Shown: positions 1 through 60,870, counted from the whole stretch's first letter. The stretch: DNA of 60,870 nt, filler included, from Globobulimina sp. (GCA_003354225.1; 15 parts of 15 records of this genome joined end to end with filler, not necessarily neighbours in it); one strand, 5' to 3'. The notes: generated from the letters alone by a model not told the origin. Numbers and translations: made by a program.

Positions 1-1566
1 AAGCAATTCATTAATCAGCAATGCATAGATTATAATGTGCCGCTACTTCTGTCTGATGCACGTGGCTTAAAAGGTAACACAACAATGAGCATACCGGGCG
101 TCACCGAACCAAATGCAGCTGAACAATATGATTGTATTATAGACGAAGACTATTATAATTACGAATTATTTCAAACATTTCCACGTCAAATTGAACATTT
201 AATATATATTACAAAACAGGATTTTATTACAGAATTTGAACAAACACCTCGTTATATCAACAATTTTCTGGAAAAAGGACATAGATATTTATCACAGATC
301 GATGAATGTTATGAAGAAAGTGAACAGAAAAATATATTAAATATACTTTACAGAAATTTGAAAGATATTCCAACAAATATTGAACAGTGTGTGTTTTGGG
401 CAAGAAATAAATTTGAACAGCAGTTTAATAAAAAGATTAAAAAGATAATAGACAGATATCCATTTGCTGCGGTAGATGAGAATGGAGCATATTTTTGGAA
501 AACACCCAAAAGATTCCCAACGCCGATAACATTTGCTGCGGATAATGCTTTACATAGAAAATATATATCATTTGCTGCAGAATTTAGAGCAAAAATGTTT
601 GGTATTCATCATTCGAAACAAACCAATATCTCAGATTTTGAGTATGATGCCAATGCATATGAGGAAGAGCAGGACAATTGTAATGATACTGAAGCTGTTA
701 AAAAATTAAAAAAATCTCTTTTAGCACTTTGCACGGATACATGTAATATTAAATTAATTGAATTTGAGTGGGATGGAATTGTGGATAATTGGAATGGTGA
801 AATGGATTTTATTTGTTCTGCTGTGATTATTCAAACAAAAATATACAAAATAAAAGAGAAACCACAACATGAAATCACAACAATTGTTGACAACATTATT
901 CCTAATTTTATGTCCGCAAATTGTTGTATGGCAGGATTTTTATCTTTGGAATTTTATAAATTGATTCAAAATAAACAGTGTAATGATTATTCGAATTTAT
1001 CTGTTGATTTGGCAACGTGCGCCATTGATTTGTCTCGTAGACCAACACAAGTTAGAAAGCGTGCGATTTCGAAAAGAAATGAAATGTATTATTATACAGT
1101 ATGGGACAAAATCGTGTTAAATAATGGGATTAATCTGACAATTAATAATTTATTGCAATATTTTGCAGATGAATGGAATCTGAGTGTTGAGATACTGAGT
1201 TATGACCAAACTATGTTGTATGGATTCTATATGCGCAAAACGACCATTGCAAAAAGAAAGAAAATGAAATTAATATCACTAATTGAAGCTTTATGTGATA
1301 CTAAAATAGATTCAAAGGTTAAATTGTTAGATTTATGCGTTATTTGTGAGGATAATGATATTGATACTGATAATATTATGCCTGTAATTCGTGTTTTTTT
1401 GAACGATTCGCAACATATAATTAGTGGATATTTGAGGGAATATATTGAGAAAGTTTATTTGTTGTATGTCCCAAATGCAGTGCATAATATTATACATGAT
1501 TACTATTCCAATTCAACAAATCCCCAAAATGTTAACGATTTAGCAGCTGAAAACTTTAATTCCTAA
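1..1566 (+). CDS. Ubiquitin-activating enzyme E1 (UBA1/UBA6)-like protein, 5'-partial, divergent and probably inactive
   Basis: Frame open from base 1 (KQFINQQCIDYNVPLLLSDARGLKGNT, cf. E1 'CVYYRKPLLESGTLGTKGN'). Further E1-like segments: FPRQIEH, CVFWARNKFEQQFNKKIKKII, FWKTPKRFPTPITF, IIPNF...GFLSLEFYKLI, and a UFD-like region (YTVWDKI...). Confidence 0.85.
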   Translation, partial: KQFINQQCIDYNVPLLLSDARGLKGNTTMSIPGVTEPNAAEQYDCIIDEDYYNYELFQTFPRQIEHLIYITKQDFITEFEQTPRYINNFLEKGHRYLSQIDECYEESEQKNILNILYRNLKDIPTNIEQCVFWARNKFEQQFNKKIKKIIDRYPFAAVDENGAYFWKTPKRFPTPITFAADNALHRKYISFAAEFRAKMFGIHHSKQTNISDFEYDANAYEEEQDNCNDTEAVKKLKKSLLALCTDTCNIKLIEFEWDGIVDNWNGEMDFICSAVIIQTKIYKIKEKPQHEITTIVDNIIPNFMSANCCMAGFLSLEFYKLIQNKQCNDYSNLSVDLATCAIDLSRRPTQVRKRAISKRNEMYYYTVWDKIVLNNGINLTINNLLQYFADEWNLSVEILSYDQTMLYGFYMRKTTIAKRKKMKLISLIEALCDTKIDSKVKLLDLCVICEDNDIDTDNIMPVIRVFLNDSQHIISGYLREYIEKVYLLYVPNAVHNIIHDYYSNSTNPQNVNDLAAENFNS

Positions 1567-1661
1567 TAATTAAATTAATCCTTCCGACCACACTATACGT
1601 CATATTATAATTTGTAAACCAATTAAGTCTGCAGAAGGTGTTACACAAGTCAACAAACAAA

Positions 1662-3825
1662 ATGAGCTCGCCATCAAAACCACAATCAAAAGCATTACAC
1701 GGCACACAATTTTTACCAGAAATACGCACCCAATACAATGATACATTGAATTTCGAAGATAGCCATATTGCAGAACGTGCCATGCATTTCAAAGACCAAC
1801 AGCACTCAAACACCTTTGAAGAATTGCTCGACGAATGGCTTGATTATCGCGAAGAACATGGATACGAAGAAGATGACACAAATAACATGGACGCCAATGA
1901 CGACTTACCTGTCTTACAAGAAATAACCAAAGAAAAAACCACCGATGAACCCGAAACTGCGGAAGAACGCATTTTAGAAAGACATATTCGCGAAATGTTA
2001 TATAATATCATATTAGCATCACATTATAAAATGAAGCAACGTAAAGACAAATTAATCCATAAATTAATTAATATTTCACACACAAAAAGATCCGAAATTA
2101 TAGCAAAATATTTACCAACAAATGATACCGATATGATGCTAATTATTAATTATATTTTTGATGAAATTGTAGCGAAACACTATCATAAATGTCGTGTATT
2201 TGTAGATGAAGATTTATGTAAACAAACCATCCTAAAATACATTAAAAATTGTTGCAAATTATGCTTTGAAATGGTGATATCGCAAAATGAATTATCATTC
2301 TTCCCGTTGTTGTTCACAGATCAGTCAACTTCGTATATTGCGCCGGTGGTTCGTTACGATCGCATCATTAAAAAAAGCGAAAAAAATCTCCAAAAGGGAC
2401 ATAAACGACAGGCACAGTCATTGGTATTGCAAGTAATGAAGCAAAATAAAGCAAAAAAGGCATTTAGCGAAGGCCAAGTGTATAGGGACAGAGCTGCAGG
2501 TTTTTTTATTGTATTTTATTTTTGTTTTTGTTATTTTTTGATTGGATGTGTTTGTATACAGTGGATGCTGAACAAATATTATATTATACGTTTCCTGGCG
2601 TTATTATGAAAACGAAAAACAGTGACAAAATATTGAAGAAAGCGACAGTATTTACGTACCATGATCCATCTATATTTTTGCGACATGATTTAAACTGGAT
2701 ATTTAGTGACAGATTATTTCGCAAACAAAAGATGAATAAATGGAAGAAAGACAAATCAGTGTCATTTGAAGAAGAGGATGCTGAGTTTGATGGCGGTGAT
2801 AATATATTCAGTCCACTCGCAAATGATACAGATCCATATTATAAAATTGAGAGTAAAATTGGTAAACGAATGGAAATGAGAATGGATAAAGTGGTGGTTC
2901 GGAGCGATGTGATTAAGAATACAGATTTTTTGGGAAAAGCCCAATTAATACAAGATTGGGCTTCTCTCAAAAAACAAAAACACAGTCAGGTTGTTTGTCG
3001 GTTGTTTGTTCTGTACATTGTTTCTCAAAAATCAATCCGCAAAAATATAAGAAATCAGTATGAAACTGAAAAATAAAAATAACATCAGTTTCAAACAGTT
3101 TTTGTTTGATAAAGTTATGTGAGGAGTTATGTGACTTATTTATGGAACTAAAAGATGATAATTCAGATAGTAAAGAAGAGGAAGATGAGGAACATGAGGA
3201 ATATGAATGTAATAAGTTAGCATCGAAAATATTATTTGAATTAGCAATGAAAAGTAGGCATACAATGAAATTAAAAACAAAAAGTAACAATATTGTAAAT
3301 AATAAGAACAATACCACTTATTTGAATATTTGTAATTTATATAAATATTTTACAGATTATAACCAGAATAAAGAGGCACAAAAAGTGAGAGATAAAATAG
3401 ATTTTAAACATGGATATATTGTACAATCGATTGTAAATTCAACCTTTGAACAAGTAATTAAAAAAAAAGCATATAAAAAATATGTGTTTTTAAAAAAAAA
3501 TAAGAAATTAAATTACAAATTGCATGAATATATCGCGAGTTGCTGCGAGTTAATATGCAATGTATTTCACCATGAATGGGATTTGTGTCCTATAATGACT
3601 GCAAAAAATCAATCGTTACATATATTTGATGCGAGGATACATATTTTCGATGGTGATTTATCAATGGATGGGGCTACTGATAAAATTGCATATTGCTGTT
3701 TTCCAGGAATTATTACTAAATCATGTTGGAGTCAATTTAATTTACAATATGGAAAAAAGAAACTCAGTGATAAACAAATACAAGATTTTATTAAGTCGAA
3801 AATGTGGGTTTGTTTAACAACATGA
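1662..3825 (+). CDS. Multi-exon protein with two MIEAP/SPATA18-C-like domains
   Basis: Three consecutive + ORFs. Intron 2500-2561 (GT..AG) joins the first two in frame. The second junction (~2985-3090) is not resolved. Duplicated motif: YIKNCCKLCFEM..ILYYTFPGV..KATVFT and YIASCCELICNV..IAYCCFPGI..KMWVC. Confidence 0.6.
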
Positions 3826-3969
3826 GGATGAAAATGGATGCATAGCTCTTGTAATGTGTTTTTTTAGTGCACGTGTAATAATATTTTTTTGTCGTGTGGT
3901 TAGATTAAAAAACATGCAGCTTAAATGAAACATTTTGTTCGTGCACAAAGTTCGATATTTTTTGGCTGT

Positions 3970-4069
3970 NNNNNNNNNNNNNNNNNNNNNNNNNNNNNNN
4001 NNNNNNNNNNNNNTTAATTAATTAANNNNNNNNNNNNNNNNNNNNNNNNNNNNNNNNNNNNNNNNNNNN
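3970..4069. other. Artificial contig linker N44-TTAATTAATTAA-N44. Identical copies at 8038-8137, 12106-12205, 16173-16272, 20239-20338, 24305-24404, 28371-28470, 32436-32535, 36500-36599, 40562-40661, 44624-44723, 48686-48785, 52748-52847, 56810-56909
   Basis: 14 identical 100-nt spacers with stops in all six frames. The segments between them decrease in length from 3969 to 3961 bp, as expected for size-sorted contigs. Confidence 0.99.
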
Positions 4070-5077
4070 AGAAACTCGCCACGCACAAAGTCACCGCGCA
4101 TAAACACACGCCGCAGCCGTAGTAATTACCTCAAGAAGCATCAAACTCAGCCGATACTGAGCAATATACAGCGTGTATCGCGTAGTAGCTCCGCCAGCTC
4201 CAATTCGAGCACTGGCAGTCCCGGGAATTACAGTTATCAGCGTACGCGCCGAGCGTCGACGCCGCGCAGCAATAAAACCAGGAGCAATACAATGTGTATC
4301 TGTGGCCGTCGAATGGATTATACCCAAAACCCAATGAACAAATACCCCCCAAATGCCGTACTTTATTGCCAGCAAAGCAGCCGATGTAAGAAGAAGATCA
4401 TTGTACAAAAAGATTGGTTTTATTGCTGCAAATCGCGAACCTCTTACCATGGCACTAAAGACGGCCGGTTCAAAATATGCTATTCGTGCTCCATTAGCAA
4501 TGAAAATAAGCAGCTACGCATCAGGAAAAACCACCAATTGTTAATCAAACAAATCCAAAATAAGCATTGTGGCAAGGTGTTGATTACCAAAGACACCAAA
4601 GATTATATTCTGTCCTCCACGGCGCACAATTCAAAGGACGAAACCTTGCGATTATTAAAAGAAACCTATATCGATAACGATAATAATAAAAAAAAGGAAA
4701 AATATACGAAAAAAACAAAAATTAGCCCAAACAAGTTGATTATGGAAGGATTTATGATGAAAAAAGGGAATTTTTGGAACAAAGCGTTCAAGAAAAGGTA
4801 CTTTAAGTTATGGGGCAATAAACAGTTATATTATTATCGTCATTATGATGATGAGAGCGGCATTGTGTCGGATGAGCGAGGAGTGGCGGACTTGAATATT
4901 ATTAATAACATCATCAAAAAAGGAAAAAATGGATTGGAGATTGTTACACCAGCTCGGCAATGGAAGTTTTTGTGCAACTCACACATTGAAAGGGAGAAAT
5001 GGTTTAAAATTGTAAGTAGATTATGTATGGCAAATAAATTGAAAAAATCAAAAACATTTACTTCGCTCAGTAAATAA
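4070..5077 (+). CDS. PH-domain protein with a Cys-rich putative Zn-binding region, 5'-partial
   Basis: Frame open from the contig start. PH motifs MEGFMMKKG..FKKRYFKL..LYYY..LEIVTPARQWKFLC..EREKWFKIV. Upstream Cys pattern CICG..C..C..C..CYSC. Confidence 0.85.
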   Translation, partial: RNSPRTKSPRINTRRSRSNYLKKHQTQPILSNIQRVSRSSSASSNSSTGSPGNYSYQRTRRASTPRSNKTRSNTMCICGRRMDYTQNPMNKYPPNAVLYCQQSSRCKKKIIVQKDWFYCCKSRTSYHGTKDGRFKICYSCSISNENKQLRIRKNHQLLIKQIQNKHCGKVLITKDTKDYILSSTAHNSKDETLRLLKETYIDNDNNKKKEKYTKKTKISPNKLIMEGFMMKKGNFWNKAFKKRYFKLWGNKQLYYYRHYDDESGIVSDERGVADLNIINNIIKKGKNGLEIVTPARQWKFLCNSHIEREKWFKIVSRLCMANKLKKSKTFTSLSK

Positions 5078-5555
5078 TAAATTTGTTTTGTTTTATTTGA
5101 TTCTTTAATTTTTTTTTATTTATAACTTTGTAATTTTACTTTTTTTTGACTTTAAATGGAATGAACCCATTGACCTGTTTGTTTTTTCTGGGATTTGTTT
5201 TGTTATTATTATACGTGTACGTTTCTTCTGTTTTGCCTGTTTTCCGTATAATAATTTAAGTTTGTTTTGTTTGCTTTTTTCTTTTTTTGTACACTTTTGA
5301 CTTTTGTTTGGTTAAAAAATGTGTTTTATTAATTAATGCGACCGAATTAATTAAATAGATTAATAACATGATTGTTTGTTGTTTTTTAATTAATTTAGCG
5401 ATCCATTCTTTTCATTCAGAACCGGTTTTTGTTTTTACATATTGTATCATGGTTTGATATATTTTTATCCCATCCAACAATATTTTGTTTTATTGTTTTG
5501 ACTTTTTTTTTGTAAATGAATTTTAATGTATGTGTTATTCTCTTATTGTTGTTAA

Positions 5556-5653
5556 TAGGCATTTTTGCTTTATCGTAAAAATCTGTTTTTAAACAGAAAA
5601 AATCAGTTTTTTCGCTTAGAAAATAGATTTTTACGATAAAGCAAAAATGCCTA
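5556..5653. mobile_element. ~98-bp palindromic MITE-like element
   Basis: Perfect 29-bp inverted repeat TAGGCATTTTTGCTTTATCGTAAAAATCT (5556-5584) with its reverse complement at 5625-5653. Imperfect pairing continues inward. TA at both ends. Confidence 0.7.
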
Positions 5654-5982
5654 ATGTTATGTTTTTTTTTTCAATTTTTTTTTGATTTTGTGTCCAGTTT
5701 TTAAATTATTGTATTTATTTTTTGTCGAAGTTGTGTTCTTTTTGTCATTCTGTTTTTTTTTTATAAATTTTTTGGTCCATCTTTTTACAATGAATCAATC
5801 TCTGCTTATAATTATTGTCTACGATTCTTTATTCAAATTAGTTTATTTTCGTGTTGATTCATTGCAAATTTGTGTCATTTGAAATGAAAAGTTGCTTTTT
5901 TTTGATGATTATCATCTCGTGCTAATAAATTCATTTCTTAGAGTTTTGAACAAACTCTCACAATTGTTTCAACGATATATTC

Positions 5983-6091
5983 CAAAAGATAACCATGGTC
6001 GATAAGTTGTATACATTTGAAACGCTTTGCAAATCCAGAAACGGTTTTCTATAGGTTTGTCTGTCTTGGGTTTGCAAATCCAGAACAAAGT
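5983..6091. repeat. Dispersed repeat, copy 1 (related to 15990-16172)
   Basis: Shares CAAAAGATAACCA, TGGTCGATAAGTTGTATACATTTGA and AAACGCTTTGCAAATCCAGAAAC.GTTTTCTATAGGTTTGTCT with contig 4. Confidence 0.9.
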
Positions 6092-6348
6092 CAGTTCAAA
6101 TTTATAATTGAACCAAAATTACCAAATATATCCAAACGGGGGGGTGGGGGTTATCTTTTGGAATATTTCGTTCAGTAATCACAGTCATTACAGTGTTTTT
6201 GTTGGTATACAGTCATTACAGTGTTTTTGTATTGCAAACCACCAATTGTATAACTTGCTATACTCGCTTGGAGCAAATGTTTTTTCGAATTAGGAATTTT
6301 ACTCACTTGCTGTGACAGTTTTTTTTAATTCTTTCGGAATATATAAAT

Positions 6349-7176
6349 ATGTTTGCTCATAAAGGTGTCCGTTGGATCACCTTTGGTTGGGTAGCCTTCA
6401 TTGGCGAGAATTTAGTATTATCGCATAACAGGGAATACATCATAGATACGTTTGGCAAACAGAAATACCACGGCCTATATAATATACTATCATCTGCAGC
6501 ATGTTTATCCATTGCTTATGGATATTTACGATATGGCAGGAATCAGGGACCGGTGCTAAGTTTAAAATATTGGAAACCAAATTCAGTGGGCTTTCGTTTG
6601 AGTGCATTTTCGTTTCAATCCGTCGGATTGATTGGAATAAGTCAAAGTTTCCCGAAATTTCAAAATCCTGTAATTAATATCGCGCAAGTTAACAGTGAGC
6701 AAAATTTAAACGAAATAGGTCCATTACAAAGTGAAACAGCAACAGCAAGTGTAGATACTTTAAGTAATACCAAATTTCACTTTGCGGCCCAATGTCCAAT
6801 TGATTGGAAACCAAAAGATGTTCCATCTGACGGTGTTTACGGAGTACATCGAATTTCAAGACACCCAACGTTTTTCTCGTTGGGATTGTTTGGTTTAGGA
6901 ATTGCACTAAAAACACAATTTGCCACAAGAGCCATTGTGTGCGGATTCCCATTGTTGTTTGCTTTGATTGGTGGTTCCCATCAGGATTATAGACATAGAC
7001 GAAATTCTGGCGGATATTTATCACCAGAGATGGATGAGAAAACATCTTTGATTCCATTTGTTGCATTATTTACAGGCAAACAAAGTTGGAAGGAGGTATG
7101 GGATGAAATGAAACATGTTAATATGACTATTGGATTGCTGCTATCAATGTATCTGAACGCATCCCTTGTATTGTAA
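6349..7176 (+). CDS. NnrU-family integral membrane protein
   Basis: Several TM segments and motifs GVHRISRHP, IGGSHQDYR and TSLIPFVAL, as in the NnrU/Z-ISO family. No intron evident. Confidence 0.7.
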   Translation: MFAHKGVRWITFGWVAFIGENLVLSHNREYIIDTFGKQKYHGLYNILSSAACLSIAYGYLRYGRNQGPVLSLKYWKPNSVGFRLSAFSFQSVGLIGISQSFPKFQNPVINIAQVNSEQNLNEIGPLQSETATASVDTLSNTKFHFAAQCPIDWKPKDVPSDGVYGVHRISRHPTFFSLGLFGLGIALKTQFATRAIVCGFPLLFALIGGSHQDYRHRRNSGGYLSPEMDEKTSLIPFVALFTGKQSWKEVWDEMKHVNMTIGLLLSMYLNASLVL

Positions 7177-7228
7177 GCTGATTTAAGTGGGAGTTTTCGT
7201 TTTCTACTACGCTGTTACTAGTATCACC

Positions 7229-7879
7229 ATGTCTAACAATCCTAATGTTGAAATTGTTCATATTGTTACATATAATAAGCGCAATGTTACTAATATGAGC
7301 AAGCAAACGGAGAATTCATTCAAACATAGTCAATCTCGCTATTTTGGGTTTTTGTTGGTAATTTGCATTGGATCAACGATTGTCATTCCAGTAACTTTAA
7401 TATTTTTTATTGGGATAATGTTTCCATTTATTTCCATTGCATCACAATCATTGTGGCAAATTGCATTATATGTAATAATTTCATGTATATTGTCAATGAT
7501 AATTTGTCATTGTTACAGATATGAAACATTTGAATTATATTTTAATAATAAATCAATACAGAAAAGAATAACGGATAATGGATGGAGTAACGTGACGGAA
7601 CGAATGAAACTCCAAATCGAAGACGCGAATACTAACACAATCAAAACATTTAAGCGGTTGCCATATGTGTTGCGCATCGCCAATAGAATCGACAAGAATG
7701 TATTGTGGTTTGTAAGGAAAACAATCATACACAATAATAAGGATTGTCATATTAATGATAAACACTTGGCGGCATATGAAAATAATGGAATATGTTTGAA
7801 AGATAATGCTTCTGAACAGGAATCGCTTTCGCTTATAAATAATGGTAATGATGATAGTGATATAGAATTCAATTGGTAG
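7229..7879 (+). CDS. Hypothetical membrane protein (2 TM segments)
   Basis: ORF from ATG 7229 with two long hydrophobic stretches. Confidence 0.5.
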   Translation: MSNNPNVEIVHIVTYNKRNVTNMSKQTENSFKHSQSRYFGFLLVICIGSTIVIPVTLIFFIGIMFPFISIASQSLWQIALYVIISCILSMIICHCYRYETFELYFNNKSIQKRITDNGWSNVTERMKLQIEDANTNTIKTFKRLPYVLRIANRIDKNVLWFVRKTIIHNNKDCHINDKHLAAYENNGICLKDNASEQESLSLINNGNDDSDIEFNW

Positions 7880-8405
7880 ACAATGTAGTGACTTAATATG
7901 GTTTAGTCCCGTTTAGAATATTTGAGCACTTTTCCAAAAGTCAATCTCTGTGCAAGGATAAGTTTTGTGACATAAAAGTAAAACTGTAAAACAATGTTCG
8001 CGTTTTCCTTTATTAACTTTCACTGATTTCTTTGATTNNNNNNNNNNNNNNNNNNNNNNNNNNNNNNNNNNNNNNNNNNNNTTAATTAATTAANNNNNNN
8101 NNNNNNNNNNNNNNNNNNNNNNNNNNNNNNNNNNNNNGAAGAACAAAGAAACAAAGAAAAAAGAACAACAAAAAAAAAGTAAATAAATACAAATCCGACA
8201 CCACAAAAAATACTTTGAATAAACAACAAATTAAACAAAACAGAACGAAAAAGATATAAAATAAAATTACGTATATTATATATTAACAAACACCAAAAAA
8301 ATCCAAACACCAAAAAAATTGGAGTGATACTTTAATCACAATATATACGGACAATATGCTAAAAAAAATAATGTATGCTAAGAATGTACAATTCAATTTT
8401 ATAAA

Positions 8406-10426
8406 TTATTTATATTTATAATCGCTAAATTTTGATTGATTTCGAAGTTGTGGAATATCCGTAGGCACAAAATACTGATCTTTGACCACAATGACATTCG
8501 CATGATCCCGCACATAAATCTTCTGCAAATCCCGCCAATAATCATTTCGTTGATTTTTTTTATACTTTGCATTGAACATTAATGTGATTTGTTTAATTGG
8601 TGAATGTTTACATAACTTCTCAACACGTCGCATAAAAGCATCTTTATCCTTTGGTTTCCTTTTAATCGCCACATATTCCAACGATTTCAAGTGATATAAA
8701 CCCTCCATTTGGTCAAAATTGCTACAAAATCACACATATAACAAACACTTTCATTCCAAAAATAAACACAAGCAAACGCAGCAAACTTAACTGTATGTTA
8801 TGGACACACAATTCTTTCAAGCTATTCGTCCACGAAAACACAATTTTATAATCATCCGGTTCGTCATAGAACTGCCCACCGCACGACACTCGAAAGCTGA
8901 ACACCGACTGCGGCACAGTAATAAACATGCAGTCATACGGCGAGACTTCCAATACCTTGGCCCCATCGAATTCAATGCCCGTCAAATCATGTTCCGGTGC
9001 GTCCCAACATCTGTATCTGATGTAAGACAACGCGTTCGTACCCAACGCAATGTTGTTGCTGTTCTTCGTTTGCGTTTGTTTTTGCACATAATGCCCATTC
9101 AAAGTGTTTTCCTCATAGAGGTCATCCATTTTGGTGCTGATAGCTTTCAAACTGCCCTTCTCATAGCTGGGCTCCTTCACTTCTTCGATGAACGTGAGCT
9201 GTCTTCCTAAGTTCCGATATAAGCTCAAAGAGGTCATACAGCGGAGGAAGGCGTCGTCGTTACAGTATATACTGTCCAATGCAGCGACGTGCATATGATG
9301 CAAACCAATGAAGTCCAACCACCTTTGTCGCGATTTGATATACGGCATACTGGCACGCTCAAAGCCAACATGAACTGCCAAGTGTTGGATCTTAGTGAAG
9401 TGCTGGAGACAGCTAATCACATTCTGCCACGACCACGACACGCATTCTTCGCCAATGGTCAAGCTCTCGAACGGAGCGTACTTCAATAAGTCGATCAATG
9501 TTTCAAATGAGGAGTCTATGCGCAATTCGTCGTTCATAGTCGAGCCCGACGTGCTGCTTAACCCACTCATTCGAACTGAACTGCTGCTTTGTGACAAATG
9601 TGCATTTCGTTTTCAATGTTTTCCAAATTCAGCGGGAAAAAAACAAACAAAAAGGCTCAACTTTGAGCTGGGAAAACTTAAATCGACGACATCGCTGTTG
9701 ATGGTCGACGATAAACGGCTCGAATTGAGGCTGGAAGAGTAAGATTGGCGGTTGTTGTCATAGGGAGAGGGTGCGACCAAAGCATTGGACGATTGATGTG
9801 CTTCTAAGGTCAATGGGACGAGCACACTTTCATCGGTGTGTCGAGCACGATTACCCTCCTGAATGGAGGGCAATTTATGGCCGTTATGGAGCTGGAAAGA
9901 GGACATTGAGTCCAGTTGGAACGGCGAGGAGTTGGTAGAGGATGGCGCGGATAGACCGGACATTATAGGCTGAGGCACGCGGTAAGAACGAAAATAGATT
10001 TTGTTAATCGCTGTGTGCGAGATGTGTATTAGTGCTTCTTTGGTCTGCTGGGAACGTAATGGTTTGTTGGTGGTGGAGATTAATATGATTTTCTGCTTGT
10101 CATTGATAACTACTTCGGGGTTTTTGCAGGTTTTGAGGTTGCCGCGATTGTCGACGAAGCCTTTGGAGGCTTTGCCGAGCACTGAGCCTCGGCGGCCACA
10201 GTCAAATTTTAAGGTGTAATTGTGGAAGATTGGGAAATCTGTTTTGAATGTATTGCGTATACAATTTGTGTTTTTTTTTGTATATTTGAATGTCTGTACC
10301 TTGGATGGTGTTGTTGAAGAATTTATTAATCAGAGTGAGTTGGGATAAGATGTGTGAATGCGGCAAATAGTGCAGAATTTTGAGTAGATTTGAGGGAGTG
10401 AGTGAGTTAATTTTGTTTCTGTTCAT
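8406..10426 (-). CDS. F-box protein (4 exons)
   Basis: N-terminal F-box-like segment INSLTPSNLLKILHYLPHSHILSQLTLINKFFN. GT-AG introns at 10239-10299, ~9587-9661 and 8722-8791 join four ORF pieces in frame. C-terminal half is LRR-like. Confidence 0.75.
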
Positions 10427-10773
10427 TGTTTCATTTGGTTCTTGCAATGGTTGAATGGCGTTGTTTTGTTGTTGGGTGAAGAGTTTTGGATGTGGTATAG
10501 GTTGAATATTGACAGTTAATATTTATTTCAAGATTTAGAATTTTTCTAGTCGACGACAGTATCTTCAGAAAGCGAATATAAAGATGAAAGATTACTGTGT
10601 TCTTTGAAAGTTTTCAGTTTTGATAGAAACGTGTTTAATATTATAAAACTACTGCTATAGCAGTAGAACCAATTGGATCAAACCAAATATGGCGAATAAT
10701 CTAAATATGAGCAGATATTTCACGGGTTTCCAGCTCAAAAGATTTTATCTAAACTGTTTTTAATCTAAACTAA

Positions 10774-11919
10774 ATGATGGCAGCTTCGAAAGTAGAAGGT
10801 AAAGCAGAGGCAGAGGCGGTGCCAATGTATTCCATAAACGAGATACCATCCAACATTCCAAAGATTGAGCCATATTTTGCATATAAATCGAAGACGATAA
10901 ATGTAAATCCATGTGGTGAGGGCTTAGAAGATCCAGTGTTACCCGCGGATGAATCTGAGGTAAAAGAAGGTGTAGCATTAGCACGTCCACCAGAATCCGA
11001 ATCACCTGGTTGTTGTAGACGTTATTCATGCTGTTTTCCATTAATTATAATAACTTTGGTATTTATCCAAAAACAAAACGTGAAATATATATGTTAACGT
11101 TCATATTAATTATGTTAATTGCGTACATAGGTTTGGTTGGTGATGTTTTCAGCTCAATCATTCGAACACTGTACAGATTGCACATCGTTAAGCATATATA
11201 TCTCCATACAATGTATGTACGCATTGACATATAAACAAACATTGATTCAGCACTGTGGCGGCATATATGTGTCAAATGGAGAACAGAGCTGATTATTATT
11301 GCAAAACAGGTGCGATAAATTTATAAATATTATTTAACATCATACAGTACAATATTGTACAAATTGTTGTTGTGTTTACTGTTTAGATAAAATTGAAATT
11401 TGTTGCTATTTTGAGGGTGATAATTGTCGGTTTATTGAATATCCGGAAGAACTGGACTATAAAATGGGAGAATATTTTAATTTCTCGATGTATATTACCA
11501 TCATAATTTGCTTGATTCCTTGCCTGTTACCCTTTGGTGTGCCATATATGCTGTATCATGAGTGTAGAAACAGTAAATATTCTACGAAAAGACAAACTGT
11601 GTTTGATGTAATATGTACAGTATGCTTTTTTTTATCATCAATGGGATGTTCATGGACTGCGTATAAATATTATACGTTTCCACAAGATCAATGCGCTTCA
11701 AATTCAGATTTATTTGGAATATCAACAGAAGAACATCAAAATGTTGAATTTGGTCCAAATATATGGATTATGTCACAAACCACATACTCTTCGTTTTTTG
11801 CGTTGATATTATTCACTTCATTTTCAATTTGTGGAACAATAACGTTGATGCTTCAGGCTATTACAAAAAGGAAAGAGAGAGATGGTATTATTGCGCAGCG
11901 AATAAACAATGAAGAATAG
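10774..11919 (+). CDS. Multi-pass membrane protein, multi-exon
   Basis: Successive + ORFs with hydrophobic segments and GT..AG gaps (first donor ~11059). Exact model not resolved. Confidence 0.5.
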
Positions 11920-12205
11920 TGATTGCATTCAATATTGTGTTATAGGAAAACGTGTTTTGTAAAGTGACCTGTTTGTATATGTTTAGTTTATAATCATGCT
12001 CGTTTTTGTTGATTTGAATGTCCAAATAGTTATTGTTTAAATTTCCATGCAACCTTGTCGCTAAATGATATATTCTGATAGCTACCGTTTCCAACAAACG
12101 TGAAANNNNNNNNNNNNNNNNNNNNNNNNNNNNNNNNNNNNNNNNNNNNTTAATTAATTAANNNNNNNNNNNNNNNNNNNNNNNNNNNNNNNNNNNNNNN
12201 NNNNN

Positions 12206-13446
12206 TGGGTGTATAAAAACATTGAAAGGTTTGGCGGCAACAAAAGTGATATTACAATATTTGGCCAAAGTGCAGGTCATTGTTTCTCCACTGCGCTTTC
12301 TATACAGTCAGCAATTTCCGTACATATGTTTTGTATATTTAGGAGCTGTGTCAGTTGCAACACTTTTATTGAATACCAGTAATACCATAATCAAGGCAGC
12401 CATCATTGAATCCGACCCATTTGGATTACCATTACGTACTACCGAAACATGGGGCGAATTGCCAAACTTATTCAAAATATATGCAGGTAACTTTGTGTCC
12501 GAGCAAACAGTGCAAAGCATGTTATATTATATTTTGTTTTTATTTATTTACAGGTTGTGATCCGCTACGAAGTGCCAGTGAGCAATTAAAATGTTTGCGA
12601 CATATATCCGCCACGGATTTGTTGGCAGCACAAATTAAAGCTGGAGCTGCAGTCACTGTCGAATCTAAATGGTTGGTTGATTTGTTTATGCCGTGGTCTC
12701 CGACCGTTGGAACCGGTCTTATTACTGATCAGCCAATATTTGCCATACAAAAAGGCAAATATTTGCGCAATATACCAATTATAGCCGGTGTCAATGAGAA
12801 CGAAGGCAACTTATTTGTGTGGAGTGCCTTTCCAACAGCATTAAGCAAATCAGAATTTGAAGCTTTTGTAGCAGTTATTTTTGACAATGTGGATGATGCA
12901 AAAGCTATATTGTCATATTACAGTAGTTATAATGTAACAAATCAATCCGATTACAGACCTTTGTTAGCTATCATCGCAACGGATAGTTTATTCCGATGTG
13001 CAACGCATAATATATCAAATGTTATTGCATTGGATCAAAGCAACACAGCGTTGAATTATATGTATCATTTTAATCATATTGCAAGCTTTAATAATTTAGC
13101 CTTTCCGACTGATGCAGAATGTTGGGATCTGGCATGCCATGGTATTGAGTTGGCATTTGTGTTTGGACCGGATTTGAGTCCGGTTAATGGCAGTTATACT
13201 GCGGAGGAATGGCAATTGACACAAACTATGGCATATTATTGGTCTTCATTTGCAAAGAATAAAATTCCGGGAACTGGTAATCCTCAACGACCTGTACAAT
13301 GGGTGTCATTCGGCGGAGGGACAACTCAAAATAATCTCGTATTCAATGTACAAAATGTTAATGGTGGGGTTCGAATGGAATCAGATTATGATTTAACTAT
13401 TTGTAAATTCTGGGATACATTGAGTTATAATTGGGTGCCAAATTGA
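12206..13446 (+). CDS. Type-B carboxylesterase/cholinesterase family, 5'-partial
   Basis: WVYKNIERFGGNKSDITIFGQSAG nucleophile elbow next to intron 12276-12342, second intron 12487-12553, acid GVNENEG, His ACHGIEL, YYWSSFAK. Confidence 0.92.
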
Positions 13447-13725
13447 TGACTTTGAGTGCATAAATTACTTATCTTGCATGAATTATTTATCTATACAAAA
13501 ACTTTTTGTTTGTTTACACTGTTTTTGTTTACTCTCTTTTTTTTAAATGTCGATCAATGAACGGAAACGGAACAAAGCTGGAAATAGACCGTTTGATTAA
13601 ATTTCGGTTTTATATCAACTGTATAAATTATAAAAATCACAAAACTACAAATAATATTAATAATACGTAAAAGAAAAAATGGAATTACGAGAAAAAAAGT
13701 AATGCTGAATTTAATTAACAATATT

Positions 13726-14470
13726 TTATGTTTTTAAGCTGAGCTTAAGTTGTATCAATATCACCACTAACAATAAGACAGTGCCTCCAAATATGAATGC
13801 CATGGATATCCCAATGCCATAACCATCAGACAATGAACAATCTGAACTGGAATACCAAAAGAAAATGAATAACACCGAGGCAATAAATGATAATACATAT
13901 ATTACTGCTGAAGTCCATTGACATTTGCATTTAAAAACTAATAACAAACACCAAGCAAACTGTTGATCGCAACATTGACAAAAACAGCCAATGCATAATA
14001 GAATGAGACTGAGCGACATAAACAAAATCCCCACAGAATTTAGTGGCTTACCTTGAGATAATATTGATTCTTCGACCAAATTTAACCAAATAGTGCCAAA
14101 AGAATGACCAAAATACGAGTTAGCTTTCACGCCATCCCATCCACAAAAGTATAATGAATCCTCTTCTGTTTTCGTTGCATATTTATCAAAATGAATGGCC
14201 AGAACCTAACAAAGACTTATAATTATAACAAAGTGGAATGTGTTAATATCAATACTAAACTAAGGATATAATAATTAAAATTGTAGCCATCACAATAGCA
14301 AATTTTAAATTCATTTCTTTTTGTTTTGCTTTTCTTGTTTTTTGCTCATGATCAATGACTGTGATTGGATCCAAGTTGACTGTTTCCAATGACAAGAATT
14401 GTAATTTATGCATTTTGTATCCTGTATCATTATCTGCCATAAAACATTCAGGGTTGATAGCCTGTGCCAT
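13726..14470 (-). CDS. Four-TM claudin/PMP22-like membrane protein
   Basis: Two ORFs joined by an intron at ~14207-14260, about four TM helices, YFCGWDGV loop motif and YGIGISMAFIF. Confidence 0.5.
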
Positions 14471-14547
14471 GATCAATTCTAGTTAAACTGCACTAATAAT
14501 GTATTATGAAAAGTATTTTCTGATGCTTATTCATTGTTTATTGCACA

Positions 14548-15435
14548 ATGGCAAACTTGAAAGCAGCAGCTGATTTACTAGATTCATTAATCGCATCATT
14601 TGATAAAAAAATGAGTTCATTATATAGCATAGTTGACTGCCACGCACATTTAACAAGCGATGAATTTAAGGAAGATTTGGATCAAGTATTAAAAGATGGA
14701 GTTGGTGTCGGAATTGCCAAAATAATATGTGTTGCAGAAACGTATGACGATTGTATCGCGTTATTACAATTAAAAGCAAAGTATCCAGATTTCATTGAAA
14801 TTTGTTGTGGCCAACATCCAGCAAACGTAGATATCACTGAACTGCCCAAAATATTATCACTCATTGATGAGTATCATCAGCAATTAGTTGGAATTGGTGA
14901 ATGTGGATTGGATTTCACACCGCATGTTTTAAAGCACTTAAAGCATATCAAAAACATTGAGAATGATGAACAAATAAAGGAAGAACAAAAGATTGTGTTC
15001 AAAAAACAAATCGAGAAAGCAATTGAATATAATTTACCATTAAATGTTCACAGTCGTTCTGCCGGACATCATGCCATCACATTTTTATCTGACAATGGCG
15101 CCGAGAATGTGTTGTTTCATGCATTTGATGGTCGTGCCAGTTATGCCAAAAAAGCATGCGATGAACATTTAAATTATTATTTTAGTATACCACCATCGGT
15201 ACATAGGAGTCCACAAAAACAGAAATTAATTCAACAGTTGCCTATCGATCGTATTTTATTGGAAACTGACTCTCCGGCTTTGTCGCCACTGAAGGGCTTA
15301 AGAAATATCCCAACAAATATTTCTTATTCAATAAAATATATTGCATCTATTAAAAATAAGAATGAACATCAAATCCGACAAATAACCACTCAAAATGCTT
15401 TGCGTTTGTTTAAAAAGTTGAAAATTCCGATATGA
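14548..15435 (+). CDS. TatD-family DNase (TATDN3-like)
   Basis: VDCHAH, GQHP, IGECGLD, NVHSRSA, FHAFDG, LLETDSP and TTQNALRLF motifs. Confidence 0.95.
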   Translation: MANLKAAADLLDSLIASFDKKMSSLYSIVDCHAHLTSDEFKEDLDQVLKDGVGVGIAKIICVAETYDDCIALLQLKAKYPDFIEICCGQHPANVDITELPKILSLIDEYHQQLVGIGECGLDFTPHVLKHLKHIKNIENDEQIKEEQKIVFKKQIEKAIEYNLPLNVHSRSAGHHAITFLSDNGAENVLFHAFDGRASYAKKACDEHLNYYFSIPPSVHRSPQKQKLIQQLPIDRILLETDSPALSPLKGLRNIPTNISYSIKYIASIKNKNEHQIRQITTQNALRLFKKLKIPI

Positions 15436-15989
15436 TGCGTAGTGTTTTCGTAATTAATTTAAACTCTTCACTGAAGCATGAAAAACATTAAGGAACAAAA
15501 ACAAAAGGATATACGTGAAGATAGTAAAATAATTGATGTTGATATTGTTGAAAGTATAGCTATTATTATTATCAGTCTTACAAGTGATAACTATGTCGGA
15601 TATTCAAATAATAAGAATATCGCAGAGCGAAGACAATATTCAGACAAAATTGACCGATATAAAAGAGCTTCAATACATACAAACATAACCTATCGATATG
15701 ACCAAACAATCCGATCACAACAAAAACAACAAAATACGAACAACACTAACAATGGAAGACAGCGCACAAATGTAAATATTTATAAATTTAAAAGAGTACA
15801 ACGAGAGAATCAAGAATTAAGAAGCTTTTTAGACGATTTATAAAGTAAACAGGATATATACTTATATTACACAGATTCATCTTCATTAATATTTCCTTTA
15901 CAATTACCAATTATTATCCGTGTTTCTTGAAATCCTGCATAAATATCAATTATTTCTTCATCTTTGGGCATTCGATGAGAAGTTGTATA

Positions 15990-16172
15990 CAAAAGATAAC
16001 CACCCCCTGGTCGATAAGTTGTATACATTTGATTCAATTATCTGAGAAACGCTTTGCAAATCCAGAAACTGTTTTCTATAGGTTTGTCTTGTGTTTGTTC
16101 TGGGTTTGCAAACCCAAGACAAAGTTATAACAAACACAGAACAAACCCAAGACAAACCTATAGCAAACTGTT
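15990..16172. repeat. Dispersed repeat, copy 2, with a long internal inverted repeat, running to the contig end
   Basis: Homologous to 5983-6091. CTATAGGTTTGTCTTGTGTTTGTTCTGGGTTTG (from 16076) pairs with the reverse complement ending at 16163, with 2 mismatches in 33 bp. Confidence 0.88.
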
Positions 16173-16272
16173 NNNNNNNNNNNNNNNNNNNNNNNNNNNN
16201 NNNNNNNNNNNNNNNNTTAATTAATTAANNNNNNNNNNNNNNNNNNNNNNNNNNNNNNNNNNNNNNNNNNNN

Positions 16273-17357
16273 TGGTGCAGCCGTAGTTGGTGCGGCAGTG
16301 ATAGGTGACACGGATGGATTATTGGTAGGTGGCATAGTTGGATTGAGTGTTGGCGCAAATGTAGTCGGTGCTGCAGTCGTAGGTGATACAGATGGACTAG
16401 CCGTAGTTGGTATAATCGGTGTAGGTGCGGTAGATGGATTTGGTGTGTCTGTGGTTGGATTAATGGATGGTGCTGTGGTAGGATGTTGTGAAGGGGTTGC
16501 AGATGGTTGATTTGTTGGTGGTGAAGTGCTTGGAGCTGACGAAGGGTTAATAGTTGGTATGGTGGGTGGAGTTGGGGTTGGATTAATGGTAGGTTGCGTT
16601 GTAGGATTACTTGTGGGTGAGTCTGAAGGGAATATGGATGATTTTATAACGATATTCCAGAATGTACCATTGCCTCTGTTGTAACTACCTGAATATTTAT
16701 CGCTCATCCACCAAATAGGCACTGTTTGACCAAGGAGCACTGACTGTGTTGGCTCTACGTCGAGCCATGATTGAGTCCAATCTATATTGGGCCATCCACC
16801 ATTGACAGGTTGATCATTATTGGTCACATCCACTGTTAGTTGTGTCTGGTTAAATGCTATTCGAACATGATAGGAGACCCCTTTGGTGATATCACCATAA
16901 TCATTTAACGATTGCTCTGCTTGGCAATTAGTATCACCATCTGACACAGACACATGCATTGAATCTCGGTCATGTGTTAACCAGAAAGATGGATATCTAC
17001 TTCCTTCACCATAGCAATCCTTAGAGTATGCAGGAGCTCCAACACGAAAGAAATTTTCATAAAAACCACGCGTAGGATCCGAAGTGCGGTTGTGCCATAT
17101 GAAATCTATATAGATAATAGATAAAATATACCTATATAATACAATATATAGTATTAAATACCAAATTCCGCACTCATTACTTCTCCTATTCGAATCTCCC
17201 CAAATGATTGTGCTTGCACGGGGATAAACTGAGAGCCAGGGGCGGAGCGCCATATTTCGTGGTTTGGATATACCTCTTTTTCCCATGTATTAAACGCGTT
17301 GCATTTAAGTATGTATATTAGAAAGAGTATGTGTAACCATGTTGGTAATATTGACAT
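16273..17357 (-). CDS. Secreted/surface protein: signal peptide, lectin/LamG-like beta domain and Pro/Thr repeat stalk, 3'-partial
   Basis: Signal peptide MSILPTWLHILFLIYILKCNA, intron 17106-17161 restores the frame, SRYPSFWL motif, PTxxP repeats. Confidence 0.8.
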
Positions 17358-17701
17358 GGTGCTGACACTGTTTTTGTAAAGTAAAAGAAAAAAAACATGT
17401 TAGTTAGATATGTGAATAAATTACGAAAGAGAAAATAATTAAAAATGAGAGATATTAATTTAAATATAAAAATATATGCATAGTATTTATCCACACATCA
17501 GCAAATTGCATACAAACAAAAAACAGTACAAACTATGAAAAAAACGCGTTGAAAAACAAAAAAAAACGATTGAGAAAAACAAAAAATATATAAAAAACAA
17601 TCAATAGCTATTAAACACAAAAACAGTTTAAATATATGTAGAAACAAAAAAAAACAGAAATACAGAAAAAAAAAAGTCAAAAAAAAAACATAACACACAA
17701 A

Positions 17702-20067
17702 TTAATATTCACTGTTATCGTATATTTCACTCTGTGCCGCACCCAATTTAATCCTCAATAACTTTTCAAACTCATTCCGCGGCCCGATTTTCGGAATCAA
17801 TTCCTTCATATCACACCGTTTCAAATCGCACAACCTATGTTCCGTCACTTTGTTCCGTTTAAAAGTATTCAAATACACTCTCCAGTCTTCGTCATCAATC
17901 TGCAACAACGCCATCGTGATCCATTCATAGCCATCATCATTAATATCAATATCAATATCAATGGGTAGCTTAACATTATACTCCACACTCAAACTCTCGC
18001 CGTCATTCAGCGTAACCGTCGTATTTGTCCCTGGCAATATCGGCAACGTTTCATCATCATATTCATCATCATCTAATATCTCCAGATTCTGTTTTTCCTC
18101 CTCTTTGCCGTCAACAATTTCAATATGTTCATGCACCGCATTGTTATCTGCAATCACCAACAAATTGCTCACTCTCTGCAAGTTCTGCGTAGTGGGGCCC
18201 GGTAATGGTATCTTATACTTATGAATCACCACAGCCTGTTCCATTACGGCTTTTATGTATTCTTCCTCATTGCTCTCAGACATTAAGTATTTCCGCATTG
18301 CACAGTTCAATCTGGAACCTGCATTGGATGGGCTCATAGACTCGGTGCGGGTTAATATGGTCTCATCCTCCATACCATCGATGCCAACGTTTTGTGTCTC
18401 GCGCATGGAAGCGTTCTCATCATCGTCATCCACATCGACATCCTGTGTATCGTCCGATATCTCGTTTCCTTCGTCGATCTCATAGATTTTAGATATATTG
18501 GATATATTGGATGCGTCTGGCGACACTTTGATGACATATCTGTCGTCGAAGCAAGGTATGGGTGCCATGTGCGGTGATATCGATATATGAGCTGCTTTCT
18601 GTGGGATACGTCTACAAAAATCCTGTTTGCCTGGTTTCAATGGGATGACATCGTTGTTTATAATTTCAAATTGTGCGTCTTGATCCGCTGCATCTTCGCT
18701 GGCGTTCTCAAGCTGAAATGACAATTTTTTGGCATGCGAGCGTAACTTTTTGTGTCCTTTCTTGATATCGCCGCATTTCTTTACAGTGATTAAAATCAAA
18801 CAGGTGCCGATTATGCAAGAGGCGATGCCTAAGATTAGTAAATATAATACTTGCGACGCATCGATTTTTTCGGGTTCTTTGTTTAGTACAAAGTTAATTG
18901 AAGTTGTTTCAAACTTAATTGTAATATGTTTTGTGTTTATTATTCTTATTAGAAACGGTAACAGTATAATTTTTAACTTCTACTGGCTGAATAGTTACGG
19001 TTGCCATTGTAGGCTGTATATCATTTATAGTTTATAGCATGTGTATATATGGTATATCTTTATTATATGTAATCTGATATTAACTGTGGAGGGCTGCAGT
19101 GTTGGAAACGCCTTTTGTTTATCGTTTATGTGGTATTTGATGTAATTGTGTATACCTTATATAATTATATGAAGTGTTCCTAACTGTTGGATTTTCAGTG
19201 GTTGGCGAGAAAAGTAAATATGTTGGATTCTGCGCAAAAAAAATCATAGTGTCAAGCATAAAAAACAAAATAATATCACACTAAACTTTTGATGGTGAAT
19301 TTGTTGGTAAATGTGATGGAGAATGCTTTTTATATTAATTAATATTTGTATGTAATGTGGATTAGATGTGGAGCAACACATAAATGACAAACCGTTGTTT
19401 TGGATGGAATTGGTGTCGGCGAATGTGTTGGATATTTAGTTGGTGAATGTGTAGGGCCTATCGTGGGAATGGGGGGATTTGTTGATTGAATACTTATGTT
19501 CCATACAGATACATTAGCGATGACATAGGGCGCAGTCCAATAATCAGATGCTATGTACACATTCATTAATTGATTGATAAAGGATGGTTTCGTTGGCGAT
19601 GTTCGTTTTTGATCCAGTACAATGGTGTCATTTATTGTCATATAAATAAAATCATCTGTAAATTGTATAAATACAGAATATATTTTCTTTTCTTTGATAG
19701 TGTACGATGCCAATCGCCATCCTTGACCGCAACTATCCTGTTGGGAGACTGATAAATGAAATGTATTTTGCATGTTATCAATCCATAATGATGGATAGCG
19801 ACTATTTTGGGCAGTGCATCCACCACTGGTTGAGGCCCAGCCGATGCGCGTTATTTGCTCATAAACTGATGGTGTGTTTGAAACTCGGCCATACCATTCA
19901 ATCATTAATGACATTGTGATATGTTGACGTAAACGTATTGTACCATATTTAGTTGATGATATAGGTTTAAATTTGGATGTAGATTGCCAGTATGTGTCAC
20001 CATCACTATTAAATGTATTTAACCCAGTTGTTATCCATGGTATCAAGAAAATAAATAGAATGCCCAT
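17702..20067 (-). CDS. Putative single-pass receptor: signal peptide, lectin-like domain, Pro/Thr stalk, TM and cytoplasmic SAM domain (multi-exon, joins inferred)
   Basis: The 5' ORF is paralogous to the 16273-17357 gene (SRYPSLWI). Small PT-coding exons at 19000-19330. TM LYLLILGIASCIIGTCLILITV. C-terminal SAM-like YLNTFKRNKVTEHRLCDLKRCDMKELIPKIGPRNEF. Confidence 0.6.
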
Positions 20068-20338
20068 GCCAAAGCGTATGCAAATTTTAAAAAACAATTA
20101 ATAGAGTTTTCCTATTTGACCTTGATTTTGCTCATAAACAATTTTTTTTAATCATTTGTGAATTGTTAGAGAAAAAGCTTAAGTAAATGCTCGTCTAATC
20201 CTTATTTATAATACAGTACGATCTTTGAGCATTCTAATNNNNNNNNNNNNNNNNNNNNNNNNNNNNNNNNNNNNNNNNNNNNTTAATTAATTAANNNNNN
20301 NNNNNNNNNNNNNNNNNNNNNNNNNNNNNNNNNNNNNN

Positions 20339-20479
20339 AAAATCATGATAATTTAAGTTTTGAATATGTTTCATATGGCGTGCTATGCTGCATGCTTCTT
20401 TGCGAACATCTTTTGTGACCTTTGTATTGTCCCATCGTTTTTTGATGGCAGCTGTTGCATTTTTTTTAGTGAAAGGCAT
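20339..20479 (-). CDS. Basic hypothetical protein, 3'-partial, divergent from the transposase
   Basis: ATG-initiated frame (MPFTKKNATAAIKKRWDN...) open to the contig end. Confidence 0.3.
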
Positions 20480-20814
20480 TCTAAAATTGAGAAATTTTGA
20501 AAAAATAAAAAAAAAAATAGATTTGAAAAAAATCGTCAGATTTGATAAAATTACGTCACATTCTCAAAACGCATGCATTGCGACGAATATCTGTCTCAGA
20601 CAAAAAAATTTGAATTTCGTGACTCTGCAGCTATTGAACTATACCGTAATGATTTTTTTTTTCCATTTCATTCATACAACTTTTTTTTTTGGTATGCATT
20701 TTCATCACTGCATATTTTTTATAATTTTGCAAACTAGTAAAAAAAAAAAAAAGATTAAATTATGATTTTCTTTAAATTTGAGTTGTAAATGTCACTCAAA
20801 AATTAGTCCAAGCA

Positions 20815-23326
20815 ATGTCTACTAGAAACAAACGAAAACGACCAGAATGGGTAAACCAACCAACCAACCAGCCACCAGCAACCAACAACCAACAACGAAA
20901 ATCAACAGAATGGGTAACTACCCCAAATCTTTCAATAACCGATTATTTAGTGTTACGAAAAGAAAATGATACATTTTGTATTATTGCAAATGATCATAAA
21001 TACAATACAAATCGGTATCATGTCATGCATAATTCAAAAAAAAAAACCATTCATTTTTATTGGCGCTGCAACCAATACAGAAAAGGATGTGATGCGCGTT
21101 TTACCACCGAATTTACAGAAGGAACATATTATGGTGATTTGGCGTATGGCACAGTTATATCTACAGCGAAAATAACAGAGCATGAGCATCCTGCATTATG
21201 GACACGTGCGACCGCGGAGAAACAATGGTTCATGGACCAAGTCAAACTCGAAATGAAAACAGGAAAATCTGGTAAAGATTCATTTGACGAAATGAGTTTA
21301 TGTCATCCGATTGCATGTAACTATGTACCTAATTTTGGACATTGCGCGAATCAAATATATTATGACCGACGAAAACGGAATTTAATACAACCCAAAACAA
21401 GAGAAGACAGAACGAATATATTTAAAGATTCCAAATTCAGTGTTACATATTTTTCACGTCAACTTATTGAATCAAAGGAATCAAAGGAATCAAAGGAATC
21501 AAAGGGATCATCAAATACCCAGAAGAATGACCAACAAATATCCATCCGATATCATCAACAACAAGAAATAACTGACTTAAATCAAGAACATTTTCTAATT
21601 CGACATAAATTACATAATTTACAACAAGAAAATAAAAATATTGTATCACATATATTCTCCGACCGCTTACCTGATATGTTTTTTGGTTCCATTTATTGCG
21701 GAACAACAACCGCTGGTTCGGTTGTTTTAGGTGGTAAACATGGTCAATATATCATCAGTAGGTGTGAGAAAATTTCGATTGATGGTACATTTCCTACATT
21801 ATTAATGTCTTTATTAGCGAAGAAATTTGGTGAATTACTTAAACCATTTTCAAGCGTTATATTTATATCTGCGCATTTTAGGGCACCAAATGTGAAGTAT
21901 ACGTCTCTTCAATTGCCAATAGCGATGATTTTAACGGTAAAGAGAACAAGAATTGAATACAACGCGGCGGCTACAATTTATTTGCAGTCCGCTAAAAAAC
22001 ATTTTGAGAAAGAAGGATATAATTTAAGTTAAATATTTCAAATTTTACCACATATATAAACCAGCATTTGATATCAATATAGATATTAAATCTATGGCTG
22101 CAGATTCTGAAATTGCATTGGATGCTTTTCAAACTGTATTTGGTATCTCCCAAAGAGATAGTTGTTTATATCATTATATAATGGATAACGTAAAATATAC
22201 TTCGACAAAATGCCATTTGTTGACATTATACAGATCCAAAGAGAATCCTTTATTTAGAAAAGAATTGTATTGTTATTGGCTTTGCGTTTTTTTAGAACCC
22301 GATGAATGGGAAAGTTTTTGTGTCAATCAACAAGTTTGTATATTTGATGTCGTTCCGGATGGTGTGGATAAAACATTAGCAATAATAAAACAGTTAGATT
22401 ATCATCAAAGAATTTGGAGAACACAAAAAAAAAAGGATATAAATTTTTATGACCGGACCATTGATTTAACTAATAATTTGATGGAATGTTTCAATCGCAT
22501 TTTTAAAGTGAAAAATGGTAAAAAGATGGATATGTATCAATTTCTGACTGCGTGTCAAAGAATATTAGCTATGTCATCGTTAACATTTCGAAAAATGGAA
22601 TTATATTCTAAACAAGATAATGACTATGGATATGATACAACTTCAATATTTAACACGTCAATCAAACAACAACGAGAAACTAAAATATGTATGAAACAAA
22701 TTAGAGATCAATACGAAAGAATACCTAAAGATGCACGGGATTTTACTGTGCAGAAACGATTTATTAACAATGTATATTTCACATTAAAACATCGTTTTGA
22801 CAAAATCAAGGATTTAAATGACATTGATTTCGCTGCAGACGATATTCAACAATTATTAGATCAACCTCAATCGATGAATTTGGATTTGAATGGACCAGTC
22901 GCAATGAATTTGGATTTGGATTTAGTCAACAAATATAATATTTGCAAATATCCAGAGACTGACATATTTAAACAATTATTGAATAATATCGGATCAAAAG
23001 AGTGCTGCGAATCATTTCATGCAGAATTGTTAGGTTCTCGATTCTGGTCAAATCTTTGCGATATAACTCATTTAAATGGTCATTTTGCGATACAATCAGC
23101 CGCAACAAACATAGTATCAATTGACGAGGAGATAAATCAATCGTTTATTGGCGCTGCAGTATGTATTAGAATAGAAGGGAAAAAACGAAAATATCCTGGA
23201 ATTTTAGTATTTTATGAATATCCTCTAATTTTACATTTCCAACCAAATAATACCTTGATGAAAACCTGGGCTTTATGGGATATACTTGATGTCAATAAAA
23301 TTTCATTGTTTGCAATTCATTTATAA
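20815..23326 (+). mobile_element. Mutator (MULE)-superfamily DDE transposase, ~818 aa, two exons
   Basis: FLYWCH/WRKY-like finger FYWRCNQYRKGCDARF..EHEH, D1 in ISIDGTF, D2 in MAADSE, CxxH in SCLYHY, E in TNNLMECFNR. Intron 22028-22082 (GT..AG, 55 nt) joins ORFs 20815 and 22094 in frame. Confidence 0.88.
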
Positions 23327-23465
23327 TTTATCACACTATTTAATAATATTAATGCATGCCAGTTTAATTTACTAGCCCATTTGTGTGTTTCGTCTTAGAA
23401 AAAAAAAGTTGCAATGTTTTCACCTAAGTACACTCATTTTCATCGAATGGCAAGTACTACATTTC

Positions 23466-23570
23466 ACATCAATATGAACCATAATTATTACATCAATAAT
23501 TATTACAATCTCAATAATTATTATTACATCAATACGAACCATAATTATTACATCAATACGAACCATAATT
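23466..23570. repeat. Imperfect tandem repeat, ~24-bp unit ACATCAATA(C/T)GAACCATAATTATT
   Basis: Near-full copies at 23466, 23526 and 23550, with truncated copies in between. Confidence 0.85.
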
Positions 23571-23614
23571 CAAATATTTGTATTACTTAAAATTAAATAT
23601 ATCGCTACAGAATA

Positions 23615-24289
23615 ATGACAAATATATGCGACATTGTACAACAAATCTTGGAGGAAAAAACTATGTATATTGCAAATTTAGAGTTTATATCAAATAGCAG
23701 AATACGAGTTATTATCAAAGAATTAGCATTACAACCAAAAGTAAATCCAGGAACAATGCATGGATTAAATTCAGCATTTACAATCGGTTCGATTCGAAAT
23801 GGTCAGGCAATTATACCAGGTTATTCTCCAATTAATCTTCATGGACATCTTTTGTCATTTGGTCCAGCTGGATGCGGTAAGACCACTCCTATGGATTTTC
23901 TTACATTTCCATACCAACAATCTCGTGGATTAACATTAAAATATGGTTTAATACATGGATGCATCACTGCTGATGATCATCGAGAATTAAGAAATGCATT
24001 GATTTACAAAGACAAAGAAAATCAGAAAGCAAAACCAAATTCAAGTCTTAATTCCAGCAATATGTCAATTCAATCTGAAGTTATTGCTATTGACATCTTA
24101 ATTGACGACGTAAATGATGCGGAAATAATTTTAGATTCAGAAAATGATGCAACATATATTACTGAGATCATAGGTGGAGTGGAAAGCGATTTCACAAGAA
24201 TTAAATCCGGGAAATTACAAATTGATCCAGCCACAGAAAAAATGTTATTATGCACATATAAACAAAGCACCTTTGTAAACGCAGTTTGA
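23615..24289 (+). CDS. P-loop NTPase, DUF3987/YfjI-like (probably continues past the contig end)
   Basis: Walker A in LLSFGPAGCGKTTPM, preceded by PINL and followed by FLTFP, which resembles the DUF3987 pattern 'PxNLy..lvg.sgsGKS.a....l.P'. Confidence 0.55.
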   Translation: MTNICDIVQQILEEKTMYIANLEFISNSRIRVIIKELALQPKVNPGTMHGLNSAFTIGSIRNGQAIIPGYSPINLHGHLLSFGPAGCGKTTPMDFLTFPYQQSRGLTLKYGLIHGCITADDHRELRNALIYKDKENQKAKPNSSLNSSNMSIQSEVIAIDILIDDVNDAEIILDSENDATYITEIIGGVESDFTRIKSGKLQIDPATEKMLLCTYKQSTFVNAV

Positions 24290-24937
24290 CCCCGTCGTTT
24301 ACAGNNNNNNNNNNNNNNNNNNNNNNNNNNNNNNNNNNNNNNNNNNNNTTAATTAATTAANNNNNNNNNNNNNNNNNNNNNNNNNNNNNNNNNNNNNNNN
24401 NNNNCAGATTATTCAAAATAAAAACATTGAAAGTCAAAATTGAATTCTTAAAGGTTGTGTTTCATCGGGAACCATTAACATTTTATTATTAACCTATTTT
24501 CCTTCCTTTTCATTATATATGTATTTATTTACTGCATCTGTTTTTAATTGTTTCATTGTCAGCTGGCGCAAAAATTAGTAGAATGAGTTCATAGGTTATA
24601 AGCGGACGGATTATAGCGTTGGTTTGAGATCTGTGTTCAGTTTGACATCTCAAAACAATTAAAAAAAAACGAAGTTCTGAACATTTCCAAAACTTCACAA
24701 GTGTGTGACATCAACGTATCATATAAATGCTTTTCACAGTGATTATAAGAATTCCTGTGATGACACTGAATATGAGGGACTGAATATGAGATCTAAATTT
24801 AATTACAGTTATTACACACAACGCAGAATTCACGTCACTAAGACTCACTACTTATCACACAAAATTATAGAAATATGAAGAAATAAAAAATATATTATGA
24901 AATAATTAGCAATAAATTAACGATTGTGAGTAAACAT

Positions 24938-26821
24938 TTAATTTACATTTTTCAACAGTTGAACTTCGAATTTTGTTAAGTCTGATATCAAACTAGTTTT
25001 TCTTTGCACCAATTCATTGAAGGTAACATCGATGGTTTGTTTGTGATCGGAAGCTGTTTGTTTCGCATTGCGTGTAATATTCAAAATAATATCTAAGAAT
25101 CTGTTCATTTCCAATTGTTTATTTTGAACAGAATCCAGAACTGCTTGTTCTTGCGGATGGAATGGTAAATTGGATGAAGTTGGTATTTTAAATAGCATTT
25201 CTTTTAATTTTGTGAGTTTAACACTTTGGTCACTTTCCCATTTTACCACAGTGGCCATAAACAATAATGTATCAAAAATGCTGCAATCCGCGATGCTATG
25301 CATATGATCAGTAATTAATTGCTGTATGGAATGATCAGAAAGAAAGAAATCATTCAAATATTGCCCACTGTCATCAAAAGTATCCACGAACATTTCTAAA
25401 TTATTACGCCGCAATAATCGCAACAAAACATCTCTGTCATTCGTCATCTGATCGGAGATGCTTGTTTTTATTGGCCATAACATTTCATATTCCACTCGGA
25501 ATGCATATGATTGATATGGGTTTTCAATCCATTGTTGTTGCTCCAACACAGGCAATATGTTGTTATTAATGCTGGCATTGCATATTGTCATCGATGTGTT
25601 TTGTGAAACAACGTGCCATAAATAGTCAGTTTGCACACCATCCACATATAAATTCACTCGATTACATATTGTGTCATTACCATATTGCTGAAGCTTATAG
25701 CTCCAAAGAATGGATGTACTCAAAGCATGTTGCGAGACATTCACCATTTTGATGCTTGCAATAATATTAACATCATTTCTTGTGATTTGCCCATAAGTTG
25801 CAATACTTCCATTCAATTTGTCTCCATTCAACGCATCGAATACGACGGAAGACGCAATTTGATTGACATAAACTGAAAATTGAGACAAATTCTGATATCG
25901 ATGGAATGTATTGTATAATGATACAGATTGTTGGGTTAACAGTTTTTGTCTTTCTCTATCCTCTAAATTGTTATCTTCGATGTGTTCGTACGATTTATTT
26001 AAAGCTTTTTGCAAATTATCAACATACGATTCAACACCAACGAGCACGTCCGAAATTTGCTCAATTTTATTATATTTCCATGTTTGTAACATTGCAATGA
26101 GCTCATTGTTTCTTGCAGCAACTTGAGAATTAATTTGTTGATTCAATTCATTTATGCCATGTGCTTGTTTATTATATGCATTTTTTGTTTCGTTTAAAAC
26201 ATTCAATATAACATCAACAAAATCCAACATTTTTAATTGTTCATTGGTGATTTGCTCCAAAATATCATTTTCTTCTTTAAAAAGATTTTTTTTCGACCTT
26301 TTTATTTCTAAATTTTTCTGATCTGTGAATTTTATATTCATGTCATTTTTTAATTTGATAATACTTGATTTTAATCTCAAACAATCGATGATTGCCGATT
26401 TATTATTATTTTTATTATGCAATAATTCTACAATTTGATTTGTATCAGAAAATTGTAAATGACTCATAAATATTTTTTCTTTTTTACAAACTTCATTAAA
26501 AATCAGCAAATTATTCTCTTCAAGAAACGAAAATAATTCCTCTTCTTTGACCTTTGTTTCTTTATTTAACTGATTGATGGCATCTAACTGTTCCTGCGTG
26601 GTTGTGCCGCGTCGTTTGGTCGATATGGTTTTGAGTGCTTGTGGCGGTTTTGACAGATTCTGAAGTCTTTGATGAATGTTATTAGCTGCAACATGCCATA
26701 TTGATTCGATTTCAGTTGTATTCAATGACTGGAATTGTTGCACAGTCGTCACATTATACGTTGTCAGCGAATCGACTATATCTATTTGATATAAATTGTT
26801 CTCTTCTAACCATAATCTCAA
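24938..26821 (-). CDS. Protein with repeated SAM-like and coiled-coil modules
   Basis: 627-codon ORF with three SAM-like starts (WLEENNL, FLEENNL, LLRRNNL) and a duplicated helix (QLKMLDFVDVILNV / QLEMNRFLDIILNI). True start probably lies in an upstream exon. Confidence 0.6.
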   Translation of the reverse strand: MRLWLEENNLYQIDIVDSLTTYNVTTVQQFQSLNTTEIESIWHVAANNIHQRLQNLSKPPQALKTISTKRRGTTTQEQLDAINQLNKETKVKEEELFSFLEENNLLIFNEVCKKEKIFMSHLQFSDTNQIVELLHNKNNNKSAIIDCLRLKSSIIKLKNDMNIKFTDQKNLEIKRSKKNLFKEENDILEQITNEQLKMLDFVDVILNVLNETKNAYNKQAHGINELNQQINSQVAARNNELIAMLQTWKYNKIEQISDVLVGVESYVDNLQKALNKSYEHIEDNNLEDRERQKLLTQQSVSLYNTFHRYQNLSQFSVYVNQIASSVVFDALNGDKLNGSIATYGQITRNDVNIIASIKMVNVSQHALSTSILWSYKLQQYGNDTICNRVNLYVDGVQTDYLWHVVSQNTSMTICNASINNNILPVLEQQQWIENPYQSYAFRVEYEMLWPIKTSISDQMTNDRDVLLRLLRRNNLEMFVDTFDDSGQYLNDFFLSDHSIQQLITDHMHSIADCSIFDTLLFMATVVKWESDQSVKLTKLKEMLFKIPTSSNLPFHPQEQAVLDSVQNKQLEMNRFLDIILNITRNAKQTASDHKQTIDVTFNELVQRKTSLISDLTKFEVQLLKNVN

Positions 26822-27025
26822 CGTTAACTCACTTGTGCAACTGCTTCTTTCTGTACTTACATTACATTACTTATGTGTCAAACAGTTATATTTTGTTGTA
26901 GCAAATTCAAATACCTTCACAAGTTTGGCACCAAACAGCTTGAAGAGAAACGACGGATAACAGAACCCATTGCATTTTGCTTTTCGATTACAAAACGTTT
27001 AATTTTTGCGACTTAAGTGATCTAA

Positions 27026-28370
27026 ATGGCAGCTTTCGAAGGTTGTGAGACAGAAAACACAGAAGAAGGTCAAACAAAAATAAATGAGGAAGGATTGGTT
27101 TACTATCTTAACGAGGCTCAGAAAGAAGATGATAATGATAACACACATAACTTAGATGAAATTAGCAATGTAGCAGATGGCAAAGAGGAGGAATCAGAAC
27201 CTGAAATGGTAAATGTATCAGATATTATTTCTACCCCAGCCACGCGTCAAAGGGATGATTTGAAGGTTAATGAACAGATTAAAACAGATACTACAAAGTC
27301 TCAACCATCCAAAACAGAGTCAAACATTTATTTATTTGGTGTTTTGGTTGTTTTTTTAGCCATTGGTATTGGTATATTTTTAATGTTTTCAGCAGGACAA
27401 AATATAACAGAACCTGATCCAATATTTATTTGTCCAAATAAGGGAATGGTAAAATATATTGATATCCAACAATTACATGCAACCATCACAGCAAACAATA
27501 CGAAGCAGCGTAGAAACACTACATTTTATTGGGATGTCACTCAAAATGAAACTGAATGTGATTCACTGCAAAGTTATGGCGAATTCGCGGATACATTGAA
27601 GTTAGCATGGGATTGGGATTGCAGTCCACATGACATGACAATAAAATTGTATATGGAGGCAGAGGCAAACAGTAATATTTATAACCAAACATGTAACATT
27701 AATGTCATCTTTTATGAGTCTCCAGTTTTTGGCATTGATTTGGGTACAACATATTCATGCATTGCGTTTCAAAAAAGTTCAAAAAATATTGACAATAGAA
27801 GACAGACAAAAATTGTGGTTGTGGATAAAATATTAAATAGATATTGTATTCCTTCCGCTGTTTATTTTGGCAGTAATAAAAAGATAGAATTTGGTGTTGA
27901 CGCTTTGGATAAGCTACAAAGTGATGGTTTAAATGTTGTGTATGATATTAAAAGAATTATTGGCAGAGATACGGATGATAAAGAAATTGAAGAATTTAAA
28001 AAACATCATTTATTTAAAATTGATGATGATCATAAAAGTGTTTTTCTTCCAAATACAAATGGAACCGTGTTATTTGAACAAATATTATCATTGATATTGG
28101 GATATTTGGTTGAAACAGCCAGTATGGAATGGTTTAGAAATGAAAATCGACTCTGGTATATTCGAGATGTGGTTGTTTCGGTCCCTGCCTTATTCCACAA
28201 TGGACAACGAAAAGGTATGTTGTATGTGAGTTTAAATGTGTGCTGCAATAACAAATACACATTTATATATACATTAGCAATACGAAGCAGCTGTCATTTG
28301 GCAGGATTAAATCCAATCAAGTTAGTCATTGAACCTTCCGCTGGATCGTTAGGTATGATACATATATATA
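27026..28370 (+). CDS. Atypical Hsp70-family protein with an acidic N-terminus and TM anchor, 3'-partial
   Basis: VFGIDLGTTYSCIA, IPSAVYF, DIKRIIGR, VVVSVPALF and AGLNPIKLVIEPSA. TM YLFGVLVVFLAIGIGIFLMF. Intron 28215-28277. Confidence 0.85.
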
Positions 28371-28470
28371 NNNNNNNNNNNNNNNNNNNNNNNNNNNNNN
28401 NNNNNNNNNNNNNNTTAATTAATTAANNNNNNNNNNNNNNNNNNNNNNNNNNNNNNNNNNNNNNNNNNNN

Positions 28471-31400
28471 TTGCATTCAATTAATGAGGATTTGACCATC
28501 TTTGGATATTTAAGAGTATTCAATGAATTACTCGTTTCAACCTCATATAAGATACATATCCACCGATTAAGATTAAATATGGCAATAAAACATAAAATAT
28601 CAAATGAACTCTGTCTGAAACCGAACACAATGAAATTTATGACTATTAATAAAAATAATTCTAAGACTATATCTTCATTGGTCATTGGTTATGGCAACGG
28701 AAGAATAGATATAATGGACATAAATTGCAATATCTTTTTTACACAAAATATATGTCACAGCCCAATCAAATCCATATCCATCCATTTGGAGAATTGCTTT
28801 TATTGCTATTACCCCGCATTGATAGTAAATTGTGCCTCTTTCCTGTTATTGATTGCAGCGGATGAAATATATAAAATATATAACACTCACAATGCATTAT
28901 TGCAGAGCAAGAAAATAATTCTAAGCGCCACTCCAAAAGACATAATGCATATTGTTTCCATCCCTCCCATTCATTTAATGCAACACGGCATAAAATTATC
29001 ATTATTACAGCCTGAGCCACCACTTAATTTATACAGTTCCACTCAATTATTTTTACTGATTATTGGCTCTTTGCCGTGTCTGAGCTACGTACAAATTGAT
29101 ATTATAAATCAGTCCAAAGGCTTTGGAGTCACTCAAATCAAACAAGGCGCAAATATTAATACATTGGTTAAATCTGCGTTGGATTCATTCACTATGTCTG
29201 TGTTGAATTCATTTTGGAGCACAAAGGACAATAATAATATTAATATCAATCAGGAATCGGACAGATATAAAATACAATGCATATTTGATGACGACAAGAG
29301 GAGAATGACTCATATCATACTATCGCCGTTGCGTCGGTATGCCGCCATCATTGATGGTTATGGCCGTATCTCTGTATTGGACTGCAAAACCTTTGCAATT
29401 ATAAGAATGTTTAAAGGCTGTCGCGGAGCGCAATGTGGTTGGATTCAATTGTCATTAAACCAGAATAAGTCACAAAAACAGCCGTGGAGCATACCCAACA
29501 TATTATTCTTAGTGATTTACATTGCGCCACGTGGCATTTTTGAAATATATCACTTAAATATCCAGCATAGGTTAGCCACATTGCCGTTTCATGCAAACGG
29601 TTTGTTATTATATTCCTTATCATCATACCCCTCACATTTACTGTTCTGTGATTACTCTGAACCTGGCCACCCTGTCATGTCTGAATTGAAAATGACTGTA
29701 AATCTGGAGCATAATATATGTGTGACACCAGTTGCATTGATTCATTTTATCCATCCGCAGGATCACATATTGACAGTGAGCCAGGAGATGGAAGGTCAGT
29801 CTTCCTGCGGTGATATGGAGAGTGATGCGGAAGATTTAGATACGGCACTGCCAAATGCCAACAGTTTGGATATAAATAATTTTGAGCAGACCTTTATGGA
29901 ATACATTGAAAATTGGAAATCGTATATGGCGGATATACCAAATGCATTGCTCGAATGTTTGCATATTTTCACGGGCAATGAATGTGCGTTTATGTTGAAT
30001 AAATATTGGAATTTGCTCATTTCAGTTCAATTAAAACATCATACGGAAATATGCACTTTCTGCGATTTTTTATCACATATAATCCATCAAATTATGGCCA
30101 AATATCCGGAAAATGATGGGACAGAATGGCTGTTTAGAGATGGTACTGTTACTTCGTACAAACTAATATGTAATGCATATTTAAGACATTTGCAGCCGGA
30201 TAAAGTGACGGTGACATTGTGCGAATGGTATGCGTTTTGGATGTCTCATTATAAGATTGAGAGGAATGATGATGGGGACAATGCACAAAAGTGCCAAATA
30301 TTCAGTACCTTTTTGTTTGGTGTTATTGTGTTAGAATGTGATGAAAAAGAAGAGAAACACACAAAAATAGATCCAGAGTATGGAGGACATGAGATTCCCC
30401 GCATAGTGATGACAAAAATGGCATTGCCACCAAATGTGTTATCTTTATATTTGGAATTGTTTTTATTTTGGTTTGTCACGCAACAGTCTCATAAATGGAG
30501 CAATAATGAATCCGGATATGACTGGAAATACTTATTTGATTATTCTTCCTTAGACATTTGGTTCAATGCTGGTCGGCTGTCGCGTTACGACGATATTAAT
30601 ATTGATTGGACCCACCAACGTTTTGATGAATTATTATGCAACGCATTGAATAGAAACGAAGAGCAGTATGCCTTTACACTGCGGTATTTTATGGAGTGTG
30701 GCGGACAATTTTTAGGTTTATTACGCGATTATATTCAAAATACAACACAATTAAGCCATGCTTTCCTAGTTTGCCGTGTGTGCGACGCCATAAATAAGCA
30801 AACTAACAATGAATGGCTGATTGCTTCGTCGCGTATCTTAAAAATGAAATTATTTTCCTATTTATTAGATTATAATCACCATTCTCTGCAATATATGGCT
30901 GGCGGTTTAAATATATCGCAGTCACATTATTTGCTCTCAATGGAACAGATCTTATCGCATTATTATCGCAGTGGGTATTCTTTGAACGACATTGAAAGAG
31001 ATTTGCCTATTTCGCGGTTATTAGCTAAGTACATATTGAATAAAGTTGATATAATCGGAGAGAAGAAAGAGAAAAACATCAAACAAGATGTCAAGAATGA
31101 TCATGAAATATTTATCGAGACACTGTTATTTGTGCTTGATATGATTGATTTTGTTGCAAAAAATAAAAATTATGAGTATGAGGGTGTGGTGCAACATATA
31201 TTATGCTCCGAGAAAGAGAAAGAAAAAACGAATGCGTTAGACATTGATGTTGATTTTATTGACGAGGTCATCAAAAATATCTATTATATGATTCGGATTC
31301 TGCCCAAACACATTAATATGGAATGGCTTTTGTTTTATTGCTTGTTTGATATTTATGAAAGCATTGTCAATGAAGAGCTTGTTCAACGACAATTAATTTT

Positions 31401-32343
31401 GTTGCATAAGTTTGAAATGTGTTGCTCGAAAATATTGCAATATTGTTGTGGTAGCATCAACATTCAATTACAAGTTGTAATATTAAATGGAAACTTGTGG
31501 TATTATGTATTGGCGTCGTTGTTGAACGAATTGCAGCACAATGCGTTGGATATTAATGTTGTAACCACTGCGGTGGAATGGATTAAGTTTGTGTTGGATA
31601 GGATTGATTGTCTAATTATTCTGCAACAAGAAAACAAGCACCATTTAATTGATCACGAATATAACAATGAAGAAAAGGATGAAAATAAGAATGAAAATAA
31701 GAATGAAACAAAAGAAATGGGTCAAGGCTATAAACGCGAAAAAGCATATTTATACGAAGATAAATCGGAGTTAGCATCATGGCCTCCGATATCAACGGCC
31801 ATTTCATTTATTTATAGTCAATATTTACAGCCAGCGACTTTATTATTTTTCACTTCGCCATCTGTGCAATACACGAATCATTTGAAAGCAATGTTGAATT
31901 TATATTTGCAAATATTGAGATTGTACTTTGTTGCAAACAGAGCAAAAATATCAGTGATACATTCTCATTCTCATTCTTCTGCCGATATCGATAATAAAAA
32001 TAATAATAATAATAAAAACATTTATGTATACGATATCTTTCCAGATTTTATTGAGTTTGATTGCCATTTATTTTCGTCAGAATCATTTGAATCGTACATA
32101 GATTCGACGAGAGGCCGAAGAGGAATCAATATGTGTTATGATGGCGTAAAAACAAAGCAGTTCGAGGCAATAATGGTTGTCGCAAAGAAATGGATTGCCG
32201 GGGCATTGGATTTAGCATTTTCGTGGAATTTGGATGTGCACAAAGTGCGGAGATGCATAATTGTCGAATTGTGTGATAATTATAAAGATAACATTGCTTT
32301 GCAACTAATTCAAATTCACAATGATCCAACCCCCATTCGCTGA
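28471..32343 (+). CDS. RAB3GAP2: Rab3 GTPase-activating protein non-catalytic subunit-like, 5'-partial
   Basis: DDKRRMTHIILSP..AAIIDGYGRISVLD..IIRMFKGCRGAQCGW..FLVIYIAPRGIFEIY matches the RAB3GAP2 N-terminal signature. Confidence 0.85.
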   Translation: MHSINEDLTIFGYLRVFNELLVSTSYKIHIHRLRLNMAIKHKISNELCLKPNTMKFMTINKNNSKTISSLVIGYGNGRIDIMDINCNIFFTQNICHSPIKSISIHLENCFYCYYPALIVNCASFLLLIAADEIYKIYNTHNALLQSKKIILSATPKDIMHIVSIPPIHLMQHGIKLSLLQPEPPLNLYSSTQLFLLIIGSLPCLSYVQIDIINQSKGFGVTQIKQGANINTLVKSALDSFTMSVLNSFWSTKDNNNININQESDRYKIQCIFDDDKRRMTHIILSPLRRYAAIIDGYGRISVLDCKTFAIIRMFKGCRGAQCGWIQLSLNQNKSQKQPWSIPNILFLVIYIAPRGIFEIYHLNIQHRLATLPFHANGLLLYSLSSYPSHLLFCDYSEPGHPVMSELKMTVNLEHNICVTPVALIHFIHPQDHILTVSQEMEGQSSCGDMESDAEDLDTALPNANSLDINNFEQTFMEYIENWKSYMADIPNALLECLHIFTGNECAFMLNKYWNLLISVQLKHHTEICTFCDFLSHIIHQIMAKYPENDGTEWLFRDGTVTSYKLICNAYLRHLQPDKVTVTLCEWYAFWMSHYKIERNDDGDNAQKCQIFSTFLFGVIVLECDEKEEKHTKIDPEYGGHEIPRIVMTKMALPPNVLSLYLELFLFWFVTQQSHKWSNNESGYDWKYLFDYSSLDIWFNAGRLSRYDDINIDWTHQRFDELLCNALNRNEEQYAFTLRYFMECGGQFLGLLRDYIQNTTQLSHAFLVCRVCDAINKQTNNEWLIASSRILKMKLFSYLLDYNHHSLQYMAGGLNISQSHYLLSMEQILSHYYRSGYSLNDIERDLPISRLLAKYILNKVDIIGEKKEKNIKQDVKNDHEIFIETLLFVLDMIDFVAKNKNYEYEGVVQHILCSEKEKEKTNALDIDVDFIDEVIKNIYYMIRILPKHINMEWLLFYCLFDIYESIVNEELVQRQLILLHKFEMCCSKILQYCCGSINIQLQVVILNGNLWYYVLASLLNELQHNALDINVVTTAVEWIKFVLDRIDCLIILQQENKHHLIDHEYNNEEKDENKNENKNETKEMGQGYKREKAYLYEDKSELASWPPISTAISFIYSQYLQPATLLFFTSPSVQYTNHLKAMLNLYLQILRLYFVANRAKISVIHSHSHSSADIDNKNNNNNKNIYVYDIFPDFIEFDCHLFSSESFESYIDSTRGRRGINMCYDGVKTKQFEAIMVVAKKWIAGALDLAFSWNLDVHKVRRCIIVELCDNYKDNIALQLIQIHNDPTPIR

Positions 32344-32535
32344 ACACCAAAACCGATCGCCAGCGATCGGTTTTTAAATTTTAAACAACTTTTGCAATAT
32401 TTGCTTGATTGTAATGATACTTTGCACACATTGACNNNNNNNNNNNNNNNNNNNNNNNNNNNNNNNNNNNNNNNNNNNNTTAATTAATTAANNNNNNNNN
32501 NNNNNNNNNNNNNNNNNNNNNNNNNNNNNNNNNNN

Positions 32536-34350
32536 GCTCCTGAGCCACCCATTGATTCCAGTTTTTTTTGCGCCTTTTTACTTCGTCGCCGATCACTTTC
32601 TCACAACCGGTTATGGCCTTTTTCACTTTGCTTCGAATTTTTTGAATCCGCGATTTTTTGCTTTCTAATCCCTCGATTTTCTGCTCAACGTCGTGTTGAT
32701 CCGCCTTTTTTGCCTCTAATTCTGCCTCAAGTTTAAGAATATCATCCCTTGCTTTGCCCAAATCATCTTTCATCGATTTCACTTTTGATTGCACACTTTT
32801 TATGGTAATATTATTGAGCAATGCTTCCAAATCAGCGAATGTTTTGAACGCCGATTGAGTTGTTTTCACCGCCATTTCCGCCACAAGCAACTGCTTCAAT
32901 TCATCGATATTTATATCTAAATTGTTGCAAATCTCTTGTAATTTATTATTGATTTCAATTAATTTAATTTTATTCGCTTCCTCTTTGATTTCTGTGTCTG
33001 TTTTCTCGTCGTTCTCGAATGGATTTTCTTTTTCAATTTCATTCCGAATTAATTCACAGAATTTTTCTTCAATGTCATATGCGTCATCGTTATATATATC
33101 AGTCTCTTCTTTCTTTTCGTCGACGTCTTCCTTATCTTGATCTTGATCATCCATATCAATTATGGGCGACACAGAATCGTCAGAAGAAGATGTTGCCAGC
33201 GGTTTGGGTGTGGAACTCGGAATTTTTTCATCGTCAACATTATCAGCAACGATGTCGTTGGCTACGGCAACCTGTTTCTGTTGCTGTTGCTGTTGCTGTT
33301 TCTGTTGCTGTTGCATTATCTTTGTAATCATTTCCAATTTGCCGCCTTCTGCAGAGACTCTATGATCTTTGCATTGCTTCTTTAACATTGCCATACTTAA
33401 TTTTAATAATTCAGACTCCAAAGGACCACTACTTTTACTTTCCAATTCATTATCAATTGACTTATGTTCATCCACTCCGCCATCGCCATCGTCATCGCCA
33501 TCAACAACATCAATATCAATATCATCAAAGAAATCGGCTGGTAATATATCCACCAAATCATTCTCTAATTCTTTCATATCATTTTCCATCAAATTCAACT
33601 CTTTTTCAACTTTTTCAGTAATGTCTACGGTTTCAGTAAGGCCAATTTCTTCTTTTTTTTCGTCTTTTTCATCTCCGGTTTCGTCGTTTTTACTGTATAT
33701 GTAGTTTTATGTGATTTGTAGTACTGTATATGTATCGGAAAACAATTGGAAAACCTGATTAAATTACGTTTAATATCTTCAATCTGTTGTTGACATTCCA
33801 TATAAACTGCTCGCGCATTGTTACATTCTTTGAGTCCTTGTTCAGTTTCTTTTAATTTTTTGTCCATTGTTGCCGTATCAAAAACATCTCCTCCGCCAAA
33901 CGCATCCTTTACTTTCAAAGATGTCTCGTTGTCGGTACCGCCCGATAACACAAAGACAGCGGACAAATCTAATTGGCCCTCAAATTGAGCATATTGTTGC
34001 TTACAGGCTGCAATATTTGCTTTTAATTTCGCGGTGTCCCTAATGCTATCTTCTGCATCTGTCAACAACACGAAATCTACCAAATTTCCTTTTTCTTTTG
34101 GTAAATGGACGGTAAACATTGCATTTACGGCTTGTTCAATCATTGTGCCGCCCCCAGCTGACATATGTTTAAATGATTCATAATTTCTCTCCACCGGATT
34201 GTCGCCATAGGTGTACACAATAAAGCGGGCCATTGCTGCATCGGATGTCATGCTGGCAATGAATTTTTTACAATTATTTAATCGATCTCCACTCATACTG
34301 CCACTTACATCAACTAAATAGATCCCGATTTGTTGTTTTCTTGAGGCCAT
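32536..34350 (-). CDS. VWA + SAP + coiled-coil protein, 3'-partial
   Basis: MIDAS motifs LVDVSGSMSG, GGGT and LLTDAED. Intron 33693-33754 joins the ORFs. SAP-like LLKLSMAMLKKQCKDHRVSAEGGKLEMITKI, poly-Q and coiled coil. Confidence 0.8.
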
Positions 34351-34525
34351 TTTGTTGGCTGCTGCGGTTTGGCTATGCTAGGAACGAAAGGATGTAAGGA
34401 AGGAAAGTTGAAGTTTTTACTTTTGATATGATCCCTTGACAGGTCCACCATTTATTAAATATATTATCCTAAGTCATATATGATTAGGATCATATGTGTA
34501 GTTCTTATCGGGAACATCACTGTAC

Positions 34526-34592
34526 TTAATTTCGCACTGTATTTCATTTCGCACTTGATATCGAATTGCGAAATTAAATACTGCGAAATTAA
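34526..34592. repeat. Imperfect palindrome built from ATTTCGCA/TGCGAAAT units
   Basis: TTAATTTCGCA..GTATTTCATTTCGCA, a central GATATC, then TGCGAAATTAAATAC TGCGAAATTAA. Confidence 0.75.
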
Positions 34593-34741
34593 ATCCATTT
34601 AGATGAAAGATTTCGCAAAAATCAGAATAAAAGGCATTAAAATTGTATGTGAAATGTACTAATTATATTTGCGAATATTATAATAATAATTTAATATTTA
34701 TATAAAAATATCACAGCTGTACATGTATTTTGAAGGCCACT

Positions 34742-36065
34742 TTAAACCCGATTTGCTTGTTGAGCTTCTGTTGTACCATATCCATTATCCTCTACATTTT
34801 GATATGAACCTAAAGCTTCTTGTTGTCTGTCTTTCGTTTTTTTACAATATACAGCAAAAGCAAAAGCCACCAACACCATCACTATGCCAACCATAAATAA
34901 GTAAATCCAGGCTTTAGTAAAATCTTCATACCATTTCTTATACTCACTCGCCAATTGGACATCATATTTATAAAATAACTCCCGAGTATCCAACACATCG
35001 CGAGCTGACATACCATCGTCATTAAAATCAGCAAAATAAAATAATGCTTCATCTAAAACATGCTGCGGGAAATTATCAAACTGCTTATCATGAATATCTT
35101 GCCACACTGCCCAGGCCAAATCAACATAGCCGTGCAACATAAAAAATAACGGATCGTTTGGACTCCACGGGATTTGCATTTGATGTCCACCAACTATTCG
35201 ATGCAAAGTACTATGCGCAATGCTACACTCAGACGCATTGCGCGGATTACAGCCTTCGAGTTGCGCTCTGAATGAACGCGCACAGTGACTGGTATCCCAC
35301 GCACTTTCTGTATTGTTATACGGCGCAACGTCGTACTCTTCCACACCATTTAAAGCATCCCATACTGACTGATCATCTGTTTGTGTACCACAGACATTAT
35401 TATTTGAGTCCGTTGAGCCTTGGAATATCCATCGCGATAAGGATGGATAATTATATGTTGACGCATTTGCAGAGCTTGCAGACAATGCGGGATCCACTGT
35501 CAATAGACCAAAGCCGTTATGTACGGGGAATTTGTCAACACCACCAAATGCATAGTCGTCAGGCACCAAATATGGAGGATTACTGTTTGGATCGCCAGTT
35601 CCACCCAAAAAATCAGTGTCGAATAATGTTTGTGCCGTAGATTCATCGTCATTTGGATTCCAATATGGTAATTTGAAGGGATTATCCTCTGCTCTGTCCA
35701 TGAAATAATTCAATTCTTTCTCGAAGAAATGCACAAATGCGCGATGCCATGGTAAGAAAGCCCAGGTTTGATGCGATTTGACAATGCGTACACTGACGGC
35801 ATGGACATATGGGAAATAATCATATGATGATAATGACGAGTTATATCGAGATGGTTGGATTTTCATTTCATACAATGCAGATTTAATTTCTTCTTTTTCT
35901 TGTTTTGTTAAATGTTTAACATCTCTTCTGTAACCAACTGTTGTTTGCAACGTAGAATAGAAAATTAATTAATACAAACTAATGTGTATTAGTATACTAC
36001 ATACATTGCTCAGAAGATGCAAGTGCTGAGAAAACTACACAGATAGTGAGTTGTAGCAACGCCAT
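34742..36065 (-). CDS. Tyrosinase (type-3 copper protein) with signal peptide and C-terminal TM
   Basis: CuA: YVHA..SHQTWAFLPWHRAF. CuB: AHSTLHRIVGG..DPLFFMLHGYVD. Signal exon MALLQLTICVVFSALA with an intron at ~35938-36004. TM WIYLFMVGIVMVLVAFAFAVYC. Confidence 0.9.
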
Positions 36066-36124
36066 TGTTTTTATATAATGTTAATTCACAGGAAAAAACT
36101 GCATAATGTTGTCATTTTCTATTT

Positions 36125-36370
36125 ATGTGTTTGCTAATATTAATAACACAAACAATATGCTCAACATATTACATGTCCACAAATCCAAGGGTTGACTACA
36201 CGTGCGGCGATGGAGCAGACATATGCAATATCCATTGTGATGTATCAGGTGGAGGGAGACCAAAAGAAACAACATTCCATTGCAACAATGCCAGACAATG
36301 TAATTTTTATTGTGAACGGAGAAAATGTGCTGAAAACGCAAATATATATTATTGCAACAAATTGCAGTAA
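36125..36370 (+). CDS. Small secreted Cys-rich repeat protein (possibly truncated or spliced further)
   Basis: Short hydrophobic N-terminus and CxIxC / CxFxC..C repeats similar to 39948-40373. Confidence 0.5.
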   Translation: MCLLILITQTICSTYYMSTNPRVDYTCGDGADICNIHCDVSGGGRPKETTFHCNNARQCNFYCERRKCAENANIYYCNKLQ

Positions 36371-36621
36371 TTTGCATATTATCGTCAGTCGAATTTCATG
36401 GTCATTTTCTGACAGCTGTATCGATTGGCGGCCACCTATACAGTCTTTAAAGGCGTAAAAAAATGCAAAGCTGTTACAGGTTTACATGCCTGGAATATTN
36501 NNNNNNNNNNNNNNNNNNNNNNNNNNNNNNNNNNNNNNNNNNNTTAATTAATTAANNNNNNNNNNNNNNNNNNNNNNNNNNNNNNNNNNNNNNNNNNNNT
36601 ACCAAAAAAAAGTCTAAAACC

Positions 36622-38245
36622 ATGGCAACTGAAGAACACAAAGAAACAGATGTCGACGTCATTTTCGCCAAAGTTGAATTAACAAAAAACGGTGGAAATT
36701 CATTTTTCAAACAAAATGATTATCACGACGCCATCTCTAAATACGACATTGCCATCGAAGAATACAAAGCCTTCATCAAAACAGATTACAATCAAAACGC
36801 TACGGAAACCTTAAAAAAATTGAAAACAATGCTCGCCTCTGTTTACAATAACCGCGCCTTTGCTTATTTCCGCTTAGAAATGTACGGCCAAGTCGTCCTC
36901 GACGCCTCTCAAGCCATCAAATTAAAATTCTGGAAGGTACACTATGCGAATCTGCGATCACAAAACGCAAAAACTCAAAAACAACATATAATTATAATTA
37001 TAACAACATTAATTTGTTGAATAGGCATATTATCGCCGAGGTTGTGCCAACATCGCATTGGGCCGTCTGGCCAAAGCAAAGAAAGATTTCGAGAAAGCAA
37101 AGCAGCGATTCCCCAAAAACAAAGACATCAAAACCAAACTAAAACTGGTGAGCATCGCGTATAACCAACAAAAATTCTTTGAAGCCATTGCCACCGAGGC
37201 CGGGATCCCCGCGTCGCAAAGCATTAAATTTGCTGATTTCGCAGCACCCACATCCTCGTACAACGGCCCTGTGCTAATCGACGATGACCTCAACAGCATC
37301 GATGCCGAATGGATCCTACAATTACACGAATATCAACGCACCGGCGGCACTTTGCACATTCGCTATGTGTTGGTTCTGATGTTCGAAGCGCTGAAACTGT
37401 TTCGCACGTATAACAATGTGGAGTTTTTCGAGCTTGACGAAGAGCAAAAGGACGACACCATCACTATTTGCGGCGATGTGCATGGCCAATATTATGATTA
37501 CTTACATATTTATAAATTGAATGGCTTACCCAATCAACGCAATGCGTACTTATTCAATGGTGATTTCGTGGACCGTGGTTCGTGGAGTTGCGAGGTTATA
37601 ATCTCGATGCTGGCGCTCAAGATATTGTATCCCAAACACTTTCTGATGACGCGGGGCAACCACGAGACTATAAATATGAACACAATGTATGGCTTTAAAG
37701 GCGAAGTGGAGCATAAATATGGTGCTTGCAAGAAGATGTTTGATTTATTCACCGAGATCTTCAATGCGTTGCCATTGGCGTATGTGGTCGGAGAGGAAGT
37801 GTTTGTGTGTCATGGCGGGTTGATGCGCGGCGATGATGTGCGTATTGAGGACATTCAGGCTGTGAATAGGTTGCAACAGCCGGTTGAAGGCATTATGGCT
37901 GATATGTTATGGAGCGATCCACAGGAAATGAATGGATATGCACCGTCGAAGCGCGGTGGAGGCACTATGTTTGGACCAGATGTGACAAAGGAATTTTTAC
38001 GCTCGAATGGATTGTCACTGTTGGTGCGCTCTCATGAAGTGCAGGAGGAAGGGTATAAGGTGTTGCATGATGGCAAGTTGATCACTATTTTTAGTGCACC
38101 TAATTATGTGGATCAGATGGGCAATAAAGCTGCCTTTATTACTATGGATAAGCGATATGTGCCCAAGTTCACGCAGTTTGAAGCGCAGAAACATCCGGAC
38201 ATTCGGCCTATGGCATATGGCGGGGGAATGGCCAATTTTATGTGA
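36622..38245 (+). CDS. PPP5C: Serine/threonine protein phosphatase 5 (TPR + PPP catalytic domain)
   Basis: TPRs (KNGGNSFFK, YNNRAFAY, AYYRRG), intron 36937-37024, GDVHGQ, GDFVDRG, RGNHE, SAPNY and C-terminal HPDIRPMAY. Confidence 0.95.
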
Positions 38246-38335
38246 AAGAATGAATGATTTTTTGTGATTTTCTTAATGCCTTAAAAATTGTTTTTTTATT
38301 TGGTTGTCAGTTAAGTTTAACATTGCGATTTGAGG

Positions 38336-39319
38336 ATGTTTGTAAGAGAATGTATTGCGTCTTGTGCAGATATTAAGATTTTATATTTTCCGTTTGGTGG
38401 CAGAGGCAGTGCATTGCGATTAGCAGCGTTTATTGGCAATTTAATGTTTGAAGATGAATTTATTTCATTTGAAGAGTTTCTGTTAATCAAAGATAATAAA
38501 AATAAAATAAAATGGTGTACTTTGCCGCAAATTATTGTTTATGAGAAAAGAAATGAGCATAAAATATCAAAATGTACAATTGGACAATCAAATGCTTGTT
38601 TGAGATGTATTGGTTGGAAATGTAATTTATATCCATATAATGATGCCATATTAGCAGTACATTGTGATGAAATAATGGATTATGTGGAAGATATAATGTT
38701 AGTATTAGCACCTTCTGAATTTTGTGGTGACGAAAATAAGAAAAAAATAATGCGGGAAGAATTGTCCAACGGTGAATTATTAGTTTGGTTAAAAAAATTA
38801 GAATGGAAATTAAAAGAAAATATAAATAATGGATATAAAAATGGATATATTGTAGGTAATAATTTTACGATTGCCGATTGTAAGTTATTTTGTTTTATTC
38901 GACATTTTGGTGCTTGTGAATGGAGAGAGGGATATTATAAATATATTGCTCATGATATACTCGATACATTTCCATTGCTACAAAAATATAAATCATTTAT
39001 TGCAACTATAGAAAGTATAAAAGATTTTGATAAATTATGGAGGAAAAGACACATAGGATTTAAATTAAAAAATATTAACTATCCCAAATGTTTTGTGTGG
39101 GAGAAACGAAATAAATATGAAAAAAAATGTGTTGTAAATGAGAATCAAGAATATGGCATTATCAATGATAAAGGTTTTATGAAAGAATCTATGCGATTCA
39201 TTATTTTTGCAGCAGTTTTATTTTTGTTGTTTCTGGTTAGCAATGAACCATACATACAAATATTTGGCTTACTCCTGTTTTTGGGCATAAACGAAACCAA
39301 AAAACAAAAGATCATTTAA
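38336..39319 (+). CDS. Glutathione S-transferase (sigma-like) with a C-terminal hydrophobic extension
   Basis: ILYFPFGGRGSALRL, LPQI, GQSNACLRCIG and YIVGNNFTIADCKLF motifs. Confidence 0.85.
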   Translation: MFVRECIASCADIKILYFPFGGRGSALRLAAFIGNLMFEDEFISFEEFLLIKDNKNKIKWCTLPQIIVYEKRNEHKISKCTIGQSNACLRCIGWKCNLYPYNDAILAVHCDEIMDYVEDIMLVLAPSEFCGDENKKKIMREELSNGELLVWLKKLEWKLKENINNGYKNGYIVGNNFTIADCKLFCFIRHFGACEWREGYYKYIAHDILDTFPLLQKYKSFIATIESIKDFDKLWRKRHIGFKLKNINYPKCFVWEKRNKYEKKCVVNENQEYGIINDKGFMKESMRFIIFAAVLFLLFLVSNEPYIQIFGLLLFLGINETKKQKII

Positions 39320-39908
39320 TTTTATATGAAAAGGATTGCTATTGGGTTGAAAACGAATGTTTTTATTCTTTTTTTTCAATTCACTTTTATTATCGTCCTA
39401 AATATATTCCGCCAAGCGAGAGTTTCCAGAAGAGTAACAATGCGTATCTGGTCGAGAAAATATCCAAATTAAAGGCTGTGATGAATGTGTTAGAAAATGT
39501 CAATTTATTCCATTGCTACAAATAATAACAGAAAATAATCAAAATATGAATTGGAAACTAATATTGCATCAATATATAATTCCTTATCCAATCATACTGA
39601 ATACATAAATGTACGCAAGATCAGCATCTATCAACTGGAGCTTCACAGCAGTCCAAAACAGCAGTTGTGACTCTGGTGATCAGACATTTGTTATGCAGCA
39701 CACAAAATCAGTTAGAATCTTGCACAAATGCAGGATGTGTCAAGTTTGCATTTATTAAATGTATTGGTGGTGCTGTAGAATGTGATATGCAGGACATCCA
39801 TATGAATAATATTCACTGTTTGATAATAATGGAGAGCTGTCACTGAAGTTTTTTTGAGTGAACAAAGAAAACCCAACTTCCTCATCTTTTCCTCGACAAA
39901 CAATCCGG

Positions 39909-39945
39909 TAACAACACTCCTCGATTAACAACACTCCTCGATTAA
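39909..39945. repeat. 17-bp tandem duplication immediately upstream of ATG 39948
   Basis: TAACAACACTCCTCGAT twice, followed by TAA. Confidence 0.85.
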
Positions 39946-39947
39946 GA

Positions 39948-40373
39948 ATGAGAAGTATTTATATCTCGTGCCTATTAATATTGTGTGTAGCAATGTGGTT
40001 TCCTCAACAAGCCGATGCCAGGAAATTAATTAGATGCCACGGAAAAGATTCTTGCAAAGATTACACGAAAAGATGTAGAACCGGTGAAAAGTGTCGAATT
40101 GAATGTTTTGGCGAATCTGCGTGTTCCGGCAATACAGTCCTCGATGGGAGTAAGGCCACAGTGGTCAAGTTTTTATGTACGGGCAAGGATTCGTGCAAAG
40201 GCAATACTGTGATGAAGTGTGGCACTGGCAAATGCGTCTTAAAATGTGCACAGCCAACGAGTTGCGAGGATGCCACCATTTATTGCGGGGCGGCCTCTTC
40301 CTTTGTGTGTAAGGGCGGTTACTGTGGTTCGAGTAACATCAATTTTGTGGGTTGTCCAAATCCGTATAATTAA
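39948..40373 (+). CDS. Small secreted Cys-rich repeat protein
   Basis: Signal peptide followed by repeats CHGKDSCK, CFGESACS, CTGKDSCK and CAQPTSCE. Confidence 0.8.
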   Translation: MRSIYISCLLILCVAMWFPQQADARKLIRCHGKDSCKDYTKRCRTGEKCRIECFGESACSGNTVLDGSKATVVKFLCTGKDSCKGNTVMKCGTGKCVLKCAQPTSCEDATIYCGAASSFVCKGGYCGSSNINFVGCPNPYN

Positions 40374-40439
40374 ATAAATAAATTAATAAATAAATAATGA
40401 AACAATTTGTATTTTGCTTTTTCTACGTACTCATGGCAT

Positions 40440-40561
40440 TGTTTCTTATTTCGTCTCTTTTTTTTTTCTTATTTTTTATTTTTTTTCTTTTTTTTTTTTG
40501 AATTATTAATTTTTTTTTCTTTTTTATTTTTTTTTTTTTTTTTATTTTTTTTTTTTTTTTT
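40440..40561. repeat. Poly-T low-complexity tract at the contig end
   Basis: Directly visible. Confidence 0.9.
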
Positions 40562-40661
40562 NNNNNNNNNNNNNNNNNNNNNNNNNNNNNNNNNNNNNNN
40601 NNNNNTTAATTAATTAANNNNNNNNNNNNNNNNNNNNNNNNNNNNNNNNNNNNNNNNNNNN

Positions 40662-40961
40662 CCAGTCGGCTATGTCTGTTTTGTTCTGTCCAGTCACATA
40701 TAAATCAATTTCGTTTGTATGTGTATAGTAATTGTGATGAATGGATAGATATGAGGCCCATCCAATGGTGCCACATGGCTGAGATATATTGCCACATTCA
40801 TCAAAATCACTGCCTAAGGCATCAACAAATAACGTGGTCTCTGCAGTTATTTTGGTAATTTCAGAAATAATAATCATAAATGATATGTGTGAAGATAACA
40901 ACGTGAAAGAACTAGTAAATGTAACCATTGTGATGGGTATTGGGTATGATGTTGAAGACAA
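40662..40961 (-). CDS. Secreted/surface protein N-terminus with a beta-helix cap motif, 3'-partial
   Basis: LFVDALGSDFDECGNISQPCGTIGWA resembles the 'GxD..CG....PC.TI..A' motif that precedes right-handed beta-helix domains. Confidence 0.55.
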
Positions 40962-41012
40962 CTTTTGGATCTAATATTTGTTTAATATTGCAAAATTACA
41001 AAAAATGAAAAA

Positions 41013-41687
41013 TCAATCCAGAAATGCAAATTTGTTGAGAGTCAATTGATACTTGATATTACAAAGAGAAACAACCATTTTGTAACGTATGTCTTTTCCT
41101 ATCACAATGTCTTCGAATATGACAAGCTTTCCATTCCTTTTAGGCAATATACATAAAAATGCATTTCTATTTCTCAAATCTAATGTTACTTCGAATGTCT
41201 CTCCAGCAGTTGGGCTTAACACATCTCCCAATGTGTTGTGATGCAATCCATTGACTTCAACACGCCCAGATATATTGTATTCATACACCGGTCTGTCCTC
41301 AGCATTGCTATAATATGAGTTACAGCAATTGTCATGAGATACGAAACCAAAGCTCATATGTGTTCCATTATCAATAATAAATTGCCATGAAACAATACTA
41401 TTACTCATTGAATCAATCCATACATTGCAATATGCACTATTTCTCCAGCTCAATTGGGTTGCAATTTTTGTTATTGTCATATTTTTGTTTGATATTTCAA
41501 TGTCATCCCCTGATTTGCAGAAATACTCAGCGCTATAATAGAATGCTAAAATTGTGTTAACGACCAATGGCGGAATACATATAGATTGTAAAATATGTTC
41601 TGTTGTTCTACAATATCCAAATACTAAATCCTTGTCACGCTGATCAATCAGCGACAAGACCTTCTTGAAGTCACTCAGAATTGACAT
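41013..41687 (-). CDS. SPRY/B30.2-like protein with an N-terminal 'LVFGYxR..IPxxV..IL.FY' motif
   Basis: IEISNKNMTITK, VSWQFII, MSFGFV, GETFEVTLDLRNR and YKMVVSL fit a SPRY-like beta sandwich. Confidence 0.65.
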   Translation of the reverse strand: MSILSDFKKVLSLIDQRDKDLVFGYCRTTEHILQSICIPPLVVNTILAFYYSAEYFCKSGDDIEISNKNMTITKIATQLSWRNSAYCNVWIDSMSNSIVSWQFIIDNGTHMSFGFVSHDNCCNSYYSNAEDRPVYEYNISGRVEVNGLHHNTLGDVLSPTAGETFEVTLDLRNRNAFLCILPKRNGKLVIFEDIVIGKDIRYKMVVSLCNIKYQLTLNKFAFLD

Positions 41688-41760
41688 GACTTTAACGAGT
41701 TGTTTTTGCTGATCGAGTTGACCGGAAAACTCGTTCAGATATTTGTGCTGCTAGCTGACA

Positions 41761-44269
41761 ATGTTTCGTTGTGCTGAAAGTAAATGGCTTGCTGTACTCT
41801 CATCAATGACAATTGCAAGTATACGATTGAGTACAGCTGGAATATCAACAGCAACAACACCCGATCGAGGACCAAACCTATTAAAAGAAGCAGTAACACC
41901 AATTAAAACAACAATAAATACATCAACTAAAAGCAAAACAAAAAGCAATGTCTATGATAATAAAGACTCAAAAATCACATATAGCATTCAACCACCAATA
42001 GCCAAACAGCAACCTACCATAACAAGACTTCCCTGGGACACAGTTAACAATCACATAACACAAAAAATGCGTATAAAATGCATGAAAAACAAATAAATTA
42101 TACAGACCGTGGATAATTATGCATGGCTTCGCGACGAAACCAGCCCCGAAACCATATCCTATCTGGAAGCCGAGAATGCGTTCACTGAATCAACGATGAA
42201 ACATACCGAAAAAGTACAAAAAGTATTATATAAAGAGATATTAAGTCGCATCGTAGAGGACGACACTTCGGTGCCTGCAAAACGTGACAATTATTTATAT
42301 TATAACCGAACAGAAAAAGGTAAAGCATACAATATATATTGTCGCAAAGCAATAGCAAGCGAACAAGAAGAGATATTATTAAATGTGAACGAGTTGGCAC
42401 AAGACAAGGAATTTATGTCCATTGGCACTTATAACATCTCGCCAAATCATAAATATTTAGCATATAGCACTGATGAGTCAGGCGATGAACGGTATAACTT
42501 AAAATTCAAAGATTTAGAAACTGGCGAGTTATTATCAGATTATATAGAAAATATTGCGGATATGGAGTGGTGCAATGACAATGAAACAATATATTATATT
42601 AAATATGATGATGCCTGGAGACCATATCAATTATGGCAGCATAAAATGGGTCAAAGTGTGGATTCTGATCAACTAATTTGTATGGAAACTGACGTAAAAT
42701 TTAGATTATCAATTTCTAGGACGAGAGATGATAAATATATGATATTACACGTTGGCTCTGCCATAACTGACGAAGTTTATTATATTGATGCTAACGATCC
42801 CGATCATGATCAGTTTAAATGCATTGCTGAGCGCATAAATGGTGTTGAATATAGCGTGAACCATCAAAATGACGACTTTTTAATTCTGATGAATGACAAT
42901 GCAATCAATTTTCAGTTATATGCTGTGAATGATAGGCATCCCACAGACAGAGATAAATGGAGGAAAGTTATTCCTCACAATGAAAATGTCACATTGCGAT
43001 CGGTTAATTGTTTTAAAGGTATTACGTCTGATGCAACCACAGCAAAATATATACGTACAATAAGACCTATTGCTGTTGTAATATATAGATTTTATTGTAA
43101 TCAATCAGAGAAGAAACGGTTTGCCAGAACATCGCATTAGATACAAATCAGCAGATAACTCGTACGGTGAACACGTTATAGCATTACCAGAATCAAGTTA
43201 TAATATTCGGAGCTCTTCAAATTTGGAATATGATACAACTAAATTCCGGTTTAAGTACACTTCATTAATTACGCCAAGTACAACCTACGATTATGATGTG
43301 ACTAGCCAGCGGTTGAAGGCATTAAAAGTACACCCAGTGAACGAGTATAATTCCGATAACTATCAAACGAAACGAATATGGGCTACGGCTAGAGATGGAA
43401 CACAAATTCCAATCTCATTGATGGCGAGAAACGATATCAAATTGGATGGCTCTGATGGCGCTGTGCCAGTTCATTTGATTGGGTATGGCTCATACGGCCA
43501 AGCATACGATGTATACTTCAGTGTGGCCAGATTGTCATTGGTCGATCGTGGAATGGTCGTTGGTTATGCACATATACGCGGCGGTGGTGAATTTGGGAGG
43601 AAATGGAAATTGGATGGCAAATTAGACAAAAAAATGAATACTTTTCAAGATTTTATCGCCTGTTCGGAACATTTGATTGATACGAAAGTGACGGATAATA
43701 AACATTTGGTATGTTCAGGTGGCTCGGCGGGTGGATTGTTGATGGGGAGTATAATGAATATGAGAGCTGATTTGTATCATGCAATTGTCGCTGACGTGCC
43801 TTTTGTTGATGCGTTGAATACGATTTTAGATGAAACATTGCCATTAACTGCAGGCGAATGGGAGGAATGGGGAGACCCTCGGACCATAAATGATTACTGG
43901 ACCATAAAGGGATACTCGCCGTATAATAATATATCGACGTACAGATATCCAAATTTATTGCTTGAAGGGGGATTGAATGATGCAAGAGTCAAATATTGGG
44001 AGCCGGCGAAATTTTGTGCAAAGTTGAGGGAAATGAAAAGGAATTTTGGACATTTGTACAATCAGAATGAGGATGATAATGTTATTTTGTTGAAAACAAA
44101 TATGGGGGCTGGGCATGGCGGTGCTTCTGGTCGGTATGGGCGGATTAAGGAGATTTCATTCGAGTATGCATTCTTGTTGGATCAATTAAAAATGTTAAAC
44201 GTCGAAAATCCAAATTTAAAGTTAAAAATTGATGATGATGATGCTGGTGATAAAAAGAGTGATGATTGA
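41761..44269 (+). CDS. ptrB: Oligopeptidase B (peptidase S9A) with an N-terminal extension
   Basis: DNYAWLRD, YLEAENAFT, GYGSYG, HIRGGGEFG, GGSAGG, DARV and GAGHGG. Introns 42043-42105 and 43019-43088 restore the frame. Confidence 0.93.
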
Positions 44270-44410
44270 TAATATAATGTTAAATATTAATTTAGGTCTA
44301 AATATTCATCGTTAAATATTTTAATATTTTTCAAAAAAAAAAGATATTTTCCAGTTTTTGAGAACGTAAATAACACTAAATCCACTGCCCTGTTGACCAG
44401 CGTCTTTTCT

Positions 44411-44623
44411 ATGATGAGTACTGAGGGCCTATTAGATGCGAAATATGAAGAAATGAAGCAATTATTGGGAAAACACAATCTAACACATATTTTGAGCATC
44501 TTCAGTAAACATAGATTTGATGATTTATCTTTGTGGTTGGATATTGATGAACAAAATTGGAGAGATATGGATCTTTTAGGTTCAGACAGAATAAGATTTA
44601 AAAAGTTACAGCTTGACTTGAAG
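44411..44623 (+). CDS. SAM-domain protein, 3'-partial
   Basis: LGKHNLTHILSIFSKHRFDDLSLWLDIDEQNWRDMDLLGSDRIRF. Confidence 0.65.
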
Positions 44624-44724
44624 NNNNNNNNNNNNNNNNNNNNNNNNNNNNNNNNNNNNNNNNNNNNTTAATTAATTAANNNNNNNNNNNNNNNNNNNNN
44701 NNNNNNNNNNNNNNNNNNNNNNNA

Positions 44725-46343
44725 AGGGAAGTTATCTTATTAGTATTGGAGTATTGTCCTGGCGGTGAATTATTTGATTTATTATATTATACGGAATGTT
44801 TAGATGCACTTTTAGCGCGCACATATTTTCGTGCTTTGTGTTCTGGCATAAAATGCTTACATTCCTTAGGCATAATCCACAGAGATATTAAACCTCAAAA
44901 CTTATTATTGGATCGTAATTATAACTTAAAAATCACAGGTTAGTATATGCAGAATTATGTAAATGTTTCCTGTGTTGCATACATTTACCGTTTATATATG
45001 TATACAGACTTTGGTTTGAGTAAAATGATAAATTTACGCGATCCACGCATTGAGGGGGACCTATCGCGCGTAAAATTATTAGATCCGCGGGTTGGGACTA
45101 AAGGCTATCAATCGCCAGAGATTGTGTGTATGAACAAATATATTTCAAAACGGAAGAAACCACCTTCGAATTTGTATTATAATAATAATTGTGATGTATT
45201 TGCAATGGGGGTGGTTTTGTTTATATTAATGACTGGATACCCACCGTTTAAATCTGCTGATCCAAGTGACAAATGGTATTATTACATAGACAGAGGCGAT
45301 TATCAATCATTTTGGAAAGCGCATCGAAATTCAGGTGTGTAGTGTTTTTAACAATGTCATCAGTTCTCACACAATCCGTACATATCACTTGTTGTATATG
45401 CATATTATTTGATTGTATGAAAGAAAGAAATGACACGCAAGGATGATGAGAACTGTGAGTGGAAAAAAAACTTTTACGTTTTTCATTTTAATGTTTTTAA
45501 GGCTTAAAAAAATCTGAAACGGATTTGATTACAAGGATGTTGTTTTCGGATATAAAGCAACGAATTAGTATCACTAAGATTGAGCAACATGCGTGGTATT
45601 TGGGTGACACTTTAACTGCGCAGCAATTAACCCAAGTGTTGGAATACCGGCATCAAGAAATGGAGTTAAAACGGAGTATGGATAACAATAAACAAGCCAT
45701 TTTACAATATTCTGAAAGAGTGGTTATAAAGAAGCCATTATTGCCATATTTTAAGAACAAAATATTAGGCAAAGGATACAAATTAAATCAACATCCCCCA
45801 CAATTGAATGGAATGAAAGCGAATATGGCGCGCAGTGTATATACGACCTGCAATGCGTACGAGGTGTTGCAAGAAATTAAAGTGGTGATCGAAGATGACA
45901 TGCGGGGCATATTAATTCATCCAAAATGTAATCAAATATTTGAAAATGAGAATGAAAATATTGAAAAGGGGGATATTGATATTGACAATTTTTGTTTGAT
46001 GGCAAATATTGCCCATTTGAAAGACGATGAGGATAATAATAAGATTCAGTTTGAAGGCACGACAATTCATGTACAGATATATTGGCATCAGGTAAAACAA
46101 TGCAATTTGGTACAATTTAATATCATTAGCAATGATTATAATAATCAGAATCCAAATAATGAGAATACATCATTCATGCACCGGAAAAATGAAATTGAGA
46201 AATGGAAAAAATTAAAAAATGCATTTTTAACAAAAGCTGGACATGTTTTGACTGGTTTACCTCGAAAACAAAAACATGTTGATGAGGATATTAAGAAATT
46301 GTATGAAAAATGTTTTCCTAATAAAGCTAAAAAAAAAGATTGA
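44725..46343 (+). CDS. Ser/Thr protein kinase (CAMK-group-like), 5'-partial
   Basis: EYCPGGELFD, HRDIKPQN, DFG split by intron 44939-45007, GTKGYQSPE, DVFAMGV and GYPPF. Second intron 45335-45501. Confidence 0.93.
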
Positions 46344-46483
46344 TTGTGTTTGTTTATATATTAATGTTTTTTTGTGTTGCATTGCTCGAATTTGTATTGA
46401 ATGTCTTGTGTTTTTTGAAATTTACATTTTTGATTGGCATATATTCGAAATGTAAGACGATCACAAGCATTGATGATATTTAG

Positions 46484-48004
46484 TCATTGATGAAGTTCCT
46501 TACTACTTTTGAGTTTATTTTGAAAGAAATTCAACAAACCATTTCCAAATTCATCCACTACAAATTGCTCTTCTTTTTCATTCAATTTTGTATTCAAACA
46601 ATTTACGCTTTTCATTGTAATCCTTGGTTTTAACATGACCATTTTCTGCGTAATACTTTTAAACGGATCAATGATTGCATTATTATTTATATTTTCTAAC
46701 TTATAAATAATATCATTAACATGACTTTGTCCGACAACACTTAGTATTTTACAGCCATCATAAGCCTCAACAGCTTCATTTATCGCCAAACATAAAAAAT
46801 TATTCCTATAATTTGCAACAAACTTCTGATGTGGACATAAAAACTCTGATAACATCTCGGTTAAATTTGCATATCCATCTATATCCAATGATAATTTTCT
46901 ATAAATTTCTTCAAAGTTAATATCATTTTTAATATTTTTATAAATAATATCCTCATCCAACTCACTTAACAATTGCAATAACATCGGCAGCTGATAACTA
47001 TCGAAGTACCTCGCAATTACCATAAACAGACCGCAAATATCCAATGATAAATCCGCAAAACATAATAATTGTTTTTGTGTTTCAGAATTAATATTATCGG
47101 AGTTGTTATTATTGATAATATGTTGAATAAGTCCATGAATTACAAACGCATTCGATTGGATCTCGCCTTGTCTTACAAATAAACTATTTGCTAATTTACA
47201 GACAAACCGGCCGAGTTTTTGTTGTTTATCCATATTGGATGGTGATGATGACACAAGTCGCGAAAATATATTTTGCACAGAGGCCAAATACATTTTATAT
47301 GATGATTTACCATAAATTTGCATTGTTGATTCGTCGCAATGCCCTTCCAATACAATAATATCTGGCTTATATTCGTTTAATAATTTATGAATTTTGTGCA
47401 TATTTGTGATTGATTCATGGCTATCTCGCCATATTAACAATTCTTTATTTTTACAAATTAAAAACGGCATATTTGCACCAAATGAGTCTGTCAAATGTTG
47501 ATATTTTTCATTTGTAATTTTCTTCCATTTGATTGGATGTTTTTGTGTTTTAAACGGATAATAATCAATTATAGAGGTTATATTTTTTAATCCTAACTCG
47601 TTTTTCATAGATTTAGGGATTGTCCATTGGTTCTTATTCGTTTCTGGATACATAAAAGTATCAAATAATTTGAATATATTTTCAGATGCATAGTTTGCGA
47701 ACTGATTCCGATGTCCAACTTGAAATAAAGTGGATGGGTTCCAAATGGGTACTTTATCGTGTTCATAGACTTGGAATCCTGATTGTAAATGGATTGATAT
47801 TTCGTCCTCCATTTTATCGATTTTCTTTCTTTGTTTTGGATTAATGAAATCCAATGCCGCATGACTTATAATGTCAATTGACTCCGGTGCATATCCGTAA
47901 GTTTCTGATTCTGATTGTTGGATATCAGTGTTTATAACTTTACAACTGTGATAACATAAGTATTTTTTCATAATTTGCTGAACTCGCCGCTGCACTGACA
48001 ACAT
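46484..48004 (-). CDS. TraB/TIKI-superfamily-like protein
   Basis: SH..I...KPDIIVLE, FAD, YRNNFL and ILSVVGQSHV resemble the TraB pattern 'PD.V.VE', 'RD..M', 'VAVVGAGH'. Confidence 0.6.
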   Translation of the reverse strand: MLSVQRRVQQIMKKYLCYHSCKVINTDIQQSESETYGYAPESIDIISHAALDFINPKQRKKIDKMEDEISIHLQSGFQVYEHDKVPIWNPSTLFQVGHRNQFANYASENIFKLFDTFMYPETNKNQWTIPKSMKNELGLKNITSIIDYYPFKTQKHPIKWKKITNEKYQHLTDSFGANMPFLICKNKELLIWRDSHESITNMHKIHKLLNEYKPDIIVLEGHCDESTMQIYGKSSYKMYLASVQNIFSRLVSSSPSNMDKQQKLGRFVCKLANSLFVRQGEIQSNAFVIHGLIQHIINNNNSDNINSETQKQLLCFADLSLDICGLFMVIARYFDSYQLPMLLQLLSELDEDIIYKNIKNDINFEEIYRKLSLDIDGYANLTEMLSEFLCPHQKFVANYRNNFLCLAINEAVEAYDGCKILSVVGQSHVNDIIYKLENINNNAIIDPFKSITQKMVMLKPRITMKSVNCLNTKLNEKEEQFVVDEFGNGLLNFFQNKLKSSKELHQ

Positions 48005-48145
48005 GATGCCAACAAATACAGTACAAAAAAAACTGTGTAGATTTCGATTAAATTTCTTTCTTCAAAACAAACCGTGTTTCTATAATTGGCTATAAAACTA
48101 ATAAATAAATAAAAATACAAAATGCAAAATGAATAATGTTTTTTT

Positions 48146-48685
48146 TCATAATTTAGATTTCTTTCTTTCAGAAGGTAGTTTATATCCCATCTCCTCCAAT
48201 TTTGTGCGAACAGTTTTTTTGCTCATTTTGCCAGATCCAGTCAATGGGATTTCCTCCCAATACAACGCATCATCGGGCAACTGGAATTTAGCAAATTTAG
48301 CCATACAATGTTTCCGTATCACATCCAACGGTATCTGTTCTTTTGTAAAACCATTTTTCAACATGATAATAACAATGGGTCTTTGCATCCATTTTGTATG
48401 TTTTGCAGCCACCACACACGCAGAGGCCACACCATTTAAACCCATGATATGATTCTCCAAATCAACACTTGATATCCACTCACCGCCAGATTTAATCATA
48501 TCTTTGCTGCGATCTTTGATCACCAACTGTCCGGACACTGTACGCAATGCCAAATCGCCAGTCACTAGCCATCCTTTATAAAATTTCTTACGTAACACAT
48601 CTTCACTTACTTTGAAATAAGAATACGTGGTCGAAGTGCCACGGACTAATAACTCACCGATGCTTTTATGGTCCCACGGCAACTC
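48146..48685 (-). CDS. Acyl-CoA synthetase (AMP-binding) C-terminal part, 5'-partial
   Basis: GELLVRG, GWLVTGD, KDRSKDMIKSGGEWISSVDLEN, HTKWMQRP and IPLTGSGKMSKK. Confidence 0.92.
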   Translation of the reverse strand, partial: ELPWDHKSIGELLVRGTSTTYSYFKVSEDVLRKKFYKGWLVTGDLALRTVSGQLVIKDRSKDMIKSGGEWISSVDLENHIMGLNGVASACVVAAKHTKWMQRPIVIIMLKNGFTKEQIPLDVIRKHCMAKFAKFQLPDDALYWEEIPLTGSGKMSKKTVRTKLEEMGYKLPSERKKSKL

Positions 48686-49154
48686 NNNNNNNNNNNNNNN
48701 NNNNNNNNNNNNNNNNNNNNNNNNNNNNNTTAATTAATTAANNNNNNNNNNNNNNNNNNNNNNNNNNNNNNNNNNNNNNNNNNNNAACATAGACGTGATT
48801 TTATCAGATATTTGAGAGCCTGCAGACCAATGGTTTGTGATTAATTGAAGCTTCACTTTAATACTAACTTGTTATTGGATGCATAGAAATATTGTACACA
48901 CATTTAAATATATAAGAGTAAATTCTTCTAATTGCAAAGCATTCTAATCCGCCAAGTCTGTAGTATTTTCGTGTCTGGCCGGTAACGGGTTTTATCCAGC
49001 GGAAATTGCTCAGAATTGGTACATTCTTTAACTCCGATTCGAAAAGTTGTGTTTTTTCGATAACTGCTATCTGATATTTATGACAACAAATCATAAAAGA
49101 TTGGTTCTTGTCGTTTTTACTACATTTCCCTACGAATTTAAATAACATATTTTT

Positions 49155-52100
49155 TTACAATTCATCAACTGACAGATCAACTGATACATTATCAACGATT
49201 GGAATTGGCTTATTTTTCTGTTGTTGAATCATTTTGTCATACATTTTTGTAGCGGTATGAATGTCGCCACAATTAAATATTCTTTCTTTATCTGACGATT
49301 TTATTCTGAGCGTAGTGCCATGCCGACTGACATGAACATGACTTGAATGTAAATTCAATCCACCATTTGGATATTTTGCAGTGTCACTCGAACACCAATA
49401 AAATATATGATCAGACAGTATGATAAATCTTTTCTTATTCGTTTTGAAAAAAGTATCTCCTTTTTTCATTGTCCATGCATGAATACAATCTTTGTCACTC
49501 AATAATTTTGCAATGGTTGGTGTTGTTTGTTTTTTATTTTTGAAATCAGTTTCAGGCGTACTTTGAGGCAAAACCTTGACTGCAGCAGTTTTCGCAAGTG
49601 ACATTATCTTTGCATGTCCTGTAAACACTTTATTCCTCATATTGGATGATGAAGGAGGTGATGGTGGGAAAGGTGGAGCTAAAATGACGGTCGGTGACAA
49701 AGGTTGAGGTTGAGGTTGAGGTTGAGATAAAATAATTGTCGGTGATGCAGCTGGCGCATTTTCATATTGTTTACCTTTTGTATGTATCAATGCACTTAAA
49801 TATTGATGTCGATATATTTCAGGGTCTGTTATTTTGCACATATCATTGAATGCGTCGATTAAGGTTTGTCTTTTATTGCCTGTAATATCCAAAAGATCCA
49901 ATAATTTCGGAATTCTATGCAGTGGTATTTTATCTGTTTGGTTTGGATCAAATTTATTAAAACAATCAGTGATAAAATAAATGTACGGATCATGTATATC
50001 ATCCGATTCCTTTTTTTTTATGTTTTTATTTTGTTCGTTTGGAGCTATTGGAGGTTTGTGTTGTTTTAAATGATCAATTTTGTCCTCCATTCTCTGTGAT
50101 TGCTTTGCTTGAGATTGTAATTCATCAAATACTGTTTGCTTCAAATTTTGTTGATTTCTGCATGTTGTTTCCCGTAAATCTTCAATTTGTTTTTTCAATT
50201 TTTTTAACAATTTATCTTCTTCACTTTGCGGTTTACTTTTATTTTCAGGCTTGGCTTTTTCTGGTTTTTTTGTATTTTTATTTTTTGGAGACACTTTAAT
50301 TGGCATTTCTTGATATCGTTTTGATAGAATATGTCGTGTACTTTGATGGAATTGATTCGCATATTGCGACGGAACAAAATATAATAAAAATTCACTTAAA
50401 ATCGCGTCCATATTAACATGCTTTGGTAATTTTACAAATATCTTGGCTAAATCACGAAAAATTGAATCTAAATTTGTGTTATGATTATCAGATTCCATAT
50501 TATCAATCATTTGATCTAATAATATTTTGAATATTTTGTACATTGCTTGGCTGAAATGTAAACTCATTTTTGTTAAGAATTCTTTTTGGGCTCTTAACGG
50601 CTGAAATATGTGCACAAACATTGGTAAATTATGTTCATTGACAATAATTTCAATTAACGCGACCATATCAATGTAGTCTTTATGTGGTAAAATCTTCAAA
50701 AAATCATCCAATTCATATAAATATTGAAATATTATATTTCTGTCTAATAATTTATGCGAATGTAACATATCTGAAATCTCTAACATTCGTTCTGTTTCTT
50801 TCTCAGTTATCTTACAATCAATATCTTTCTCACGTATTCCTTTCATTATTTGTTTTAAATTATAACCATAACTTTTTACCTCTTTCAATAAAATATGATA
50901 CATTTTCAAATGTTTATTTAATATCAATTCTTCAAATCCTTTGTATAAATCATATCTTATCATTGGTTTTGCGTTTTTTATCAAAGCCCGAATTTTAATA
51001 AATATATTCTGTGGGTTTATATTCATCGATTTATCCATTTTATATTTATACAATTCTTTAAGTATTTGTTTTGATTGTTTTCTCTCATTTTCATGCATAA
51101 CATTATGAATTATAGCATTTAAATCTAATGGTTCCTTCAACATATTCTTATTTTTATTGTTTTTACTCGTTTGTTGTATGCAAACATTGTCTAATTTCGA
51201 AGAACCAATAATGTGCAGTGGTGGTATTTTAATGTCATTGCCTGTTTCTTTTAGCTCTCTTTCAATTTTTGCTAATTCCGATAATGTTTCATTTTGTTTT
51301 AAACTCCATTGTTTTTCTAAATTTTTGAGATCTTTTTGTTTTTTTTGTTTCTGAATTTCATACTCCTTTTCTAAATTTTTTTGCTCAATCTCTAATTTTC
51401 TTAATTCTCTCCATTTTTGTTGCTTTAATCTTTCGATTTCTTTTTCTTTTTCAATTCTTTCTTTCTCCAATTTTGCTTTTGTAATTTTTATTATCGGACT
51501 CAAGAATCTTGTATAATTTATAACTGTTTCTATAGCATTTCGTTGATGTTTTTTACCTGTTTTATAACATATTTTGTTGCATCCATTTGATAATTTTGTG
51601 TACATTGATAACACATTTTTAATCCTATTTGTTTTTGTTTTGATATAGTTTTGTTCAAATTGTTGATTTTGAATTGGCGGTAATGGTGAATTAAAATTTA
51701 ACAACTTATCGACTTTATTATTTACATATTCATCGCAGATAAATAATAATGTTTTGCCAATTTTGTATTGCGACGGTTTGATATCAAAGACACCAAACAA
51801 CAAAATAATTAATAATGGTTGGTTATATTCATTCAGTTCAATCACATGTTCATTATCACCAAATATGTGGCATAGTTTATTGGCAGTCGCACTTAGTTCC
51901 ATTGTCAATGGCATCTGATTTTTTTGGATATTTATTATTTTCGGAATATGAAAGGATTTTAATTGTTGTTGAATAATTGTTGTATTCCATTCATTTGGAT
52001 TCTGATTACAATTTGGACGAATACATAATAGGTAGTTATTGTTAATATTATTGTTTTTATCAAATAGATAATCAAAACATTCACTGATTACAGAATTAAT

Positions 52101-52747
52101 TCGATTGCTACCAAAACCCTGTTGAAAATCAAATAATTTATGTTTTGCATAAAAGTTTGTTAGTTTATGTGCTATGGATAATGAACTATTACTCAATAAT
52201 TTAATCAATGAATCAAACTCAAAATATTGAGAATCATCAAATGCAAATTGTGTATTATATGAAATGTTATCTGGAAAATGATTGATTGTGAATTTAAAAT
52301 CATCTGTTTCTACAAAATTATTGTTTTTAGTATTTTCCATCATATGTTTAAATATTTTGTTTGAATCAGTTTTATGATATTTATGCGTTTGAATGTAATC
52401 GAAAACAGAAATAATTTCATTTATATTATATTGTTGTTTGTAATCATTTACATTGATAAATTTATAATTTTCTATTTCGTCAATGAATCTATTTTGTGTC
52501 TCAATGATATATTGCTTATTTATATTATTTTGAATTATATCAAATGAATAATTTGCTGCTAAATTACGAAATCGATTATTATTTATATTTTCATTATTTC
52601 TGCCGGACATATCAACCAACAAAAACTCTGTTTTATTTTCATTTTCCTTAATTTCTGTATCATTTACAATGAAATATTCATCAAAATTGTCATTTATTAT
52701 ATTATTGATATATTCAAACAACAATTCATACAATGATTTATTTAAAA
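49155..52747 (-). CDS. Divergent myosin-like protein (C-terminal half of motor, coiled coil, EF-hand-like region, Pro-rich, PH), 5'-partial
   Basis: Myosin-like FTINHF..ISYNTQF, YLLCIRPN, IQQQL and YKIGKTLLF. C-terminal PH (WTMKKGDTFFKTNKKRFIIL..FYW). Confidence 0.75.
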
Positions 52748-52847
52748 NNNNNNNNNNNNNNNNNNNNNNNNNNNNNNNNNNNNNNNNNNNNTTAATTAAT
52801 TAANNNNNNNNNNNNNNNNNNNNNNNNNNNNNNNNNNNNNNNNNNNN

Positions 52848-53537
52848 ATTGGCTGAGGCTGTAGCGGAGCGGGGCTGGTCAATTATGTCTATGGGAGGGG
52901 TTCGCGCACCTAAAGCACCTGCACATTGGGATGCCGTCATCAAAGTCACTGGCTGTGAAAAGGACGAGTTACAATCTGTTTTAGAAAAGATTGAAGATTC
53001 AGTCATTAAAACAGTCATAAATCTCAGTTTCATTGGCTTGGTTTTTACAGGAAGTGGCCGAATACATTGTAATGTATAATTGATCTTTGGTGACGTCGTT
53101 ATCTACGAATTGGGTGAAGGAGTCCCAAGTAATTGCAATTAAGCCGGACATGTTGTTGCTTAGTGCTGGCGCCGTGTCGTCGATAATTAAATTTAAATCG
53201 GTTAGAGTGAAATTTTCGGGTTGGAATGAGCCCAATAAATATTTATATTCATATTCTTTCTGTTGTCTGTAGGTTAACATTGAGATACCTTCAGATGGCA
53301 TACTGTAAGAATACCAATCGGATAATGGTAATGTATAAATCTCAAAGGGGATTAATTGATTATGTCGAAGACGATGGTTGTTGATGGCGAGTGGTACCTT
53401 TTTGGGGTTTGTATACCGTTTATGGGTTTGTGTGTTTATAAATTATAAAATAAAATAAACATACCACCAGCCAGCATAAAATAAGTAACCACATGCACTA
53501 AACAATACAAGTGTAAAAAGTACACAAATACAAGCAT
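52848..53537 (-). CDS. Hypothetical secreted/membrane protein, multi-exon, 3'-partial
   Basis: Hydrophobic first exon from ATG 53537 and further ORF pieces (52999-53301, 52848-53033). Junctions uncertain. Confidence 0.35.
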
Positions 53538-53593
53538 GTTTCTCGCAGAAAGTGTTCCCCATTCTTGCTGATTTAATTGTCTTTGAAAAGTTT

Positions 53594-53810
53594 GAGCCTA
53601 CACAAGTTAATTAGTCACTATGACTATTTAGTGACTATTTGTGACTTTTTAGTGACAAAAACGAAAATGAGCAACTATTTAGTAACTATTTCAATACAAA
53701 AACGAAAATATGCAACTATTTAGTGACTATTTCAATACAAAAACGGAAAATGGTGACTATTTAGGAAACCTAAGTAACTATTTAGGCGACTATTTAACTT
53801 GTGTAGGCTC
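53594..53810. mobile_element. 217-bp MITE (Mutator- or hAT-type) with TIRs and 8-bp TSD
   Basis: TIR GAGCCTACACAAGTTAA(T/A)TAGTC, 22/23 identical. Flanking direct repeat AAAAGTTT at 53586-53593 and 53811-53818. Internal repeats of (T)AGTGACTATTT. Confidence 0.9.
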
Positions 53811-54160
53811 AAAAGTTTTTGCTTGGGTTTTTTTGAGCATACAACCTGGTTGAATTATTTAACATATAACCTGGTGAGCAATATACTGCGTTTAGTGAGG
53901 AAAAGTATGTTAAATAATTCAAATAGCTAGCTATTTTGTAACAGAAAAAGATGACAATAGCAAATCTGTGATATATCGTTTTAGATGAATGTACAATTGA
54001 CTTCTTCTTCAAAACTCTAAATGGCTATTATTGCTAACTGTACAGTAATAAGAGATGAACCACGTGCACGGTACAAAATATCTGATGTTTATATTTGTGC
54101 AAGGATAATGATAGTAAGTACAGTAACAATTTGTTATTAGTTATTACAGTCAATCAGTTG

Positions 54161-54601
54161 TTATTCACGTGAAGTATACGCAGCATACGTAAGCTGATCC
54201 ATTAACAAATTGTTTTCTGGCAATAAAAACGGATTTTCATCACCAAGCCTCCATTTTTCATCCAAGATTTGCCCGGCTTCTTTACGAACCCGTTGTAACT
54301 TTGTGCCATATGCCATATCATATTGATACGCACAAACCCATGACATTGGCAATGTCGGTATTAACGGCGTGGGACTTTTTAATTTTGCTGCCCCGATAGC
54401 ACCCAAAACCATAACAGTTCCTGCAAATGACGCATAAAACTTAAACATATCCCTCATCCTCGCCATATTCACAGCCATTTGCATCTCCCGCATTTGCATT
54501 TGCATCTTTTTTTGATTCTCTATCATTGCTTTTGAATTCTCCTCCATCGAGGCTTTCATTGATGACTTCATTGAACTCGCAATAGATTCTGCAACACCCA
54601 T
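54161..54601 (-). CDS. PLGRKT: Plasminogen receptor (KT)-like / DUF2368 protein
   Basis: QMREMQMAVNMARMRDMF, PLIPTLPM and AYQYDMAYGTKLQRVRKEA. Confidence 0.85.
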   Translation of the reverse strand: MGVAESIASSMKSSMKASMEENSKAMIENQKKMQMQMREMQMAVNMARMRDMFKFYASFAGTVMVLGAIGAAKLKSPTPLIPTLPMSWVCAYQYDMAYGTKLQRVRKEAGQILDEKWRLGDENPFLLPENNLLMDQLTYAAYTSRE

Positions 54602-54656
54602 GATTATAATTACAGTTTTTTTGTATTAAAATGTGCTTAAAATTGACTTGCTGGTA

Positions 54657-56809
54657 ATGTCCAAACGCAATTCAGGAATTGCATTTAAATCAAACTTATC
54701 ATTGGCTGCAGCAAAGCCATTGTCTCCCAACGAATTATCACAATCATACACCCCCGCAATTAATAAGTATGCTGACACCGAAATAAGAGAAGCATCGGCA
54801 TCGCCAACGCCAACCCCAGGGAAATCAGACCATATTAAAGTAATTTGCAGGTTTCGCCCGAAAAACTCCAAAGAAAGAGCTGAGGAAAAAAGACAAAATC
54901 TGCCCACCACGCAAGAAATCGAGGTGTACAATGAAGGCAAATCATTGGAGGTCCCGCGCAAAACCAAAAACAAGCCCAAAATGAATTTCACATTGGATTA
55001 TATCATATGGTGCGATGTGTCGCAAGAACAGACTTTTGTGAAATTAGCAGCCGACACTGTTAACAGTGTGATAGAAGGCTACAACTGTACGATATTCGCA
55101 TTTGGCCAGACTGGCTCCGGCAAAACGTACACAATGTTCGGCAATGAGAATCTGAATAAAATCGAAGAACTAGGCATCATTCCACGTTCTGTCGACTATA
55201 TGTTTAAATTGCTAAATGCGAGTAAAAATATCCTCAAATACCAGATATCGCTGTCGATTTGCGAAGTGTATAAGGAAATGTTGCGGGACTTGTTGACTTC
55301 TGAAAAGAGTAAAAACCGAAAGCGATTAGAAATCCTATCCGCTGGGAAAGAGATTCGCGTCAAAAATTTGACTGAAAAGCAGTGTGACTCTGTTGGTGAT
55401 ATATTGAAATATATAGTGATGGCTCAAGGGAACCGAGCGAAGCAAACCACTGACTTCATAGGGCATGATTCCTCGCGCTCGCATTGTGTGGTTATGATAT
55501 CCATCACACAGCGCCTATTGGATGATACTATAAAATTCAGCAAACTCAATTTTGGGGACCTGGCCGGCTCGGAGTTGGCAGCTAAAACACATGCAACTGG
55601 CAGCAATTTGAAAGAAGCGGGCAAAATACATCAAGGCTTGTTAGCTCTGGAAAATGTGATAAATGCCTTAGTGGAAAAGAAGAAACATGTCCCATATAAC
55701 GACAGTAAGTTGACGCGATTATTAGCCACTTCCATTGGGGGCAACAGGTTCGAATTTGTGTGTTTGTGTATAATTACTATAATATATATATGTTATTGGT
55801 ATATAGCAAAACCACATTGTTAGTGACATGCTCGCCAAGTATCTGGAACAGAGACGAAACAATCTCTACTTTAAGGTTTGCAAAACGAGCAAAGAAAATC
55901 AAAAACAAAGCTAAAATAAATCGAAGAAAGACCCGGGAACAGTTAGAAGCGAGAATAGTTTATCTGGAACAGGAATGTCTGAAAATGAGAAAGAAATTAA
56001 ATAAGCAAAAGTTTGGCGGCAAGTTTCACAGCGCAGTGGATTTTCTGAGCTCGGATGAGGCCAAGGAACGCGTGTTTGGACTGTCCGCAGAGGAGAAGGA
56101 AGAAGCGGAGCAATTATTGATGGCGAAGGATAATGAAATCAATGGGCATTTGGATGAGATTATCAAATTGAAAGATTTAATCACGAAAAAAGATGATCAG
56201 TTGACGCAGATCGAAGATGATTTGAACAATAAAAATGAGGTCGTGTATGAGTTCGATCGCGAGAAGAAGGAATATGTGCAAACTATCAATGAATTAAATA
56301 GCAAATTATCGCGTAATGAGAGTGAAATTGATAAACTGCAAACTAAATTGACTGAAAATATCGAATTGCAGACTAAATTCACGCATCATACCGAGAACCT
56401 GTCCTCCATCGTCAATGACACTGTGAAGGATTCGTCCACCGCCATGGTCTCCGCATTGACGGAAATCACCAAACAACAACAGGACTTTTACAATTTTTTG
56501 AAAGGAATGAGCAATAATATCGAGAAGATCCACGAGAAGCAGGTGAGTGTGGAAAGGGATGTCAACGACAGATTTGACGATATCAATCAGTTGTTATTGG
56601 GAATCGGCATAAATAACAATAATTATGCCGGCGGCTTGGGGTATAATGCTAACTATGAGCCAGAATTGTCAATGAATTCAGACGACGATGGTCCCGCTGG
56701 CTCTGGACATCACGCACAGCAATCTTTCAATTTTGATGAGGACGAGTTTGATTTTGGAAATAGGAAATTGTCCGTTGCATCGTTGGTGTTATCGCCTGAA
56801 CAGTTACAG
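54657..56809 (+). CDS. Kinesin (N-terminal motor, kinesin-1-like), 3'-partial
   Basis: IKVICRFRP, FGQTGSGKT, SSRSH, DLAGSE, HVPYNDSKLTRLL, intron 55748-55806, ETISTLRFAKRAK and coiled coil. Confidence 0.95.
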
Positions 56810-56909
56810 NNNNNNNNNNNNNNNNNNNNNNNNNNNNNNNNNNNNNNNNNNNNTTAATTAATTAANNNNNNNNNNNNNNNNNNNNNNNNNNNNNNNNNNN
56901 NNNNNNNNN

Positions 56910-59900
56910 GCAATGCCGACAATGATTTTTTTATCACATTCAGCAATTTATTATATCGAATGGCTTCTTGTACTAAGACAGTATTCATAGACTCGGAGTA
57001 TGTGGTCGGATATTGTTTCATCAATGCTTCAATATTTATCATTTCCGGACATTGTTTTTGTATTTTTAGACAAGTTTGTTGCACAATTTCATCCTTTGTC
57101 TGTCCACTCCCACTGTTTGTACGTGGCAATATGGATGAAATTATACCTAACATATGATTGGATTCTTCCGTCGCAAAAGTAATATCCGCGTTATCATGAA
57201 ATCCAAATACTTCTGGCTCAGGTACCAAATCTAATGATTTTATATACGAAATATATCCATCGCGATCGGTGGGTTTGATGGCAAAATATTTACCCGATTT
57301 ACTGAATGAATAATTCTCGCTTAATATATTTGGACATATAAAATCATCCAATATTATTTTACTGGTTCTTCGATCTGTATTGTCAGTGACGCGGCCACCA
57401 TAATTTATGTCATAAATCAAGAAATGGATCACTTTAAATGGTATCTCCTCAAACATATCGATAAATTCATGTAATTGCTGTATACAAACTCGCAAATCAG
57501 ACTCACGAAAACCATATGGGATATTCCAGCCTAACGGGCCATATTTACGGCGATCTAATATCAGTGCGTGATACATACACAAACCGAATAACATTATTTT
57601 AAATTGTGCTGGTTTTGATGCACAAACATTATTCAAAAAGTCATCATTAAAACCTAAATAGGACCGCAATAAATTCGCACGCAAACCTTTTGGTGGTTCG
57701 TTGGTCATTTTTACCGATCTTTGTAATATGGAGACGGGGAATTTGGGGGTCGGCATTGAGGTTAACCATAATCTGAAAGTTGGATGGATATCACCGCCAT
57801 TAATCTGACCATCATATATGTCCTCACATATTTTCTCTAAGGATGGTAACCATGAAATGCATAAATGACAATTTTGTAACACCACCCAACCACCGCGCTC
57901 TACCGCTTGTTTTATATACCTTTCAGCAATCGGTCCTTGCCCCATTCCGAGCGATATCGACAATAATTTGTCAGTCTCGCCTTGTGATTCTGCAAATTTT
58001 AATAAATCTGCATATGGATCGGCACCAGAAGACAATATAAACACTAATGGCGACTGCGGCGTGGAAATAGAAAACGTTTCTGATAAATCAAATGGTGGTG
58101 GTTCAATAAACTCTTTTCCCAACGCATTGCATATAAAATCTTGTAAGGCACCATTCATTTTATCCGGCCGCAACGCTCGTAATATTATTAATTTCTGGAA
58201 TTCATCCAAATTATGTTCGAAATAATCTGGTAACTGTTGTTTATGTGGAATAATGGAATCATAATAGTTTTTAAATAATGGTTGATTATCGATAAAGCAC
58301 TCAATAAAACCATCGAAAATTGCTAAATTTTCTAATGCTAACACTCTTTTCCAGGTATTATCATCCAGCCAATCCTGGCATACATTGGCCTGGAATTGTT
58401 TTGGTTGATGCCCCACTTGGACTAAATACCGATATTCATCCATATTTATTTTATCGTAGCCACGCAATATATTCACAGTCAAATAAAAGGAAAATAACAA
58501 CTTATGTTTCTCAAACAAAGATCGACAGACTGAACCATACAAACATTTGGTAAAATACGTATTAATATTTTTTAGTCGAATATCTAACTCATCAGAAGAG
58601 GCACCGGGTGCGTCATCAATGCCTTTCTCAAACAACGACACAAACCATAATAAACTGAATTGATACATGGGATCAATCGGCGATAAATCCGCCACACAAA
58701 AATATAATATCGATGCACGAAACGCAACCGGCACATAACCAGCCCGGGCCGCATCAATCTCCTTTTCCACAATTTCCTGTTCCTTAACTTTTATATTAAT
58801 TTCAAACGATGTTTTCTTGGCCTCTGATAGTACATTAATCAAATTCTCATCATCCAAAATATCCCCTTTTGCTTCAGACAATAACTTTAATATTTGGTCC
58901 TCAATGTCTTCCAATTGTTTCTTCATTGCAGCACTGGACAATACCAATTCATTTTTCTTCGATTCTAATTCCGGCGCTTCTTTGGCCACCACCAGACCCA
59001 ACATTTGGTCCTGTAATCCAGACGGCGTCACAGTGAAATTCAACAATGTTACCTTGACCTGCAACTCTGGCGGATAGTGTGGGTTTGGCAGAGTAGTAAT
59101 TAAATACAATCGAAATTGATCATTGTAAGGAATGGTATTATCTCCTAAGCGGATATGTAACTGTCCTTTGATCAAAAAGATTGCTTTCTGCAGTATCGGC
59201 TCCAACTGTGGGTCTAATGATTCTTGAATGCTTTCAATAATCACCCATTTCCCAAACCGAATGCCGTTCTCCAATGCACGAGTAAAGGCTTTGCCATCTG
59301 TTAGTTTCACACAATCAAATCCATTCGTCGCCTGCTGCTCCGCTAATTTTTTTATGAATCTCGATGCCTGATTCTGGGGATCAATCATTAACGGCCAACG
59401 CTCGCAAACATCCAAAATAATGCCATTCTCAATGGACAATGTATCAGTGGGCAGACCACAGATGTTCCAATTTCGAATTTTAACTTGTTTGCCGCAGGTT
59501 GTCACCACATCACAGTCGTCGGTATGGAATAAATGTAATCCCCTCATCTTTACTCGCCATTCTTTATATAAATCCAACCGATACTCGGATGTAAACGCGC
59601 CAACATAGGCAATAGCACCACTGCTTAGTACCACATCGCCAGTCACGGCATCCAACTGTTTATTCAATGCGATTACACTTTGGCTCCATCGGGTTTTCTC
59701 GCCGCCCAAACCACCAATTAATTTCTCCGCGCGCTCTAATTTGATACTGCACATTTCCACTTCCTTGGCCAGCCTTTCTTTCTCAGCCACAGCTCCATCG
59801 TAATTACTCTGCAGCTCTGCTAACTTATCCATCACCACTTGCAAGCTTGACTTTGCTTCGAATAACTGCTTATTGACAATTTCCAATGTCGCAGTCGCTT

Positions 59901-60870
59901 CGGCCAACTTCTTACGCTTTGGCTCCACATCTCTGGCCACAAAGAAATAAGTATGCATCGCATGCGACCACATACAAATAGCCTTACACGCTTTGGAGGC
60001 CTTTTCTATTTCTTTCACGGTAAAGGCTGGATTCTTAATATACGGATCAATGCGATGGATAATTTTATCGGTTAACGAATCTTTATCAAAACTGACCAGA
60101 GTCTCTAAGAACTTCTTGGCATCCGACAAGATGGATTTTTGTGCAGCTTCCCAGTAATCGTCATATTTTTTCATAGTGGCGGGGTCTTTTTTTTTCACGG
60201 CTGGAATGGATAACAAATTGCAGGCCACCTCCATGGTTAACCGTACTCCGCCGGGAGGATTACGAAAAGCGCGCACTTCGTCGATATCAGATTTCTTTAA
60301 GTTTTTCAAACACGATGTTGCCGCTTTTAACGCTGGCAATGCTTTGGCCAAATCTGCTTCGGCAGAAGCTTTCATCTCTGCACATTCGGCTGCTTTGGCG
60401 GACGCTTTCTGCTCTTTTGCGGACACAATGGCTTCATCCTTGGCCGCCTTTTCTTTGTCCACACTGATCACAATCATCATCTCTTCCACTTCTTTTTGTG
60501 TCTTTTGCAAAACTGGCTGCATGTCTCGTAATTTGATCTGTAACTCCGCCACATCTTTGCCTGCCGACTCTAATTTGGCCACACCATTCGCTAATTTGTC
60601 GCGAACATCAGAGATTTCTCGTTTTTTGATTTTATGCAGTAATTTAAAGGTTTTTAATAACTCTAAATACGATGTCGGGGTTACATAAGAATATCGGTTC
60701 ATAATAGTGGCGAATTGCTGTGCTTTGACCTCGACCGATTGGTGGATATACACAAACATTTTGACCACACTGTCTACACTTTTTAATTGTAAATCTAAAT
60801 CTTGTGACAGTTTTGTATGAGCCACAGCCGATAAAGCGTCTGCTGGCCACGGTTTAAACCAATCAATGGT
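56910..60870 (-). CDS. Axonemal (inner-arm-type) dynein heavy chain, internal fragment
   Basis: YVTPTSYLEL, stalk/MTBD (NPPGGV, KAICMW), GLPTDTLSIENG, RWPLMIDPQ, FILSSGADP, SLGMGQG, WVVLQNCHL and YGPLGWNIPY. Frame open across the whole contig. Confidence 0.96.

Follow-up and report, generated by a model that had tools for sequence, protein, structure and literature searches.

A probable FLYWCH-type Mutator transposase gene and an orphan-family neighbour with a P-loop-like motif on a short contig of an AT-rich eukaryote

The locus and its genomic setting

Two genes on the same strand share a short contig of an AT-rich eukaryote, one with the marks of a Mutator-type (MULE) transposase and the other with a Walker A-like motif. 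The question that they raise is whether both belong to a single large mobile element, possibly one that encodes its own helicase, as an earlier note on this DNA had proposed, or whether a transposase gene simply lies beside an unrelated gene. The contig under study is 3,966 bp long (20339-24304) and comes from a window of 60,870 nt, by which we mean the whole stretch of DNA that was analysed. This window consists of 15 unrelated, equal-sized contigs of about 3.97 kb, chained by spacers made of N44, 12 nt and N44, and contigs that adjoin in it are thus not physical neighbours. The claim that the contig holds no recognisable housekeeping gene therefore applies to these 3,966 bp only, as what had been called the contig is one of the 15 that were joined. 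Across the window, genes for kinesin, myosin, PPP5, RAB3GAP2 and other such proteins indicate a eukaryotic host. Its genome is compact, with 78% of the bases of the window falling within ORFs of at least 150 aa, and on another contig the PPP5 and GST ORFs are separated by just 75 bp. Codon usage and GC3 of the transposase gene and of the gene downstream of it are both inside the range of 11 host ORFs of the window, and thus do not discriminate. The contig (20339-24304) had no match in Rfam or in a tRNA scan.

A probably spliced gene with a transposase signature

Two plus-strand ORFs (20782-22032 and 22028-23326) can be joined by a candidate phase-1 GT..AG intron of 55 nt (22028..22082, GTTAAA...ATATAG), in agreement with the two-exon gene of the earlier note, and the spliced model encodes 818 aa. 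Exon 1 (20815..22027) supplies residues 1-404 and the first base of codon 405, including a KRKR-rich N-terminus, a FLYWCH finger, an ESK repeat and the first putative catalytic aspartate, D323 (21781-21783). Exon 2 (22083..23326, stop codon included) supplies D412, C432xxH435, W516 and E539, followed by about 280 additional C-terminal residues. Use of another acceptor, at 22064, would shorten the intron to 37 nt. The candidate 55-nt intron resembles a 59-nt intron in the kinesin gene of the same assembly (55748-55806, GT...TATATAG), the removal of which restores the motif LGGN/SKT. As stops are present in frame 2 at 22025-22027 and in frame 1 at 22030-22032, a plain frameshift joining the two frames could lie only at 22028-22029, an interval of 2 nt that coincides with the GT of the candidate intron. 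Judged from the sequence, the gene is probably intact, with one short candidate intron.

The motifs named in the earlier note (zinc finger, IDGTF, D-x-E, CxxH and TNNxxE) are all in place. The FLYWCH-type zinc finger (20971..21111, + strand, WRC...C...HEH) matches Pfam PF04500 with an E-value of 9.9e-05 and 22.9 bits, just under the curated cut-off of 23.6. In Phantom and Muta elements, an N-terminal FLYWCH zinc finger serves as the DNA-binding domain. On the same strand follow IDGTF (21778-21792), which contains D323, AADSE with D412 at 22103-22105, the CxxH motif at 22153-22164, and TNNLME with E539 at 22484-22486. The second aspartate lies 89 residues after the first and 127 before the glutamate; C432 and H435 stand 20 and 23 residues past D412, and W516 stands 23 residues before E539. 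The gene thus combines a DDE triad with the two features described for MULE and hAT transposases, a (C/D)xxH motif that follows the second D by 15-45 residues and a W that precedes the E (PMC5499845). An ordered D/D/CxxH/W/NxxExxN pattern was absent from all 20,000 shuffled versions of the protein, and none of the 23 other ORFs of at least 300 aa in the window had it, in a post hoc test whose pattern was loosened once, a stricter version having missed the real sequence.

The MULE profile itself (Pfam PF10551) had no match even at E-values up to 10, a limited result since the exons were searched one by one and the candidate intron splits the MULE domain between D323 and D412. Language-model neighbours, as gathered in the Atlas, pointed in the same direction as the motifs. 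For exon 1 they included a cluster at 0.91, with 170 shared features and with FLYWCH in 42% and MULE in 12% of its members, a second cluster at 0.90 with FLYWCH in 74%, MULE clusters at 0.82-0.85, and ZSWIM1-3 RNaseH-like/MULE clusters at 0.85; for exon 2 the best was a MULE cluster at 0.77, which we treat as a lead only. Word-indexed searches, a weak blank because they require shared 5-residue words, found no homologue of either exon, a scan of metagenome and viral contigs found no relative of exon 2, and PDB sequence searches with exon 1 and exon 2 gave only weak matches at chance level. An AlphaFold model of exon 2 alone (pLDDT 35.2) was too poor for a fold search. The FLYWCH finger, a catalytic geometry like that of Muta1 and the FLYWCH- and MULE-bearing neighbours together make a spliced, divergent Mutator-type transposase gene the most likely reading of these two ORFs.

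A multi-copy repeat upstream, and the search for termini

The left part of the contig (20339..20737) is taken up by a diverged, multi-copy repeat that continues past the contig end. Its summed contig depth is 95.8-212.4, versus 4-11 over the remaining contig, and a number of short contigs align to it with about 90% identity, i.e. as variants diverged by some 10%. Depth is here the summed depth of assembled contigs from the one low-coverage sequencing run that contains the contig; two further runs of the same sample hold almost none of the contig's words. No inverted copy of 20339..20737 exists in the rest of this contig or in any of the other 14, and, given the empty Rfam and tRNA scans, it is not a recognisable tRNA-derived SINE. 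It could be the terminal or subterminal region of an element, or an unrelated repeat. Inside it, the short divergent ORF that had been reported on the left is indeed present, on the minus strand, with 46 codons from an ATG at 20476 to the contig edge (20339..20476). Its sole Pfam match is noise (E = 0.043), and of the variant sites listed inside it (n = 11), 4 are at first, 3 at second and 4 at third codon positions. It is probably not a conserved coding region.

The hallmarks of MULEs are terminal inverted repeats (TIRs), often longer than 100 bp, and a target site duplication (TSD) of 8-10 bp. A search of the 3,966-bp contig found no inverted pair above the level expected by chance in AT-rich DNA, and no TIRs in the 480 bp upstream or the 288 bp downstream of the transposase gene, as the earlier note had also seen. 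The termini may lie outside the contig, which is only 3,966 bp long and has its left end inside a repeat.

Copy number and the spacer

The body of the transposase gene and the downstream gene are covered, in the one run, by exact contigs only, at a depth of 6-10, and no second copy of either was found in that run at an identity of at least 80%. A tBLASTn search with three proteins of the contig detected no relatives in the other 14 contigs. The spacer of 288 bp that follows the stop codon of the transposase gene holds an AT-rich tandem repeat (23484..23570) with a period of 18/24, about 3 copies and 75-80% matches, over which depth is not raised (6-9.5). The tandem-repeat tract of the earlier note is therefore real, if only 87 bp long.

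A downstream gene of a rare orphan family

Downstream and on the same strand (23615..24304) lies the 5' part of a second gene, with 224 codons up to an in-frame TGA (24287-24289) at a position where its relatives have a conserved Arg; the 5 further codons between this TGA and the contig end are still similar to the relatives. A family search among 1.84 billion representatives gave 9 matches, 8 of them real relatives, the best being 54% identical over all 224 residues, and two of them, including the closest, bear a foraminiferan transcriptome label. A Walker-A-like motif, GPAGCGKT, is found at 23861..23884, as previously noted, and fits the Walker A pattern [AG]xxxxGK[ST]. This pattern is kept in only 4 of the 9 family sequences (the contig gene, P0001, P0006 and P0009), P0002, P0003, P0004, P0005 and P0008 carry another residue in place of the second Gly, and only the K and the following S/T are invariant in all 9. 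No conserved Walker B was found in the alignment of the 9 sequences, the ILIDD of the contig gene lying in a gapped, variable stretch that is missing from its closest relative. The P-loop decays among the members of this family.

An AlphaFold model of P0001, built with the 9-sequence alignment, was too poor for a fold search (pLDDT 38.8), and the best matches of the family profile in the PDB had E-values of 0.056 or worse and covered the P-loop stretch only. Comparisons with PHROGs and NCBIfam gave no significant match beyond P-loop noise, no helicase, SF3 or AAA+ family was matched, and scans of viral and metagenome contigs yielded no relatives. This gene belongs to a rare orphan family, probably lineage-restricted and unrelated to the transposase, and the contig carries about the front two thirds of the gene. 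From its sequence, the product, with an AAA+-like GPxGxGK[ST] motif, would bind nucleotide at best, and the glycine signature is gone from about half of its relatives. Most likely this is a normal host gene lying next to the transposase gene, in a genome densely packed with genes.

The earlier note had taken this product for a DUF3987-like, helicase-like P-loop NTPase. DUF3987/YfjI proteins are encoded by prophages and other bacterial mobile elements. None of the 9 family sequences matches PF13148 (contig fragment at E-values up to 1, the 8 relatives up to 0.1), whereas E. coli YfjI, as a positive control in the same tool, does so at 1.1e-107 and 360.8 bits. Aligned with YfjI by hhalign, the 9-sequence family alignment obtained a probability of 0.4% over 9 aligned columns. 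These results refute the DUF3987-like identity, and no sign of a helicase was seen. What the two share is a P-loop-like motif and a mobile-element gene nearby, and nothing more; they differ in that the orphan family has neither a PF13148 match nor profile-level similarity to YfjI. Among the matches listed in a literature search, DUF3987 was placed in bacteria, archaea and their viruses.

Interpretation of the locus

We favour, as the probable explanation, a single-copy and apparently intact FLYWCH-type MULE DDE transposase gene of Phantom/Muta architecture, next to a separate and unrelated orphan gene. By analogy with Muta1, binding to the ends of the element would fall to the N-terminal FLYWCH finger, and the RNase-H-like core (D323, D412 and E539, with C432xxH435 and W516 as auxiliaries) would carry out cut-and-paste transposition by way of a hairpin on the flanking DNA. 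There is about an even chance that the 400 bp upstream correspond to a terminal region that the element has in common with non-autonomous derivatives. Against this explanation stand the lack of a PF10551 match to either exon, of homologues, and of TIRs or a TSD in the contig, together with the poor AlphaFold models. If it holds, the locus adds one more, very divergent, FLYWCH-type MULE transposase from a poorly sampled AT-rich eukaryote, which would be useful for transposon surveys and would leave current ideas on the working of Mutator elements as they are. A small interest is left in the very rare family of the second gene, with its decaying P-loop.

Alternatively, the transposase-like gene may have been domesticated, i.e. 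be an immobile, single-copy, MULE-derived cellular gene among ordinary genes. We hold this to be unlikely. In its favour are the low-depth, exact coverage without a second copy in the one run, an intact ORF with a host-like candidate intron, flanks of 480 and 288 bp free of TIRs, a codon usage inside the range of the host genes of the window, and a length of 818 aa, about 280 of them in an additional C-terminal stretch, versus 504 aa in Muta1 (PMC5499845). Yet none of the catalytic and auxiliary residues is missing, the gene abuts a multi-copy repeat as the terminal region of an element would, no orthologues that would attest conservation as a host gene emerged from the word-indexed searches, and a single low-coverage run gives little ground for calling a gene single-copy.

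A compound element, in which both genes belong to one larger Mutator-type element with the P-loop protein as an accessory (in its strongest version, a helicase serving replicative spread), appears quite improbable. In its favour, both genes point the same way with 288 bp between them, the second is from a rare, fast-diverging family, and MULEs whose second ORF has no known function have been described (PMC6446971). The 400 bp upstream are multi-copy and the spacer after the transposase gene is not; if the former are the end of an element, the right end would be expected beyond 24304, and the downstream gene would lie inside the element, contrary to its reading as a bystander. However, close spacing means little in a compact genome where it is normal, no second copy of either gene was seen in the one run or in the other 14 contigs, the second gene has an in-frame stop as assembled, and a full-text search found no paper that joins a MULE transposase, a helicase and a second ORF. 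The second protein is not DUF3987, matches no helicase, SF3 or AAA+ family, and belongs to a family that keeps Walker A in 4 of 9 sequences and in which no conserved Walker B was found, so that the claim of a helicase-bearing element loses its main prop; with neither termini nor second copies (one run), a compound or replicative element with its own helicase was not borne out. One might speculate, at similarly long odds, that the 400 bp are the left end of a Phantom-like MULE with its right end beyond the contig and the orphan P-loop-motif gene as its second gene. This would represent a new family of accessory proteins on a Mutator element, from a lineage of protists (perhaps foraminiferans) in which, to our knowledge, MULEs have not been surveyed.

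That there is no transposase at all, the motifs having arisen by chance in a lineage-specific protein or the gene being a decayed pseudogene with an imagined intron, is very improbable: the FLYWCH match is 0.7 bits short of its threshold, PF10551 and all curated families fail at threshold, no homologues were found, the splice is a prediction and the AlphaFold model of exon 2 was poor, but the five-part ordered signature was absent from all 20,000 shuffles (post hoc), the FLYWCH E-value is 1e-4, independent language-model neighbours carry FLYWCH and MULE, and the frameshift that could join the frames has a window of 2 nt coinciding with the GT.

Comparison with known systems

Domesticated MULE/FLYWCH genes, such as the FLYWCH transcription factors, ZSWIM, FAR1/FHY3 and MUSTANG, are single-copy, intron-bearing and devoid of TIRs. 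The contig gene resembles them in being single-copy in one run, in its candidate intron, in the lack of TIRs and in its Atlas neighbourhood, where ZSWIM1-3 clusters stand at 0.85, but it differs in keeping the full catalytic triad and auxiliary residues, and no orthologues were found. Many MULE-derived co-options are described in animals (PMC10027918). Among MULEs with more than one ORF, MuDR has mudrB, Mutyl has mutB, Hiun has vanB/vanC, and MULE-Co is listed with "second ORF unknown" (PMC6446971). A transposase gene plus a further ORF is therefore a known layout, but our downstream gene, with its P-loop-like motif, is like no named accessory protein in the searches made, and is more likely a neighbour than part of an element. 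The main text of the same 2019 survey of MULEs does not mention "Rhizaria" (PMC6446971).

A likeness in detail is seen with Muta1, a tested transposase of the mosquito Aedes aegypti, and the Phantom group. In Muta1 the residues D214, D283, H307, W401 and E419 give spacings of 69 (D to D), 24 (second D to H), 18 (W to E) and 136 (second D to E) (PMC5499845, PMC5225508). The contig gene departs from this in its length (818 versus 504 aa) and in the distance between the two aspartates (89 versus 69; PMC5499845), and from Muta1 and Phantom in having no PF10551 match per exon, no homologue found, and no TIRs, subterminal repeats or TSD in the contig. The spacings are nevertheless similar overall, the histidine of CxxH lying 23-24 residues past the second aspartate and the tryptophan about 20 before the glutamate in both. 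The Muta1 and Phantom transposases are also encoded by two exons (PMC5499845, PMC5225508, PMC6446971), an organisation that the contig gene would share through its candidate intron. In the Phantom group, non-coding terminal regions, being common to non-autonomous derivatives, far outnumber the coding body (PMC5499845, PMC5225508, PMC6446971), a pattern that the multi-copy 400 bp of the contig, beside its low-depth coding body, would match if they belong to the element. Aphid Phantom elements, finally, carry a mini-satellite after the ORF (PMC5499845, PMC5225508, PMC6446971), and the tandem repeat of the contig likewise stands 3' of the transposase ORF.

Genomic setting of the contig

The 60,870-base window does not represent a single molecule. 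It comprises 15 contigs in descending length (3,969 down to 3,961 bases), joined by spacers (3970-4069, 8038-8137, etc.) in which two blocks of 44 N enclose a 12-nt word with stops in all frames. The stretch 20339-24304 is exactly one contig (3,966 bases); nothing outside it is therefore a physical neighbour, and adjacency in the window is without biological meaning. That the contig carries no housekeeping gene, as had been remarked, thus has a scope of merely 3,966 bases. The remaining contigs code for ordinary eukaryotic proteins (kinesin, myosin head, PPP5, RAB3GAP2, TatD, prolyl oligopeptidase, tyrosinase, carboxylesterase, GST and an Hsp70-like protein), and GC content is about 27-40% across the window (2-kb windows). 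The genome is compact, as stop-to-stop ORFs of at least 150 aa hold 78% of all window bases and the PPP5 and GST ORFs, on another contig, lie 75 bp apart.

One contig carries two minus-strand ORFs (16225-17289 and 19339-20097), both with an SRYPS[FL]W...H[VL]SVS core and, after it, long tails rich in Pro, Thr and Ser; their products resemble a pair of paralogues of secreted or mucin-like type. The Hsp70-like ORF (27026-28369, plus strand) has an N-terminal acidic extension of 230 residues with a hydrophobic stretch, its Pfam match being restricted to residues 234-397.

A probable transposase gene with a candidate intron

The ORF scan gave two plus-strand transposase ORFs (20782-22032 and 22028-23326), which lie in different frames and overlap by 5 nt. 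They could be joined by a candidate phase-1 intron of 55 nt (22028-22082, plus strand; GT at 22028, AG at 22081-22082), or of 37 nt if the alternative acceptor AG at 22063-22064 were used. The spliced model from the ATG at 20815 is 818 aa long. A frameshift would have little room: TAA at 22025-22027 closes frame 2, TAA at 22030-22032 closes frame 1, and a simple indel joining both frames is possible solely at 22028-22029. As this is the very site of the GT, the sequence favours an intron over a frameshift. The kinesin gene of the same window needs a 59-nt intron (55748-55806, GT...TATATAG) to restore its LGGN|SKT motif. This predicted intron shows that very short introns occur in the Globobulimina sp. 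source of the window, and the 55-nt candidate would thus be typical of the host organism.

The downstream gene belongs to a rare family

The second gene (ATG at 23615, plus strand) had been taken for a DUF3987-like NTPase or helicase. Its Walker A motif GPAGCGKT is present (23861-23884, plus strand). The DUF3987 assignment itself is ruled out: the PF13148 (DUF3987) profile matched 0 of 9 family sequences, hhalign of the family profile against YfjI, the E. coli DUF3987 protein, gave a probability of 0.4%, and YfjI as positive control reached 360.8 bits on PF13148. Profile searches of PHROGs, NCBIfam and PDB with the family returned sub-threshold P-loop matches at most (best PDB match, E 0.056) and no helicase signature. 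Among the matches listed, the DUF3987 papers concern bacteria, archaea and viruses of these.

Scanned in full with HMMER, a set of 1.84 billion representatives yielded nine matches to the second gene, eight of them real relatives; P0007, a repetitive cadherin-like protein, was rejected. The best relative, P0001 (401 aa), is 54% identical along the full 224 residues, so that the window has the front part of the gene and no more. P0001 and P0004 carry a foraminiferan label, that of a Bolivina argentea transcriptome in EukProt; metagenome or run assemblies are the source of the remaining relatives.

An in-frame TGA (24287-24289), 17 nt from the contig end, aligns with an Arg kept in P0001, P0002, P0003, P0008 and P0009, and the five codons past it (PRRLQ) are still similar to the relatives. 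This is a nonsense change or else an error where the contig thins out at its end; as the aligned public contigs stop at 24268 (depth there 4.1), the TGA may reflect a read-end error and the gene need not be a pseudogene.

The Walker A pattern is [AG]xxxxGK[ST]. It is matched by 4 of the 9 family sequences, the K and the S/T being the sole invariant residues of the P-loop motif. The candidate Walker B (ILIDD) falls inside a gapped, variable stretch of the alignment, and AlphaFold with the family alignment gave a pLDDT of 38.8. At most, the product can be described as a rare, lineage-restricted protein with an AAA+-like P-loop motif that is gone in many members.

Copy number, termini and the relation of the two genes

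One public run of unrecorded kind contains the contig, with 91% of its sampled words present, whereas two further runs from this sample have almost none of them; the three thus differ sharply. Copy number was read from the assembled contigs of one run aligned to the stretch. Over 20765-24268 we found three exact contigs (depth 6.64, 10.2 and 6.18) and, among the contigs of that run, no diverged copy of at least 80% identity save low-complexity snippets. The tandem-repeat tract noticed after the transposase is confirmed at 23484-23570 as a small one, with a period of 18/24, about 3 copies and 75-80% matches, and its depth is not elevated.

A multi-copy repeat occupies the 400 bp upstream of the transposase and runs off the left contig end, as 20339-20737 shows a summed contig depth of 95.8-212.4, with several short contigs about 10% diverged. 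This repeat ends near an A-run (20738-20752). It contains a 46-codon minus-strand ORF that shows no sign of coding constraint, since the 11 variant sites listed spread 4, 3 and 4 over codon positions 1, 2 and 3. Muta-type MULEs have terminal regions common to hundreds of non-autonomous derivatives (PMC5225508); the chances seem about equal that the repeat would be the element's terminal region or an unrelated repeat.

The earlier note proposed a compound or replicative Mutator-type element carrying its own helicase. What it observed in the sequence is largely real; the proposal is unsupported. In the contigs of that run, no further copy of the transposase or of the second gene reached 80% identity, no termini enclosing both were found in the contig, no mobile-element signature was found in the second gene, and their 288-bp spacing is ordinary for this compact genome, all of which argue for two separate genes. 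Nor did any two parts of 20339-24304 share an inverted repeat above the AT-rich chance level. The upstream repeat, if a left terminal region, argues together with the low-depth spacer after the transposase for one element, whose right end would then lie beyond 24304 with the second gene internal, and MULEs with two ORFs, the second unexplained, are on record (PMC6446971). We nevertheless consider it unlikely that such an element carries the second gene. A role of its product as a helicase in replicative spread is far more doubtful still, and a full-text literature search returned no paper combining a Mutator-like element with a helicase, a second ORF and a transposase.

Relation to known MULE transposases

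The spliced Mutator transposase is probably correctly named, although neither exon alone matched the Pfam MULE profile PF10551 (E up to 10), whose domain the intron would split. Pfam places a FLYWCH zinc finger at residues 53-99 (E 9.9e-05); its 22.9 bits fall slightly below the curated 23.6. The composite catalytic pattern occurred in 0 of 20,000 protein shuffles and in 0 of the 23 other window ORFs of at least 300 aa, in a post hoc test, its last motif having been loosened after a first version missed the real sequence. Neighbours in a protein-language-model atlas support the MULE reading: for exon 1, an unnamed cluster scored 0.93, a cluster in which 42% of members have FLYWCH and 12% MULE scored 0.91 (170 shared features), one with FLYWCH in 74% scored 0.90, and MULE clusters scored 0.82-0.85; for exon 2 the top score was 0.77, and a MULE cluster ranked seventh. 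Against this reading count the homologue searches with exons 1 and 2 and the two contig scans, which found no relatives, the comparison of either exon with PDB sequences, which gave nothing better than noise, and the useless AlphaFold model of exon 2 alone (pLDDT 35.2). On balance, we regard a MULE as likely, the gene probably being a new, very divergent FLYWCH-type member or a domesticated derivative.

The layout can be set beside that of Muta1, a tested Aedes aegypti MULE transposase: first to second D, 89 residues (D323, D412) against 69 (D214, D283); second D to the H of CxxH, 23 (C432xxH435) against 24 (H307); W to E, 23 (W516, E539) against 18 (W401, E419); and second D to E, 127 against 136. 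According to PMC5499845 and PMC5225508, a (C/D)xxH 15-45 residues past the second D and a W ahead of the E are common to MULE and hAT transposases, and Muta1 itself has a FLYWCH finger at its N-terminus and is encoded by two exons.
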